Source: a bacterium (GTDB lineage Bacteria > Cyanobacteriota > Vampirovibrionia > Gastranaerophilales > JBAXKC01). Taken from it: a stretch of 64,000 nucleotides of DNA. The DNA is taken from NCBI GenBank assembly GCA_037137535.1, contig JBAXKC010000004.1, positions 32,001 through 96,000 of the forward strand, read 5' to 3'. Below, one piece after another: positions 1 to 64,000 of this stretch. The first letter of the stretch is position 1, and every line of letters begins with the position of its first letter. The position numbers were made by a program, and so were the translations under genes. The notes beneath the pieces are model-generated. The model was not told the origin of the DNA. It worked only from the letters and a program-made list of their open reading frames with translations, and ran no database searches.

Positions 1-2427
1 TTGCACAACTCTATGCAAGAACTCTACATGTCCATCTTTTTCTGTTACTAAAATTTTATAATTTTCGATTTGCTTATATTTTTCATGCATGACATTAAGC
101 TCGTGGTAATGAGTTGCAAAAATTGTTCTTGCTCCAATATTCTCGGTTATATGCTCAGATACACTCCAAGCAATTGCAACACCATCATAAGTGCTTGTTC
201 CACGACCTATTTCATCTAAAATAATAAAACTTCTTTCTGTTGCAGAATTTAAAATCAACGCTGTTTCATTCATCTCAACCATAAAAGTAGATTGTCCCGT
301 GGAAAGATCATCAACTGCACCTACACGAGTAAAAATTTTATCTACAATCCCTATTTTAGCTCTTTTTGCTGGAACAAAACTTCCTATTTGCGCAAGAATA
401 ACGATTAAAGCATTTTGTCTCATATATGTAGACTTACCAGACATATTCGGCCCTGTAAGAATCATAAATTGAGCAGGTTTTATTTCTTCAATCTCAGCAG
501 GTATTTCATACTTATCACCTGAAAGATGAATACTGTTCGGAGTATATTCTCCCATTGAAACAAGTTGCTCAATAACAGGATGACGGCCGTCTTCAACTAT
601 CAAATCAAGCGAATTATTAATTTCAGGCATCACATAATCATATTCCTTTGCAACATTAGCAAAAGAAAGTAAAACATCAAGCACGGCAATAGATTTTGCA
701 ATTTGCATAAGTTTAGGGACAAACTCATTTGCATATTCTCTTAAATTTATGAAAATATTATATTCTAAATCTGTAGATTTGCTCTCAGAAGATAATACCT
801 CTGTTTCATGCTGTTTAAGCTCTTGTGTAATATACCTTTCAGCATTTGTAAGAGTTTGTTTTCTAATATATCTATCAGGAACAAGGTTTATATTAGAATT
901 TGTAATTTCTATAAAATAACCAAACGTCCTACTAAAGCCGATTTTTAAGGTTTTAATTCCTGACTTTTCACGCTCCTCGATTTCAAATCGTTCAAGCCAT
1001 TCTTTTCCGCCATTTAACAGACCTCTGTAATAATCTAGGTCTTTACTTACTCCAGCTTTAATTATATTTCCATCTTTTAAGGAAATTGGAGTCGTTTCAA
1101 GTATGGTTTGATCAATAATATTTGCAAATTGAACAAGCTCTTCCTGTATTTCAGAAAAGACCGAAAGATAAGGAGAACGTGCATTATAAAGCAGTCTGCT
1201 GAATTCGGGTAAAACAAACAACGATTGTTTAAGCGACAGAAAATCTCTAGGATTTGCCGAATTATTACTGATTTTCATAGAAAGACGTTCAATATCATAA
1301 ACTTTTTTCAGTAAAGAAGTTAATTCACGTCTTGTTTCGCTATCCTGTAAAAGCTCATCAACGGTTGTATATCTCGAACTAATTTCTTCAATATCTTTTA
1401 ATGGCTGTAATACCCATTTCCTAAGCAATCTAGCACCCATATTAGTACAAGTTTTATCAATTGCCCATAAGAGAGAACCTTTAAAATTATTATCTCTAAC
1501 TGTTTGAACAAGCTCAAGATTTCTTTGAGTGGTTGAATCCATGGAAACAAACTCATTAAGCGAATAAGATGCAATAACATCAAATTTAGGCATATTCTCA
1601 AGCTGGGTTTCTTCAAGATATTCAAGAATAGCTCCCGCCGCTCTCACTCCAATTTGATTATCCGCCAGCCCAAAAGATTCAAGTGAACCAATTTTAAAAT
1701 AGGTTTTAATCTGAATTACTGCATTATCAAACTCAAAAGAATTAGCTTTTCTTTTTGTGCAACAATAATTTTTCTTAATAACATCGGGTAAATCAACCGT
1801 TTCCTCCGGAACTACCTGAAAAGATTGGATTTCTAATTTTTTAATTGGAGCAATTATTTCAGACGGAGAAATTCTGTTAAGCTCCGCAATAAGTTCAATA
1901 AGACTTGCTCTTGTTACCCTGAATTCGCCTGTTGAAACATCAATATAAGCTAATCCGTAATAATCACTGTTTTTTTCTTTAATTAAAGCAGCAAGATAAT
2001 TGTTTTTATTAGAATCCAATAGAGCACTTTCTGTAAGAGTTCCTGCTGTAATAGTTTTAACTACTTTTCTTTCTACTAATCCTTTTGATTCAGAAGGATC
2101 TTCGACTTGTTCACAAATAGCAACTTTATGTCCTTTTTGCAGTAGTCTTTGAATATAATTATCAGACGATTTAACAGGGACGCCCGCCATGGCTATTCTG
2201 CCAATTCTGCCTGCTTCACGGCTTGTTAAAGTAATCTCAAGATCCCTTGAAGCAACAATTGCATCCTCAAGAAAAGTTTCATAAAAATCGCCCATTCTAT
2301 AAAATAGAATAACATCACGATAGTTCTTTTTTATTTCCATAAATTGCCTGAGCATAGGCGTAGCGTCATCAATATTAATATTGAGACTCGTATGATTATA
2401 AATATCTTCTCTTAAATTATCTTGCAT
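1..2427 (-). CDS. mutS: DNA mismatch repair protein MutS (3' end runs off the window)
   Basis: Manual minus-strand translation from ATG 2427 gives MQDNL...TPMLRQFMEIKK...LFYRMGDFYETF. Walker A TGPNMSGKST, SGDMVEM-like STFMVEM and ILDEIGRGTST lie near the window start. Absent from the ORF track because it is open-ended. Confidence 0.97.
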   Translation of the reverse strand, partial: MQDNLREDIYNHTSLNINIDDATPMLRQFMEIKKNYRDVILFYRMGDFYETFLEDAIVASRDLEITLTSREAGRIGRIAMAGVPVKSSDNYIQRLLQKGHKVAICEQVEDPSESKGLVERKVVKTITAGTLTESALLDSNKNNYLAALIKEKNSDYYGLAYIDVSTGEFRVTRASLIELIAELNRISPSEIIAPIKKLEIQSFQVVPEETVDLPDVIKKNYCCTKRKANSFEFDNAVIQIKTYFKIGSLESFGLADNQIGVRAAGAILEYLEETQLENMPKFDVIASYSLNEFVSMDSTTQRNLELVQTVRDNNFKGSLLWAIDKTCTNMGARLLRKWVLQPLKDIEEISSRYTTVDELLQDSETRRELTSLLKKVYDIERLSMKISNNSANPRDFLSLKQSLFVLPEFSRLLYNARSPYLSVFSEIQEELVQFANIIDQTILETTPISLKDGNIIKAGVSKDLDYYRGLLNGGKEWLERFEIEEREKSGIKTLKIGFSRTFGYFIEITNSNINLVPDRYIRKQTLTNAERYITQELKQHETEVLSSESKSTDLEYNIFINLREYANEFVPKLMQIAKSIAVLDVLLSFANVAKEYDYVMPEINNSLDLIVEDGRHPVIEQLVSMGEYTPNSIHLSGDKYEIPAEIEEIKPAQFMILTGPNMSGKSTYMRQNALIVILAQIGSFVPAKRAKIGIVDKIFTRVGAVDDLSTGQSTFMVEMNETALILNSATERSFIILDEIGRGTSTYDGVAIAWSVSEHITENIGARTIFATHYHELNVMHEKYKQIENYKILVTEKDGHVEFLHRVVQ

Positions 2428-2531
2428 TTTAAAAAGTTTATTTTTATTTTAATTTCTGTTACATATACTATTAAGACATATTATCACGATAAGACCTGTT
2501 TGGAAATTAATAATAAGATTTTTAAACATAA

Positions 2532-3182
2532 ATGGAGTTAAACTCACAAATGAAAGGCTGCTTTTTTAGCATAATAAAACTCATATTTTCTATAGCAATA
2601 GGCTTTTTTGCTGTTTTATTCTTTGTTTTTGGCGGTTTTGACTATGTAAAAGGATTATTCTCTCCAAATCAATACATAAATAATTCAACAGAGATGAATA
2701 AGGCAATGAAAATAGCTGATTTTTCTAAAATAAGTAAAGATTTTCAGATAGTAAAAACAGTAGATATGATTGGTGCAAATGCTGTTATTGCAAATTATAA
2801 ACCTACAGGTCAAAAAATAGGCTTTATTAATACAGGATTGCTTTTAAATCTGACTAAAAATGACCTGAAATCAGCAACAATAGAACAACAGCTGACAAAT
2901 ATAGGGAAAAGCTATGAGAATAATGTTATAAAATTAGAAAAACTCGCAGTTACACATAAAGGATCATTTAATGGATTAAATCAACAAATCCCTTATGTGA
3001 AAGTTGCAATGAAAGTAAAATTACCTGCAGGCTTAGACTTATCACAAAATACAGAAGGTATAATAGGAATAGCAACCAGCCCAAAAGGGCAAAACAATAT
3101 TATATTAGCTATAAACAAATATGGGCAATATAATCAGGCAATAACAGAAAAATTTACACATGAATTAAAATACAATAAATAG
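2532..3182 (+). CDS. Hypothetical membrane-anchored protein
   Basis: 216-aa ORF with an N-terminal hydrophobic helix; no family recognised. Confidence 0.75.
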   Translation: MELNSQMKGCFFSIIKLIFSIAIGFFAVLFFVFGGFDYVKGLFSPNQYINNSTEMNKAMKIADFSKISKDFQIVKTVDMIGANAVIANYKPTGQKIGFINTGLLLNLTKNDLKSATIEQQLTNIGKSYENNVIKLEKLAVTHKGSFNGLNQQIPYVKVAMKVKLPAGLDLSQNTEGIIGIATSPKGQNNIILAINKYGQYNQAITEKFTHELKYNK

Positions 3183-3281
3183 AGGAAATTTTTATAATAT
3201 TAGCGAACTGAACAAATAAATGCTTGAAATTTAAGTAAACAACAGTAATCATGAATAAGAACAGTTTAAGGAGAAGAAACA

Positions 3282-4238
3282 ATAATTTCATCTGATACAA
3301 AAAATAATACCTTTAATCACTACCCTGTAATGCTCCCCGAGGCCTTAGAATACCTAAACCTAAGAAGTGGCCTGATTTATGCTGATGGAACACTTGGAGG
3401 AGCAGGACATAGTAGCGAAATAGTAAAAAGAATTTTGCCTGACGGCAGATTAATTGGCTTTGACTTAGACTTAGAAGCCATAGCCTATGCAACACAAAAA
3501 CTTGAACAATATAAAAATAATGTAACAATTGTAAATGAAAATTATTGTAACATTCAAAACACCTTAAATAATCTTAATATAACAGAAGTAACAGGAGGTG
3601 TATTATTAGACCTAGGAGCTTCATATCACCAGCTTACAAAGGGTGAGAGAGGTTTTTCATTTAGCAAAGATGCACCTTTAGATATGAGGTTTTCTCAAAA
3701 AGCTGAATTTTCAGCCTATGACGTAATAAATTCATATCCAGAATCAGAATTGGTAAGGATTTTCAGCGAATATGGAGAAGAACGTTACTCAAAACGAATA
3801 GCAAAAAAAATCATTGATAAACGTAGAATTTCAGCCATAAAAACGACTAAAGAACTAGCCAGCACAGTCATTGAAGCAACACCTAGCTATAATAGCAAAA
3901 TACATCCTGCAACCAGAGTCTTTCAAGCTATCAGAATCGAAGTAAACAAAGAGTTTGAGAATATCGAAAAAGCCATAAAACAGACTATTCCAATATTAGC
4001 AAAAGATGCAACTTTTGTAATAATAAGTTTTCATTCACTTGAAGACAGACTTGTCAAAAACCTATTTAAGTATTACAGTTCTAAATGTAACTGTTCAAAA
4101 GAACAATTGATTTGCAAATGTCCACCGCCATCACTTGAAGTGATAACTAGAAAACCAATTCAAGCAAGTGACAATGAAACAAAGCAAAATCCACCTTCAA
4201 GAAGCGCAAAACTCAGGGCAGCAAGAAAAATTAACTAA
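3282..4238 (+). CDS. rsmH: 16S rRNA m4C1402 methyltransferase RsmH (start uncertain: ATA 3282, ATT 3285 or ATG 3330)
   Basis: Motifs DGTLGGAGHS, LDLGAS, PLDMR, HPATRVFQAIRIEVN, ISFHSLEDR and SRSAKLR. The conserved HYPVM lies upstream of the ORF-track ATG. Confidence 0.95.
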   Translation: MISSDTKNNTFNHYPVMLPEALEYLNLRSGLIYADGTLGGAGHSSEIVKRILPDGRLIGFDLDLEAIAYATQKLEQYKNNVTIVNENYCNIQNTLNNLNITEVTGGVLLDLGASYHQLTKGERGFSFSKDAPLDMRFSQKAEFSAYDVINSYPESELVRIFSEYGEERYSKRIAKKIIDKRRISAIKTTKELASTVIEATPSYNSKIHPATRVFQAIRIEVNKEFENIEKAIKQTIPILAKDATFVIISFHSLEDRLVKNLFKYYSSKCNCSKEQLICKCPPPSLEVITRKPIQASDNETKQNPPSRSAKLRAARKIN

Positions 4239-4253
4239 ATCGGAGTAGAATCG

Positions 4254-4688
4254 ATGGTTTCATCATTAAAAACAGCTCAAAATAAAAAAATAAAACAGAC
4301 ATATAGCCAAAATCCTATGATAAAAGGAGAATTTCCTTCTTATGAAAACAATCTTGGCGAATTATCAATACTAAATCTCAATAGAGTTCTTGGTGCTTCT
4401 CTTTTTATTGCGATTCTTGTTTCTATGGTGAGCTATTTCCTTGTTGTTGCACAAGAAAATTCAATTATAACTGTGCATAAAGACACAAATGAATTGAACA
4501 TGGAAAATATCGAGCTTCAAAATAAAGTTGAACAAGCTAAATCTTATTACAATATTAACTATAAAGTTTCAAAAGTAAATTTTCTTAAAAAACCGGACAA
4601 AATTATGGAAGTAAATGCTATAGCAAGCGTTCCTGAGAAGAAAAAAGCGATTGAAAGGTTAGAAGTCAAACCAGTTTCAGGTTTCTAA
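4254..4688 (+). CDS. FtsL-like cell division protein
   Basis: Single TM helix followed by a coiled coil, located between rsmH and ftsI (the ftsL position). Confidence 0.65.
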   Translation: MVSSLKTAQNKKIKQTYSQNPMIKGEFPSYENNLGELSILNLNRVLGASLFIAILVSMVSYFLVVAQENSIITVHKDTNELNMENIELQNKVEQAKSYYNINYKVSKVNFLKKPDKIMEVNAIASVPEKKKAIERLEVKPVSGF

Positions 4689-4689
4689 A

Positions 4690-6426
4690 ATGAATTTATT
4701 CAAACTCCGTCCTAAAAAATACACTTTTTCAGTTTTTGTTGTCAGAGCATTATTTCTATTATTTGCCGGCGCTATAATTATACAATTGGTTAAATTACAA
4801 GTATTTCAACATCATGAGTTAATGGACAAAGCTCAAAGATGGAGACAACCGCTTCATTCTTTTAACTTTCGCGGCGAAATCGTTGACCGAAAAGGAATAA
4901 GATTAGCCGCTGATAAAACATTGTATGATATTTATGCACACCCCTCATACTTTGAGAACACTCCTAAAAAAATGGCTGCAAAACTTGCACCGCTATTAAA
5001 AGTACCTGAAAGCGTTTTACTTGAAAAACTTGCTAAAACAGACGTTTCAACAATAACTCTTGCAAAAGATATCGACAGAGATACAGAATTACAAATATGC
5101 AAACTTAAATTAAAAGGACTTGATCCTGTAAAAAAAAGCGAAAGAGTATATCCTCAAGGAAATCTTGCTTCGCATATTTTAGGTTATGTTAATTTTGATG
5201 CTAACTTATTTGCAGGAGTAGAAAGCACCGCAAAAGACAAACTCCAGGCGACACCTAAAGTAAAGCCTATTGAATATGACGGAAGAGGCGGAGTTATTTA
5301 CGATACCTCTACTGATCCCGCAACAGCAACCCAACCCCTGACAGGAAAAAAGATAACTCTTACGATTGACTCTGAAATTCAACATATAGCTGAAACTGAA
5401 TTGGCTAAAATGGTGACTAAATCACATGCCAAAAGAGGAACAGTTATAGTAATGAATCCTAAAAATGGAGAAATCTTAGGATTTGCTGTTTTACCGACTT
5501 ATAATCCAAACCAATATAATAAAGTAAGTCAACAAGTAGTAAAAAACTGGGTTTTAAGTGATGTTTACCCTCCCGGATCAACCTTTAAAATACTGACTAT
5601 AGCCTGCGGATTAGAATCAGGAGCTATAAATGAATATGAAAAAATATTAGACACAGGAAAAATAAAAATTGACGGATGGCCGATACAAAACTATGACTAT
5701 GGGAAACATGGTGCACCCGGAATAATTGATTTAAAATATTTATTTGTACACAGTAGCAACGTAGCAAGTCTTAAAGTTGCATTAAAAATACCTAAAACAA
5801 CTTATTATAACTTACTAAAAAAGTTTGGAATGGGTCATACAACAGGTATCGACTTACCAGGCGAATCAAGAGGAATTATTCCTCCGCCTTCTGAATGGTC
5901 AAGATCTACACAAGCAACCATGGGATTTGGGTATAGCCTTGCATCAACACCAATACAAGTAGCAGCGGCAGTGGCCGCCATTGCAAATGGTGGGATATGG
6001 ACAACACCGCATGTTATTAAATACACGCCTGAAGAAGCCACAAAAAGAATTAAAACACGTCGTGTTATTTCAGAAATAACTGCACAAAAGCTAACTCATA
6101 TTCTTGCTCAAAGTATTGAAGCCTCAGATGCTAAAGCAGGCAAGATACCTAATTTTAATGTTGCGGGAAAAACAGGAACTTCAAGAAAACCTAATCCCAA
6201 TGGTCCAGGTTATATACCAAACTCAGTATTTACTTCATTTGTTGGATATTTCCCTGTCAAAGACCCTCAAGTGCTTATGATGGTAGTTGTTGATGACCCT
6301 AAAGGGGCTGAAGTATGGGGAAGTACAATTGCAGGCCCTATCTTTAACTCAATAGCAACTGAAGTTTGTAGAATTTTAAATCTTGAACCTGACGCACCGG
6401 GTAAATACACAAAGAAAGGGGAGTAA
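4690..6426 (+). CDS. ftsI: Class B penicillin-binding protein (FtsI/PBP3)
   Basis: N-terminal TM, RGEIVDR, PGSTFK (SxxK), SSN and KTGT motifs; dcw-cluster context. Confidence 0.9.
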   Translation: MNLFKLRPKKYTFSVFVVRALFLLFAGAIIIQLVKLQVFQHHELMDKAQRWRQPLHSFNFRGEIVDRKGIRLAADKTLYDIYAHPSYFENTPKKMAAKLAPLLKVPESVLLEKLAKTDVSTITLAKDIDRDTELQICKLKLKGLDPVKKSERVYPQGNLASHILGYVNFDANLFAGVESTAKDKLQATPKVKPIEYDGRGGVIYDTSTDPATATQPLTGKKITLTIDSEIQHIAETELAKMVTKSHAKRGTVIVMNPKNGEILGFAVLPTYNPNQYNKVSQQVVKNWVLSDVYPPGSTFKILTIACGLESGAINEYEKILDTGKIKIDGWPIQNYDYGKHGAPGIIDLKYLFVHSSNVASLKVALKIPKTTYYNLLKKFGMGHTTGIDLPGESRGIIPPPSEWSRSTQATMGFGYSLASTPIQVAAAVAAIANGGIWTTPHVIKYTPEEATKRIKTRRVISEITAQKLTHILAQSIEASDAKAGKIPNFNVAGKTGTSRKPNPNGPGYIPNSVFTSFVGYFPVKDPQVLMMVVVDDPKGAEVWGSTIAGPIFNSIATEVCRILNLEPDAPGKYTKKGE

Positions 6427-6427
6427 T

Positions 6428-7942
6428 TTGTTAAATTTAACTGATTTTATTGAATATATAAAACCTGAGAAACTGTTAAATGTTGCTAATCCTGAAAAAA
6501 TTGAAATAAAAGGAATCTCCTATAATTCTAAAACAGTTAGAGAAGGAGAAATCTTTGTTTGCCTTGTTGGAGAGAAAAGTGACGGTCATAATTTTGCTAA
6601 AATGGCAGAAGATAAAGGCGCATCAGCTATCATTGCTCAAAAATCTATCGAAACAGACCTACCTGTATTAATAGTTAAAAATACTCAAATTGCCCTATCA
6701 CAAGCTAGTAAAGTCTTTTACAACTTCCCCTCTTCAAAAATGCGAATTATAGGAGTAACAGGAACTAACGGCAAAACAACAGTCACTCATCTGATACAAA
6801 ATATTATTGAAAAAGCAGGAAAGCCTTGTGGTCTTATAGGAACTCTTGGTTATAGATATTCATCAAAAGATAGTTATATTTCAACAAACCATACAACTCC
6901 TCAAGCTCCCGAGCTTTTAAAAATGCTTGACGATATGCATTCTAACGGAACTGTTTATGCAGCGATGGAAGTCAGCTCTCATTCGCTGGAACAACACAGA
7001 GTTGGCGGATGTAGCTATATATCAGGAGTTTTAACCAATTTAACACAAGATCACCTTGATTATCACATAACAATGGATAACTATTTCAAAGCTAAAGCTA
7101 AATTATTTGAATCATTAGCAGAAACTAAAGCTGAAAATAAATATGCAGTAATAAATCTTGACGATGAAAGTGGTGAAAGGTTTGTTAGCTCTGTTCCTAA
7201 TGGAATTAAAATAATAACCTATTCAATCAAAGCTCAAGCTGATGTTAAAGCTTCTAACATAATATTTTCAACAACAGGATCAAGTTTTGACTGCATCACT
7301 CCTGTTGGCAATGCTAGAATCAATCTTAAAATGTCAGGAACATTCAGCGTTTATAACGCACTGGCTGCTCTTTGCACAGGTCTTTGTGAAGGAATTGCAC
7401 TTGATGTATGCATTAAAGCATTAGAAGAGACTAAAAGCGTTGCAGGTAGATTTGAAACCGTTATCACAACTCCATTAACAATAGTTGATTATGCACATAC
7501 TCCTGACGGACTTGAAAATGTTCTTAATGCGGCAAGAAAAATAGTGCCCGAAGGTGGGCAATTAATCTGTTTATTTGGTTGCGGCGGGGACAGGGATACG
7601 ACAAAACGTCCTAAAATGGGCAAAATAGCTGAAGATTTATCAGATAAAGTTATCATAACTTCTGATAACCCCAGAACAGAAGACCCACAACAAATTTTAA
7701 CGGATATATTAAGCGGAATAAAATCGTTAAACTCTGATAAAATAATGGTAGAGCCTGACAGAAAACTTGCGATTGAGCTAGCTATGAAAATAGCTAAGGA
7801 CAATGATATTATAATGATTGCAGGTAAAGGCCATGAAGATTACCAAATCTTAAAAGACAAGACAATACATTTTGATGATAGAGAAGAAGCGGCGTTAGCG
7901 TATGAAAAAATTAGAAAAAATATCGTGTCTGAAACTGTTTAA
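6428..7942 (+). CDS. murE: UDP-MurNAc-L-Ala-D-Glu:meso-DAP ligase MurE
   Basis: GVTGTNGKTT, MEVSSH, DYAHTPD, DNPR and AGKGHE motifs. Start placed at the TTG after GGGAG, just past the ftsI stop. Confidence 0.95.
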   Translation: MLNLTDFIEYIKPEKLLNVANPEKIEIKGISYNSKTVREGEIFVCLVGEKSDGHNFAKMAEDKGASAIIAQKSIETDLPVLIVKNTQIALSQASKVFYNFPSSKMRIIGVTGTNGKTTVTHLIQNIIEKAGKPCGLIGTLGYRYSSKDSYISTNHTTPQAPELLKMLDDMHSNGTVYAAMEVSSHSLEQHRVGGCSYISGVLTNLTQDHLDYHITMDNYFKAKAKLFESLAETKAENKYAVINLDDESGERFVSSVPNGIKIITYSIKAQADVKASNIIFSTTGSSFDCITPVGNARINLKMSGTFSVYNALAALCTGLCEGIALDVCIKALEETKSVAGRFETVITTPLTIVDYAHTPDGLENVLNAARKIVPEGGQLICLFGCGGDRDTTKRPKMGKIAEDLSDKVIITSDNPRTEDPQQILTDILSGIKSLNSDKIMVEPDRKLAIELAMKIAKDNDIIMIAGKGHEDYQILKDKTIHFDDREEAALAYEKIRKNIVSETV

Positions 7943-8537
7943 ACAGGCCCTTGCATCCTTTTATATCGGACTATTTATTTGTAATAGCTGTTTAGCCCAA
8001 GAATCAATAAAAGGAATTAAACTCTATGCCCATAATGCAGATAAGGGACTTGTTTCAACAGAGATTGACTCAAGAATTACTAAAAAATATAACGTAGTTC
8101 AATTAGAAGTTCAAAACAAGACAAATAATTTAGTTTATTTGCCGTCAACTGCATACTTTACAACTACAAACGGAGAAAAACATTCAATAGATCAACCTCA
8201 AGTTGTATACAAAAAGGTTAAAAAGCACAATTTGAGAAAAGCAACACTTATATTTGCTCCTATGACAATTTTGTCGTTTGGAATGCTTATTATACCTGCT
8301 ATGGCTCTATCTAGCGTTGCTTATGTATGCGGTGGAGATGATAACAAAAAAATTCAAGCAACCATTCAAAAAAGCACTTACAAGGCATTAGCCATTCCCG
8401 ATAAAAACACCTATCAAGTATATTTTTTAATTCCTAAAAAATATTCAAATCCTGAAAAAATCATTCTTGAAAATATAACAACTGAAAATACTGAACCTTT
8501 TAATCTGGAAACAACTATTGAACAAGAGGGTATTTAA
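7902..8537 (+). CDS. Hypothetical exported/membrane protein
   Basis: Signal-peptide-like N-terminus and an internal hydrophobic segment; overlaps the murE end. Confidence 0.7.
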   Translation: MKKLEKISCLKLFKQALASFYIGLFICNSCLAQESIKGIKLYAHNADKGLVSTEIDSRITKKYNVVQLEVQNKTNNLVYLPSTAYFTTTNGEKHSIDQPQVVYKKVKKHNLRKATLIFAPMTILSFGMLIIPAMALSSVAYVCGGDDNKKIQATIQKSTYKALAIPDKNTYQVYFLIPKKYSNPEKIILENITTENTEPFNLETTIEQEGI

Positions 8538-8998
8538 TTTTGCAGTTTTAGTTTATTTATTAAATTCACAAGTAGTCATGGCTGAAGAAGTATTATTAGA
8601 AACAGGGACAAGAATTACACTAAGATTAACCAATCCTGTTGATGAAGATATAAAAGTCGAGTATATTACTGTTATAAAAGAAGCTTCACCTACTTATGGA
8701 CTTGTAAATGAAGCTCTACCTGCATGATGCTGAGGTATATTTCTATAAGTTTAGATTATGTAAAAGCCCTTAACGGAAAGAAAATAGCCTTAACAAATAC
8801 TTATTCCAAAAAGGCATAGATAAAAGAGTTACGGAAATAGTTCCAAGTTTTATATGTCCTGTCTTTCTTTTAATAAAAGTAACTGATGCAAAATTACCCA
8901 AAGGATATAAAGTCATTGTGAGAATTGATCGTGATGTGTTCTTAGATATTGCCGAGAACATTATTCTTCCTGTAAAACAAGTCAAGACTTCGTTTTAG
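8518..8998 (+). pseudogene. Probable degraded gene for an exported protein
   Basis: A 69-aa ORF with a signal peptide stops at 8727. Protein-like sequence continues in other frames (SISLDYVKALNGKKIAL..., then GIDKRVTEIVPSFICPVFLLIK...LPKG...SF* ending 8998). Confidence 0.55.
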
Positions 8999-9100
8999 TT
9001 CACCCTATTATAAACTTATAGCCCGAACTCTTTGCAAATCTAATTTTTTTGAACGAAAAATTTTACTACTACTGGATAAAAGAAAAATTTAATCATATAA

Positions 9101-10576
<1,476 letters not shown>

Positions 10577-10579
10577 TCT

Positions 10580-10984
10580 ATGGCTGAATTAACCGTAAAA
10601 ATAATAACTCCTGAAAAAGTTATTTATGAAGATACTGCTTCAGCAGTTTATGCTAAATCGGCAGAAGGTGAATTCGGTGTTCTAAAAGGGCATATTTCCT
10701 ACATGACGGCTTTAGATGTTGGTGTTGCCAAAATCGAAAAAGGCAAAGAAGTAGAATATGTTGCAGTAATGGGTGGAGTATTTCAAGTAGCCGATGATCA
10801 TATTACTATTCTGTCTGATAAAGCAGAACTAGGAGAAGATATTGACGTTACAAGAGCTAAATCTGCTAAAGAACGTGCCGAAGCAAGACTAAAAAGTGCA
10901 GAAGGTACAGATATAGATCGTGCTCAATTTGCATTAATTAAGGCTTTAACCAGAATTAAAGCCGCTTCTCGCCACGGAGCATAA
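10580..10984 (+). CDS. atpC: F0F1 ATP synthase subunit epsilon
   Basis: ITPE...GEFGVLKGH and a C-terminal helical hairpin; follows atpD. Confidence 0.97.
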   Translation: MAELTVKIITPEKVIYEDTASAVYAKSAEGEFGVLKGHISYMTALDVGVAKIEKGKEVEYVAVMGGVFQVADDHITILSDKAELGEDIDVTRAKSAKERAEARLKSAEGTDIDRAQFALIKALTRIKAASRHGA

Positions 10985-10986
10985 TT

Positions 10987-11709
10987 ATGGAATTAAACAT
11001 TGCACACCTTTATCCTGAACTGTTAAACATCTATGGAGACAAAGGAAATGTCCTTGCTATCTCTAAAAGATGTGAATGGAGAGGGATAAAGGTCAATGTT
11101 TTTGACATAAATATAGGCGATAAAATTGACCCCGATTTTTTCGACTTTTATTTTATAGGCGGTGGTCAGGACAAACAACAATTAATGATTGCCGATGAAC
11201 TTCAAAGGCAAAAAGAATTTCTTACAGCCGCAAGAGATAACATGGCTGTATTTTTAGCAATTTGCGGAGGATATCAGCTCTTTGGGCATTACTACCGTCC
11301 GCATAATGCAGAAGATATAAAAGGCATAAGCATTATTGATGCATACACAATAGCAGGAAACACAAGATTTATCGGTAATGTTACCGTTGAAACAGATTTC
11401 CTGAGTCCAAACACACTTGTAGGTTTTGAAAATCACAGCGGATTAACCTATATAGAGGGCGACACAAAACCGCTAGGCAGAATTAAAACAGGCAACGGAA
11501 ACAACGGGCAAGACAAAACCGAAGGAGCTGTTTATAAAAACATCTTCGGAACTTATCTTCATGGCTCGTTATTACCTAAAAATCCTCACTTTACGGATTA
11601 TTTAATAAAATTATCACTTCAAAGACGTTATGATAATGTAAAATTAACTGCTTTAGACGATGAGCTTGAATTATTGGCTCATACTAGAGGTATTGGACGT
11701 AAGTATTGA
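10987..11709 (+). CDS. gatD: CobB/CobQ-like type 1 glutamine amidotransferase (GatD-like)
   Basis: LNIYGDKGN, GGGQD, ICGGYQ, GFENHSG and TYLHGSLLPKNP motifs. Confidence 0.85.
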   Translation: MELNIAHLYPELLNIYGDKGNVLAISKRCEWRGIKVNVFDINIGDKIDPDFFDFYFIGGGQDKQQLMIADELQRQKEFLTAARDNMAVFLAICGGYQLFGHYYRPHNAEDIKGISIIDAYTIAGNTRFIGNVTVETDFLSPNTLVGFENHSGLTYIEGDTKPLGRIKTGNGNNGQDKTEGAVYKNIFGTYLHGSLLPKNPHFTDYLIKLSLQRRYDNVKLTALDDELELLAHTRGIGRKY

Positions 11710-11711
11710 TT

Positions 11712-13394
11712 TTAAGCGCTTAAATTTATTGGCTTATGTGCTTCTTCAACCATTAATTCAAGTTCAACAATACCGGTATTTTGATCAACTTTTACAACTT
11801 TAAATTGAGAATTTCTAGGTAATAACAACTCACTTTCTGAAATTCCTTTTACGCCTGTTGACTCAATATCTAAAGCTTTTGCACCTTTAGGAACTTTAAT
11901 TTTCAGAGAATAACCTTGCCACTCATCACCATAGCCATTAAATGCCATAATTTCTTTTGGGTCATATGATGTTGAGGTGTATCCGTTGTCAGTATAAATC
12001 ATACCTTCCTTTAATTCATATGGATATTTATACTCAACTCCTCCAGCTTCAGGGAATACCTGTTTTTTAGCTACCCCTCTATATACAACTACATCTTGTG
12101 GACACTCTGATCGTTCAATTACTTTATCTAAATTATTAACGATATTATCTAATTGTTCTAATTTTTTTGCAGGTTGAGTTAAAATATCCTCAGCATCAAA
12201 AGCCCCTGTTTTTCTAGCATATGGATTAATATCTTGGTAATAATCACCTTTATACTTAGTCATAGCATCTAGTTCTTGTTTACTAAAGCTATCTTTATAC
12301 TGTTCTTTAAACTGTTGGTTCAAATTAGCGCGTTCCGATTTATTTAAAGGTTTATATCCATTTTGTTCACTGGAAAGATCTGAAATAAAGTCTTCTCTTC
12401 GTTTACGCATAGCCTCAGACTTAGCAATACGCTTAGCTTCATCCGCTTTTTGCTTAGCTTCGATTTCAGCCTTTTGTTTGGCTTCAATTTCTGCTTTTTG
12501 CTTAGCTTCAATTTCAGCCTTTTGTTTGGCTTCAATTTCTGCTTTTTGCTTAGCTTCGATTTCAGCCTTTTGCTTGGCTTTAATTTCTGCTTTTTGCTTA
12601 GCTTCGATTTCAGCCTTTTGCTTGGCTTCAATTTCTGCTTTTTGCTTAGCTTCGATTTCAGCCTTTTGCTTGGCTTCAACTTCTTTATTAACAGGTTTCG
12701 GATCTTCTACTTTAGTCTTTTTATTAATAAAAGGAAGTTGCGCTTTTAAATTTATCCATGCGCTACCATCTTTAAAGGCATTAAAAGATTTTGCCAAACT
12801 TGAAGGAGTTTCTTTAAAGGTTTGAATAACTGCTTCAAATGTATTCATTTTTGATACATCAGCAGCTATATTAGCTTGTTTAAGTACAGTTTTTGCGCCT
12901 GCAATAGATGGGATTAATGTAGTTGCAGCTGCTCCAATATCATAAAAGGCCTTTTCAACGTCATCGCCATCTTTTGCAGTTGCAATTTTATAAGCTGCCG
13001 TTCCCGCCTGAAAAACTCCTGTTGCAATACCTGCTGCGGCCATAAACGGAAGAATTGCCCCACCTGTTGCAACAGTTAAAGCTCCTGCGGCTGCCATCAT
13101 GCCGGCACCCATTACAAAATTTTGCGGACTACTAAACATTGAAGTAATAGGAGAAATTAAACCTTTTCCAAAATTTAACGCAGCTTCGCCGACATCAAAT
13201 TTTTTATTATTAGAAGAATTTATTTCTTCTTTAGATTCAGTATTATTTACAAAAATATCACTTGGCAGTTCTAAATTATTCATGTTAATTGTTTTTATAT
13301 TTTGCTCAGCAAAAGGGTTATAAGGCTGTGGTTGTATCACAGCCTTTTTATTAGAATTATAAGCGTTTAAAAGATTATTATTAAACGAAATCAT
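11712..13394 (-). CDS. Toxin/effector-like protein: Gly/Ala-rich hydrophobic region, EAKQKAEI repeats and C-terminal VIP2-type ADP-ribosyltransferase
   Basis: C-terminal VVYRG, YTSTS and ESELLLPRNS match the R-S-E motifs of C2/VIP2-class ARTs. Confidence 0.85.
   Translation of the reverse strand: MISFNNNLLNAYNSNKKAVIQPQPYNPFAEQNIKTINMNNLELPSDIFVNNTESKEEINSSNNKKFDVGEAALNFGKGLISPITSMFSSPQNFVMGAGMMAAAGALTVATGGAILPFMAAAGIATGVFQAGTAAYKIATAKDGDDVEKAFYDIGAAATTLIPSIAGAKTVLKQANIAADVSKMNTFEAVIQTFKETPSSLAKSFNAFKDGSAWINLKAQLPFINKKTKVEDPKPVNKEVEAKQKAEIEAKQKAEIEAKQKAEIEAKQKAEIKAKQKAEIEAKQKAEIEAKQKAEIEAKQKAEIEAKQKAEIEAKQKADEAKRIAKSEAMRKRREDFISDLSSEQNGYKPLNKSERANLNQQFKEQYKDSFSKQELDAMTKYKGDYYQDINPYARKTGAFDAEDILTQPAKKLEQLDNIVNNLDKVIERSECPQDVVVYRGVAKKQVFPEAGGVEYKYPYELKEGMIYTDNGYTSTSYDPKEIMAFNGYGDEWQGYSLKIKVPKGAKALDIESTGVKGISESELLLPRNSQFKVVKVDQNTGIVELELMVEEAHKPINLSA
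12445..12680 (-). repeat. Intragenic tandem repeat, ~10 x 24 bp (EAKQKAEI)
   Basis: Directly visible; codon variants alternate, giving a 48-bp higher-order period. Confidence 0.97.
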
Positions 13395-13504
13395 TCTTTA
13401 CCCCAATATAAAAACAATACATATTATGTATATATAAAAACAAAATATTTTAAAATATGACCCATGATTTGAATATAAACAGATAAATATTTACAATACT
13501 TAAT

Positions 13505-13540
13505 CATGCAAAAACCGCCATCTCTAGCGGTTTTACATGA
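13505..13540. terminator. Hairpin, probable terminator for the NfeD-SPFH operon
   Basis: AAAACCGC-N8-GCGGTTTT with extended CATG arms. Confidence 0.6.
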
Positions 13541-13562
13541 TTATTCAATTATCAATATTTAT

Positions 13563-14546
13563 CTATTTAGCTTGATTAAATAACTCTTTAATTCCACCGA
13601 GTGAACTTAAAACACCTGTTGCTTCATAAGGCATATAGACTGTTTTGCTCTTATCACCGCTTGAAATCTCTTTTAAAGTTTCAATGTATTTAATTGCAAC
13701 AAGATAATTCACAGGATCTCCTTTTTCTGAAATGGCCTCTGTAATCAGTTTAATAGCAGCTGATTCAGCCTGAGCAATTTTAATTTTAGCTTCCGCTTCA
13801 CCTTCTGCTCTTAAAATGGCTGAAGTTTTTTGACCTTGAGCTTTGTTAATGTCGGATTCTTTAATTCCTTCGGCTTTAAGAATTGCAGAGGTTTTTTCAC
13901 CTTCTGCCATCAAGATTGTTGCTCTTCTGTCTCTTTCAGCTCTCATCTGCTTTTCCATAGCATCTTGAATATCCTTAGGAGGAACAATATCTTGAATTTC
14001 AACTCTATTAACTTTTACGCCCCATTTATGTGTTGCTTCGTCAAGAATAGTTTTCAATTTAAGGTTAATTGTATCTCTTGAAACAAGCGTTCCATCAAGG
14101 TCAAGCTCACCTATAACGTTTCTTAGAGTTGTTTGAGTAAGTTTTTCTATTGCTTCAGGTAAATTAGCAATTTCATAAACCGCTCTTACGGGGTCAATAA
14201 TTTGAAAATAAAGTAATGCATTTATGCCAATTGAAATATTGTCTTTTGTTATAACATTCTGACGAGGAAAATCAAAAACAGCTTCTCTTAAATCAATTAC
14301 TGTAGCCTGTTGAGTAACAATATAAGTTGCTCCCGAAAAATCTGCTTTAGTCGTACGTCTGTGCATAGGTCTCGGAGAGTCAATAATCGGCCAGATTATT
14401 CTTATACCGCTCTCTAAAGTTCTATGGTAAGACCCTAATCTTTCAATGATCATAACTTCTGCCTGCTTTACGACTTTTACGCCTTTAGAAACAAAAATAG
14501 CAACGGCAATTATGATAAGAAAAAATATAAAACCGCCAAAATCCAT
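13563..14546 (-). CDS. SPFH/band 7 (stomatin, QmcA-like) protein
   Basis: N-terminal TM; QNVITKDN, TTLRNVIG and MEKQMRAER motifs. Confidence 0.93.
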   Translation of the reverse strand: MDFGGFIFFLIIIAVAIFVSKGVKVVKQAEVMIIERLGSYHRTLESGIRIIWPIIDSPRPMHRRTTKADFSGATYIVTQQATVIDLREAVFDFPRQNVITKDNISIGINALLYFQIIDPVRAVYEIANLPEAIEKLTQTTLRNVIGELDLDGTLVSRDTINLKLKTILDEATHKWGVKVNRVEIQDIVPPKDIQDAMEKQMRAERDRRATILMAEGEKTSAILKAEGIKESDINKAQGQKTSAILRAEGEAEAKIKIAQAESAAIKLITEAISEKGDPVNYLVAIKYIETLKEISSGDKSKTVYMPYEATGVLSSLGGIKELFNQAK

Positions 14547-14548
14547 GA

Positions 14549-14995
14549 TTATTCTCCTTTAACTGCTTTCCCTACAATAAGATTAATACTTTCAATGTTT
14601 AATACTTCGATTATTTCGCCCTCTTCAATTGATTCTCCTGATAAAGAAAGAGCTTTCCAATCTTCACCTTCGACATTTACTCTACCACTATTTGTTGTGT
14701 TTTCAATTCTTATAGTGACTCTACCCTTTTTACCAATTAAAGCGGCAGGCCCTGTAATAACTTCATGATTTGCAGTAGAAAAATATTTTTGAACAACAGG
14801 ACGTAATGAGAAAAATATGACAAAACTTGAAACGCAAAAAACTAATACTTGAATTAGAAGATTTAAACCTATATAAGCAACTAAGCCTGTTATTATGCAA
14901 GAGACTCCAAAACTGAACAAAAAGAAACCAGGAACAATCATCTCTAAAACCAATAAAATTATCCCAGCAGAAAGCCAATAGTGCCAATAATCCAT
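14549..14995 (-). CDS. NfeD-family membrane protein
   Basis: Three TM segments plus OB-fold GRVNVEGEDWKA; canonical pairing with SPFH. Confidence 0.9.
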   Translation of the reverse strand: MDYWHYWLSAGIILLVLEMIVPGFFLFSFGVSCIITGLVAYIGLNLLIQVLVFCVSSFVIFFSLRPVVQKYFSTANHEVITGPAALIGKKGRVTIRIENTTNSGRVNVEGEDWKALSLSGESIEEGEIIEVLNIESINLIVGKAVKGE

Positions 14996-15227
14996 AATTT
15001 AACCTTTCAATAACCAATAGCCATTTAAAGAGAGATTATACCATTTTTTTTTCAAATACAGTAGTGGGTATAAATTAAAAACTATACAAAGAATATAAAA
15101 CCAACTTAATATACATACAGTACGGCTGTTGAATAAATAAATGTTTATCGTATTATGATTAGAGTGTTTAAGAACTTTGACAAAATATTTATGTAGAATA
15201 GTTTGCCTCAAAAAATTGGTGTTTATC

Positions 15228-15887
15228 ATGGAAAGTCTTATAAAAAATTCTAAAATAGTTACTTCTTTGGAAAATAAAAAAGTTTTCGCAGTTATTAGAG
15301 CTAAAAGTCTTTCAAAAGCTTTGGATATTTCTAATGCTTTGATAGATGGCGGAATAAAAGTCATAGAGCTTTGCATGAATTGCGACTATGATGCAGCAGA
15401 AGCAATTAAGGTGCTTTCAGGAACAAGTGGAATAACCGTTGCGGCAGGCTCAGTTGTAACAGCAGAACAAGCAAACAGAGCCCTTGACGCAGGAGCAACT
15501 TTTATTGCATCACCAGTATTAGAAAACAGAATCATTAAACAATGCAAATGGAGAAAAGTGCCTGTTATTATGGGAGCTTCAACTCCGACAGAAATTTACA
15601 ACGCCTGGAAACTTGGCGTTGACATTATAAAAGTTTATCCTGCAGAACCTCTTGGCGGACCTCTTTATATTAGAAATATTCTTACACCTATGCCCTTCTT
15701 ACGTTTAATGCCAACAGGCGGAGTAAATATTGATAATTTCATCGAATATTTAGAAGCAGGAGCAGCAGCAGTAGGATTAGGGCATACTTTTTACGGCGAA
15801 GAAAGTGACCTTAAAGTAATAACAAAAAAAGCCGAAATAGTTGCAAAACAACTGGATGAATACCTTAAAAATCAAAATAAAGCATGA
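15228..15887 (+). CDS. eda: KDPG/KHG aldolase
   Basis: AVIRA, GASTPTEI, IKVYPA and MPTGGV motifs; start moved to ATG 15228. Confidence 0.9.
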   Translation: MESLIKNSKIVTSLENKKVFAVIRAKSLSKALDISNALIDGGIKVIELCMNCDYDAAEAIKVLSGTSGITVAAGSVVTAEQANRALDAGATFIASPVLENRIIKQCKWRKVPVIMGASTPTEIYNAWKLGVDIIKVYPAEPLGGPLYIRNILTPMPFLRLMPTGGVNIDNFIEYLEAGAAAVGLGHTFYGEESDLKVITKKAEIVAKQLDEYLKNQNKA

Positions 15888-15917
15888 GTTTATTTAAGCG
15901 GAGCTTTCTTATAAAAA

Positions 15918-16856
15918 ATGAGTGATAGTATAGATATTATTTCAATGGGTGAATGCCTGATAGAACTTTCCACAGATGAAAGCATGAAATATGCTGAGGT
16001 TTTCCATAAATATTTTGGTGGTGATACACTTAATACAATGGTTGCAGCGGCAAGAATGGGCTCTAAAGTAGGCTATATAACCAAAATAGGAAATGATTCA
16101 TTTAAAGATTATTTAATTGATGCTATTAATTCAGAAGATATAAACACAAGTTATATAAAACTCGTAGAGGGAACTAACGGGCTTTATATGCTATCAAGGC
16201 AAAAAAGCGGCAAAAAAGAGTTTGCATATTATCGTAAAAAGAGTGCAGCTACATCATTATCAATAGATGATATTGATGATGAATACATAGAACAAGCCTC
16301 AATCGTTTATGCAACAGGAATAACACAATCATTATCTAATTCTTCAAAAAATGCCGTTCACAAAATGTTTTCAATTGCAAAAGAAAAACAGTGTAAAGTG
16401 GCTTACGATCCAAACTATAGACCACTTCTCTGGAGTGCTGACGAAGGAAAAGAGTCCTTAAATGATATTATAGAATATGTAGATATAATATTTTTAAGTG
16501 ATAAACTTGACGGAGAAAAACTCCTTGGAATTTCTTCCCCTGATAAACTGATAAAACACTTTTGGGACTTAGGCGTTCAAATTGTAGTTGTAAAAATGAG
16601 CGACTATGGCAGCACTATAGGCTATAATGGCGAAATAAGATTTATTCCTGCGTATAATGTTGAAACAGTAGACGTTACAGGAGCAGGCGATGCATATAAC
16701 GGCGGGTTTTTACACGGAATAGTTTCAGGTTATAACCCTTTTGAAGCAGCTGCGCTTGCAGCAGTAGTTGCAGGATTGCAAGTACAAGGGCTGGGAGCAA
16801 TAAGATCAATACCTAACAGAAAAGATGTTATGTCTATTCTTGAAAAAAAATCATAA
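15918..16856 (+). CDS. kdgK: PfkB-family sugar kinase (2-keto-3-deoxygluconate kinase-like)
   Basis: GECLIE, FGGDTLN, YDPNYR and DVTGAGDAYNGG motifs; adjacent to eda. Confidence 0.8.
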   Translation: MSDSIDIISMGECLIELSTDESMKYAEVFHKYFGGDTLNTMVAAARMGSKVGYITKIGNDSFKDYLIDAINSEDINTSYIKLVEGTNGLYMLSRQKSGKKEFAYYRKKSAATSLSIDDIDDEYIEQASIVYATGITQSLSNSSKNAVHKMFSIAKEKQCKVAYDPNYRPLLWSADEGKESLNDIIEYVDIIFLSDKLDGEKLLGISSPDKLIKHFWDLGVQIVVVKMSDYGSTIGYNGEIRFIPAYNVETVDVTGAGDAYNGGFLHGIVSGYNPFEAAALAAVVAGLQVQGLGAIRSIPNRKDVMSILEKKS

Positions 16857-16966
16857 ATCCTATACACCTACAACTTTAGTTTTAACTTTAAGATTTAATT
16901 ATTCATGTTTTATTAAATATGATTTAAAATTAACTTAACTTGTTACCTATATTTAAGGAGCTTTTT

Positions 16967-17587
16967 ATGTTTAACCGTAAATGCAAAATCATTTTCATAA
17001 GACATGGTTCAACAATTTATACTGATCAAAACAGGCTGTATGATACTGATGATTATCCACCATTAAACGCTCAAGGACGATTAGAAATTGAAAAAATAAA
17101 TAACTGGCTAAAAAATTCTAACCAAAAAATAGACAGAATTTATTCAAGTTCTGCTTTAAGATCCGTTCAAAGTGCCAGAATAATAGCTCAAGGCTTGAAA
17201 AAAAATGTTGATGTCGTTGAGGGATTATTAGAAAGAAGACCTGGAATATGGGGCGGCTTGACCTTCGGGCAAATTGAAAATAAATATCCTGATATGCTTG
17301 AAGAATATCATAAAAACCCTTCTACCTTTTGGCCTGAAGGTGGAGAAACAACCATTTCCGTAAATGAAAGAGTAAAAACCGTTATTGATAAAATAGTTGA
17401 AGAAAATTTATACAAAAGAATTGTAATAGTTACCCACGGAGGAGTTATTCAATCAGCTATAAGTTCAGCTTTAGGAGTTGCCCCCGAACTTCAGGGAAGA
17501 CTTTATATCCCTACAGGGTCTGCAACACAAATCAATTATTACCATGACTGGCAAAGTTTGGTATTCTCGGCGTATACATCTGTTTAA
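16967..17587 (+). CDS. Histidine phosphatase superfamily protein
   Basis: RHG and THGG motifs; AAGGAG precedes ATG 16967. Confidence 0.88.
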   Translation: MFNRKCKIIFIRHGSTIYTDQNRLYDTDDYPPLNAQGRLEIEKINNWLKNSNQKIDRIYSSSALRSVQSARIIAQGLKKNVDVVEGLLERRPGIWGGLTFGQIENKYPDMLEEYHKNPSTFWPEGGETTISVNERVKTVIDKIVEENLYKRIVIVTHGGVIQSAISSALGVAPELQGRLYIPTGSATQINYYHDWQSLVFSAYTSV

Positions 17588-17598
17588 ATGGAGAAACA

Positions 17599-18405
17599 AT
17601 GAACAAAACTGTAGAATTTATTCAAAATCAAATTAAAGAACACAATTTCAAACCCGAAACAGCAATTATTTTAGGCTCAGGCCTTGGTGATTTTGCTGAA
17701 AAAATCAACGGTGTAAGAATAAATTTTTCTGACATTCCCGGATTTGCAGCATCTTCAGTGGCAGGACATGCAGGAAAGCTAATTATAGGGGAATTATTCG
17801 GCAAACATGTTCTTGCGATGCAAGGAAGATTTCATTTTTATGAAGGTCACTCCCTTGAAAAAGTTATCTACCCTATCAGAATAATGAAACTTCTCGGAAT
17901 TAAAAACCTTATCGTTACAAACGCAGCCGGTGGTGTAAATACAGAATATAAACCCGGTGATCTTATGGTAATTAATGACCATATTAACTTCATAGGAACA
18001 AATCCATTAATCGGCAAAAACTTTGATGAATTTGGACCTAGATTCCCCGATATGTCAAAAGCATACGCTGATAGTCTGATTGAACTTGCTAACAAATCAG
18101 GTGAAAAACTTGGTATTAAATTGCAAAACGGTGTATATGCTGCTCTTACCGGACCATCATACGAAACACCTGCTGAAATAAGAATGCTTAGACTTTTAGG
18201 AGCTGATGCCGTTGGAATGTCAACTGTTCCTGAAGTTATAGCAGCTAATCACTGCGGAATGAACGTACTGGGCATTTCCTGCATAACAAACATGGCTTGT
18301 GGCATTTTAGACCAACCTTTAAACCATGAAGAAGTTATTGAAACATCAAACATGGCAAAAGCTTCTTTCATCGGGCTAATAAGTGAAGTAATAAAAAATA
18401 TTTAA
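17599..18405 (+). CDS. punA: Purine nucleoside phosphorylase (trimeric type)
   Basis: ILGSGLG, GRFHFYEG, GPSYETPAE and GMSTVPE motifs. Confidence 0.95.
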   Translation: MNKTVEFIQNQIKEHNFKPETAIILGSGLGDFAEKINGVRINFSDIPGFAASSVAGHAGKLIIGELFGKHVLAMQGRFHFYEGHSLEKVIYPIRIMKLLGIKNLIVTNAAGGVNTEYKPGDLMVINDHINFIGTNPLIGKNFDEFGPRFPDMSKAYADSLIELANKSGEKLGIKLQNGVYAALTGPSYETPAEIRMLRLLGADAVGMSTVPEVIAANHCGMNVLGISCITNMACGILDQPLNHEEVIETSNMAKASFIGLISEVIKNI

Positions 18406-18433
18406 GTTTTGTAAACTTATTAATATAAAATCC

Positions 18434-18460
18434 TAAAGTTTTAAGGAGAGAGGTCGATAA
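18434..18460 (+). promoter_or_regulatory. Sigma-28 (FliA/SigD)-type promoter, unit 1
   Basis: TAAA-N15-GTCGATAA, one mismatch to the TAAA-N15-GCCGATAA consensus. Confidence 0.7.
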
Positions 18461-18467
18461 ATAATAT

Positions 18468-18543
18468 ATAGACCAAACAAATGGTCATACCCCAACCTCC
18501 TCCCCAAAGTCTGGTAGCCGCCCAAAAAGGTGGCTTTTATTTT
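18468..18543 (+). ncRNA. Candidate anti-SD small RNA, copy 1
   Basis: Between promoter and terminator: GACCA/TGGTC hairpin, TACCCCAA-CCTCCTCCCC, then AGCCGCC/GGTGGCT hairpin and T-tract. Confidence 0.65.
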
Positions 18544-18594
18544 GCCTTTTTTTAGACTCGCATTAAGTTTTGTTAACAAACTAAAATAAAACCC

Positions 18595-18621
18595 TAAAGT
18601 TTTTTAAAAAACTGCCGATAA
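18595..18621 (+). promoter_or_regulatory. Sigma-28-type promoter, unit 2
   Basis: Perfect TAAA-N15-GCCGATAA, preceded by the palindrome TTTGTTAACAAA. Confidence 0.8.
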
Positions 18622-18628
18622 ATATTAC

Positions 18629-18704
18629 ATAGACCAAACAAATGGTCATACCCCAACCTCCTCCCCAAAGTCTGGTAGCCGCCCAATAAGGTGGCTTTTA
18701 TTTT
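18629..18704 (+). ncRNA. Candidate anti-SD small RNA, copy 2
   Basis: Same core as copy 1; differs only in the terminator loop. Confidence 0.65.
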
Positions 18705-18755
18705 GCCTTTTTTTAGACTCGCATTAAGTTTTGTTAACAAACTAAAATAAAACCC

Positions 18756-18782
18756 TAAAGTTTTTTAAAAAACTGCCGATAA
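18756..18782 (+). promoter_or_regulatory. Sigma-28-type promoter, unit 3
   Basis: Perfect TAAA-N15-GCCGATAA. Confidence 0.8.
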
Positions 18783-18789
18783 ATATTAC

Positions 18790-18865
18790 ATAGACCAAAC
18801 AAATGGTCATACCCCAACCTCCTCCCCAAAGTCTGGTAGCCGCCCAATAAGGTGGCTTTTATTTT
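18790..18865 (+). ncRNA. Candidate anti-SD small RNA, copy 3
   Basis: Identical to copy 2. Confidence 0.65.
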
Positions 18866-19046
18866 GCGTTTTTTTATACAAATATCATGCCAAATACATA
18901 GTGATTAAACTGTTTTTTACAATATAACTACTTAAATTATAGATATAAGACAAAAAAGGATATCTTGTAAAATCATGGACAATTATTTTATACAATAATT
19001 AGAGCAACTACTAATTGTTTTTAAACCAACTAATAGGAGAAAAATA

Positions 19047-19763
19047 ATGGCATTTAAAATGGAAAAAATGACAGAAGCAGATATAGCGTACTATAACTCA
19101 TTTGAATTTAAAAACGTTGCTTTTGGCAGTATAAAATATGACCCTCCGTTATTACCTCCACCACGAAACTTTGTAGTTGAGGAGGGGGTAGGAATAAGCA
19201 CAACTGCTTGGATCGTAGATAAAGAACGCAATGCATTTGTACGAGGAGTAGGAGGTGGGGGACATGGAATGCCTGAATTTCAAGTCCTTGTATGGAACGG
19301 TGACGTAATAATATGTTCTTTTTATGAAAAATATACGAAGAATCTTAAGGAGTTTAATTTCTGGTGGATTCAAGCACCAAAGCACCTTCAGAGCGAAGAA
19401 AACAGTAAAGAAATAATAAATATGATAAAAGAAGCTCTTATTCTTGAAGGTACAGGAATTAGCATACCGGCAGGCGCTTTAAATGATCAAGATTATGCCT
19501 GGCTTTACTCTATAGAGTTTAATAATGAAAAACCTTTGACTGGGCTTGTTTCTACAAAAGAATTGAAAAAAGACGACCCTGAAATAAAAAGTAAAATAAA
19601 GCAGGTACTTGAGAAGTGTATAAATAATCCTGACGTTCCTCAAGATTTATTAGAAACTCAAAATTATTCATTAAAACCAAAAAAATTCACTTTTAATGAA
19701 ATGGGAGTAGGATTCCGCCTTAATCCTCAAGATTATAAAAATAATTATATGCTTAGGGATTAA
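19047..19763 (+). CDS. Hypothetical protein
   Basis: 238-aa ORF with AGGAG RBS; no family confidently recognised. Confidence 0.8.
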   Translation: MAFKMEKMTEADIAYYNSFEFKNVAFGSIKYDPPLLPPPRNFVVEEGVGISTTAWIVDKERNAFVRGVGGGGHGMPEFQVLVWNGDVIICSFYEKYTKNLKEFNFWWIQAPKHLQSEENSKEIINMIKEALILEGTGISIPAGALNDQDYAWLYSIEFNNEKPLTGLVSTKELKKDDPEIKSKIKQVLEKCINNPDVPQDLLETQNYSLKPKKFTFNEMGVGFRLNPQDYKNNYMLRD

Positions 19764-19804
19764 ATTACAGACTAAAAAGAATTGATTTGTAAATAATATC
19801 AATC

Positions 19805-22423
19805 TTAAAACTTTTTTAACTTTGCAAATTTAGCATCTAAAGGCTTTAAACCTAATTTACCAAAATCAATATTATACATAATGTCCGACCCAAACTCTAA
19901 AACCTCTTTAACAGAGCCTATTCCGTATTTTTCATGAAAAACTCTATCACCTGCGTTAAAAAGCTCAAGTTTTTCTTCTTTTTCAATAGTAGCAACATAT
20001 TGTTCTGCTTTTTGTTGAATACCAAGTTGAAGCTGAAGATTTTCCGTCAAATGAGGTTTAACTTCTTCTAAGGAAGCCGCTTTAGGCTGTGAAGGAAGTT
20101 CTTTTTTCTCCTGTATTTTTTGTGTTAATTTAACAGGCTCAGGAGTTTTTTGAACGAAACTACTTTTAACAACAGGCTTTACAGGAGTTGGAGGTTTAAA
20201 GGCAGGGAGCTTATTAGTTGAACTAATAGGGGAATTAATATTATTTGAAGGTGCTTTATTCGCGGATTTAGGAGGAACAAAACTTTTTCCAAACCCTGAC
20301 GATGAAGGTAATTTTTCATAAGACGATGACAAAGGTTTGAAGCCACCACCAAAAGAACCTGACGGCTCAACTTTTCCATAATTATTTTCATAAGCGGATT
20401 TATGCCCATAAGAAGAATTAGCTTGCTCATTATTACGTCTTGAAGTAGAACCTCTGCTCATATCAGCTTCAAAAAGATGCTCTGGAATTTCTTCTAAAAA
20501 TCTACTCTTAGTGTAATATTTGTAATCACCATAAATAAGTCTTCTCTTTGCGTTAGTCATATAAAGAAGGTCTTCAGCTCTTGTTATACCTACATACATC
20601 AAGCGTCTTTCTTCTTCCATTTCATTTGTATCGTTTAATGAACGGGAATGAGGGAATATTCCTTCTTCAAGACCTGCTAAAAAGACAGCAGGAAATTCAA
20701 GACCTTTTGCCGCATGAAGTGTCATAAGAGTAACGCTTTCTTTTTCTTCTTCGAGCTGGTCAATATCGCTTACAAGAGCAACTTGAGAAAGAAACTCACC
20801 AAGATCATTACCGTTTTCTGTCTGTTCAAAGTTTCTGGCAACACTTACAAATTCCTGCAAGTTTTCAATTCTGCTTTCGGCTTCGTCTGTACCTTCTTCT
20901 TTCAGTTCATTAATATAACCTGTCGATTCAATTAAAGAAGCAATAAATTCGCTTAAACGCATTGTATTAAGTTTTTCTCTATATCCTGCAATTATTTTTG
21001 CAAAATCTTTTAATGCCTTTACTGTTTTTGCAGAGAAATTTTCTTCTTCCTCAATATTTTCAACAATGGAAAAAACGGTAGATTTCTTTGCTTTTGCTTT
21101 TTCATCAAGTTTTTTGATAGTTGTAGCACCGATAGAGCGTGCCGGAACATTAATTATTCTTTTTAAACTCTGTGAATCATTGGTGTTATATATTAATTTA
21201 AGATAAGAAACAATATCTTTAATTTCTTTTCGCTCATAGAACTTCATCCCACCAACCATAGTATAAGGAATACTTTTGGACATGAACGCTTCTTCTATAA
21301 CACGACTTTGTGCGTTTGTTCTGTATAATACGACACAATCCTTGTATTTATAGCCGTTTACAAGCAAATCTCTTATTTTACCTACAAGATAATATGCTTC
21401 TTCCTGTTCGTCATTAGCTTCAAAATAGCGTATGCTCTTACCTTTACCCTTATTTGAAACAAGCTTTTTATCAATCCTTTGGCTGTTATTTTGAATAACA
21501 TAATTCGCAGCCTGAAGAATTGTATCGGTAGAACGGTAATTTTGCTCAAGTTTAATAATGTCGGAAGTAGGATAATCTCTCTGAAAATTAAGAATAATCT
21601 TATAATCAGCACCACGCCAGCTGTAAATAGATTGGTCGACATCACCTACTACGCATAAACTTCTTTTTTTGAAGTCAGGCTTTTCATTTCCACCTGAAAA
21701 TAAACTTGAAATAAGTCTGTATTGCGCAAGGTTAGTATCCTGATACTCGTCAACCAGTATATGTTTAAATCTGTTATGATATTTCTGCAAAACTTCCGGA
21801 CATTTAGTAAGCAAATTTACAGACATTAAAAGTAAATCATCAAAATCTAAAGCGTTATTGGTTGATAACATTTGCTCATAGGTAATATAAAGCTTTGAAA
21901 TTATTTCAGCTCTATAGTCTTTAGCTTTTGTAGCATAAGTAAAGGCATTCTGCATTTTATTTTTTGCCATACTTATAGCCGCTTGAACCATTTTAGGCTG
22001 ATAAACCTTCTCATCGAGATTATCAGCTTTTATTGCCTGTTTAATAAGACTTGAACTGTCATTTGAGTCAAAAATAACAAAGTTTTTTTGCCATGTCTGA
22101 CCATCTTCATTTTTATAATTTTCTATATCATATCTTAAAATACGCCCGCAAATATTGTGAAACGTACCTACCCAAAGATTTTTAACTATATCTTCACCTA
22201 AAATAGCGGTAAGACGAGATTTCATTTCTTTTGCAGCTTTATTGGTAAAGGTTACCGCCAAAATTTCATGCGGATTAACGCCCTTTTTAATTAAATAAGC
22301 GATTCTACTTGTTAATACTTTTGTTTTTCCGCTTCCTGCACCTGCAAGAACCAGCAAAGCACCTTCATCATGAGCTACTGCTTCTTTTTGTTGGGGATTT
22401 AACCCGTTTATAATCTCTTCCAT
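19805..22423 (-). CDS. pcrA: ATP-dependent DNA helicase PcrA/UvrD
   Basis: AGAGSGKT, VDEYQDTN, VGDVDQSIY, LEQNYRS, HAAKGLEF and YVGITRA motifs; C-terminal Tudor-like VFHEKYGIG. Confidence 0.96.
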   Translation of the reverse strand: MEEIINGLNPQQKEAVAHDEGALLVLAGAGSGKTKVLTSRIAYLIKKGVNPHEILAVTFTNKAAKEMKSRLTAILGEDIVKNLWVGTFHNICGRILRYDIENYKNEDGQTWQKNFVIFDSNDSSSLIKQAIKADNLDEKVYQPKMVQAAISMAKNKMQNAFTYATKAKDYRAEIISKLYITYEQMLSTNNALDFDDLLLMSVNLLTKCPEVLQKYHNRFKHILVDEYQDTNLAQYRLISSLFSGGNEKPDFKKRSLCVVGDVDQSIYSWRGADYKIILNFQRDYPTSDIIKLEQNYRSTDTILQAANYVIQNNSQRIDKKLVSNKGKGKSIRYFEANDEQEEAYYLVGKIRDLLVNGYKYKDCVVLYRTNAQSRVIEEAFMSKSIPYTMVGGMKFYERKEIKDIVSYLKLIYNTNDSQSLKRIINVPARSIGATTIKKLDEKAKAKKSTVFSIVENIEEEENFSAKTVKALKDFAKIIAGYREKLNTMRLSEFIASLIESTGYINELKEEGTDEAESRIENLQEFVSVARNFEQTENGNDLGEFLSQVALVSDIDQLEEEKESVTLMTLHAAKGLEFPAVFLAGLEEGIFPHSRSLNDTNEMEEERRLMYVGITRAEDLLYMTNAKRRLIYGDYKYYTKSRFLEEIPEHLFEADMSRGSTSRRNNEQANSSYGHKSAYENNYGKVEPSGSFGGGFKPLSSSYEKLPSSSGFGKSFVPPKSANKAPSNNINSPISSTNKLPAFKPPTPVKPVVKSSFVQKTPEPVKLTQKIQEKKELPSQPKAASLEEVKPHLTENLQLQLGIQQKAEQYVATIEKEEKLELFNAGDRVFHEKYGIGSVKEVLEFGSDIMYNIDFGKLGLKPLDAKFAKLKKF

Positions 22424-22751
22424 TCATCCTACCTGATTTATATTTAAAGAATTAGGTCTATTATAAAACAGACATGCTGATATTTTTTTTAATTATATAT
22501 TTTATTAACTTAAAAAACAGAAGTCATAAATATAATAGAATTCAGCTAATACGAAGTAAACAAAGAATTAATCAAAGAAAATAGATGCTAAATATAAAAC
22601 TATTTTTCACTTACATTATGCAATATTTGAAAATATTTGTTTTTAATGGTTAAATAGTAGCTGTTCAATTAAGTTTTTTTCTTATAGAATAAATCTACTG
22701 AATTTTTATTGATTCCTTGTCTTGTAAGTAGTAAAAAATGAAGGATTAGCG

Positions 22752-23306
22752 ATGTCTGATAACAAAGAACATAAAACAATAATGGTACCTTTAGATGACT
22801 TAGACAGTCCTGATGACTCTGGTGATACTGTTGATCAATTAGCTCTTGAGCTTGCAACAATTCAACAGACTGCAAAAAAAATTGCGATGATCGGTAGCAG
22901 AAACCTTCCGATTACTCATCAGCAAATTATTGAAACACTATCATTTGCACTTGCAGTTCAAGGAAATCTTGTAATAACCAGCGGCGGTTCAAGTGGTACT
23001 AACGCAGCGGCAATCAGAGGAGCAATGAAGGCAGATCCTTCAAAACTTAAAGTTATTCTTCCTCAAACAATCGGTCAACAGCCATCTGATGTTCAAGACC
23101 AATTAATTGGTATTCCTAATATTGTCGAACATCCTGACAGAGCTATGATGACTCTTGCAGATGCAAGCCGTATCTGTAACAGAGAAATCATTGACGATTG
23201 CCAGCAACTAATCTGCTTCTTATCACACACCAGCGGAACTTTACATAAAGCTATCGCTTACGCTGAAGATACTCATAAAGTAGTTACCGTATTCTACTTA
23301 GATTAG
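22752..23306 (+). CDS. SLOG/DprA-like Rossmann-fold protein of the cyanobacterial type
   Basis: IAMIGSR, ITSGG.GTNAAAIRGA and CNREII motifs; C-terminal VTVFYLD. Confidence 0.75.
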   Translation: MSDNKEHKTIMVPLDDLDSPDDSGDTVDQLALELATIQQTAKKIAMIGSRNLPITHQQIIETLSFALAVQGNLVITSGGSSGTNAAAIRGAMKADPSKLKVILPQTIGQQPSDVQDQLIGIPNIVEHPDRAMMTLADASRICNREIIDDCQQLICFLSHTSGTLHKAIAYAEDTHKVVTVFYLD

Positions 23307-23333
23307 TTTGATTTATAATTAATAATAATTCTA

Positions 23334-23362
23334 TAATAGTGTAGTTATTTAGCTACACTATT
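23334..23362 (+). terminator. Inverted repeat after the SLOG gene
   Basis: AATAGTGTAG...CTACACTATT. Confidence 0.55.
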
Positions 23363-23402
23363 TAGTACATAAAAACAAAATTAACAATAAAGGCAAAATT
23401 AA

Positions 23403-24569
23403 ATGGAAACAAAAGAAATTTGTACTGAGATTGACTTATCAAAAAGTATTGGGATTGTAGAAACAAAATATTTTACCTATGAAGGCAAAATTAAATTTGA
23501 AAGCGGAGTTGAATTCGGGCCTATTACTATTGCCTATGAAACTTACGGAGAATTAAACAGCGAACGAAATAACACTATCATGGTATTTCACGCACTATCA
23601 GGAGACGCCCACGCAGCAGGTTATTATGAAGAAGATAAAAAACCGGGTTGGTGGGATGACATGATAGGCCCCGGGAAAGCCTTTGATACAAACAAATATT
23701 TTGTAATCTGTTCAAACTTTTTAGGTGGATGCAAAGGAACAACAGGTCCTTCTTCCATTAATCCCGAAACAGGAAAACCTTACGGAACAGACTTTCCAAT
23801 GATTACCATCGGAGATATGGTAAAATGCCAGAAAAAACTTATTGAATACTTAGAAATTCCTTCAATATTATGTGTTGCAGGTGGTTCGATGGGTGGAATG
23901 CAAGCTATGGAATGGACTGCAACCTATCCTGATATGGTTAAATCAACAATTGTAATTGCTTCAACCAGTCGACTGTCTACTCAAAGCATAGCCTTTAATG
24001 AAGTAGGAAGAAACGCAATTATTTCAGACCCAGAATGGAATAACGGAAACTATTATGAAAACACCGTACCCTCAAGGGGGCTGTCAATAGCAAGGATGAT
24101 CGGACATATTACCTATTTAAGCCAAGAATCAATGCACGAAAAATTTGGAAGAAGACTTCAAGATAAAACCCATTTAGACTTTAGTTTTGATATAGATTTT
24201 CAAGTGGAAAGCTATTTAAGACACCAAGGGAAAACCTTTGTTCAAAGGTTTGATGCTAATAGCTATCTCTATATCACAAGAGCTATGGACTATTTTGACC
24301 TTCAAGCAAAATATGGAAGTCTTGCAAAAGCCTTTAACGAATCAAACTCAAAATTCTTAGTAATTTCTTATACGTCTGACTGGTTATTCACTCCAAATCA
24401 ATCTAAAGAAATTGTAAGTGCTTTAATGAATGCGGATAAAGAAGTTTCTTATGTAAATATTGACTCTCCATACGGACATGATGCATTTTTACTTGAAGAA
24501 AAAGTTCAAACAAAGATAATTAACGGTTTTTTAAATGATATTTCATCAAAAATATTATCCGAAGTTTAG
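23403..24569 (+). CDS. metX: Homoserine O-acetyltransferase
   Basis: [21 protein letters not shown] and GHDAFL motifs. Confidence 0.95.
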
Positions 24570-24580
24570 GCGGTAAGAAA

Positions 24581-25219
24581 ATGAAAAAGAAAAAAATCAG
24601 CGAACATTACTTAAAATCTAAAGGCTTACATCTAAATTATTCTATAATTTCAGACCTCATCGAAAAAAATGCAAAAGTTTTAGATTTGGGTTGCGGCTCA
24701 GGCGAGCTTTTAAAACTCTTAAAAGAAAAGAAAAACATTTCGGGAAGAGGCATTGAGATTGATCAAGATAATGTAATTTCCTGCATAGAAAAAGGAATTT
24801 CAGTATTTCAGGGCGATCTTGACGAAGGATTAGCCGAATATGAAGAAAAAGCCTATGATTATGTAGTTTTAAGCCAGACATTACAATGGACGAAAAAACC
24901 TGATTATGTAATAGATGAAATGCTCAGAGTAGGGAAAAAAGGCGTTATAAGTTTTCCTAACTTTGCATACTGGCGAGTACGATGTCAGCTGTTTTTCGGA
25001 GGATTTATGCCAAAATCTAAAATGCTTCCGTTTGAATGGTTTAATACTCCAAACATTCACCTTTTAACAATTAATGATTTTAGAAAATTCTGCAAAGAAA
25101 GAAATATTAAAATTATTGATGAAAGCTATACAACCCGTGCTTGCGTAAGAAACGGATTTTTCCATAAATTATTGTCAAATATATTTGCAGAAGAGGTAAT
25201 ATTCATTGTTACAAGATAA
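24581..25219 (+). CDS. metW: Methionine biosynthesis protein MetW
   Basis: VLDLGCGSG, LSQTLQ, FPNFAYW and TPNIH motifs; follows metX. Confidence 0.93.
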   Translation: MKKKKISEHYLKSKGLHLNYSIISDLIEKNAKVLDLGCGSGELLKLLKEKKNISGRGIEIDQDNVISCIEKGISVFQGDLDEGLAEYEEKAYDYVVLSQTLQWTKKPDYVIDEMLRVGKKGVISFPNFAYWRVRCQLFFGGFMPKSKMLPFEWFNTPNIHLLTINDFRKFCKERNIKIIDESYTTRACVRNGFFHKLLSNIFAEEVIFIVTR

Positions 25220-26648
25220 TAAAATAGAAATAAACAATGCTATAACAAGCATAGAAGAAGATGATGACACACAATTCAGTAAATCTCTAGGGATTTTTGA
25301 TGCAGTTGCAATTATTTCAGGCTCAATGATAGGCTCAGGTATTTTTATAGTATCTGCTGAAACTTTAAGACAGATACAATCACCTGTTCTATTACTCATT
25401 ATATGGGCTATTACAGGAATTATGAGTATAGCAGGCGGTCTTTGCTTTGGTGAGCTTGCAGTCAGATTCCCTGAAGCGGGAGGACAATATGTTTACCTTA
25501 AAAAAGCGTGGGGTAATCTTGTCGGTTTCCTTTACGGATGGACTTTTTTCCTCGTAATAGAATCAGGAGCAATAGCGGCTGTTTCTGTTGCTTTTGCCAA
25601 ATTCATAGGAAGAGTTCTACCTTTTATTTCAACTAAACACTATTTATTACATTCAAACATTATAAATATTTCATATGTCCAAGTGCTGGCAATAGCCTTA
25701 ATCTTCTTGATTACCTACATCAACATGCAGGGGGTTCAATGGGGAGCTTTAGTTCAAAAAGTATTCACAAGTACAAAAATTGTAGCGTTGGTTGCAATTC
25801 TTATTTGCGGATTGACATTAGGGCTGAACATGGACGTTATAAGACATAACTTTTTAGAAATCCCTACTTTTCCAACATTCCACATGAATATTTTCTCTGC
25901 AGTAGCAGCAGCACTTGTCGGAGCATTATTTGCGGCTGATTCTTGGAATAGCGGAACTTTCGTAGCAGCAGAAATGAAAGAGCCGACTAAAGACCTTCCT
26001 AAAGCATTATTTTGGGGCATTTTAGCGGTAGTTAGCCTTTATTTCCTCACCAATGTAATCTATTTATCAGTTTTAAACGTTGAACAAATAAAAACAGCGG
26101 CTGAAGATATAGTTGGCATAGCCCTTATGAAACAAATCTTAGGCACACCGGGAATTATTGCAACAGCAATTGTAATAGCCATTTCAGCTTTCGGAGCCGT
26201 AAACGGAATGGTTTTAACAGGCGCAAGAGTTTATTATGCAATGGCAAAAGACGGTTTATTTTTTAAAGGAATGGCAAAGCTAAATCACAAAACAGCCGTT
26301 CCACAAAATGCAATCATTGCTCAATGCATATGGGCAAGCTTTTTAACATTAAGCGGAAGTTTCTCACAATTACTTGATTATGTAATATTTGCAGCCTTAT
26401 TCTTCTATATTCTTACAGTTGGCGGCTTATTTATAATCAGAAAAAAAGACAGCGAACCGTTTGATTATAAAGGCTCTTTCTATCCGTTCTTACCTGCATT
26501 ATATTGCACATTAGCAGGATTTACGGCTGTAAACCTTTTAATATATAAGACAGAGTATTCTTTATACGGTTTATTGATTATATTAAGCGGAGTACCGATT
26601 TATTTCTTCTGGAGATACAAGAATCGTAAGAAACTTAGCACTAAATAG
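25206..26648 (+). CDS. APC-family amino acid permease
   Basis: IGSGIF and PEAGGQYVY motifs; about 12 TM segments. Confidence 0.92.
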   Translation: MLQDNKIEINNAITSIEEDDDTQFSKSLGIFDAVAIISGSMIGSGIFIVSAETLRQIQSPVLLLIIWAITGIMSIAGGLCFGELAVRFPEAGGQYVYLKKAWGNLVGFLYGWTFFLVIESGAIAAVSVAFAKFIGRVLPFISTKHYLLHSNIINISYVQVLAIALIFLITYINMQGVQWGALVQKVFTSTKIVALVAILICGLTLGLNMDVIRHNFLEIPTFPTFHMNIFSAVAAALVGALFAADSWNSGTFVAAEMKEPTKDLPKALFWGILAVVSLYFLTNVIYLSVLNVEQIKTAAEDIVGIALMKQILGTPGIIATAIVIAISAFGAVNGMVLTGARVYYAMAKDGLFFKGMAKLNHKTAVPQNAIIAQCIWASFLTLSGSFSQLLDYVIFAALFFYILTVGGLFIIRKKDSEPFDYKGSFYPFLPALYCTLAGFTAVNLLIYKTEYSLYGLLIILSGVPIYFFWRYKNRKKLSTK

Positions 26649-26704
26649 AAATTTAGATTAACTTTTGTAACAATAATTAGTTTTCTAACATTAAAAAGAC
26701 AAAC

Positions 26705-26755
26705 GAACTCCCCCGAAATTGTTTATATACATGAGCATTAAACAAGGGGGAGTTC
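26705..26755 (+). promoter_or_regulatory. 5'-UTR hairpin sequestering the RBS
   Basis: GAACTCCCCC(26705-14)/GGGGGAGTTC(26746-55) plus TTGTTTA/TAAACAA, ending immediately before ATG 26756. Confidence 0.65.
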
Positions 26756-27454
26756 ATGTATAATACATTAAAAAAGATTTCTGAATTTATATCAGGGAAA
26801 AAACTAAAAGCTAACAAACCTCTTTCAAAAAAAGCCGTTTCTTTCCTTCAATCAAATGAAAACTTACAATTGAACAGCAAAGAAAAACTTAAAATAGATA
26901 AAGTAAGTTTTGATGCAAAAAAAATACTTAAAAATTTCATCAAAAAACCGAATGAACTGCTAAAATTCATTGAAAGCAAAGGAACTATTGTCATACAGGC
27001 AAAAGGCATTGAAAAAATGTTCCGTCTTATAGGCCATGAAGAAGGGTTTATTTATCCACTTACAGGCTCTAAGGCTTTAACTCTTTCAATTGCAATTAAT
27101 ATACTTGCACCAGGGAAAATCAAAATCTCAAACAAAACACCACTTATGTTTGTAGCAAGAAAAGGGCCTTTAAGCGTGTATAGCCTTGCACATCAATTCT
27201 ATCACTGGGTTTCTTATGTTAAAGGACTACCAGGCTATGAAGAAGAAACCATCTCTAACTTTAAAAACATCTGGAGCACTGAATTTAACGCACAAACCGC
27301 ACCGCTTATGAATGTTGACGAAATCCTTGCCCTTAAAGAGGCAATATCAAGAGATATGGAAGCAATACAATTCGTTAAAGAAATTTCAAGAGAATTCATC
27401 GGCTCAAAAAAATCTCTTGATAAGCTAAAACAGGGTGAAACGCTTAATATATAG
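26756..27454 (+). CDS. Hypothetical protein (HQxxH, degenerate zincin-like motif)
   Basis: 232-aa ORF containing LAHQFYHW. Confidence 0.75.
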   Translation: MYNTLKKISEFISGKKLKANKPLSKKAVSFLQSNENLQLNSKEKLKIDKVSFDAKKILKNFIKKPNELLKFIESKGTIVIQAKGIEKMFRLIGHEEGFIYPLTGSKALTLSIAINILAPGKIKISNKTPLMFVARKGPLSVYSLAHQFYHWVSYVKGLPGYEEETISNFKNIWSTEFNAQTAPLMNVDEILALKEAISRDMEAIQFVKEISREFIGSKKSLDKLKQGETLNI

Positions 27455-27463
27455 AGATAAATA
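27395..27463 (+). repeat. 69-bp direct repeat, copy 1 (3' end of the 26756 gene)
   Basis: Matches 28573-28641 with one mismatch. Confidence 0.95.
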
Positions 27464-27505
27464 AAACTTTTAACTATAAAGCAAAAGATATTCTATAAAT
27501 TATTT

Positions 27506-27527
27506 CTATGCAATTATAATTGCATAG
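27506..27527. other. Perfect 22-bp palindrome (terminator or operator)
   Basis: CTATGCAATTATAATTGCATAG followed by TTTTT. Confidence 0.7.
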
Positions 27528-27592
27528 TTTTTAATTTCACAATGATTCAATAAATTTAAAAATCAATATATTAAAGGTAATAAATCAGATAA

Positions 27593-28543
27593 ATGGATAG
27601 CAAAATCACTTCAACTCAAAATTCATATCAATTGTTAATGCAAAATCATTTGCAAGCTAATAGCTGTAAAAAAGCATCAAATGATTTAGCTAAATCTGTA
27701 ACCATTTTAAATAATCCTGCCAATCCGACTACTGAAGTTATTAAATCCTCAACTAAAAAAGAAACCGATATAAAAACAGAGCAACGTGATAAAAGCAATA
27801 AAAAGCTACTTATAGGAGCTACTGTTTTAGTACTTACAGGAATAAATTTAGCTATATTTCATAAACAAATAAAAGCTAAATTTAATGAATTAATTGAAAA
27901 TTTTGGATTTATTCAAAAAAATGAAAAAAGCAACATACCTCAAATTATAAATAATTACGCAGATAATTCAGATAAGGCTGTTGGCGAAGCAAAGGAGATT
28001 ATTGAAGAAAATTCTCTTCTTAATGAAGTTGATAATAACTTAGGGCATTCTAAAGAGGTTATTGAACAAAATACAAAAGAGATTTTAACTCCTCAAGTAC
28101 AGAGTTTTATAAATAATTGGAAAAAAGGTGAAGAATCAATTAAAAAATATATAGAAAGTTTAAAAGACAATGAAAAAACTTATCAACGCAATATGCCCCA
28201 CCATAAAAATTTGTCAGAAACTGATTTTAATAATTTATTTGACGAAAAAATTTGGCCCGATAAAAAAATTACTAAAATAAATACTCTAAAAACTTCTATC
28301 AAAAACAACTTAACTGATTGTCAAAAAAATGGTAACACAAGTGGAAGTTTTGGAATTGTAGGATTTACCAGTCCTCTTATAGAAGATTATTTAGCTTTTG
28401 CACAAAAAATTGCCAATGAACAAGGTTTTGAAATTATCAACATAAGAAAATCTACAATAGATGCCGTTGTATATGACTTAAAACCTTTAAATTTAAGTCA
28501 AGAGGAATTATTAAAAGCAATCCAGACTGCTAAAAATACATAG
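27593..28543 (+). CDS. Hypothetical protein with low-complexity leader and one TM helix
   Basis: 316-aa ORF with hydrophobic LLIGATVLVLTGINLAIF. Confidence 0.75.
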   Translation: MDSKITSTQNSYQLLMQNHLQANSCKKASNDLAKSVTILNNPANPTTEVIKSSTKKETDIKTEQRDKSNKKLLIGATVLVLTGINLAIFHKQIKAKFNELIENFGFIQKNEKSNIPQIINNYADNSDKAVGEAKEIIEENSLLNEVDNNLGHSKEVIEQNTKEILTPQVQSFINNWKKGEESIKKYIESLKDNEKTYQRNMPHHKNLSETDFNNLFDEKIWPDKKITKINTLKTSIKNNLTDCQKNGNTSGSFGIVGFTSPLIEDYLAFAQKIANEQGFEIINIRKSTIDAVVYDLKPLNLSQEELLKAIQTAKNT

Positions 28544-28572
28544 AACAGCCTTAATTATGAATCTCAATAGAG

Positions 28573-28641
28573 TTCATCAGCTCAAAAAAATCTCTTGATA
28601 AGCTAAAACAGGGTGAAACGCTTAATATATAGAGATAAATA
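28573..28641 (+). repeat. 69-bp direct repeat, copy 2
   Basis: Duplicate of 27395-27463, offset 1178 bp. Confidence 0.95.
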
Positions 28642-28909
28642 CTTGTAAACATCATAACTATAAATTAATATATATTTAAATGAAAAAATATTCGGCAAAT
28701 GATTCATATAGTAATCATCTTTAATTTTTTAAAAAATAAAAGACGAAAGTATTAACAATGAATTCTTATCTGCTATTTGTATAATAAAAATATTTTACAG
28801 AGAGAACAAAAAATGTTGTCATCTTGTTAAATCAACCCAAAGATACAAGAAATTACAGGCTTAATACTTCTATCTAAATTTTAATATTAGAAAGAGATTA
28901 TTTAATAAG

Positions 28910-30622
28910 ATGCAAATCGATAAAGAAAAAAGAAATCCTTCAAAAAATTATATCTCAACATTTTTTTGGTTAGGTATAATTTTATTTTTTATTATAATAA
29001 TTTGTTCTTTCCTCCCTCCTACAAAATATTTTGTGCGTTATGATAACATCATTACTATAATCATGGTCGCAATCACAACTGCAATCATAACTTTTAATAA
29101 TGACAATAGCTTTTCAATACGTCAATGCTTTATATTATCAGGAATTTACACTTTATCTGTTTGCCTGGCAGAAGGAATTGCCTCTTTAGCTTTAGCTATA
29201 CTTTGTATTATAAGCATAATAGGTCTTATCGTCCTTGGCTTTTATTTGACTTATAGACAAGATATAATTACAGATTTTCTTACTTCTGCATTTTCCAGAT
29301 TTATTTATGCTTTTTCAACAATCTGGATTACAAACCAATTATGTTTAATGATTAAAGAATTATCAAGCTCAATTAACAAAATTCAAATTAAGCAACTTGC
29401 ATTTAAAGCAATTATTTTTGTTCTAACAGGTTTTTCTTCAATACTTATTTGCAACTTTATAGATTCAATTGCCCATAATTATATAACTGACTCTATTTTT
29501 AGTATTAGCTCAAATACAAAAATTATTGCGACTAAAACAGGTAATATTTTTCTTTCGAATGAGCCTAGTATTTATAATACTTATGAAAGAAGATTAACTA
29601 ATATTGGTAAGTCTTTAAAACATTATGGGTCATTTACAATTCTGCCTGATAATAAAATTCTTTTTTCAGGCTGTAAAACTTTTGAACATGGAATAACAAC
29701 TAGCTTCAAAGAAGCTACTATATTTGATTTAAACAAATTAGAATTTAGACCTACTGGTAATATGAATATAGCTCAATGGGAATCTGCTACGGTCTTATTA
29801 CCAAATAACAATGTATTATTTATTGATAATAATGAAAATAATAAAAGAACGGAACTATATAATATTAAGACAGGTAAATTCACTTTTTCTGGAAATAACA
29901 TACTTCCTTTATCAAATCCACGTATCATCGTCTTAAATAAAAGAACAGCCTTTGTCTATGGTTATATGTACAACGTAGGCTATAAGGCAGAATTATATGA
30001 TATCAATTCAGGTAAATTTTATTTACCTAAAAACCCAAGCAAATCAGAAAGCTCCTTTACTCCTATAAAACTGAATAATGGTAAATTACTTATAATTGGA
30101 ACTTCCGGAGAAGACCAAAACCAAAAATATATTACTGAAATTTATAATCCAGCCTCAAATTCCTTCTCTCGAACAAATGGAAACTCTATTATTGATCGAG
30201 TTAAGCCTGATTTTGAATTATTAGCAGACGGAAAGATATTAATAATTGGTGGCGATAGAAATAGCTTAAATAAAGCTGAATTATTTGACCCAAAAACAGA
30301 AACATATACTGCTGCGGGGCAAATGTCTAAACGCACACAATCAGATTTTGGAGGATATTCCTCTATCACGTTGCCAAATAAAAAAATATTATTTATTGGT
30401 GGCAGTGAAGGAGTTGGAGAGGGAACAAATTATGTTAAAACTATAGAAATATATGACCCAAAAACAATGAAATTTAAAATAATTGGAAATATGAGAAAAC
30501 GCAGAGACAAGCCAGAATGTGTAATCAGTAACAATAAATTATACATTATTGGTGGAGAGAGAGATGAAAGACCAGATACAGGAATAACTGGAGAAGTTCT
30601 TGATTTGAACAAATTCAAATAA
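28910..30622 (+). CDS. Multi-TM protein with C-terminal Kelch-repeat beta-propeller
   Basis: About 6 N-terminal TM helices, then repeated L.DGKILIIGG...AELFDP units. Confidence 0.85.
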   Translation: MQIDKEKRNPSKNYISTFFWLGIILFFIIIICSFLPPTKYFVRYDNIITIIMVAITTAIITFNNDNSFSIRQCFILSGIYTLSVCLAEGIASLALAILCIISIIGLIVLGFYLTYRQDIITDFLTSAFSRFIYAFSTIWITNQLCLMIKELSSSINKIQIKQLAFKAIIFVLTGFSSILICNFIDSIAHNYITDSIFSISSNTKIIATKTGNIFLSNEPSIYNTYERRLTNIGKSLKHYGSFTILPDNKILFSGCKTFEHGITTSFKEATIFDLNKLEFRPTGNMNIAQWESATVLLPNNNVLFIDNNENNKRTELYNIKTGKFTFSGNNILPLSNPRIIVLNKRTAFVYGYMYNVGYKAELYDINSGKFYLPKNPSKSESSFTPIKLNNGKLLIIGTSGEDQNQKYITEIYNPASNSFSRTNGNSIIDRVKPDFELLADGKILIIGGDRNSLNKAELFDPKTETYTAAGQMSKRTQSDFGGYSSITLPNKKILFIGGSEGVGEGTNYVKTIEIYDPKTMKFKIIGNMRKRRDKPECVISNNKLYIIGGERDERPDTGITGEVLDLNKFK

Positions 30623-30654
30623 ATTGGTTTATTGCTAAAATAACAAACTAACCC

Positions 30655-33600
30655 CTAATTCCCACTATCCAAAGAACAAATATCCAATTCAACCGAATTC
30701 CCATGACGAGTTTGGATTTCTCTGCATAAGTCGTTACAGGCGTTTATCCAGAAAGTACTTGAGGCTAGGACTTTTATTGCACTATCTTTTCCGCCTACAT
30801 TGAACACAACGGGATCAGAGCCTTTATGCTTTACCATTAAGTCTTTCAGAGCCATGATTTCTTCAAATTTTGTTTCATCTGAAATGTTAACATTAACAAT
30901 ATTGCAGTTTTCAACCATTCTTACTTCATTTATTGCAATGCTTATTGTTACTTCTTCATCGCCCCTGTGTTGCAGTTTTCCGCCTAACACAACTTTGCAT
31001 TCAGGTTCAAGATAAGCATTATATTTGTTTAAGACTTCGCTAAACGCAACAAAATCAACACTTCCCGTTAAATCTTCAAGCTGTCCGACTTTTAACATTT
31101 TGTTTGTCTTAGTTGTTATAAGCCTGACAGAGCTTATAAGTCCGCAAACCGTTACATAAGTGCCTTCTTTAATTTCTGATAACTCGGCAACGCTGTGAGT
31201 GGTTAAAAACGGTAAATGCTCTTTAATACTCGAAAGTGGGTGACTGGTTACATAAAAACCAAGTAATTCTTTTTCATAGCCCTGTATTTCGGAATCGGTA
31301 AACTCTTCATCTCCGCCCGAAAGAGTAAATTCCATTGTGGTATCTCCGCCAAAAAGGCTTATCTGTCCGCTTTTTTGTGCTTCTTGATGTCTTGTTGCGG
31401 AGCTAATCGCACCATCAATATTATTTAAAAGTTTTTTTCTACTAGGCTCAATACTGCTATATGCACCTGATTTTATTAAACTTTCAATTGTTCTTTTATT
31501 AAGACATTTTAAATCAACTCTTTTACAAAAATCATAAAAGCCCTCAAATGGCGTGATTGTTCTCTCTTTTACAATTTCTTCAACAACACCCCCACCAACG
31601 TTTTTAACCGAGGCAAGCCCAAATCTTATATTAGTCCCATCGGGAGTGAAATCATTATTTGAATAATTCACATCAGGCGGTAATACTTCCATTCCAAGCT
31701 TTTGAGCCTCTGAAATATACTGTTGAATCTTATCCTGATTGTTGCTTACGCTAGAAAGCAATGCTGACATATATTCAACCGGATAATGAGCCTTTAAATA
31801 TGCTGTCTGATAAGCAAGCATAGCATATGCCGCTGAGTGAGATCGGTTAAAGCAATATGCTGCGAATTCTGTCATTGTGTCAAAAAGTTCACTTGCCATC
31901 TTTTGATCGACATTATTTTTTTCAGAGCCGTCAAGAAATAAAGCCCTTTGCATATCCATTTCTTCAGCTTTTTTCTTACCCATCGCACGTCTTAAAATAT
32001 CCGCCTGTCCAAGCGAATAGCCTGCAAGCGAACGTGCAATCTGCATAATTTGTTCCTGATAAACGATAGTTCCATATGTATCGCCTAAAATAGGTTCTAA
32101 GGCAGGATGTTTATACTCAACTTTTGCTCTTCCATGCTTTCTTTGCACGAAATCCTTTACCATCCCTGAATTTAAAGGACCTGGGCGGAAAAGTGCAACC
32201 AAAGCGCCTAAATCTTCAAACACCGAAGGCTTTAAATCTTTTACAAGAGCCTTCATACCAGATGATTCCAGCTGAAATACACCGTCAGTTTCTCCACGAG
32301 AAAGCATTTCATAGGTTTTTTCATCTTCAAGAGAAATATAATCTATCTCAAGTTTTTCACCAGTACGCTTTTTAATAAGCTGAATTGTACTATCAATAAT
32401 GGTAAGGTTCCGTAATCCCAAAAAGTCCATTTTAAGCAAGCCGAGCTTTTCAATATCAGACATAGGGTATTCTGTAATAATAATTCCTTCTTTTGATTTC
32501 TGAACAGGTACAAGGTCAGAAAGAGGATCTCTCGCAATAATAACACCTGCTGCGTGAGTTCCTATGTTAAATTTAATACCTTCTACCGACTTTGCAAAGT
32601 CAACCAGTTCTTTAACCCTTGGATCACTGTCATATGCTTTTCTCAAATCCATACCGACTTCTAAAGCATCGTCAATACGAATTTTAGGAATGGTCGGAAT
32701 CATTTTTGCAAGTTTATCCGATTCAGCATAAGGAATATCGAGAACCCTTGCAACCCCTTTTAAAGCAGCTTTTGCTGCAAGTGTGCCAAAGGTGATAATC
32801 TGACAAACTCTATCTTCCCCATATTTTTGAGAAACATATTCGATTACTTTTTCACGTCTATCAATACAAAAGTCGATATCGACGTCGGGCATACTTACCC
32901 TCTCAGGATTTAAAAATCTTTCAAAAAGGAGGTTATGTCTGATTGGGTCGATATTTGTAATTCCAAGCACATAAGCGATTAAACTTCCTGCCGCAGAACC
33001 CCTACCCGGACCTACGGGAATATCATTTTCCCGAGCAAATTTTATAAAATCCCAAACAATAAGGAAGTAGGCAGCAAACCCCATTTCTTCAATAATTTTA
33101 AGCTCAAACTTAAAACGCTCCTCAATTGCAGGAGTAATTTCAGCGTATCTCGCCTCTAATCCTTCCCTTGAAACCTTATTAAGATATGATTCAACGGTGT
33201 GATTAGCAGGAATAGGATAATCAGGCAATACAGATTTGCCCATTTCAATTATGAGTTTACATTTATCCGCTATATCAATTGTATTTTGAATAGATTTATT
33301 AAAAGTTTCATCATCAAGCCACCCAAAAAATGGTCTTAATTCTTCGGGAGTTTTTAAATAAAATTCTTGATTTGGAAATTTAAAACGCCCTGGGTCATTC
33401 TTAGTTTTACCCGTTTGAAGACAAATCAGAATATCATGACATTCAGCATCTTCTTTTCTGAGATAATGGCTATCATTAGTTATAACAGTAGGGATATCAA
33501 GTTCTTTTGCCAGTTTTAAAAGCTGAGGATTAACTCTTTGCTGCTCCGGCATCCCATGATCTTGTAATTCTATATAGTAATCATCGCCAAAATGATTTTT

Positions 33601-34086
33601 ATACCACTCCGCAGTAGTTTTAGCCTTTTCATATTCATCTTTGTAGATATATCTTGAAATTTCACCGCCAAGACAAGCTGAAAGACAGATTAATCCTTCA
33701 CTGTATTGCTCAAGAAGAGCTTTATTAATTCTTGGCTTATAGTAAAACCCATCAACATGTGAAATAGACACCAGTTTTACTAAATTTTTATAGCCTTCAT
33801 TGCTTTTACACAATAAAACAAGGTGATAACTTTCTTTATTGTCGGCTTTTTTCTCTTTAATATCACCGTCAATAATATAGACCTCACAACCGACAATCGG
33901 GTGAACTCCCATTTCCTTTGCAGTTTTATAAAATTCGATAGCACCATACATAACACCATGATCTGTTATCGCTACCGCAGGCATATCATTAGCTTTTGCA
34001 AATTTAACAAGGTCTTTAATCCTTGTTGCTCCGTCTAAAAGACTATATTCAGTATGTAAATGCAAAGGAACATAAGGTGTTGGCAT
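30655..34086 (-). CDS. dnaE: DNA polymerase III alpha subunit (continuous, no intein)
   Basis: PHP LHLHTEYSLLDG, GRGSAAGS, PDVDIDF and FNRSHS motifs. Confidence 0.98.
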   Translation of the reverse strand: MPTPYVPLHLHTEYSLLDGATRIKDLVKFAKANDMPAVAITDHGVMYGAIEFYKTAKEMGVHPIVGCEVYIIDGDIKEKKADNKESYHLVLLCKSNEGYKNLVKLVSISHVDGFYYKPRINKALLEQYSEGLICLSACLGGEISRYIYKDEYEKAKTTAEWYKNHFGDDYYIELQDHGMPEQQRVNPQLLKLAKELDIPTVITNDSHYLRKEDAECHDILICLQTGKTKNDPGRFKFPNQEFYLKTPEELRPFFGWLDDETFNKSIQNTIDIADKCKLIIEMGKSVLPDYPIPANHTVESYLNKVSREGLEARYAEITPAIEERFKFELKIIEEMGFAAYFLIVWDFIKFARENDIPVGPGRGSAAGSLIAYVLGITNIDPIRHNLLFERFLNPERVSMPDVDIDFCIDRREKVIEYVSQKYGEDRVCQIITFGTLAAKAALKGVARVLDIPYAESDKLAKMIPTIPKIRIDDALEVGMDLRKAYDSDPRVKELVDFAKSVEGIKFNIGTHAAGVIIARDPLSDLVPVQKSKEGIIITEYPMSDIEKLGLLKMDFLGLRNLTIIDSTIQLIKKRTGEKLEIDYISLEDEKTYEMLSRGETDGVFQLESSGMKALVKDLKPSVFEDLGALVALFRPGPLNSGMVKDFVQRKHGRAKVEYKHPALEPILGDTYGTIVYQEQIMQIARSLAGYSLGQADILRRAMGKKKAEEMDMQRALFLDGSEKNNVDQKMASELFDTMTEFAAYCFNRSHSAAYAMLAYQTAYLKAHYPVEYMSALLSSVSNNQDKIQQYISEAQKLGMEVLPPDVNYSNNDFTPDGTNIRFGLASVKNVGGGVVEEIVKERTITPFEGFYDFCKRVDLKCLNKRTIESLIKSGAYSSIEPSRKKLLNNIDGAISSATRHQEAQKSGQISLFGGDTTMEFTLSGGDEEFTDSEIQGYEKELLGFYVTSHPLSSIKEHLPFLTTHSVAELSEIKEGTYVTVCGLISSVRLITTKTNKMLKVGQLEDLTGSVDFVAFSEVLNKYNAYLEPECKVVLGGKLQHRGDEEVTISIAINEVRMVENCNIVNVNISDETKFEEIMALKDLMVKHKGSDPVVFNVGGKDSAIKVLASSTFWINACNDLCREIQTRHGNSVELDICSLDSGN

Positions 34087-34151
34087 TTTTAATAAATCCG
34101 ACTAGTTAATCTATTATAATTGTGTCAAAAAATCAGAATATTGGAAAGAGT

Positions 34152-35513
34152 TTAATTAGCAATCTCTATTTTCTTCTCTGCTTCTTTCTTGCAAACACCC
34201 AAATTTTCAAGTAACACACTACCTATAAATTTGCTTTGTTCCTTTGGAGAAATAGGTTTACCATCGGACAATAATGGTCGATATAACTCCCCATCGATGC
34301 AATTATATTTTGAAGAATCCAAACTGAAAAAATATTCGGACATTTCCTTATTGGTATTTTCAGGTGTAAAATTCCCTCTACTTACAAGCATATTTTGAGT
34401 ATTTGAATCGTATTTAAAATTAATAGGCTCTCCTATTTCAATTCCTCCAATTCCTGAATGTAGCTCTTTATTTTCAGCCGAAACAACTTTTTTATAAGAA
34501 AAACCAATCGGAACAACCTTTACGCCTGCTTTTCTTTTTCTTGCAATTAAACTTACCATTTCAGCTATACCGGGCTGAAATGCTTCATTCATATCAAGAT
34601 CGTTAAACATGCACATTTTGCCTTCGGGGAAAATAAATATATGCTTTCTCTCAGCCTTATCAGCTTGTTGCGTCTTACAAAAACTCTTAACTAATTCCAT
34701 CATTGAGGTCTCATTTTTTTTACCTTTTGATCGAAATAATTGCGCATCTACTCCAACAAAACCAACAGCCTTATAAAGCTCTTTCATCTTATCATTTGCT
34801 CTTGAAAAGAAGCTATCCTCTACAATAATGGCGGGCCTGGGACAGTCCGCAGCCTTTCCTGCACTTAAATACTCTTTATAAAATAAAGTTAAAAAATCAG
34901 CAAAAAGAGAAGTAGACTCTTTGGGCCTATGATTCATTATAAATATATATTGCTCATCAGAATTAACAAGAGCCGAAAGCTTATTTTTTTCAAGATTAAC
35001 TTCCAAGTCGGTCGCACCATTTTTTAAGGTTATTAGACCTCGCTTAACATCTATAGCATTAAGTAATTTAGGAATATACTCATGGCTTGATTTATCAACT
35101 GAAGTAACATCTGAATGTACTTTTCCAATATCAGTTTTCATATATTTAAAAAATACACCTTCTTCTATTGCTTTTGTAAAGTTACGAATCCCGTCATATA
35201 ATGACTCCAATTGACTGGCAACACTGCGGATAAATCCTTTTTCTCTTTTTAAAACAGGCAATTCCTGACTAAGACTTACCATATCTGACGGAGATTTAAA
35301 AGGATATTTTTCGCCAAGAGATAATAAAAGATTATTAACTAATTTCCCTTGTCCGTACACAACCTTATTTATAGGCATCATAACAGCATGACTTGTAACA
35401 CTCAAAGCTAAATCAGTCGGAGCTATATTTTTCATCTGACTTATATCAATATTTTTAACAGGTATTCTTATTCTTGCTGAAAAAGACAAATAAGAATTAT
35501 TTCTAGCTAACAT
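34152..35513 (-). CDS. PlsC/LPLAT-like acyltransferase with long N-terminal extension
   Basis: IFIMNH, IFIFPEG and VVPIG blocks; the canonical HX4D Asp is not present. Confidence 0.7.
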   Translation of the reverse strand: MLARNNSYLSFSARIRIPVKNIDISQMKNIAPTDLALSVTSHAVMMPINKVVYGQGKLVNNLLLSLGEKYPFKSPSDMVSLSQELPVLKREKGFIRSVASQLESLYDGIRNFTKAIEEGVFFKYMKTDIGKVHSDVTSVDKSSHEYIPKLLNAIDVKRGLITLKNGATDLEVNLEKNKLSALVNSDEQYIFIMNHRPKESTSLFADFLTLFYKEYLSAGKAADCPRPAIIVEDSFFSRANDKMKELYKAVGFVGVDAQLFRSKGKKNETSMMELVKSFCKTQQADKAERKHIFIFPEGKMCMFNDLDMNEAFQPGIAEMVSLIARKRKAGVKVVPIGFSYKKVVSAENKELHSGIGGIEIGEPINFKYDSNTQNMLVSRGNFTPENTNKEMSEYFFSLDSSKYNCIDGELYRPLLSDGKPISPKEQSKFIGSVLLENLGVCKKEAEKKIEIAN

Positions 35514-35687
35514 TAATTAAACCCTTTATATGTGAATAATAGTAAAATTAGAATTAAACTATAAAATCACCCTGAATTTCAAATATTAAATTCAAAATAA
35601 AAATTTTTACTGTTCTACATAGGTTTAAAAATCAATTAGTATATTTTTCAAATAATTTAAATTAGAAACAAGAATCCTAACTAACTG

Positions 35688-35716
35688 TTGACACCAAATT
35701 ATGATTGTCATAACAT
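35688..35716 (+). promoter_or_regulatory. Sigma-70-type promoter of tRNA-Cys
   Basis: TTGACA-N17-TAACAT. Confidence 0.65.
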
Positions 35717-35741
35717 AATTTAACAATCTAATAAATATTAA

Positions 35742-35812
<71 letters not shown>

Positions 35813-35941
35813 TTTTTAGTGCCTAATATTTTACATTTTCATCAATATGAGCTTTAATAATAGTAATAATTATATTAAACAAATGGGTTAATTCCACATT
35901 TTTAGTGTATAATTGTTTTGTTGATTACAAATAAATTATAA

Positions 35942-37096
35942 ATGGGTATGATGAAAAAGATCGGTTTAATTGCTGCAATAGCACTAATATCATTAAATAC
36001 CACTATTTCACTTCCTGCATTAAGTCAAGTTAATGAGGTTCAAAAGGCTGATGAATATCAAATCAGAACTTACAATCTCCATGTTTCTAACAAATATAAT
36101 GCAAGAAAGTATTTTCTCGGGCCAAATGACATTTTAAGCATAGATGTTTTTGGTGTTGAAGAATTCAAGCAAGAAGATGTGAAAATCCAACCGGACGGTA
36201 AGGTTTTAATTCGTCCATTTGAACCAATTAAAGCATCTGGAATGACAATTGATGAATTACAAAGTTATTTGACAAAAAAATACGATTTTTATGTCAAAGA
36301 CCCTAAAGTGTCAATAAGGCTAACTGAAAGTAGACCTTTTATCGTCTACATTACAGGCGATGTAAGTACTCCCGGAAGTTATGAAATAACAACAGACTCA
36401 AAGGCAGGGAACTATGTCACCAATGCCAAGCCTGAAACACATACAGACAGAAGAGCGCCAATTCTTACAAACGTACTTGTCGCTGCGGGTGGCTTAAAAT
36501 TTGACTCTGACATAGAACATATAAAAATAAAAAATGATCTTGACGGAAGTGAATTTGAAGTAAATTTACTTGATATGCTTGATAAATCAGATACATCTCA
36601 AGATATTTATCTTATGCCTGGTGACAATGTGCATATTCCCAAATTGCCATCACCTCTGTCAATTAGCGAAGATAAATTTAAAAAGTTTGCATCAGCAACT
36701 TTCTGCCCAAAAACCATTCCTATTAAAGTATTCGGTTATGTAAACAACCCTGGGATTATACAACTTGACGTAACTCAATCTCTTGATTTAATGTCAGCAA
36801 TTTCAGGTGCAGGAGGATTTTCAGGCGGTGAAGGGTCAAGACCTAACAGCGGCTCCCCTCCTAAACAAATCTTCATAAGCAGAACTGACGAAAACGGGAA
36901 AGTTGCAACAAAAACGATAAATCCGATGAAGGACAATATTACCATTCTTCCAAACGATATAATATATGTTCCTGATAAAGTAGCGCCAAAAGTAGGAAGA
37001 GCGTTTGACTTCGTATCAAGAATGATTAATCCGTTTTATGTTTATTCCTATACTCACAACAACTTTGATTATATGTTTAATGGACCTAAACGGTAG
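35942..37096 (+). CDS. Polysaccharide export protein (Wza/GumB; Poly_export + SLBB)
   Basis: Signal peptide; YFLGPNDIL, VKIQPDG and SLBB-like G.V..PG repeats. Confidence 0.85.
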   Translation: MGMMKKIGLIAAIALISLNTTISLPALSQVNEVQKADEYQIRTYNLHVSNKYNARKYFLGPNDILSIDVFGVEEFKQEDVKIQPDGKVLIRPFEPIKASGMTIDELQSYLTKKYDFYVKDPKVSIRLTESRPFIVYITGDVSTPGSYEITTDSKAGNYVTNAKPETHTDRRAPILTNVLVAAGGLKFDSDIEHIKIKNDLDGSEFEVNLLDMLDKSDTSQDIYLMPGDNVHIPKLPSPLSISEDKFKKFASATFCPKTIPIKVFGYVNNPGIIQLDVTQSLDLMSAISGAGGFSGGEGSRPNSGSPPKQIFISRTDENGKVATKTINPMKDNITILPNDIIYVPDKVAPKVGRAFDFVSRMINPFYVYSYTHNNFDYMFNGPKR

Positions 37097-37110
37097 AAAG
37101 CAAAGGGATT

Positions 37111-39345
37111 ATGCCTAATCGTATAATTTTACTTATATTTAAAGAAAGCCGCACAATTGCAACCGGACTTGTTCTTGGCTTTTTAATTTTCATCTGTTAT
37201 CTGACTTTCTTTTATAAACCTGTTTATACAGCAGATACTAAACTATACATAAGAAATTTGCCAAAAAATAACATTATTACAAGCTATGGCAATACCCAAG
37301 TCGTCAAATCAGAAAGTGGATATAGTAATCCGCTGTTTAATGTTACCCAAATTATTGAATCAAATCAGGTTGCAGAAAATGTTTATAAAAAAATAAGCAT
37401 TAAATATGCTAATGACCTGAAAAAAATGGGTATGAATAATAAAGCGGAATGGTGTAACTCTTTCAGTTCACTATTAAAGCTTAAAATTGAACCTTCAACC
37501 GATATTATAAAAGTTACATTAAGCTGGAACGACAAAAAAGCAACTGCCGATATTCTTGACATAATTGTCAATGAATTTAAAAATGAAAACCTTAAAATAA
37601 GCAAAGACCTTGAAACGAAACAAAGAGTATTTTTAGACAAAGAGTTAAGCAGAGTAGAAAAAGATCTCCGCAATATCAGACTAAAAGTTAAAAACTACAG
37701 AGAGCAATCTCACTCAATAAGCAATTTAAACGAAGCTGCCGATTTAACTCAAGCAAGAGTATCTCTTGAACAACAAAGAGAACTTATATCCAGCCAAGTA
37801 AGCTATTATGACAAAAAACTTAATAGCCTTGAAAATCAATTAGGGATACCAAATGTAAAAACCGCAATTAAATCAGCTGAAATAGGTATGGATCCTTATC
37901 TGGTACAGTTAAATCAAAACTTAGCTTCATTACAACAACAGCACGCAAAACTTACTTCTAAATTCACAGAAAATTATCCCGATGTTGTTTCAACAAGAAA
38001 TGAAATACTTTCTGTTAAAAAGAACATACTAAAAAGACAAAAAGAAGTATTGCAACATTTTGCGGTATCAAAAGGCATATACAATGATACCTCTGCCAAA
38101 GTCATCGAAGAAATGTCAAGAAGTGAATCCGAAAAAATGGCTCTTAGTGCTCAACTATCAACATTAAAAGCTGGAATTGATCAACTCAAAGGAGAAGAGA
38201 AGCAACTAGCAGGAAAAGATTTCGGACTTGATGAATTAAGAAAAGTTGAGTCTGCTTTACTTACCGCATATACAAACGTAAAAGAAAAACAGCTTGAAGC
38301 GACTATCCTTGAAAATGAAATAATTGATAACGTTGTAATTCTAGGCGGAGCTTCTATTCATTCAAATTCAATAACCTCTATTTTCGGCAAATTGCTTGGA
38401 TTCCTTACATTAGGTTTCCTCGGTTCACTTGCATTTGCATGGATAAAAGAAGAAATTGAAGACAAATGGGTTGACTCAAAAGAAATTGAAATCATTACCG
38501 AAAAGAAAGTTCTTGGTATTATTCCTTGGGTTAAATGCCAACAAGATTTACCAAAAGACTTCGTACTTGAACATGACTCCATTATGGGAGTTGCCTACGG
38601 AAACATGGTTTCAAGTATTATTAGCGAATCTTATCTTAAAGAAGTTCACTCTATCTCATTCTTATCAACAATAGAGGCGAGAGGAAAATCACTAATGATT
38701 CCTAACATAGCCCTTACGCTTGCAAGAATGAACCGTTCGGCGATAGTTGTTGATATTGACTTTATCAGACCTGGAAAACTTTTCAATGACTTTAACATTG
38801 AACCTCCAACGAATAAGCCTGATATCATCAATGTAGTAGATGAAGTAAACCGTGAATTAAGATTACATAAAGCAATTAATAATGATTACTTACAACATAT
38901 TATTGCCAATGCGATAACCCCAATTAATGTAACACTTAAAAACGGAACTGAATTAAATTTCTCTTACTTATGCTCTAATAATGAAGTTCTTAATATAGCC
39001 GATTATGTTGCGACAAAAGGCTTTAAATCAATTATAGACTTCCTTAAAGAACATTATGAATTCATTCTGATTGATACTCCGTCAAGACCGCATATTTATC
39101 CTGAATTCTCTTATATTCCCGAGTTTTCAGACGGAATTGTCATTATGTCGGCAATGGAAACAAACAGAGAAAAACTTATCAACCTTATTGACAAACTTGA
39201 AAAAACAAATACCAACGTACTTGGTATAATTGCCAGAGAGCAAGATTCTGAAATAGAAAATTATTTTAGTACAAAAAAATCAGGCGATTACACATGTACT
39301 CCAATTGGTTGTGATGTAAACGGGAAAAATGAAAAAACTTTATAA
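37111..39345 (+). CDS. Wzc/GumC-like polysaccharide co-polymerase with P-loop domain
   Basis: Two TMs flanking a coiled coil containing YPDV; RGKS, VVDID and ILIDTP motifs. Confidence 0.85.
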   Translation: MPNRIILLIFKESRTIATGLVLGFLIFICYLTFFYKPVYTADTKLYIRNLPKNNIITSYGNTQVVKSESGYSNPLFNVTQIIESNQVAENVYKKISIKYANDLKKMGMNNKAEWCNSFSSLLKLKIEPSTDIIKVTLSWNDKKATADILDIIVNEFKNENLKISKDLETKQRVFLDKELSRVEKDLRNIRLKVKNYREQSHSISNLNEAADLTQARVSLEQQRELISSQVSYYDKKLNSLENQLGIPNVKTAIKSAEIGMDPYLVQLNQNLASLQQQHAKLTSKFTENYPDVVSTRNEILSVKKNILKRQKEVLQHFAVSKGIYNDTSAKVIEEMSRSESEKMALSAQLSTLKAGIDQLKGEEKQLAGKDFGLDELRKVESALLTAYTNVKEKQLEATILENEIIDNVVILGGASIHSNSITSIFGKLLGFLTLGFLGSLAFAWIKEEIEDKWVDSKEIEIITEKKVLGIIPWVKCQQDLPKDFVLEHDSIMGVAYGNMVSSIISESYLKEVHSISFLSTIEARGKSLMIPNIALTLARMNRSAIVVDIDFIRPGKLFNDFNIEPPTNKPDIINVVDEVNRELRLHKAINNDYLQHIIANAITPINVTLKNGTELNFSYLCSNNEVLNIADYVATKGFKSIIDFLKEHYEFILIDTPSRPHIYPEFSYIPEFSDGIVIMSAMETNREKLINLIDKLEKTNTNVLGIIAREQDSEIENYFSTKKSGDYTCTPIGCDVNGKNEKTL

Positions 39346-40924
39346 TATAGATTTAAGGGATGACAACTTATATAAGCTTTTTGAAAGCCGTTTCTTGCTG
39401 CTTTTTACAGGGCTTATATGCGGTGTAGCAGGAGTTAGCTTTTCTGCCGAACTGGGGGTTAATCCCTTTATTCTGTTTTTTGGTATTTTAATAGCTATTT
39501 ATATTGGATTCAGCGGATTAAAAAAGTCCGTCACATCACCTGTGTTTATTTATTTTGTTACGCAATTTATATTTATATGGCTATACATGGACGAAAAAAT
39601 ACTAGGGCACTTTAATTTTTCTGCAAAAGTAAATATGCTCACCCTTGGAATAGCTTCATTTACCACCTTATTTTATTTCTTTAATCACTTTAATTATTTA
39701 TGGAAAAATTTTCCCGCTTTCAGATATTTAACAATATTTTTTGCTATAAATATTCCATATTTCTTCTTATATCATTCCGATTTCAACCTTGCTAACTATA
39801 AAACAGGTTATGATTTAAGATTAAACAGCCAATATGAAGGCTCAAATGCAAATTTCATAGTATTCTTAGACAGTTTATGTCCTTTAATCGGTTATACTGT
39901 TGGATTAATGGTCTTTAAAAATGCTAAAAACTATGCACAAGTGGTTGATACTATGAAAAACATTATAGATAAAACTGCAAAAATATTTTGGATATACTAT
40001 TCTATAATGATTGTTACTGTTCTAATTGGATTTAATACTCCTGAATTTTTTGCAAACAGACTTAGAATCGAATTTATTGGCGATTATGGTCCGCAAATAT
40101 TTTTATCATTATTTTTAATATTATTTTTAGCCTTCAAAATTTATAAAGATAATTTCACCAATGAAACTATAAAATTAAATTTTATTAAACTCGTACCTTT
40201 AATTTTAATTAATACAATATTAATATTTCTGCTTGGAAACAGAACGTCATTAATCGCATTAACGGCATCAACTTCCATCTTTATATTATATGCACTTAAA
40301 TTAGGATTTAAAGTTCAAAGTATAAATCTAAATACCAGAACAAGAAGATTTATTAAAACGGCATTTGAATTAAGCATGATAATTATTCCTGTCTTAATCG
40401 CCTTTTACTTGATTTTCGCAACACCTGAAGCACTAACCAATAAAATAGACGAATTTTTAAACCCTGCAACACTTGATGTAAGAACCAGTAACTGGGATTT
40501 ATTCACAAATGAATGGATAGATAGATTGAATTTCAATACAGCGTTGTTTGGATTTGGGCTAGGAGCATCAAGAGAAACTATATTCTTTGTATCCGCAATG
40601 CAAGGGGTTGGACACCTTGTTCAAACCGTTCACAACCATATAGCAGAAGTTGTTTTTGACTATGGAGCATTAAGTATCTTTTACTTTATGTCTTACTTAT
40701 ATATCTTCTTAAAGAGCCTTATGAATATAAGAAGATACCCTAATTTAAAAATAAAACTCTTTAGCCTTGTAAATGTTTGTTTGATTATATTTTTCTTTAT
40801 CTACCACCAAACAGATGGAATTAAAGTAACAACAGGTTTAATCTTCTTCTCTATGGTAGGTTTTATGGATTCATTAATACATGGGCTTCTTCATAATAAA
40901 GAAGAATATACAAAAATAAAATAA
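39329..40924 (+). CDS. O-antigen ligase/Wzy-like polymerase
   Basis: Multi-TM protein with NRTS, FGFGLG and VHN motifs. Confidence 0.8.
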   Translation: MKKLYNIDLRDDNLYKLFESRFLLLFTGLICGVAGVSFSAELGVNPFILFFGILIAIYIGFSGLKKSVTSPVFIYFVTQFIFIWLYMDEKILGHFNFSAKVNMLTLGIASFTTLFYFFNHFNYLWKNFPAFRYLTIFFAINIPYFFLYHSDFNLANYKTGYDLRLNSQYEGSNANFIVFLDSLCPLIGYTVGLMVFKNAKNYAQVVDTMKNIIDKTAKIFWIYYSIMIVTVLIGFNTPEFFANRLRIEFIGDYGPQIFLSLFLILFLAFKIYKDNFTNETIKLNFIKLVPLILINTILIFLLGNRTSLIALTASTSIFILYALKLGFKVQSINLNTRTRRFIKTAFELSMIIIPVLIAFYLIFATPEALTNKIDEFLNPATLDVRTSNWDLFTNEWIDRLNFNTALFGFGLGASRETIFFVSAMQGVGHLVQTVHNHIAEVVFDYGALSIFYFMSYLYIFLKSLMNIRRYPNLKIKLFSLVNVCLIIFFFIYHQTDGIKVTTGLIFFSMVGFMDSLIHGLLHNKEEYTKIK

Positions 40925-41060
40925 TAAGTCTTTTACTACACTATATAAATGATTTATCGATAAAATAACAAAAATAGTTCTAAAGAATCATAAAATATAA
41001 TCCTCAATAAGCTATGCTACTAAAAGAATATCAGTAGTAGACTAACGGGGAGTTTAATTT

Positions 41061-41492
41061 ATGGTAAGTGGAATTAACAGTCAGCAATATCAAACAGGAC
41101 AAATACAAGGACATCACAAACACAAAAATCCACAGGATATGTTCAATGATTTATCTAAAGATGTTGGTGCTGATGGAACAGGAATTAGTGAAGATCAATT
41201 ACAAACAGCTCTTAAAGAGGCTCAATCAAATGGAGATACCAGAAAAACCAAAATGCTCGGAAGAATGATTGAGGATTTTGATAAACTTTCAGGTGGCAGC
41301 GATAAAATAACAGCCGATAGTATGCAAAAAGCTATGGAATCAATGAGAGGTCATCGTAGACAAGCACCTCAAACTTCTTCAGCAAAAGGTAATTGCCAGC
41401 CATGTTCTAACTGCGGCAGTTGCGGAAAAACTCAAGATCCAAGCACAGTAACTTCTGATCAGCTTAAATTTCCTATTGATATAAGAGTATAA
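41061..41492 (+). CDS. Small hypothetical protein with EF-hand-like loops and CxxCxxCxxC
   Basis: DGTGISEDQL, DKLSGGSDKIT and CQPCSNCGSC; GGGGAG RBS. Confidence 0.75.
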   Translation: MVSGINSQQYQTGQIQGHHKHKNPQDMFNDLSKDVGADGTGISEDQLQTALKEAQSNGDTRKTKMLGRMIEDFDKLSGGSDKITADSMQKAMESMRGHRRQAPQTSSAKGNCQPCSNCGSCGKTQDPSTVTSDQLKFPIDIRV

Positions 41493-41514
41493 AATCGTTA
41501 TATATGAATTAAAC

Positions 41515-41546
41515 AATAGAGATCGCTTAAAAAAGGGGTCTCTATT
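41515..41546 (+). terminator. Hairpin after the 41061 gene
   Basis: AATAGAGA...TCTCTATT. Confidence 0.5.
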
Positions 41547-41616
41547 AATAAATAATATTTTACAGATAATCTGCTATTGCATTAATTAATACGATATAAG
41601 CAATGAAAATGTTAGT

Positions 41617-41645
41617 TTGACAAAATAAATTTCAACCTATATTAT
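41617..41645 (+). promoter_or_regulatory. Sigma-70-type promoter upstream of the MCP gene
   Basis: TTGACA-N17-TATTAT. Confidence 0.55.
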
Positions 41646-41663
41646 TTAATTATATAAATTATA

Positions 41664-44300
41664 TTGTGGGTTAGAGAGACTTTGAAAAATACAAAAAAAA
41701 GAAAAAAAAGAAAGCTATTATTAAAATTGCTAATTTGGATTTTAATGCTTGTTAGCTTTTCCTTGATTTTAATGAGTATATTTTTAGGAAATATTAGTCA
41801 AAACAATCTTTTAGATACAAGTAAATCATTAAGTGACATGAGTGTTAATTCCGTCCAAAAAACAGGTAATAACATGATAGATGTAACTGAAGGAGTTATG
41901 TCTAAAACAAATACTGATTCCATGAATCTAAGCAGCAAAACCCTTACAGAAACATCTAACTCTCTAGTAAAAGAAAGCAAATCATCAATAGAAGATATTA
42001 GTTCAAAATTAACCAATTTAAGTCATGATAAAATGAATCAGACAAATCATGACATACTGGCTGTAACAGAAAAAGCTATAAAAAACACAGGTGATTCTTT
42101 AATAAATACAAGTCAAAATTATTTAATTGAGGCTGTTACTGACAAAAATAAAAAAGAAGCAGATGAAGTTTCAGGGCAAATTTCTAATTCTATTGGAAAT
42201 TGTATGGATATCCTTGAAATGATAACTAAATTTAAAGATATAAAAAATTTAACTGCTGAAAGTGTCCAATATTTCATTACTTCAGCACAAAAAAGTTATA
42301 TGGTATTAACAAATATTTCCGTTGCAAATAAAACAGGTGATGAAATTGCAAAAGTATCAACCGATGAAGTTGTTACGACAACTGATTTAAAAAACATATC
42401 CACAAATCAAGCATTTGAATCGGCAGTTAAAGGGAAAAAATATATTTCGGAAGTAAAAACAAAACTAGGTTATTCATATGTTACTGTCGGTATCCCAATT
42501 TGGCAATATCCTGGTAGAACATCTGGAGCTTTAATTGCAGATATAAGGCTATCTAATATTACTGAACTTGTAAGTAAAAAACAGATTGGTAAAACAGGAT
42601 TTTGTTTTGTAGTGGATGATAATGGAAAGATTCTTTTCCATCCAAACAGACAAATTAATATTAACGCTTCTGACCTTTTATCTTTAAATAATGAAAAATT
42701 AAAATATAAAATTTTTAAAATCAATTCGAATACAGAGGTTTTAGCTGTTGCATCAAACGTAAAAGCACTTAATAGTAAAGTAATAGTAGTACAGCCAACT
42801 ACTGAAGCATTTAAAGCAGCAGAAGAAATGGAAACAGTTGTACAAAAACAAACAATTCATACATTAAAACTTATGAATTTATCCTCTAATCATGGATTAA
42901 AAATTGCACTTAAAATTATGAATGATGAAGCAAAAAAAGCTGCTTCTGAAAGAGCAATAAAAATGACGCAAAAAACCACTAAAGATATAAATTCAGCTGT
43001 AAATACGTTAAAAGATTCAAGCAAAAAATCTTTAAATTCAGCTTTAAATAATTTAAGACCAATTGCAAAAAATCAATCAGAAAGTGTTTTAAAGGAAATT
43101 CAAGAACAATCAAAGGGTAAAATAATAAAATCAGAAGAAAAAATAGTGTCCCATACTGTAATTTTATTATTCATATTCCTTGCCATATCTTCAGTTATTG
43201 CCGTTTATATGGCAAAAAATATTGCAAATCCAATACAAAATCTTACTCAGGTCGCAGATAAAATTGCTAAAGATGACCTTTCAGGTGAAATACAAATTGA
43301 AGACAGAGAAGAAGAAGAAATTGATAATCTTTATAATACCTTTAACAATATGCAGCATAATTTAAAAGGCATAATTTCTAAAATAGCATCTAATGCTGAA
43401 AATGTATCCTCTTCTTCTAAAGAATTAACTACAATAACTGCTGAATCGAGCAAAGAAATCGAAAATATTGTTATAGCTATTCAAAATGTGGCAAATGGTG
43501 CAAAAAATCAGTTAGACTTATCAGAAAATACAAAAACTATAGCCTATAAAATAGCAGAAGAAAGCCTGCAAATAAAAACAACTACAACAGCGGTTATTGA
43601 TTCATCTAATATAGCAAATGACAAAGCTCTTTTTGGAAGTAAAGTATTAAATGAACTTGTCATCCAAATGAATGTTATTAACGAAAAAATCAACTATTCG
43701 GGAGAAATTGTTAATGTACTTGAAAAGCAGGCAGAGCAAATCAATAAAATTATTGAAATGATTACCTCTATTTCAGAACAAACCAACCTTTTATCACTAA
43801 ATGCAGCAATAGAAGCCGCAAGAGCCGGTGAAAACGGAAAAGGTTTTGCGGTTGTAGCTGATGAAGTAAGAAAGTTAGCAACTCTATCAAAGAAATCAGC
43901 TGGAGAAGTTAATACCGTTATCTCTGAAATTAAAAAAGAAATTGCTAATGTCGTTAATTCTATTAAAGATGGAAGTACAGCAGTAAAATCCGGATTAGAA
44001 AAAACAAATGATGCTAATACATCTTTTAAAGATATTATAAACTCCTTTAAAGATGTTTCATCGCAGGTAAGTAACGTCTCTGAATTAATTATTAATATTA
44101 ATACAGGAATACAGGAGATGGTAGGGAAAATAAATACCATATCTGAAATATCAAAAATAGCCTCAGATAAAACACATGATGTTGTTTCTTCAGTTGAGGA
44201 ACAGAATGCATCGATGGAAGAAATTGCAGGAACGGCGTCAATGCTTTCTCAAATGTCTTCAGATTTAATAAATGTAGTAAAATCATTCAAGTTAAACTAA
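41664..44300 (+). CDS. Methyl-accepting chemotaxis protein (dCache + HAMP)
   Basis: Two TMs; Cache [53 protein letters not shown]. Exact start uncertain. Confidence 0.95.
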
Positions 44301-44330
44301 CTTAAGCTGAATTAAAAAGGAGATCAAATT

Positions 44331-45170
44331 TTGTTTAAAAAATTACTAGTTTCTTCACTTATTGTAGCTGCTTTTGTATCAATTCAAAGTAACCCATGTA
44401 AAGCAGAACAGGCTTTTAGAATTTCAGGCTCAACAACTATGCAGCCTTTATCTAATGATGCGGCTGATTTATATTCAAAAAAATACGGCGAAACAATTCT
44501 TGTAGAAGGTGGTGGTAGTGGTGTTGGAATAAAAGATGCTATTTCTGGAGCCTCTAGTCTAGGATCTTCAACAAGAGCATTAACAGATGCAGAAAAAGTA
44601 TTAGTAACCTCTGTAACAGTTGCTCGTGATGCACTAGATGTTATTGTAAATGAAAAGAATCCTGTGAAAAACCTAACAAGAGCTAATATTACTGATATTT
44701 TCAGTGGTAAAATTACAAACTGGAAAGAACTAGGTGGCCCAGATGCTCCTATATTTATCGTAAAACAGCCTAATGATTTTGCCGAAACGATCCAGCTAGA
44801 AAAATATTCAGGATTAAAAAATGCAGAATCAGCTGAAAGTGGAGTAAATGGAAAATTTACATCTAAAACTGAAACAATATCCTCTAACCTTGACCTAGTA
44901 TCTTATGTAGGTGAAAACCCAACTGCAATAGGCTATTGTTCAAATGGTACGGCAGTTACTTTTAAAGAGCAAGGTATAGCAGTAAAAATTGTTTCTTTAG
45001 ACGGGGTTACTCCATCAAAAGAGACTGTATTTAACCATACTTACCCAGTACCAAGAGAATTAAATTATGTTTATAAAACATTAAACCCAAAAACAGAGAA
45101 ATTTCTAAAAATCTTTTCAACTCCAGAAGGTAAAGATTTAATGTTAAAACAAGGCTTTTTAATTGATTAA
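44331..45170 (+). CDS. PstS-like phosphate-binding periplasmic protein
   Basis: Signal peptide; SGSTT, GGGSGVG and IFSGKITNWKELGG motifs. Confidence 0.85.
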   Translation: MFKKLLVSSLIVAAFVSIQSNPCKAEQAFRISGSTTMQPLSNDAADLYSKKYGETILVEGGGSGVGIKDAISGASSLGSSTRALTDAEKVLVTSVTVARDALDVIVNEKNPVKNLTRANITDIFSGKITNWKELGGPDAPIFIVKQPNDFAETIQLEKYSGLKNAESAESGVNGKFTSKTETISSNLDLVSYVGENPTAIGYCSNGTAVTFKEQGIAVKIVSLDGVTPSKETVFNHTYPVPRELNYVYKTLNPKTEKFLKIFSTPEGKDLMLKQGFLID

Positions 45171-45183
45171 TTCTATTTGAAAT

Positions 45184-45479
45184 CAGGAGTTACGCAAAGT
45201 ATCAAAACTGCTGAAAATAAAGTATTATTTTAATAGCTGTGCTTAAATGAATCTCACAATGAGTACTTTGACCATTAACCATAATGAGTTTTGCTTCAAA
45301 AAGAGATTATTTTTAGAGTTTTTTATGAAAATTTAGAATATAACTCTAGTTTTTTGAATAAATAACCATGGTTTTATATATGCAGTAGTAGTCGCAATAC
45401 TAGCTATAGGATTCATTTAGGTTTAGGCATCGCTACAATCCAATAGAGTTAGCTCTTAAACAATTTTGCGTAACTCCTG
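45184..45479. mobile_element. 296-bp MITE / internally deleted IS
   Basis: Perfect 15-bp TIRs CAGGAGTTACGCAAA (45184-98 and 45465-79), flanked by direct repeat TTGAAAT (45177-83 and 45480-86); no transposase ORF. Confidence 0.88.
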
Positions 45480-45491
45480 TTGAAATATTTG

Positions 45492-45527
45492 ATAAGAACC
45501 TCTTATAATAAGAGGTTCTTATTTTTT
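45492..45527 (+). terminator. Intrinsic terminator of the MCP-PstS-like unit
   Basis: ATAAGAACCTCTTAT-A-ATAAGAGGTTCTTAT followed by a T-run. Confidence 0.75.
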
Positions 45528-45597
45528 AACGGTTATTGAAATAAAATACTGACTAAAAATTAATTAGTCAGTATCTTCTCAAATTATTTATAAGTAA

Positions 45598-47040
45598 CTA
45601 TTTAGAACAACATGCAGCTGTTTTTTTAGCTGCTAAATATTCGTTAATAGCTTTAGCTGCTTTTTTACCAGCGCCCATCGCATTAATAGCATTTGATTCG
45701 CCAACAGGAGCAACGTCACCACCTGCATAAACGCCGTCAAGGTTAGTTAAGCCTGTTTCTTTATCAACTATAATGTAACCTCTTCTGTCAACTTGAAGAT
45801 CCATTCCCTCTTCAACTGCAGAACGTTGAATAATCGGATTAGGATTTGTGCCTAAAGCAACAATTACAGTATCAAATTCAATATCAACGATATTATCTTT
45901 AATTGCTACAGGTCTTCTTCTTCCACTTTCATCAGGCTCACCAAGTTCCATCACTTGAAGTTTAACAGCTTTTGAATATCCATTTTCACCAATAATTTCA
46001 AGAGGTGCATGTAAGAATAAGAATTCAACTCCTTCTTCTTTAGCATGTTCAATTTCAGCTTTTCTGGCAGGAAGCTCGGCTTCAGTACGTCTATAAACAA
46101 TTGTTACATTATCAAAACCAATTCTTTTTGCAGTTCTTGCCGCATCCATAGCAGTATTTCCACCGCCAAATACAGCACATTTTCTGCCAAACCTAATTGG
46201 AGTAGGCGTTTCAGGTCTATTTGCTCTCATAAGATTTACTCGAGTTAAAAACTCATTAGCAGAGAAAACTCCGTTAAAGTTTTCGCCGGAGATTTCTAAC
46301 ATTTTAGGTAAACCTGCTCCGCTACAAATGAAAATAGCATCAAAACCATCTTCTTTCAGATCATTTATTGAAAGTGATTTGCCGATTATTACGTTTTTCT
46401 TGAACTCAACGCCCATCTCGACTAAATTATTTAATTCTCTATCAAGAGCAGTTCTAGGAAGTCTAAATTCAGGAATTCCATATCTTAAAACACCGCCTAA
46501 TGAGTGTAACGCTTCAAAAACAGTTACTTTATGACCTGCTTTAGCTAAATCGGCAGCCGCAGAAATCCCTGCACATCCTGAACCAATAACAGCAACTTTT
46601 TGTCCTGACTGTGGTAAGTCAACTTTTTCAGCACTTGAATTATCGCCGACATATCTTTCAAGACAACCGATTGCAACGGGTTTATCCTTAATACCTACGA
46701 CACAAGCGCCTTCGCATTGTCTTTCCTGAGGGCAAACTCTACCGCATACAGATGGTAAAAGACTGCTATTTCGTATAATTTTACCTGCTTCATCAATATT
46801 TCCTTCAGAAACCTTAGTGATAAAACCGGGTATATCAATATTAACAGGACATCCTTTTACGCAACGAGCATTTTTACATTGAAGGCATCTACTTGCCTCT
46901 AATGCAGCCTGTTCTTTCGTAAAATTCTGTTCAACTTCTTCAAAGTTTTTATTTCTATAATCAGGATCCAATGTTGGTGGATGCTGTCTTTCTGCTTTTT
47001 CTTTTGCCATTTGTAATAATTCCTTCGCTATTATACTCAT
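45598..47040 (-). CDS. GltD-like NAD(P)H-dependent Fe-S flavoprotein (glutamate synthase small subunit/SudA/NfnB type)
   Basis: RCLQC...CVKGCP, CGRVCPQERQCEGAC, YGIPEFRL and GGGNTAMD motifs. Confidence 0.9.
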   Translation of the reverse strand: MSIIAKELLQMAKEKAERQHPPTLDPDYRNKNFEEVEQNFTKEQAALEASRCLQCKNARCVKGCPVNIDIPGFITKVSEGNIDEAGKIIRNSSLLPSVCGRVCPQERQCEGACVVGIKDKPVAIGCLERYVGDNSSAEKVDLPQSGQKVAVIGSGCAGISAAADLAKAGHKVTVFEALHSLGGVLRYGIPEFRLPRTALDRELNNLVEMGVEFKKNVIIGKSLSINDLKEDGFDAIFICSGAGLPKMLEISGENFNGVFSANEFLTRVNLMRANRPETPTPIRFGRKCAVFGGGNTAMDAARTAKRIGFDNVTIVYRRTEAELPARKAEIEHAKEEGVEFLFLHAPLEIIGENGYSKAVKLQVMELGEPDESGRRRPVAIKDNIVDIEFDTVIVALGTNPNPIIQRSAVEEGMDLQVDRRGYIIVDKETGLTNLDGVYAGGDVAPVGESNAINAMGAGKKAAKAINEYLAAKKTAACCSK

Positions 47041-47087
47041 GATAATTTTTAATTTATATCATGCTCTTGTTGTCCATGGCTAGAGAT

Positions 47088-48914
47088 TTATACTCTTTCT
47101 TCTCTAACTTTATCCATAATTGCTTCAAACTCTTTCTCATCAAGGGTTTCTTTCTCTAAAAGAACCTTAACAATTGCTTCAACCATATCTTTATTATCTT
47201 CAATTATAGTTTTAGCAAATTCATATCTTTCTTCAATTAAAGTTTTTATTTCTTTATCAATTAAAGAAGCGACTTCTTCTGAAAAGTTTCTATCTGAGCC
47301 AAAATCTCTGCCCATAAATACATGTTCATTTTTCTTACCATAAGCAATATGACCAAGTTTATCACTCATACCAAAGGTTGTAACCATTTTTCTCGCTAGA
47401 TCAGTTGCTCTTTCAATATCATTTGAAGCACCTGTTGTTATTTCATCAGCACCAAAGAACATTTCTTCCGCAATTCTTCCACCAAGAAGCATAGCAATTC
47501 TATCTAATAACTGAGATTTTTTATAGGTAAGATGATCTTTTTCAGGTAAGGTCATTGTTACACCCAATGCCATACCTCTAGGAATAATCGTAACTTTATG
47601 AAGCGGATCACTATTTTTAAGGAATTTTGCTAAAAGAGCATGACCAACTTCGTGATAAGCTGTATTTTCTTTTTCTTCTTCTGTAATTATTCTACTTTTC
47701 TTTTCAGGACCTGCAATAATTTTATCGATAGCATCTTCTAAATCAGGCATTTCAATTTGAGTTTTCTCATGTCTTGCCGCAAGAAGAGCTGCTTCATTAA
47801 GAAGATTTGATAAATCAGCACCAGTAAAGCCAGGGGTTCTTTTTGCAATTGTTTTAATATCAACATCAGGAGCAAGAGGTTTTCCTTTTGAATGAACCTC
47901 AAGAATCTGCTCTCTACCAAGGATGTCAGGCTTATCAATAATAACCTGTCTGTCAAATCTACCCGGTCTTAAAAGAGCATTATCAAGAATGTCAGGTCTG
48001 TTAGTAGCCGCTATTATAATAATACCTGTACTACCGTCAAATCCATCCATTTCAACAAGAAGCTGGTTAAGAGTCTGTTCTCTTTCGTCATGTCCACCGC
48101 CCATTCCTGCGCCTCTTTGTCTGCCTACAGCATCTATTTCATCAATAAATACAATGCTGGAATCATGTTTCTTAGCCTGTTCAAAAAGGTCTCTAACCCT
48201 TGAAGCACCGACACCAACGAACATCTCAACAAAGTCAGAACCACTTATACTGAAGAACGGGACTCCTGCTTCACCCGCAACAGCTTTTGCTATAAGTGTT
48301 TTACCTGTACCAGGTGAACCTACAAGAAGAACACCTCTAGGAATTTTTGCACCAAGAGCTGTGTATCTTTGCGGATTTTTCAAGAAGTCTACAACTTCTT
48401 CAAGTTCTTTTTTAGCTTCATCAATACCAGCGACATCAGTAAATTTAACTTTTACATTTTTATCCATAGAAAGTTTAGCTCTGCTTTTACCAAAGGACAT
48501 AGCTTGAGAGCCACCACCCTGTACACTTCTAAACATTAAGAACAAGGCAACTACAAGCAACACAGGTAGGAATAACGATCCTATAAGCCCCATCCACTGC
48601 CATGAATTATTTTGAGCAGTAACTGAAACATCAACCTTATGAGCATCCAGTTTATCCCATAATGTTGGTGTATTTGACGGCATATAGACTTTATAAGCCT
48701 TTGGAGCTTTATAATTTGCAAGTACATAATTATCATATACTTTTACGTTTTTAATTTCGTTTTTATTCACCTTTGATAAAAACTGACTGTAAGAGATTTC
48801 TGAGATCGAAGTATCAGCCTTTGACATAAACAAAGTCAAAATAAACAAGCCTCCAATAAGGAGCAAGATAATCATCAAGCCTGCTGTTTGATTGTTCTTT
48901 TCATTTTTTTGCAT
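47088..48914 (-). CDS. ftsH: ATP-dependent zinc metalloprotease FtsH
   Basis: Two TMs; [20 protein letters not shown] and HEVGH motifs. Confidence 0.98.
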
Positions 48915-49202
48915 TAATTATCCCTCTAATTCTTATTACATATATATTATATTCATCAACATAAAGAATAGATTTCTAGCATTAATATACATTACAATTT
49001 TACTATAATTTTAATTTTTGTAAAAATTTTTTACAAAATAATCAACAAATAACTTCCTAAATGTTTATATAGAGTAAACTAAAGTCTAAAGATTAATAAT
49101 ATTGGATTATTTACATGATAGCTCCATCGTATTAAGATAGTCATGATAGAATACCAGGAATCGATTATTGACCTTCCGGACAAAATTTAAGGAGACACTC
49201 CA

Positions 49203-50507
49203 TTGAGCGACAAGATTATAATAAGAGGTGGCAGAGAGCTTTCCGGAGAAGTTTGTATAGGCGGAGCTAAAAATGCAGTGCTGAAGCTTATGGCAGCTGC
49301 CATTCTTTTAGATGACGAATGCATATTACATAATGTTCCCGAACTCACTGACGTAAGAACTATGATTGAGGTTATGAACAGTCTGGGCGTAAAAACAGAC
49401 TACAAACCTGAAACTAAATATCTCAAAATAGATGCAAGCCATATAACAAATTATGAAGCAAATTATGAATTTGTAAGTAAAATGAGAGCTTCATTCAACG
49501 TATTGGGTGCACTTCTTGGAAGATGCAAAGAAGCTAAAGTAGCATTACCTGGTGGTTGCGCTATTGGTGAAAGAAGAATAGACTTTCATATTAAAGGACT
49601 TGAAGCATTAGGTGCTCAAATAAAAATTGAGGGCGGATATGTTATAGCAAAAGCTAAAAAACTTGTGGGTGCAGAAATTTACCTCGATAGACCGAGTGTG
49701 GGAGCAACCGAAAACTTAATGATTGCTGCTGTTCTTGCAGAAGGCTCAACACTTCTTAAAAATGCAGCTCAAGAACCTGAAATCGTCGATCTTGCTAACT
49801 TCTTGAATGCATTAGGAGCTGATATATCTGGTGCAGGAACATCTGAAATCATTATTAACGGTGTAAAACAAGAAAATTTAAAATCAATAACTTATACTAC
49901 AATTCCTGACAGAATTGAAGCAGGTACATATATGGCTGCGGTTGCAGCTACAAGAGGAAAAGTAATAATAAAAAATATTTTTCCAAATCAAGTAAGCGCA
50001 ATGGCAAATAAACTTAGTGCAATGGGCGTAAATATTCACTTATTAGACCCGTTCAGCATAGAAGTAAGCTGTCAATCAAGAACTAAAGCTGTTGATGTAG
50101 TAACTCAACCCCATCCCGGCTTTCCAACAGATTTACAATCGCCAATTATGGCTGCTTTAACTGTATCCAAAGGAATAAGTGTTATCACCGAAAGCATTTA
50201 TGAAAACAGATTCAGGCAAATAGGCGAATTAAGAAGAATGGGAGCCGATGTTCAACAAGAAGGTTCACATGCAATAATAAAAGGTGTAAAATCATTAACA
50301 GGAACACAAGTAAGAGCAAGTGACCTTAGAGCAGGAGCTGCATTAATAGTTGCAAGTTTATGTGCTAACGGTACTTCTGAAATTCTTGATCTTCATCACA
50401 TAGATAGAGGTTATGAAAACTTAATTGAAAAATTAACTTCATTAGGTGCAGATGTTCAAAGAGTTCCACTTGATGTAAATGATACTCTTACCCCAATTCT
50501 TCAATAA
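49203..50507 (+). CDS. murA: UDP-GlcNAc 1-carboxyvinyltransferase
   Basis: GAKN, LPGGCAIG, SVGATEN, PGFPTD and DLRAG motifs; TTG start after AAGGAG. Confidence 0.97.
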   Translation: MSDKIIIRGGRELSGEVCIGGAKNAVLKLMAAAILLDDECILHNVPELTDVRTMIEVMNSLGVKTDYKPETKYLKIDASHITNYEANYEFVSKMRASFNVLGALLGRCKEAKVALPGGCAIGERRIDFHIKGLEALGAQIKIEGGYVIAKAKKLVGAEIYLDRPSVGATENLMIAAVLAEGSTLLKNAAQEPEIVDLANFLNALGADISGAGTSEIIINGVKQENLKSITYTTIPDRIEAGTYMAAVAATRGKVIIKNIFPNQVSAMANKLSAMGVNIHLLDPFSIEVSCQSRTKAVDVVTQPHPGFPTDLQSPIMAALTVSKGISVITESIYENRFRQIGELRRMGADVQQEGSHAIIKGVKSLTGTQVRASDLRAGAALIVASLCANGTSEILDLHHIDRGYENLIEKLTSLGADVQRVPLDVNDTLTPILQ

Positions 50508-50519
50508 CAAAGGGACAAA

Positions 50520-50864
50520 ATGGCAAACTTTAAAAGATGGTACGATCATGATCCTCTATTGATGGAGGTTATGGACATATTAGAGAACTATCAGGAAGAA
50601 CTCAAAGATCAGGCACTTGTTTTTTTAGATAAAATAGAAAAACAAGTCGGAAAAGAGATGATAGATGCTTTTTATGCGTCAATAAAACCTCAAATAAAAG
50701 GCAACAGATGGTATGATCATGATCCTTTAATTTCTAAAACCATCGAATTACTGAGAGTGGTACCACCTGAAATCCAAAAAAAAGCCGCTGAAGGCTTCTT
50801 GCAAGCACTAAAACAAAAGGGATTAACCCCAGAACTCTTAAATGAAGCCAAAAGTGAAGATTAA
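50520..50864 (+). CDS. Hypothetical protein with duplicated RWYDHDPL motif
   Basis: Two internal RWYDHDPL repeats. Confidence 0.8.
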   Translation: MANFKRWYDHDPLLMEVMDILENYQEELKDQALVFLDKIEKQVGKEMIDAFYASIKPQIKGNRWYDHDPLISKTIELLRVVPPEIQKKAAEGFLQALKQKGLTPELLNEAKSED

Positions 50865-50909
50865 AACTAAAAATGGTATTGATTAATTCAATACCATTTT
50901 TAGTTTTAA
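50861..50909. terminator. 22-bp-arm perfect inverted repeat between convergent genes
   Basis: TTAAAACTAAAAATGGTATTGA-TTAAT-TCAATACCATTTTTAGTTTTAA. Confidence 0.75.
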
Positions 50910-50933
50910 AAGCATAAATAATAAAAAGTTCAA

Positions 50934-50968
50934 AAAAATGCTGTCAACACTTCGTTAACAGCATTTTT
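50934..50968 (-). terminator. Hairpin downstream of pyk
   Basis: AAAAATGCTGT...ACAGCATTTTT. Confidence 0.6.
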
Positions 50969-50984
50969 AATATAACTCAAATTA

Positions 50985-52430
50985 TTATGCGTTTGTTCTT
51001 GTTGAACCAACTTGATGAAGTCTGATGAAATTTGTTCTTCCAACAGCCATTTCAGGTAATCCGCCTGTGATGATAATTTTATCACCAGGATTTAACAATT
51101 TTTGATCAATAAGCATATCATCTAATTTTTTAAGAAGATCTTCTGTAAAGTTTTTCTCATATTCGATACAGAAAGGATAAACATCCCAGAAAAGAGCTAA
51201 TCTTCTGCAAACTTCTTCTCTATCAGTAATTGCGAATATAGGCACAGAAGGTTTAGCTTTTGAAAGCAGTCTACCTGTATAACCTGAACGTGTAAATGCA
51301 ACGATAGCATTAACTTCTACTTCATTTACCATTCTGATTACTGAAGTTGCAATAGCTTGTGAATCTAATTCATATATTTCTCTAGCTTTATCAGCATACT
51401 GATTTGATTTATAAGCTGTACTTGATTCAATATTTTCAGCAATCATTGACATCATACTTACTGCTTCAACAGGATAAGCACCAACAGCAGTTTCAGCTGA
51501 TAACATTACAGCATCAGAACCGTCAAGAATAGCGTTAGCTACGTCACTTGCTTCAGCTCTTGTAGGAATAGGACTTTCGATCATTGACTCAAGCATTTGT
51601 GTCGCTGTAATAACCGCTCTTCTTTGAGCATTAGCTTCATCAATAATTCTTTTTTGAACCAGTGGCACTTTTTCAGGGGAAATTTCGATACCTAAATCGC
51701 CTCTAGCAACCATTACGCCTTCAGAAGCAGCAATAATTGAGTTTAAATTTTCTACCGCTTGAGGTTTTTCAATTTTAGCAATGATAGGAATTTCGCCACC
51801 AAAATCATTTATGTATTTCTTAGCAAGAATAATATCATCTCTTGTTCTTACGAAAGAAAGAGCGATATAATCTACGTTATTTTCAACACCAAACTTGATG
51901 AAAGTTACATCTCTTTCAGTTACAGCTGATAAACTTGCCGTTGTTCCAGGAATGTTTAACCCTTTTCTTGAAGTTAAAGGTCCGCCATAAATAACTTCAA
52001 CATCAACTTCACCAGGCCTTACAGCTAAAGCTTTCAAGCCAATTTTGCCGTCATTTAAAAGAACTTTGTCGCCGGGCTGAACATCATTTGCAATACCTGC
52101 GTAATCAACAGGAATTACATTTGGTTCATCAGTTTCAAGCATAGGTTTAATTGTATACTTTTCACCATTAACAAGATCCATTTGAGCTTTAAGATTTCCA
52201 ACTCTTATTTTAGGTCCTTGTAAGTCTAATAAGATAGAAACAAAGATATTAAGATCTTTTGAAACTTTTCTTACTAACTCAATGTTTCCTTTATGAAACT
52301 CAGGTGTACCGTGGGATGTGTTAACTCTAAAAATTCTAACACCCGCTTTAATAAGCTCTGCCATTCTTTCCTCAGAATTTGAAGCAGGTCCGAGCGTTGC
52401 TACAATCTTTGTCTTTATCAGTTTATCCAT
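50985..52430 (-). CDS. pyk: Pyruvate kinase
   Basis: TKIVATLGP, DLQGPKIR, MVARGDLG and TQMLESM motifs. Confidence 0.98.
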   Translation of the reverse strand: MDKLIKTKIVATLGPASNSEERMAELIKAGVRIFRVNTSHGTPEFHKGNIELVRKVSKDLNIFVSILLDLQGPKIRVGNLKAQMDLVNGEKYTIKPMLETDEPNVIPVDYAGIANDVQPGDKVLLNDGKIGLKALAVRPGEVDVEVIYGGPLTSRKGLNIPGTTASLSAVTERDVTFIKFGVENNVDYIALSFVRTRDDIILAKKYINDFGGEIPIIAKIEKPQAVENLNSIIAASEGVMVARGDLGIEISPEKVPLVQKRIIDEANAQRRAVITATQMLESMIESPIPTRAEASDVANAILDGSDAVMLSAETAVGAYPVEAVSMMSMIAENIESSTAYKSNQYADKAREIYELDSQAIATSVIRMVNEVEVNAIVAFTRSGYTGRLLSKAKPSVPIFAITDREEVCRRLALFWDVYPFCIEYEKNFTEDLLKKLDDMLIDQKLLNPGDKIIITGGLPEMAVGRTNFIRLHQVGSTRTNA

Positions 52431-52666
52431 TGTTTTCTCCTTGATATTAACGGAAAATTCTTTTATAACTACCAGCTGAAGATTAGTTTAAAACAAAAAA
52501 ACTTCTAATAAAAGAAGTTTATGCTCTTCAAAAATAGAATAAAAAAAAATAGGCTGAGATACAAGCTAATTTTTTTTAAAATAAAGATTTTACTAAGATT
52601 TTAATTAAGCTGTTTTTTTGTTATTAAATAAGTATGGTTATAGCTTTAAATAAAAGGAATTTGCAG

Positions 52667-53908
52667 ATGACAAGTATCTATGTAATCGAAGTAGAAGGTC
52701 ACATTATAGACTCTCTAACATTACCAAAAATTATGGATACAATCCTTGATATGGGTGCCAGTTATAACATTGAAGATATTAAAATAGGCAATAAAAAAGA
52801 AGAATCATCATATGCAAGATTATGTATATCTGCTGAAGATGATGAAATAATGTCAAAAATACTTGAAAAAGTAACAAAACAGGGCGCAACACTTCTTAAA
52901 GAAGAAAATGTTACTTTAGGAGAAAGTGTTAAAGACCAAACAATGCCTGATGCTTTTTATTCCACAACAAACTTAAAAACTGATATTTTACTTGACGGAG
53001 AATGGATAGCTGTTGGTGATACCGCTATGGACTGCGGTATTGTTGTTAATACAGAAAATAAAACTGCGAAATGCCTTAAACTCAGCCAAATTAAAAAAGG
53101 CGATAAAATTGTTTTAGGCTATATGGGGGTTAGAGTTCATCCGCTTAAAAAACATGAAGATAAACAAGTTTTTTCTTTTATGGGAAGTGAAGTTTCATCA
53201 GAAAAACCAAAATCCTTGGTTATCAAGAAGATTGCAAAAAGAATGATCGAAATGAAAAAAAATAACGAAGGAAAAATTCTTTTTGTACTTGGGCCTGCCG
53301 TTGTTCATACAAAATCAAGAGAAGCCTTTTCAAAACTTATTGAACTGGGTTATGTCGACTATATGTTTGCAGGAAATGCTCTTGCAACACACGATATAGA
53401 AGCAGCTTTATATGGAACATCCTTAGGTGTCTCACTTGAAGATGGAACTCCTATCACAGGCGGACATTCACACCATTTAAGAGCTATAAATAAGGTCAAT
53501 CAATGCGGAAGTATTAGAAATGCCGTTGAATCAGGCATAGTAAGCAACGGAATTATGCACACCTGTATTAAAAATAATGTTGACTTCGTTTTAGCAGGTT
53601 CAATAAGAGATGACGGACCTTTACCGGAAGTTATAAGAAACTCTGTTGAAGCACAATGCGAAATGAAAAAACGTATCAACAAAGACGTACAAATGACCAT
53701 AATGGTTGCGAGCATGTTACATTCAATAGCAGTCGGCAACCTTTTACCTGCATATGTTGAGACCATATGCGTAGATATAAACCCTGCAGTTGTAACAAAA
53801 CTTGCAGATAGAGGCAGCTTCCAAACAATCGGGCTTGTAACCGATATAGAAGCATTTATGAGAGATCTGGCAGAATGTATTTCCGAGGAGACGAAAAACA
53901 ATGCATGA
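52667..53908 (+). CDS. TIGR00300-like LOR/SDH + ornithine cyclodeaminase protein (C-terminal part of AgrE/ArgZ)
   Basis: EGHIIDS, FYSTTN, FSFMGSEVSSEK, GNALATHDIE, LAGSIRDDGP and KLADRGS motifs. Confidence 0.85.
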   Translation: MTSIYVIEVEGHIIDSLTLPKIMDTILDMGASYNIEDIKIGNKKEESSYARLCISAEDDEIMSKILEKVTKQGATLLKEENVTLGESVKDQTMPDAFYSTTNLKTDILLDGEWIAVGDTAMDCGIVVNTENKTAKCLKLSQIKKGDKIVLGYMGVRVHPLKKHEDKQVFSFMGSEVSSEKPKSLVIKKIAKRMIEMKKNNEGKILFVLGPAVVHTKSREAFSKLIELGYVDYMFAGNALATHDIEAALYGTSLGVSLEDGTPITGGHSHHLRAINKVNQCGSIRNAVESGIVSNGIMHTCIKNNVDFVLAGSIRDDGPLPEVIRNSVEAQCEMKKRINKDVQMTIMVASMLHSIAVGNLLPAYVETICVDINPAVVTKLADRGSFQTIGLVTDIEAFMRDLAECISEETKNNA

Positions 53909-54698
53909 ACGAATTTTAATGTGCCCTCCGACCTATTTCAGTATTGATTATGCAATCAATCCATGGATGTCGGAAGAAACAAACTCTGACCTTGAGTTAA
54001 CAAAAAAACAATGGAACAACCTTAAAAGCACTTTAGAAAGTCTTGGTGCTGAAATTGTAGAAATGGAACCACAGCCAAATTTACCAGATCTGGTATTTAC
54101 TGCAAACGCAGCTGTAGTTTATAACAAAATTGCAATAATCAGCCGTTTCAGATTTGAAGAAAGAAGACCTGAAGAGCAATTCTTTGCTGACTGGTTCAGA
54201 AACAATGGATTTATAGTAAGTCTTTTACCTGAAGAAATTTGCTTTGAAGGTGCAGGCGATGCTCTTTTCATTGGTGATACCCTATTTTCAGGACATGCGC
54301 CACGTACAGACATCAACTCACATGCTCATATAGCTAAAATATTTAATATAAATGTTCTGTCTTTAGAGCTTGTAGACAAGAGATTTTACCATATTGACAC
54401 ATGTTTCTGTCCATTAACAGACGGTTATGTGATTTACTTCCCGGGCGCATTTGATGAATATGGCAACAAAGTTATTGAAGCTAATGTACCGCCCGAAAAA
54501 AGAATTGCGGTAACAGAAGAGGAAGCCTGTAAATTCAGCTGTAATGCAGTAAGTTTAGGTAAAAACGTTGTAATGAATAAAACAACTGACAGACTTAAAA
54601 AAGTGCTTGCAGATAAAGGCTTTAACACTCATGAAGTAGATCTTAGCGAATTCCTTAAATCAGGCGGTTCTGCAAAATGTTTAACTTTAAAAGTCTAA
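53901..54698 (+). CDS. Amidinotransferase-fold enzyme (arginine dihydrolase/DDAH-like)
   Basis: LMCPP.YF.IDYAINPWM, PDLVFTAN, FEGAGD, FYHIDTCF and GGSAKCL motifs. Confidence 0.87.
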   Translation: MHERILMCPPTYFSIDYAINPWMSEETNSDLELTKKQWNNLKSTLESLGAEIVEMEPQPNLPDLVFTANAAVVYNKIAIISRFRFEERRPEEQFFADWFRNNGFIVSLLPEEICFEGAGDALFIGDTLFSGHAPRTDINSHAHIAKIFNINVLSLELVDKRFYHIDTCFCPLTDGYVIYFPGAFDEYGNKVIEANVPPEKRIAVTEEEACKFSCNAVSLGKNVVMNKTTDRLKKVLADKGFNTHEVDLSEFLKSGGSAKCLTLKV

Positions 54699-54748
54699 AC
54701 AAATACTTGCATTCAAATACCAAATTAAATAAAATAATTTAACGATTA

Positions 54749-54800
54749 ATGTAAAAAGCCTTTTGTTTACCAACTCCATTTATGCAAAGGGCTTTTACAT
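54749..54800 (+). terminator. Hairpin after the amidinotransferase gene
   Basis: ATGTAAAAAGCCTTTTG...CAAAGGGCTTTTACAT. Confidence 0.5.
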
Positions 54801-54932
54801 AATCGGTAAAGAAAAGTAAACAAATCTCAATCAAATCAAAAGATAACGCAATTATATCGTTTAATATTTTTTAGTTAACATGTTTTTAAAATTCCAGCGT
54901 GTAGAATCATTAGAAGGCAGAAATCTTATTTA

Positions 54933-56786
54933 ATGGATATTGGTATTTTTAGACCCATAAATAAAGTTCTTATAGATAGAAAAAGTGATTTAAATAAAGC
55001 TATTGATAATGGCGTTATTAAAAAAAGCGTCAGTCAACTTGCTGATTCCAAAGCCATTTTGCCTGTTCTTCTACTTGAAGGAACAGTAATTTTAGGGAGA
55101 TGCTCACAGGCAAAAAAAAGAGACGAGCTTGAATTTAAAGAGCGCTTCAGAGAAGAGCTTTTAACCTCTGCTACATGGTTATTCGGGGTTGATGCCTTCA
55201 ATAAATCCTTTGATTATGCTCTTAAAAAAATACTTAAACTTGATACCAGCGCAGATATTTTTAAAGATGATGTTCTTAAAAGATTTACTAAAGGTCGCTC
55301 TGAGGCTTTCAAAAATACTCTTATCGGTGCAAAATTTACAAAAGTTGCAATAAGTACGGCAGCTACTATTTATATAATTGGCTCATTAATTCCAAAACTT
55401 AATCAATCTTTAACCCAAAAAGACATTGCAAAAGCAAAAGCCAAACTGGCTCAGTCAAACGCAGGTAAAACCATGAATTTACCTGCAAATTCGCTTATAA
55501 ATGGGTTGCCTAATAATCATCTTAATCAAAAATTAGCTAATTTTGGAACTCCAACATTCAGAAATAACAATACTAAACCTGCGACATTAATATCAAATCA
55601 GCCTCAAAAAACACCTGTTTCTTTTAAAGGTAATTTCTTAAATCTTGTTAACACAGTAGGATTTAACATGGAGTCTAATCCATGGTTTAAACTTTGGACT
55701 GGAGATGCGGGAGTTTCAGGCGGAAGAGCAATTCATGCCCGAAATAAAGACGAAAGAACAGAAATTCTTTTCCGAGATGTAGGGTCAATTTTCTTCTACA
55801 TGTTCTCAACCTCTATGACAATAAATGCACTTTCAAAAATGTTTGATCCAAGACTTGGAATTTATAGCGAGATTAACCCTAGTCTTGTGACACATTTAAA
55901 TGAAAGTATTCTTCAACATTCTAAAATTATGGATAAAGCTAAAAGCGAAAAGGGTATTAATTATACTGAATTTGAACATGCCTTATCAGGAAGAACAATA
56001 AGAGCTCAAAATGAAAGCTTACTTGGCGGAACAATAGAACCTGCTGTAAAAAATGAAATTAATGAAGCAATAGCACTAAGACAACAACTAAAAGCTCAAT
56101 CAAACTTATCAGATGAAATAAGGGTAATAGCTAACAAACTGCAAGAAAAAGGTCAATCTACAGAAGAAGGTCTATGTAAACAAGCTTCTGCTTTGGCTGA
56201 TGAATTATTCAAAAACTCAAGGCTTGGTATAGTAGATGAAAGAGTTAATAATGTTGAACAATTAATAACTCACTTAAAGTCAAAATTCTCTGACGTAATG
56301 GATACTAAAATTATCCAAGATATAACAGATGCAGCAAAAACAGCTACCGTTAAACTTTCCGATGCCGAACACAATGCAGCTCTTAAAGGCGGTTTAATAA
56401 ATAATCCTGAATTTATGGGCGAAGCCTGCAAAATTGCATTTGGTCCGACATGGAGCGACAAAGTTATTAATTTCATTGATCCAAAACGTCATATAGAAGC
56501 AAGTGATATTGAAGCGGTAAGTGAACATATTGATAAATATACAGAAAAACTTCTTGCTCATGTAAAAAAAGAAATTGGCGACAAAACAATTGATGATATA
56601 AAACTTAGTGAAATAATCACAGGCTTTAAGAATAAAACAGCTCTTACAAAAATAGCCTACTCTGCTTGTGGATTTGCGGTTTCTGCTTTATTCTTATCAA
56701 CATTAATACCAAAATGGCAACAAATGATTACAAAAATGAGAACAGGCAGCGATAAATTCCCTGGAACTAAGGACATGCAAGCGTGA
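54933..56786 (+). CDS. Hypothetical membrane protein with two homologous halves
   Basis: GR..A..DE..E...W/Y.F and ...LIPK..Q..T each occur twice, separated by an N/Q-rich linker ending PVSFKG. Confidence 0.8.
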   Translation: MDIGIFRPINKVLIDRKSDLNKAIDNGVIKKSVSQLADSKAILPVLLLEGTVILGRCSQAKKRDELEFKERFREELLTSATWLFGVDAFNKSFDYALKKILKLDTSADIFKDDVLKRFTKGRSEAFKNTLIGAKFTKVAISTAATIYIIGSLIPKLNQSLTQKDIAKAKAKLAQSNAGKTMNLPANSLINGLPNNHLNQKLANFGTPTFRNNNTKPATLISNQPQKTPVSFKGNFLNLVNTVGFNMESNPWFKLWTGDAGVSGGRAIHARNKDERTEILFRDVGSIFFYMFSTSMTINALSKMFDPRLGIYSEINPSLVTHLNESILQHSKIMDKAKSEKGINYTEFEHALSGRTIRAQNESLLGGTIEPAVKNEINEAIALRQQLKAQSNLSDEIRVIANKLQEKGQSTEEGLCKQASALADELFKNSRLGIVDERVNNVEQLITHLKSKFSDVMDTKIIQDITDAAKTATVKLSDAEHNAALKGGLINNPEFMGEACKIAFGPTWSDKVINFIDPKRHIEASDIEAVSEHIDKYTEKLLAHVKKEIGDKTIDDIKLSEIITGFKNKTALTKIAYSACGFAVSALFLSTLIPKWQQMITKMRTGSDKFPGTKDMQA

Positions 56787-58033
56787 AACAGCTATTCAAA
56801 GCCAAATATATAATTACAAATAGCTCCCGAATTATAAAAGACGGGGCTATTTTAATAGAAAACGGAAAAATCAAAGAAATAATGGAAGATAGCTGTGATT
56901 ATCCGCAAAATATAGTATTTGACTTTGGAAACAGCATTATTATGGCTGGGTTTATTAATCTTCATTGTCATTTGCAATTTACAAACTTAAATAAAACTAA
57001 AATTTCTACAAATATCGACTTTAGCGACTGGATAACGATACTAATAAAAGAATATGCAGCTTTTACTCCTGAAGAAAAAATGAACTCCTTTAAAAAAGGA
57101 TTAAAACAGGCCCTATTATCTGGAACAACAAGCATTTGTAATATCGGAAGAGAAACAGAATTTATTGAAATACTTGAAAAAATAGGTATGACATCGGTTT
57201 ATTTTATTGAAATGTTCTCAAATTCTATGGAAACAAGCAAAAGTGTATTTCAAAATTTTCAAGAAATCATTAAAACCTACCAATCTGAAAATATAAAAAT
57301 AGGAGCTTCTCCTCACTCCATCTATAATACTCATAAGCATTTATGGGACGAATTAAACAATTATTGCTCTAACAACAATATTCCGCTGCAAACACACCTT
57401 GCAGAAAGCGTTGACGAAAATAAATGGGTAAATCATTGCGAATCGGGAATAGATAAAATCCATGATTTAGTCGGATGGGAAGAGTTTGAAACTCAAATTA
57501 ATGCTAAAACTCCGATAGACTATCTTTTACAGCTAAACAGCCCACAAATTTTAAAAGATAGTCTTATTCTTGCTCATCTAAATCAGACAGAATTCATTGA
57601 GTTAAAGACATTAGACTATTTTGACATAAATATCGCTCATTGTCCCAGAAGTAATAAAATACTCCATAATAAGACTTTAGACCTAAAAGAGCTTTTAAAT
57701 TCAGACTTATTCAAAAACAGAATAGGCTTAGGCACAGACAGTCTTTTCAGCAATGAAGATTTAAGTATTTTTAATGAAGCAAAATATGCTCATAATCTAC
57801 ATAATCTTAATTTTGAACAATTTCTTGAACTATTAACCTCTAATGCTGCAAATATTTTAAAACTAAACAATAAAATCGGTTCTTTGGAGATTGGAAAACA
57901 GGCAGATTTTGTTATATTTAACTTAGAAGAGAATCAAAACTATACTGATATACTAAAGAAAGATGCACCTGATTTTGTATTTTTAAATGGGCAAAAAGTT
58001 ATTGATAACGGAGTTTTAACAATTGATATCTAA
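56783..58033 (+). CDS. Metal-dependent amidohydrolase (MtaD/chlorohydrolase-like)
   Basis: GFINLHCH, SPHS, HLAES, HCPRSN, LGTDS and GSLEIGKQAD motifs. Confidence 0.88.
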   Translation: MKQLFKAKYIITNSSRIIKDGAILIENGKIKEIMEDSCDYPQNIVFDFGNSIIMAGFINLHCHLQFTNLNKTKISTNIDFSDWITILIKEYAAFTPEEKMNSFKKGLKQALLSGTTSICNIGRETEFIEILEKIGMTSVYFIEMFSNSMETSKSVFQNFQEIIKTYQSENIKIGASPHSIYNTHKHLWDELNNYCSNNNIPLQTHLAESVDENKWVNHCESGIDKIHDLVGWEEFETQINAKTPIDYLLQLNSPQILKDSLILAHLNQTEFIELKTLDYFDINIAHCPRSNKILHNKTLDLKELLNSDLFKNRIGLGTDSLFSNEDLSIFNEAKYAHNLHNLNFEQFLELLTSNAANILKLNNKIGSLEIGKQADFVIFNLEENQNYTDILKKDAPDFVFLNGQKVIDNGVLTIDI

Positions 58034-60632
58034 AGAAGAAACCAAAGAATATATTCTTGACAATGGACTGAAAATATTGCTTCAACATCATCCAGGCACA
58101 AGCTCAGCCACTTTTATGATATGGTACAAAGTCGGTTCTGCTGATGAAATTGCTGGTAAAACAGGACTTTCTCATTTTTTAGAACATTTAAGTTTTAAAG
58201 AAACGGAGCTTTTCAAAAAAGGACAGATTGTAAGCGAAATAACCAGAAATGGCGGAATATTCAATGCCTATACAGGCAAAGATTTCACCTGTTATTATGA
58301 AACCTTTGCAACAAGCAGGTTAGAACTTGCCATGCTTATTGAATCTCAGCGAATGAATAACCTTATTATTGATAATAACGACAAAAATATTGAAATAGGA
58401 ATTATTTTATCAGAGCTTGAAAAAGGTTTTGACAATCCCTACACTGCTTTAGGCAATGAAATAAGAGTAGAAGCATACCCTGACAATGCCTACGGACATC
58501 CAATAGTTGGATTTGCTCAAGATGTAGAAAATACAACCGTAGAAGATTTAAAAGCTCATCATTCAAAATATTATGTTCCAAATAACGCAACTATTGTTAT
58601 TACAGGGAATTTTGACGAAGAACAGACCTTAAATACGATTAAAAAACATTTTGAACATATTCCACCCTCTAAAAATCCATTAAAACATATTCATAGAGAA
58701 TTCAAAAAAAATAACGGATTAAAGCGAGTAAAAGTTGAAAAAAATGGACCAAGCCACATAGTTAAACTGGCTTATAACATTCCATCAATCAAACATCCTG
58801 ACATTTATGCCCTTACCGTACTTGCAGAAATGCTTAACATAGGTATGAGCAGTCGATTTTATAAAAGCATGGTAGAACCAAGAATTTCTACCGATGTAAA
58901 CGTAGGTGCTGAATTATTAAGACACCCTGGGCTATTTACAGTTTTAACGACTCTTTATCCTGATATAGAGCATACTATTGCAGAAGAAGCTTTATTTGAG
59001 CAAATAGAAAACCTTAAAAAACTTAATCCGCCAACCGAAGATGAACTTAAAAAAACAAAAAGAAGGATTAAGTCTTCTTTTGAATTTAATAAAGACGGCA
59101 CATTTAAACTTGCTTATCTGCTGGGATATTATGAAACAATAGGCTCTCTTGATTTCATCGAGAATTATATTGAAAAAATTCAAAGCGTTACGACTGATGA
59201 CATTAGAAGAGTGGCTGAAGAGTATTTAACAGCTGATAATTGCGTAGTAGGTCATTTTGTCGCTAATGTTACAAACAACCGAAAAATAGCTCCCAAGTAC
59301 GAATACGAAGCACAGACACAAATACACACAGAATTTTCAGCACCACCAATTATATTAAGCGAAAAAATAATAAATAAACCGTTACTATTTAAGAAAAAAA
59401 CATTAAAAAATGGGATTAAAATAATCGTCTGCGAAAACAAAACAAATGACACCGTAAAATTATACGGAAGCATCGGAGCAGGAAACATTTATGGAGCACA
59501 ACACAATCCTATATTACCCGTTATGTGCGGAGGAATGCTTAACCGCGGCACAAAAAAAATGACAAAACTACAAATGGCTGAAATTATAGAAGCAAAAGGA
59601 GCTTCTACGGGAATAAGCAATATAGGAGAATCCGTCAATTTTTCTTTATCTTCTTTATCAGAAGATTTTTCTTCAATTTTAGGCTTTTTATCAGATATGA
59701 TTATAAATCCGTCATTTCCAGAAGAAGAATTTGATAAATATAAAAAATATGCACTTGCAGGAATGAAACAAAAAGAAAAAAACCCCTCTTATCTTGCTAT
59801 GTCTGAATTCACGAGGCAAATTTACCCTAAAAAACATATTTATTATTCTTATTCGATTGAAGAACAAAAAGAACAATTAGAAAATCTGACCTTAGACGAA
59901 GTAAAAGAATTTTATGAGAAATATTATACCCCTCATGATTTAATTTTAGCCATTTCAGGAAATATTTCAGCAGAAGAAACGTTTAAACTTGTTGAAGAAA
60001 ACTTTGGAAACTGGGAAAAACCTGCTGTAACCATGCCTGAATTAAAGCAAGTTATTTTCAATGAAAAGGAAATAACAAAATCAATATTAGTTGAAGATAA
60101 AGCCGAAACAGAAATAATATTTGGACATTACGGAAATCTATCCCGCAATAATACCGATTATTATGCAGCAACCGTTATGAATTTCATACTAGGCGGCGGA
60201 GGTGCTTTATCAAGCCGTCTAGGAAGAAGAATAAGAGAAGACTTAGGACTTGTTTATTCAATTTCTTCTTCATTTACCTCTTTTCAAGTTGCAGGCTCAT
60301 GGTCTGTTAAATATGCAATAGATAATAAATATGTTGATACTTCATTAAAGGCTTTAAAAGAAGAAATCAATCAATTTATAAAAAATGGACCGACAAAAGA
60401 AGAACTTGATAATGCAAAATCGTATATCATTGGATCACATCCGCTTAAATTTAGCAGTAATACAGGTATTGCGAGAGCACTTCTGACGAGTCAATATTAT
60501 AACCTTCAAGATGATTTTCTTGATAAGTATCCTGAAATAATCGAAGCATTAACACATGAAGATATTTTAAATGCTGCAAAAAAATATCTTCATCCTGAAC
60601 AAGCAATAACAATTCTTGCAGGAAGTTTTTAA
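58023..60632 (+). CDS. M16 (pitrilysin-family) zinc peptidase, fused two-subunit form
   Basis: HFLEH and FNAYT; the second half carries SRLGRRIREDLGLVYS. Confidence 0.92.
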   Translation: MISKEETKEYILDNGLKILLQHHPGTSSATFMIWYKVGSADEIAGKTGLSHFLEHLSFKETELFKKGQIVSEITRNGGIFNAYTGKDFTCYYETFATSRLELAMLIESQRMNNLIIDNNDKNIEIGIILSELEKGFDNPYTALGNEIRVEAYPDNAYGHPIVGFAQDVENTTVEDLKAHHSKYYVPNNATIVITGNFDEEQTLNTIKKHFEHIPPSKNPLKHIHREFKKNNGLKRVKVEKNGPSHIVKLAYNIPSIKHPDIYALTVLAEMLNIGMSSRFYKSMVEPRISTDVNVGAELLRHPGLFTVLTTLYPDIEHTIAEEALFEQIENLKKLNPPTEDELKKTKRRIKSSFEFNKDGTFKLAYLLGYYETIGSLDFIENYIEKIQSVTTDDIRRVAEEYLTADNCVVGHFVANVTNNRKIAPKYEYEAQTQIHTEFSAPPIILSEKIINKPLLFKKKTLKNGIKIIVCENKTNDTVKLYGSIGAGNIYGAQHNPILPVMCGGMLNRGTKKMTKLQMAEIIEAKGASTGISNIGESVNFSLSSLSEDFSSILGFLSDMIINPSFPEEEFDKYKKYALAGMKQKEKNPSYLAMSEFTRQIYPKKHIYYSYSIEEQKEQLENLTLDEVKEFYEKYYTPHDLILAISGNISAEETFKLVEENFGNWEKPAVTMPELKQVIFNEKEITKSILVEDKAETEIIFGHYGNLSRNNTDYYAATVMNFILGGGGALSSRLGRRIREDLGLVYSISSSFTSFQVAGSWSVKYAIDNKYVDTSLKALKEEINQFIKNGPTKEELDNAKSYIIGSHPLKFSSNTGIARALLTSQYYNLQDDFLDKYPEIIEALTHEDILNAAKKYLHPEQAITILAGSF

Positions 60633-60769
60633 AAATTTATGATTAAATACTTAAAAAAACAGAAATTAATAATAATTTTTATTAATTATTTTACATTTTT
60701 AATAAAATACTAATATATTTCTATTAAAATTTTAAGTAATACAATATTAAAGTAATAATTGAGGGTCAT

Positions 60770-62830
60770 ATGAGTTTAAATTTAATCAATTTAACCCATA
60801 GGGGATTAGAATCGAATAAGAACAAAGTTAAAAACCATAATATCTTAACATTTACAAAATATACCAATAATAATCAGTCTCTTCCTAAAATTGATAATTC
60901 AATTGATAACGAAGAGACTGTTTCTTTACCGGGTATTAAAAAAGAAACGGCAAGCAAACTAATTTTAGCGGCAAATATGGCACATTGCAGTCTTGATGAA
61001 TATTTAAGAATGACTGTTCCTATTTTAAGAACAAAAAATGTTTCAGGAGTAAAACCAGAAAACAGCATAACTGCAAAGGTAGGCAACTGCCTTGTTACGT
61101 CATTAATTGACGGCGGACAAATTTTTAACAAAGTTCAAGACTATATTCAAAACGCAGAAAAAAGTATTCAAATCGAAATGTTTGAATTTCAAAATAAAAA
61201 TATTGACGGTGATATATGGCCTACAAGTGGTGCTGAATATTTACCTGGTTCACAAGAACAGCAAAATATCTTAAATTTACTTATTCATAAGAAAAAAGAA
61301 TCCGAAAAAAAAGGAAAACCTTTAAATATTCAAGTAATTCTTGATAGTCATAAATGGTATCAGGATGGGCTCGGGAACCATAAAAGACATTATAACAACT
61401 TAAAAATGATACATTACCTTAAAGAAAATGGTATTGACGTTGTTCCATATCCTAGAGCCGTTCAAGGAGGAACCACTCTTCAACACGTCAAAATGCTTGC
61501 AGTAGACGGGAACAAAGTAATACTTGGAGGAATGAATTGGGGAAATCACTCAACCGCAAACCATGATGCTTGTGTCGCAATAGAAACAGCCCCAGACAAA
61601 ACAAACTCCGAAGTTGATAACATTATTGATGAAGTTTTCAACAAAGACTGGAAATTTGCTTGGCAAAGACTGGGACATACAAGATTAATTCCCGGCCCTT
61701 TAACAGAAGAAGAAAAACAATATTATTCAGGACCAAAAAGAAAAATCTTAGCGGAAAATGTTGCTTATAATGAAAATATTGCCAAATTATTTGATAATCC
61801 TATAGATAAAACCAGATATGAAAATAATGAGCTAAATTTAGTAAAAGTTAATCCTGTTAAAAATCCTAAAATAGGAGTTCTGGTTAACTCTCCAAGAGAA
61901 TATTCTTTCATAGGAGAAGAAGGAAAAGAATCAATAGGAAATCATATTAAAGAAAGATTAAATACAGCAAGCTCAATAAAAGCAGAGCTTTTTGTTCTTA
62001 GCCACAAAGAAATTGTTCAAAAAATAATAGAACGACACAAAGAAGCCCAAACACCGGGCGGCAGACCTTTTAAAGCTGAAATATTACTACATCCAGGCAT
62101 ATTAGATGATTTTCCATATTGTAGAATGGCGGAATCATTATTAAAAGAAGCTGGTGTTCCTATTCGTACATATAAAACAAATGATGAAATAAAACAGCGA
62201 CTTCACGCAAAATGGGCGGTTTTTGATAATAAAGAAGTTGTAATAGGCTCTGCTAACTGGTCAGCAGCAGGGTTAGAAAATAATCTTGATAAAGGAAAAA
62301 GAAACGATTACCCTTTAACAAATGATTTAATTAATGAAGAAATATCTGACTATTCTGAAGATATTAAATTTCTTGAAGAAAGAGTTATCGGGGAAAAACC
62401 TTCTTTTATTTTCGATGGAGAGCTTGATTTTGAAACCTTTAAAGATAACAATGTAACATTAAGTTGTACGGCTTACAGAATAAAAAGCGGAAAACTTGAG
62501 CTTTCTGATAAAGTTGCTCTTAAAAATGGCGATTATGTTCCTAAAAACACCTACATGAAATACATAAAAGAATTATCGGGATATTATAAAACTATCTTTG
62601 AGCTTACCTCAAAGAAAAATGAATACAGAAGAGGTAATCATGAATGTGCTGTTGTGTTTGACAGTCCTGAAATAGCAAATACCTTCATCCGTCAGTTTGA
62701 CAAAGACTGGGAATACAGTATTCCGGAAACAGAAAAACACATAGATAACGCTGAGCAGATCGCATTTAAAGGAAATCTGCTCCATAAATTTGCAAAAACA
62801 AAAGAGCCGACTTTTAATAAACTGATATAA
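60770..62830 (+). CDS. Phospholipase D-superfamily protein with two HKD motifs and an N-terminal extension
   Basis: HVKMLAVD...GGMN and HAKWAVFD...GSAN. Confidence 0.9.
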   Translation: MSLNLINLTHRGLESNKNKVKNHNILTFTKYTNNNQSLPKIDNSIDNEETVSLPGIKKETASKLILAANMAHCSLDEYLRMTVPILRTKNVSGVKPENSITAKVGNCLVTSLIDGGQIFNKVQDYIQNAEKSIQIEMFEFQNKNIDGDIWPTSGAEYLPGSQEQQNILNLLIHKKKESEKKGKPLNIQVILDSHKWYQDGLGNHKRHYNNLKMIHYLKENGIDVVPYPRAVQGGTTLQHVKMLAVDGNKVILGGMNWGNHSTANHDACVAIETAPDKTNSEVDNIIDEVFNKDWKFAWQRLGHTRLIPGPLTEEEKQYYSGPKRKILAENVAYNENIAKLFDNPIDKTRYENNELNLVKVNPVKNPKIGVLVNSPREYSFIGEEGKESIGNHIKERLNTASSIKAELFVLSHKEIVQKIIERHKEAQTPGGRPFKAEILLHPGILDDFPYCRMAESLLKEAGVPIRTYKTNDEIKQRLHAKWAVFDNKEVVIGSANWSAAGLENNLDKGKRNDYPLTNDLINEEISDYSEDIKFLEERVIGEKPSFIFDGELDFETFKDNNVTLSCTAYRIKSGKLELSDKVALKNGDYVPKNTYMKYIKELSGYYKTIFELTSKKNEYRRGNHECAVVFDSPEIANTFIRQFDKDWEYSIPETEKHIDNAEQIAFKGNLLHKFAKTKEPTFNKLI

Positions 62831-62849
62831 GTGAATTTAGGAAACTAAC

Positions 62850-64000
62850 ATGATTAATACAATACCTATAAAAGTGCAAAAACAAGATATACAAATATCT
62901 TCAAATAAAAAGAACTTAACCCCTGTAAGTCATCCCCTAATGTTAACAAAAGCTCACCTTCAACCCGTTTCTTCTGAAAGTTTCAAAGCACACTTTATTC
63001 CTTTTTTAGGAAAAAAACAGGAGCAACCTTTTGATATAACAGAAATACTTCAAAATACCGATAAAATTTATCAAGGCAAAGGGTTAATCAATGAAACAGG
63101 CTGTATCGACTGGAATAAAACAGGCTGGGAAAACTTACGCAAAGAACCTTTAGACTGGGAAAAAGCAAAAAAACAAGATATTATAGCTTTTTATCATGCT
63201 ATGGCTCTTGCCGAAGCTAAAGACAACACTAAGGCAATACGCTTTAATCCTGACAATGTTCCTGAACCTCTTGCGACTTATCACACCATAAAAAGCCAAG
63301 AAGCTCAGGATATGCATGCAAAACTGCTCTCAAGGCTTGATAAATTATCATCGTCAAATGATGCTGAATTTCTTAATATGCCTTTACTTGATAATAAAAC
63401 AGGAAATATAAATGTAGATGTAACCGTCTTTGATACAGAAACCACAGGAATTAAGCTAAATCCGTCAGCTCTTGATTATGAAGCTATTGATGAAGCTCCA
63501 AATCAGCAACCCCCCCCCATAACTCTTACAGGTAATGATAATGACAGAATAATTCAAATAGGGGCAGTCAAAATTAAAAAAGGCAACAAAATTGATGAAA
63601 AAGACATTTTAAATCAGCTTGTAAACCCTGAAAAAGCTATTCCATCAGGAGCAACAGCCGTTCACCACATTACGGATGAAATGGTTTCTTCTCCAAATGT
63701 TCCCAACATGAATAAAATCCTCAAACAATTTAATAACGAATATCTGGGAAATAATTTAATCGTTGCATATAATGCTAAATTTGACATTTCTATGCTCAAT
63801 AATTCTATTTTTGAATATAATGAAAAAAATTCAGAAAAAATAAAACCTAGAGAACTTTGTCTTGTTATTGATCCGTTTGTACTTATACAAAGAATTCATC
63901 CGTTTCTTGGTGCGAGCAAAAAACTAACCGATCAACATAAATTTTTATTCGGCAAAGATTTTGAAGGTGCACATGACGCACTTGCTGATGCGACTGCTAC
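62850..64000 (+). CDS. DEDDh 3'-5' exonuclease (DnaQ-like) with ~185-aa N-terminal extension (runs off the window)
   Basis: Manual translation from ATG 62850 gives VFDTETTG, IIQIGAV, VAYNAKFD and AHDALAD. Confidence 0.9.
   Translation, partial: MINTIPIKVQKQDIQISSNKKNLTPVSHPLMLTKAHLQPVSSESFKAHFIPFLGKKQEQPFDITEILQNTDKIYQGKGLINETGCIDWNKTGWENLRKEPLDWEKAKKQDIIAFYHAMALAEAKDNTKAIRFNPDNVPEPLATYHTIKSQEAQDMHAKLLSRLDKLSSSNDAEFLNMPLLDNKTGNINVDVTVFDTETTGIKLNPSALDYEAIDEAPNQQPPPITLTGNDNDRIIQIGAVKIKKGNKIDEKDILNQLVNPEKAIPSGATAVHHITDEMVSSPNVPNMNKILKQFNNEYLGNNLIVAYNAKFDISMLNNSIFEYNEKNSEKIKPRELCLVIDPFVLIQRIHPFLGASKKLTDQHKFLFGKDFEGAHDALADATA

Follow-up and report, generated by a model that had tools for sequence, protein, structure and literature searches.

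The region downstream of a purine-nucleoside phosphorylase gene (17599..18405, + strand) and upstream of a 238-aa ORF (19047..19763, + strand) in this Gastranaerophilales genome contains three tandem repeats, and raises the question of what these repeats encode and on what their product might act. Here we describe them as three copies of a small RNA gene, the anatomy, conservation, stand-alone context and predicted fold of which are documented below. Positions refer to the window, i.e. the whole stretch of 64,000 nucleotides that was analysed.

Anatomy of the array

Tandem Repeats Finder reports one tandem array at 18402-18876, with a period of 161, 3.0 copies, 93% matches, a score of 817 and no indels, which bears out the three 161-bp units described in the initial annotation of this DNA. 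Every unit contains a box pair, TAAAGTTT-N11-G(C/T)CGATAA, a 5' hairpin (arms GACCA/TGGTC), then ATACCCCAACCTCCTCCCCAAAG, an unpaired C-rich stretch and a + strand intrinsic terminator, in which AGCCGCC-N6-GGTGGCT is followed by a T-run. The sequence CCTCCTCCCC occurs three times in the whole window, always inside the array and once per unit. With the start predicted 7–8 nt after the -10 box, sRNA copy 1 (~77 nt) lies on the + strand at 18468..18544 (5' hairpin 18471-18486; unpaired C-rich stretch 18487-18515, including a 17-mer at 18489-18505; terminator stem 18516-18535 plus T-run). Copy 2 is predicted at 18629..18705 on the same strand (5' hairpin 18632-18647; unpaired stretch 18648-18676; 17-mer 18650-18666; terminator stem 18677-18696 plus T-run), as is copy 3, which has the same sequence, at 18790..18866 (5' hairpin 18793-18808; 17-mer 18811-18827; terminator stem 18838-18857 plus T-run).

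The differences between the units are unevenly placed. Units 1 and 2 differ at 18 of 161 positions, 17 of which lie upstream of the predicted RNA start, nine of them within the promoter spacer; the eighteenth falls in the terminator loop. The two units agree in both boxes and the distance between them, in both stems and in the C-rich stretch, just as had been claimed when unit 1 was first described as having a changed spacer with boxes, spacing and core retained. Between units 2 and 3 there is no difference over 180 nt (18527-18706 = 18688-18867).

The palindromic box reported earlier is confirmed in part. In units 2 and 3 we find a perfect palindrome of 12 nt, TTTGTTAACAAA, which lies ahead of the unit 2 promoter (18569..18580) and again at 18730-18741, the former overlapping a sigma-70-like -35 hexamer, TTAACA; the palindrome of unit 1 has a different sequence (AAGTTT-TGT-AAACTT, 18405-18419). 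Among the relatives' copies described below, a palindrome-like element, TTGTTACAA, is present at a single locus (L035), and an inverted-repeat search found no repeats with arms of 10 or more.

Distribution among relatives

A scan of a genome collection for the exact 17-mer yielded at least 117 loci, with 57 from Streptomyces among the matches listed. The whole RNA is present at six loci among the 117 matches listed, in five genomes assigned to Gastranaerophilales, Ca. Adamsella and Vampirovibrio: two contigs of one Gastranaerophilales genome (L012 and L041), L025, L083, Ca. Adamsella avium (L072) and Vampirovibrio sp. (L035). We ran a covariance model derived only from the copies in the window over all 117 listed loci and, because every one of these holds the 17-mer, the other 111 act as controls. 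Five of the loci scored far above them (L072, 59.9 bits; L012, 57.1; L041, 56.3; L083, 55.3; L025, 48.6), the best non-homologous locus (L005) reaching 22.0 bits and having neither hairpins nor terminator. With this window-only model L035 scored 25.1 bits, barely exceeding that non-homologue, and its membership therefore rests on its promoter, hairpins and terminator, as recognized by eye and by folding.

Absence of the core from relatives had been named at the outset as an observation that would speak against an sRNA; the core is conserved at these six loci. The invariance of the 17-mer among them follows from a search that demanded it exactly, and only the flanks GGTCAT, AAGTC and TAGTAGCCG represent conservation independent of the search. 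A full-model unfiltered search of the window and the six loci found nothing above 14.4 bits beyond the nine known copies. The relatives have a single copy per locus, and tandem triplication is confined to the present genome among those examined.

At gathering thresholds the sole Rfam match in the whole window was a tRNA. At E up to 10, region 18300-19050 and the six relatives' loci gave only sub-threshold, chance-level matches, the best of which, to BjrC1505, a cuckoo-type RNA, reached 21.4 bits (E 0.12) where the gathering score is 50. Rfam 15 should include a Yfr1 model. Our Rfam and literature searches found no description of sRNAs of Vampirovibrionia/Melainabacteria, in agreement with the earlier remark that no such system had been described in this lineage, and one unit had no blastn match in plasmid and phage collections. 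The RNA belongs to an undescribed sRNA family common to gut and predatory non-photosynthetic relatives of cyanobacteria.

Predicted fold and strand

Each of the eight RNAs that were folded has a hairpin at its 5' end and a terminator, the C-rich stretch being left unpaired; the z-scores range from -2.7 to -5.7. The mean unpaired probability of the 17-mer is 0.84–0.98 across the eight, and the C-rich motif is predicted to be unpaired. In L035 both hairpins are formed from wholly different sequence. The RNAs, with their predicted 5' ends, are 76–92 nt long across copies. The unpaired stretch spans 16–29 nt, a range that reflects the inclusion or omission of a weak outer helix at the base of the terminator; the hairpin loops of the window RNA are AACAAA and CAAUAA.

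The terminator scan placed intrinsic terminators on the + strand in all three units (four sites against 0.7 expected), each a 7-bp stem with five G-C pairs followed by TTTTATTTT, and folding recovered the terminator hairpin in six of six relatives' copies. It had been argued that the stem closes with a G-U pair on the + strand only. The A-C mismatch on the - strand is indeed there, but the G-T in question is the fifth stem pair and not the closing one. This fifth pair is G-U in five copies and G-C in four, a change that is neutral only in a + strand RNA and that we therefore count as evidence for that strand. With boxes, hairpin and terminator present in each unit, the view of the units as self-contained + strand sRNA cassettes is supported.

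Covariation analysis, which the initial annotation had proposed, did not reach significance on the model-fitted alignment: the column-wise score was 0.116 against a shuffled mean of 0.131, with 377 of 500 shuffles at or above the observed value, in a fixed-column alignment that is blind to 5' hairpins of varying length and position and that comprises only six distinct relatives. Only two pairs were altered on both sides, and RNAalifold recovered the terminator helix alone.

A sigma-28-type promoter

As the sigma-28 criterion we used a -35 box TAAA(GTTT), a 15-nt gap (11 nt after TAAAGTTT) and a -10 box GCCGATAA; FliA-bound E. coli sites, e.g. that of tar, are given in the same box format (PMC4183435). 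The promoter of unit 2 (18595..18621, + strand), TAAAGTTT-N11-GCCGATAA, is an exact consensus, as is the same sequence in unit 3 (18756..18782, + strand), and that of unit 1 (18434..18460, + strand), TAAAGTTT-N11-GTCGATAA, has one mismatch in the -10 box. TAAA-N15-GCCGATAA has two exact matches in the window, those of units 2 and 3, compared with 0.00 expected from 100 shuffles. Over the three window units and the relatives' six loci, TAAAG stands at -35 in nine of nine copies and CGATA follows at the consensus distance in eight (N15; N16 in L035), the spacers varying between genomes and between units 1 and 2; the promoter of L025 is weaker (TAAAG-N16-TCCGAATA). In the 82.8 kb made up of the window and the six loci, TAAA-N15/16-NYCGATA has eight matches, all at the sRNA genes, and one further, differently spaced site lies within a coding region. 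The sigma-28 consensus promoter proposed earlier is thereby confirmed as a sequence match and phylogenetically footprinted; dependence on sigma-28 is a prediction from these letters.

Flagella and a sigma-28 factor are both present in the lineage. The window carries a chemoreceptor gene, upstream of which we found no sigma-28 site, and no fliA is among the window ORFs of at least 110 aa; at L072 an ORF for the C-terminal part of FliD lies 1.5 kb from the sRNA. Flagella are reported in some Gastranaerophilales and in V. chlorellavorus (PMC3787301, PMC4040986, PMC4451040), and the latter has an annotated sigma-28 gene (PMC4451040 supplement). We found no mention of fliA in the main texts of PMC3787301, PMC4040986 and PMC4451040 or in five supplements of PMC3787301.

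Genomic context

The stop codon of the phosphorylase gene adjoins unit 1 and no other terminator follows it, so its mRNA probably ends at the terminator of copy 1. On the other side, ORF 19047-19763 begins 180 nt past the last terminator, with pcrA beyond it. This ORF falls into no Pfam or NCBIfam family, had no relative at E of 0.001 or less among proteins of 130–417 aa, and its ESM Atlas leads were all below 0.9. The flanking genes differ at every locus: a tblastn comparison of 46 window proteins with the six loci gave one match, that of the phosphorylase to L035 at 32% identity. The downstream gene is convergent at four of the five assessable relatives' loci (L012, L041, L072, L025) and co-directional in L035. 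These differing flanks, together with the mostly convergent downstream gene, mark it as a stand-alone sRNA gene and not a leader. At L041 a thioredoxin-fold gene lies ~1.2 kb upstream of the sRNA.

Possible targets and mode of action

The reading that we favour, with moderate confidence, is that of a sigma-28-driven, trans-acting sRNA of ~77 nt, the exposed anti-Shine-Dalgarno-like seed of which pairs with G-rich mRNA sites. Polymerase carrying a sigma-28 factor of the FliA/SigD family would start 7–8 nt after the GCCGATAA box and produce a + strand transcript of ~77 nt ended by the intrinsic terminator, in which the 5' hairpin and the terminator hairpin would keep the C-rich AUACCCCAACCUCCUCCCCAAAG between them single-stranded. 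The C-rich stretch includes ACCUCCU, the letters of the anti-Shine-Dalgarno tail of 16S rRNA. It would most likely pair in trans with regions of particular mRNAs that are G-rich or hold a Shine-Dalgarno sequence, and so lower the translation or stability of these mRNAs, which would thereby be coupled to late flagellar gene expression. Three copies would supply a higher dose of the sRNA. We infer the pairing in trans, the repression and the role of dosage from the anatomy of the gene, and blocking of ribosome-binding sites is a conjecture of the same kind.

A target scan of the 46 initiation regions in the window did no better than shuffled seeds: the best initiation-region duplex, at ORF 41061-41492 (-20.3 kcal/mol), was equalled by 29 of 200 shuffled seeds. 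A Shine-Dalgarno-like purine word of 4–5 nt precedes the start in 23 of 46 window genes. The best sense-strand pairing sites in the window, 19168-19193 and 19237-19262, both lie in ORF 19047-19763; they are the G-richest 20-mers of the + strand, matched by 26 and 35 of 500 shuffled seeds, respectively, and neighbouring genes at the other loci had no comparable sites. The E. coli sRNAs MotR and FliX pair within coding sequences (PMC10578931), so that such coding-region sites in ORF 19047-19763 may be considered as targets.

Alternative explanations

Each part of this reading has competitors, beginning with the array itself. It is quite improbable that the third copy, or the copy number generally, is an assembly artefact: the 180 nt of identity between units 2 and 3, and the L012 copy, which lies 112 nt from the end of its contig and so reveals the difficulty that this gene poses to assemblers, would fit such an origin, but the 18 differences in unit 1 imply at least two distinct copies, the unit junctions are clean and in register, and short-read assemblers usually collapse tandem repeats and do not expand them. 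Somewhat less easily set aside, although still unlikely, is transcription of a genuine RNA by a housekeeping sigma factor, with TAAAGT as -10 and TTGTTA/TTAACA as -35; the RNA would then start ~20 nt further upstream, contain the GCCGATAA letters and have no flagellar link. The promoter scan did return TTAACA-16-TAAAGT (9/12 matches) in units 2 and 3, overlapping the sigma-28 -35 box, L035 has TTGTTA-N17-TAAAGT as read by eye, and TAAAG is the most conserved upstream block. The same scan, however, gave five promoter-like sites where 3.9 were expected by chance, unit 1 is without the listed pair (its TTGTAA lies 19 nt from TAAAGT), L072 has TAAAGA, in which the final T is missing, and neither the CGATA at a fixed distance in eight of nine copies nor the nine spacer changes between units 1 and 2 with both boxes intact would be explained. 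That the units instead code for a peptide of 24 aa, MVIPQPPPQSLVAAQKGGFYFAFF (read by eye), we consider barely credible: all three units do have an ATG-led frame of 24 codons that crosses the C-rich stretch (ATG at 18482, 18643 and 18804), but the ATG sits within the 5' hairpin with no Shine-Dalgarno word ahead of it, neither L072 nor L083 has ATG, GTG or TTG at that position and L025 has only TTG, and in all six relatives' copies the frame ends after ~10 codons for want of one A.

If the units are transcribed as proposed, they might still act in cis, as a promoter-and-attenuator array governing ORF 19047-19763 by terminator read-through. The co-directional ORF 180 nt past the last terminator and its possession of the window's two best seed-complementary sites would suit this, but we hold it to be very improbable given that the downstream gene is convergent at four of five assessable relatives' loci, that no relative of the ORF occurs near the other copies or in the protein collection, and that each unit is closed by a 7-bp terminator stem with five G-C pairs and a T-run. 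Alternatively, the RNA might have no specific mRNAs as partners and be a decoy (sponge) that either imitates the anti-Shine-Dalgarno tail of 16S rRNA, in broad competition for ribosome-binding sites, or offers a binding platform to a protein or a G-rich RNA. The ACCUCCU in the seed, the high abundance that three gene copies suggest and the failure of any specific target to stand out in the scan all agree with this, and protein binding has been raised for the abundant, same-shaped Yfr1 (PMC2190773), just as the repeated motifs of LhrC have been likened to protein-sequestering RNAs (PMC4132741). Yet the sponges discussed for LhrC have repeated motifs (PMC4132741) where the RNA here has one, conservation extends well beyond CCUCC, which suggests a longer and specific duplex, and most Shine-Dalgarno words in the window, at only 4–5 nt, would be too short to rival ribosomes stably; we therefore think a decoy role unlikely.

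Comparison with known small RNAs

The trans-acting sRNA that we favour invites comparison with Yfr1 of cyanobacteria, the sister group of its host lineage. Its build is that of Yfr1, in which a 5' stem-loop, an unpaired pyrimidine-rich stretch with CUCCUC, a GC-rich terminator hairpin and a U-tail follow one another (PMC2190773), and two stem-loops flanking an unpaired centre, the 3' one being the terminator, were recovered in eight of eight folds. Both the MED4 Yfr1 and the window RNA have AUAC after the 5' hairpin (PMC2190773), and Yfr1 sequesters ribosome-binding sites (PMC2190773, PMC2796815). The Yfr1 undecanucleotide is another matter: under the relaxed search of the Yfr1 authors, which allows up to two mismatches to ACUCCUCACAC (PMC2190773), none of nine matches in the window lies within 18402-18876, and the best ungapped match in the sRNA, found by eye, is 7/11. 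Yfr1 is 54–69 nt long with 16–20 unpaired nt (12–25 when relaxed) (PMC2190773), compared with a predicted 76–92 and 16–29 nt here; in most genomes it stands between guaB and trxA (PMC2190773), a guaB-yfr1-trxA neighbourhood that is missing from the window and the other loci; neither a flagellar-type promoter nor tandem copies are described for it in the sections consulted of PMC2190773 and PMC2796815; and the window RNA gave no Rfam match to it at E up to 10. We regard it as rather doubtful that the sRNA is the Melainabacterial counterpart of Yfr1, older than the split between photosynthetic and non-photosynthetic lineages and, in the flagellated branch, placed under the flagellar sigma factor and tandem-amplified. 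Such an origin is permitted by the shared build, by the linker order AUAC...CUCCUC...CAA(A/G)UC and by the sister-group relation. Against it stand the absence of the undecanucleotide, the want of any Rfam match and the ease with which anti-Shine-Dalgarno-like seeds arise independently.

The initial annotation had linked the RNA to the alphaproteobacterial cuckoo/CcsR sRNAs. These, and alpha-r14, do have the same anti-Shine-Dalgarno-like motif, CCUCCUCCC (PMC4615179, PMC8034643), and CcsR1-4 are likewise several homologous tandem copies, with family members at non-syntenic places (PMC4615179, PMC8034643). In cuckoo RNAs, however, the motif occupies the loops of 2–4 adjacent hairpins joined by linkers of at most 10 nt (PMC4615179), whereas each RNA here has a single motif, in a linker that is unpaired over up to 29 nt, and both of its loops are without it. 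The motif is thus shared but membership is rejected, also by model, the BjrC1505 match (21.4 against 50) being the only related one in Rfam. CcsR1-4 are cut from one transcript, whose RpoHI/HII promoter precedes a DUF1127 gene (PMC4615179, PMC8034643); each window copy, unlike these, has its own promoter and terminator.

The lhrC1-4 genes, too, form a tandem array in which every gene has a promoter of its own. LhrC of Listeria monocytogenes blocks translation and binds to G-rich sequence ahead of a start codon, with LhrC1-5 being additive in action (PMC4132741). It differs from the window RNA in having three UCCC sites (loop A, linker and terminator loop) where the latter has one, in the linker only, and in being under the LisRK two-component system (PMC4132741); by Rfam, the two have no sequence relation.

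Sigma-28 (FliA)-dependent sRNAs are known from E. coli (UhpU, MotR, FliX and FlgO; PMC10578931) and C. jejuni (CJnc170/FlmR; PMC11187230). UhpU lies at the 3' end of a metabolic gene (PMC10578931), and copy 1 is likewise directly behind the purine-nucleoside phosphorylase gene. The four E. coli sRNAs are UTR-derived (PMC10578931), whereas the family described here consists of stand-alone cassettes at most loci; it further differs from the E. coli and C. jejuni sRNAs in having no sequence relation to them by Rfam, in its lineage, in the tandem copies of the window and in that its sigma-28 dependence is predicted.

Implications

As far as our Rfam and literature searches show, this would be the first regulatory RNA described for the Vampirovibrionia/Melainabacteria, a group that includes common gut bacteria and of which we met one cultured member in the literature. 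A conserved and easily recognized sRNA would offer a first handle on post-transcriptional control in Vampirovibrionia and, with its textbook sigma-28 promoter, a marker of the late flagellar regulon where genomes have been recovered solely by metagenomics. It also provides a test case for whether sigma-28-driven sRNAs, so far known from E. coli and Campylobacter, are general in flagellar regulation, and its resemblance to Yfr1 opens the origin of a pan-cyanobacterial sRNA to direct testing.

A tandem array of small RNA genes

A tandem-repeat search placed three head-to-tail units of 161 bp at 18402–18876 (93% matches, zero indels, score 817). Each unit carries on the + strand a pair of promoter boxes (TAAAGTTT-N11-G(C/T)CGATAA), a 5' hairpin (GACCA-N6-TGGTC), a C-rich stretch (ATACCCCAACCTCCTCCCCAAAG) and a terminator (AGCCGCC-N6-GGTGGCT followed by TTTTATTTT) that a terminator scan called in all three units. 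Units 2 and 3 match the box pair exactly, against 0.00 matches expected by chance, and unit 1 departs from it by one mismatch; all three occurrences of CCTCCTCCCC in the 64 kb fall within the array. Units 2 and 3 run for 180 nt without any difference. Between units 1 and 2, 18 of 161 positions are changed, 17 of them before the point where the RNA is predicted to start and nine in the promoter spacer, and none of the changes touches either box, the box spacing, either stem or the C-rich stretch.

These results confirm the anatomy described in the initial annotation, apart from two minor corrections. In the terminator stem, the G-T pair exists but is the fifth rather than the closing one, and a short palindrome, missed by an inverted-repeat tool at an arm length of 10, does occur in each unit, but that of unit 1 differs from that of units 2 and 3.

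Distribution among relatives

Relatives were sought by scanning a species-representative genome collection for the 17-mer ACCCCAACCTCCTCCCC, the C-rich 'seed' predicted to lie unpaired between the two hairpins, which is present at no fewer than 117 loci. Streptomyces genomes account for 57 of the 117 loci listed (L002, L004 and 55 others); these matches appear to be coding-sequence noise, presumably a conserved coding segment. Among the matches listed, the whole element is found at six loci: two contigs of a single Gastranaerophilales genome (L012, L041), two more Gastranaerophilales genomes (L025, L083), Ca. Adamsella avium (L072) and a Vampirovibrio sp. (L035). Conservation of the core in relatives, a point on which the original reading depended, is thereby borne out at six loci outside the window.

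Since all 117 loci contain the 17-mer, those without the element are natural negative controls for a covariance model that was trained solely on the window copies and run over the whole set. Five relatives scored 48.6–59.9 bits and L035 25.1 bits, against 22.0 bits for the best non-homologue (L005), which has neither the hairpins nor the terminator. By score the membership of L035 is marginal; we accept it because its promoter (CTAAAGTTTT...GTCGATAG), 10-bp 5' hairpin, seed followed by AAGTC, and GCUACCG/CGGUAGC terminator with U-run share the element's order. Several features suggest that the window derives from a Vampirovibrionia (Melainabacteria) genome: its G+C content of 29–36%, its chemoreceptor gene, its ArgZ-like arginine dihydrolase, and a promoter region most like those of L012 and L041. 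The dihydrolase represents an enzyme family of cyanobacterial type and precedes a DDAH-like hydrolase (52634–54698, +), in keeping with an origin related to cyanobacteria.

Structure and autonomy of the RNA

Folded singly, eight of eight RNAs are predicted to form two hairpins, one at the 5' end and one as the terminator, with the C-rich stretch unpaired between them, at energies 2.7 to 5.7 standard deviations under shuffles and with a mean unpaired probability of 0.84–0.98 across the 17-mer. The hairpins vary among genomes (stems of 4–8 bp; loops GAAA, UUU or longer), those of L035 being wholly different in sequence. Formal covariation support for the fold, looked for as the initial annotation had suggested, is weak: the model-fitted alignment scored 0.116 against a shuffled mean of 0.131, with 377 of 500 shuffles at least as high, and RNAalifold retained the terminator helix alone. 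Only the fifth pair of the terminator stem is informative: five copies have G-U and four have G-C, a change that is neutral only for a + strand RNA, the orientation originally proposed. That the 17-mer never varies does not count as evidence, because the search required it; independently conserved flanks are GGUCAU, AAGUC and UAGUAGCCG.

The element is an RNA gene in its own right and neither a leader nor a peptide gene nor a mobile element. Its neighbour genes vary, with no two loci alike. In L012 (fumarate hydratase), L041 (response regulator), L072 and L025 the next downstream gene is convergent; it shares the element's direction only in L035 and in the window (the L083 contig ends too early to judge). 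A 24-codon frame does run through the units, as a peptide gene would require, but it has no Shine–Dalgarno word, has no start codon at the matching position in L072 and L083, and is shortened in all six relatives' copies through one absent A. One unit searched against plasmid and phage collections gave no match.

An unfiltered full-model search of the window and the six loci gave no extra copy (next score 14.4 bits), so that each locus of a relative holds a single copy and one genome has two such loci; among the genomes compared, only that of the window shows the tandem triplication. In the Gastranaerophilales genome with two copies on separate contigs (L012, 1–199; L041, 1955–2041), the L012 copy lies 112 nt from the contig end, consistent with assembly breaks at a repeated gene, which suggests that the gene is multicopy there too.

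Promoter and sigma factor

TAAAG is found in all nine copies (three window units, six relatives' loci) and CGATA at the consensus distance in eight, the exception being L025, with TCCGAATA placed one base farther. The spacers vary among copies: between units 1 and 2 the spacer is nearly all replaced with the boxes retained, and L035 keeps its A+T-rich boxes despite a genome of higher G+C. As first proposed, the boxes follow the pattern of FliA-bound E. coli promoters such as tar (TAAAGTTT-N11-GCCGATAA) among those described in PMC4183435. The sRNA is probably controlled by sigma-28, the flagellar sigma factor (FliA/SigD). Against this control stands a sigma-70-like TTAACA-16-TAAAGT that overlaps the promoter in units 2 and 3, although it comes from a scan where promoter-like sites were no more frequent than chance.

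The lineage is flagellated in part (PMC3787301, PMC4040986, PMC4451040). In Ca. Adamsella avium, an ORF matching the C-terminus of the flagellar cap protein FliD (L072, 52–522, +) precedes the sRNA copy by 1.5 kb, and the gene between them encodes four GntR-type DNA-binding domains. Also against sigma-28 control, the scanned window ORFs of 110 aa or more include no fliA gene, and the window's chemoreceptor gene showed no further sigma-28 site. Two distant genomes have similar sequences 23–25 nt upstream of the TAAAG box, TTTGTTAACAAA in the window (18569–18580 and 18730–18741) and TTGTTACAA in L035 (about 2101–2109, − strand); they could be a regulator site or the −35 box of a second, overlapping sigma-70 promoter. 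A further sigma-28-like site, TAAAGTAA-N11-GCCGAAAT (15812–15837, +), lies inside a 236-aa ORF (15177–15887), some 80 nt ahead of the row of sugar kinase, phosphatase and phosphorylase genes that ends at the array; it is perhaps an internal promoter, perhaps a chance match.

Possible mechanism and targets

The exposed stretch includes CCUCC and ACCUCCU, the latter being the core of the 16S anti-Shine–Dalgarno tail, and a purine Shine–Dalgarno-like word precedes 23 of 46 window genes. The most economical mechanism would be a translation block, in which the seed pairs with G-rich or ribosome-binding sequences, as has been shown for two RNAs of this shape, Yfr1 (PMC2796815) and LhrC (PMC4132741).

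Pairing scans of the window singled out no target. Across the initiation regions of the 46 window genes, the best duplex (−20.3 kcal/mol) falls on the ACGGGGAG ribosome-binding region of ORF 41061–41492 and was equalled by 29 of 200 shuffled seeds. This ORF (+) encodes a Cys-rich protein of 143 aa with no family, just 5' of a dCache/MCP chemoreceptor gene (41664–44300, +). The two best sense-strand sites of the window (−24.2 and −22.7 kcal/mol) are both in ORF 19047–19763 (+; 238 aa), directly 3' of the array; at 19168–19193 and 19237–19262, they are the + strand's G-richest 20-mers, encode GVGGGGHG and EEGVG, and are better than only about 93–95% of shuffled seeds. The ORF matches neither Pfam nor NCBIfam families, searches among 130–417-aa proteins (E up to 0.001) and at the six loci gave no relative, and genes adjoining the other sRNA copies have no comparable seed sites. 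The placing of the best sites in the adjoining ORF stays a coincidence without explanation.

Relation to known sRNAs

No Rfam family matches the window units or the relatives, in keeping with the novelty suspected at the outset, and literature searches returned no paper treating sRNAs of Melainabacteria and nothing pertinent on Gastranaerophilales flagella and sigma factors. The sRNA family is real, conserved and not described before. The kinship with cuckoo/CcsR RNAs raised earlier does not hold: the CCUCCUCCC motif is common to both, but as described in PMC4615179 theirs sits in the loops of two to four adjacent hairpins, and the tandem CcsR1–4 of PMC8034643 follow a DUF1127 gene and are cut from a single transcript under heat-shock sigma control. 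LhrC, with three UCCC sites and LisRK control (PMC4132741), was likewise rejected as an identity. The sigma-28-dependent sRNAs described for E. coli in PMC10578931 and for C. jejuni in PMC11187230 have no sequence relation to the window sRNA, which would join their functional class given the probable sigma-28 control.

The nearest known RNA in build and phylogeny is Yfr1, which has two stem-loops, a 16–20-nt unpaired stretch between them and an ultraconserved CUCCUC-containing motif (PMC2190773). Its defining undecanucleotide is absent from the window units, which excludes membership, and lengths and neighbour genes differ; that the RNA may work like Yfr1 is the best analogy. A nucleoside phosphorylase-family gene adjoins the array (17599–18405) and lies about 1 kb from the sRNA in Vampirovibrio (L035, 174–1013; 32% identity); cyanobacterial yfr1 usually follows guaB, likewise of purine metabolism (PMC2190773). 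Similarly, pcrA is next to yfr1 in Crocosphaera and at 19805–22423 in the window; these parallels are possibly coincidence. Interest in the sRNA would grow if it were shown to be under sigma-28, to act on a flagellar or global translational target, or to descend from Yfr1.
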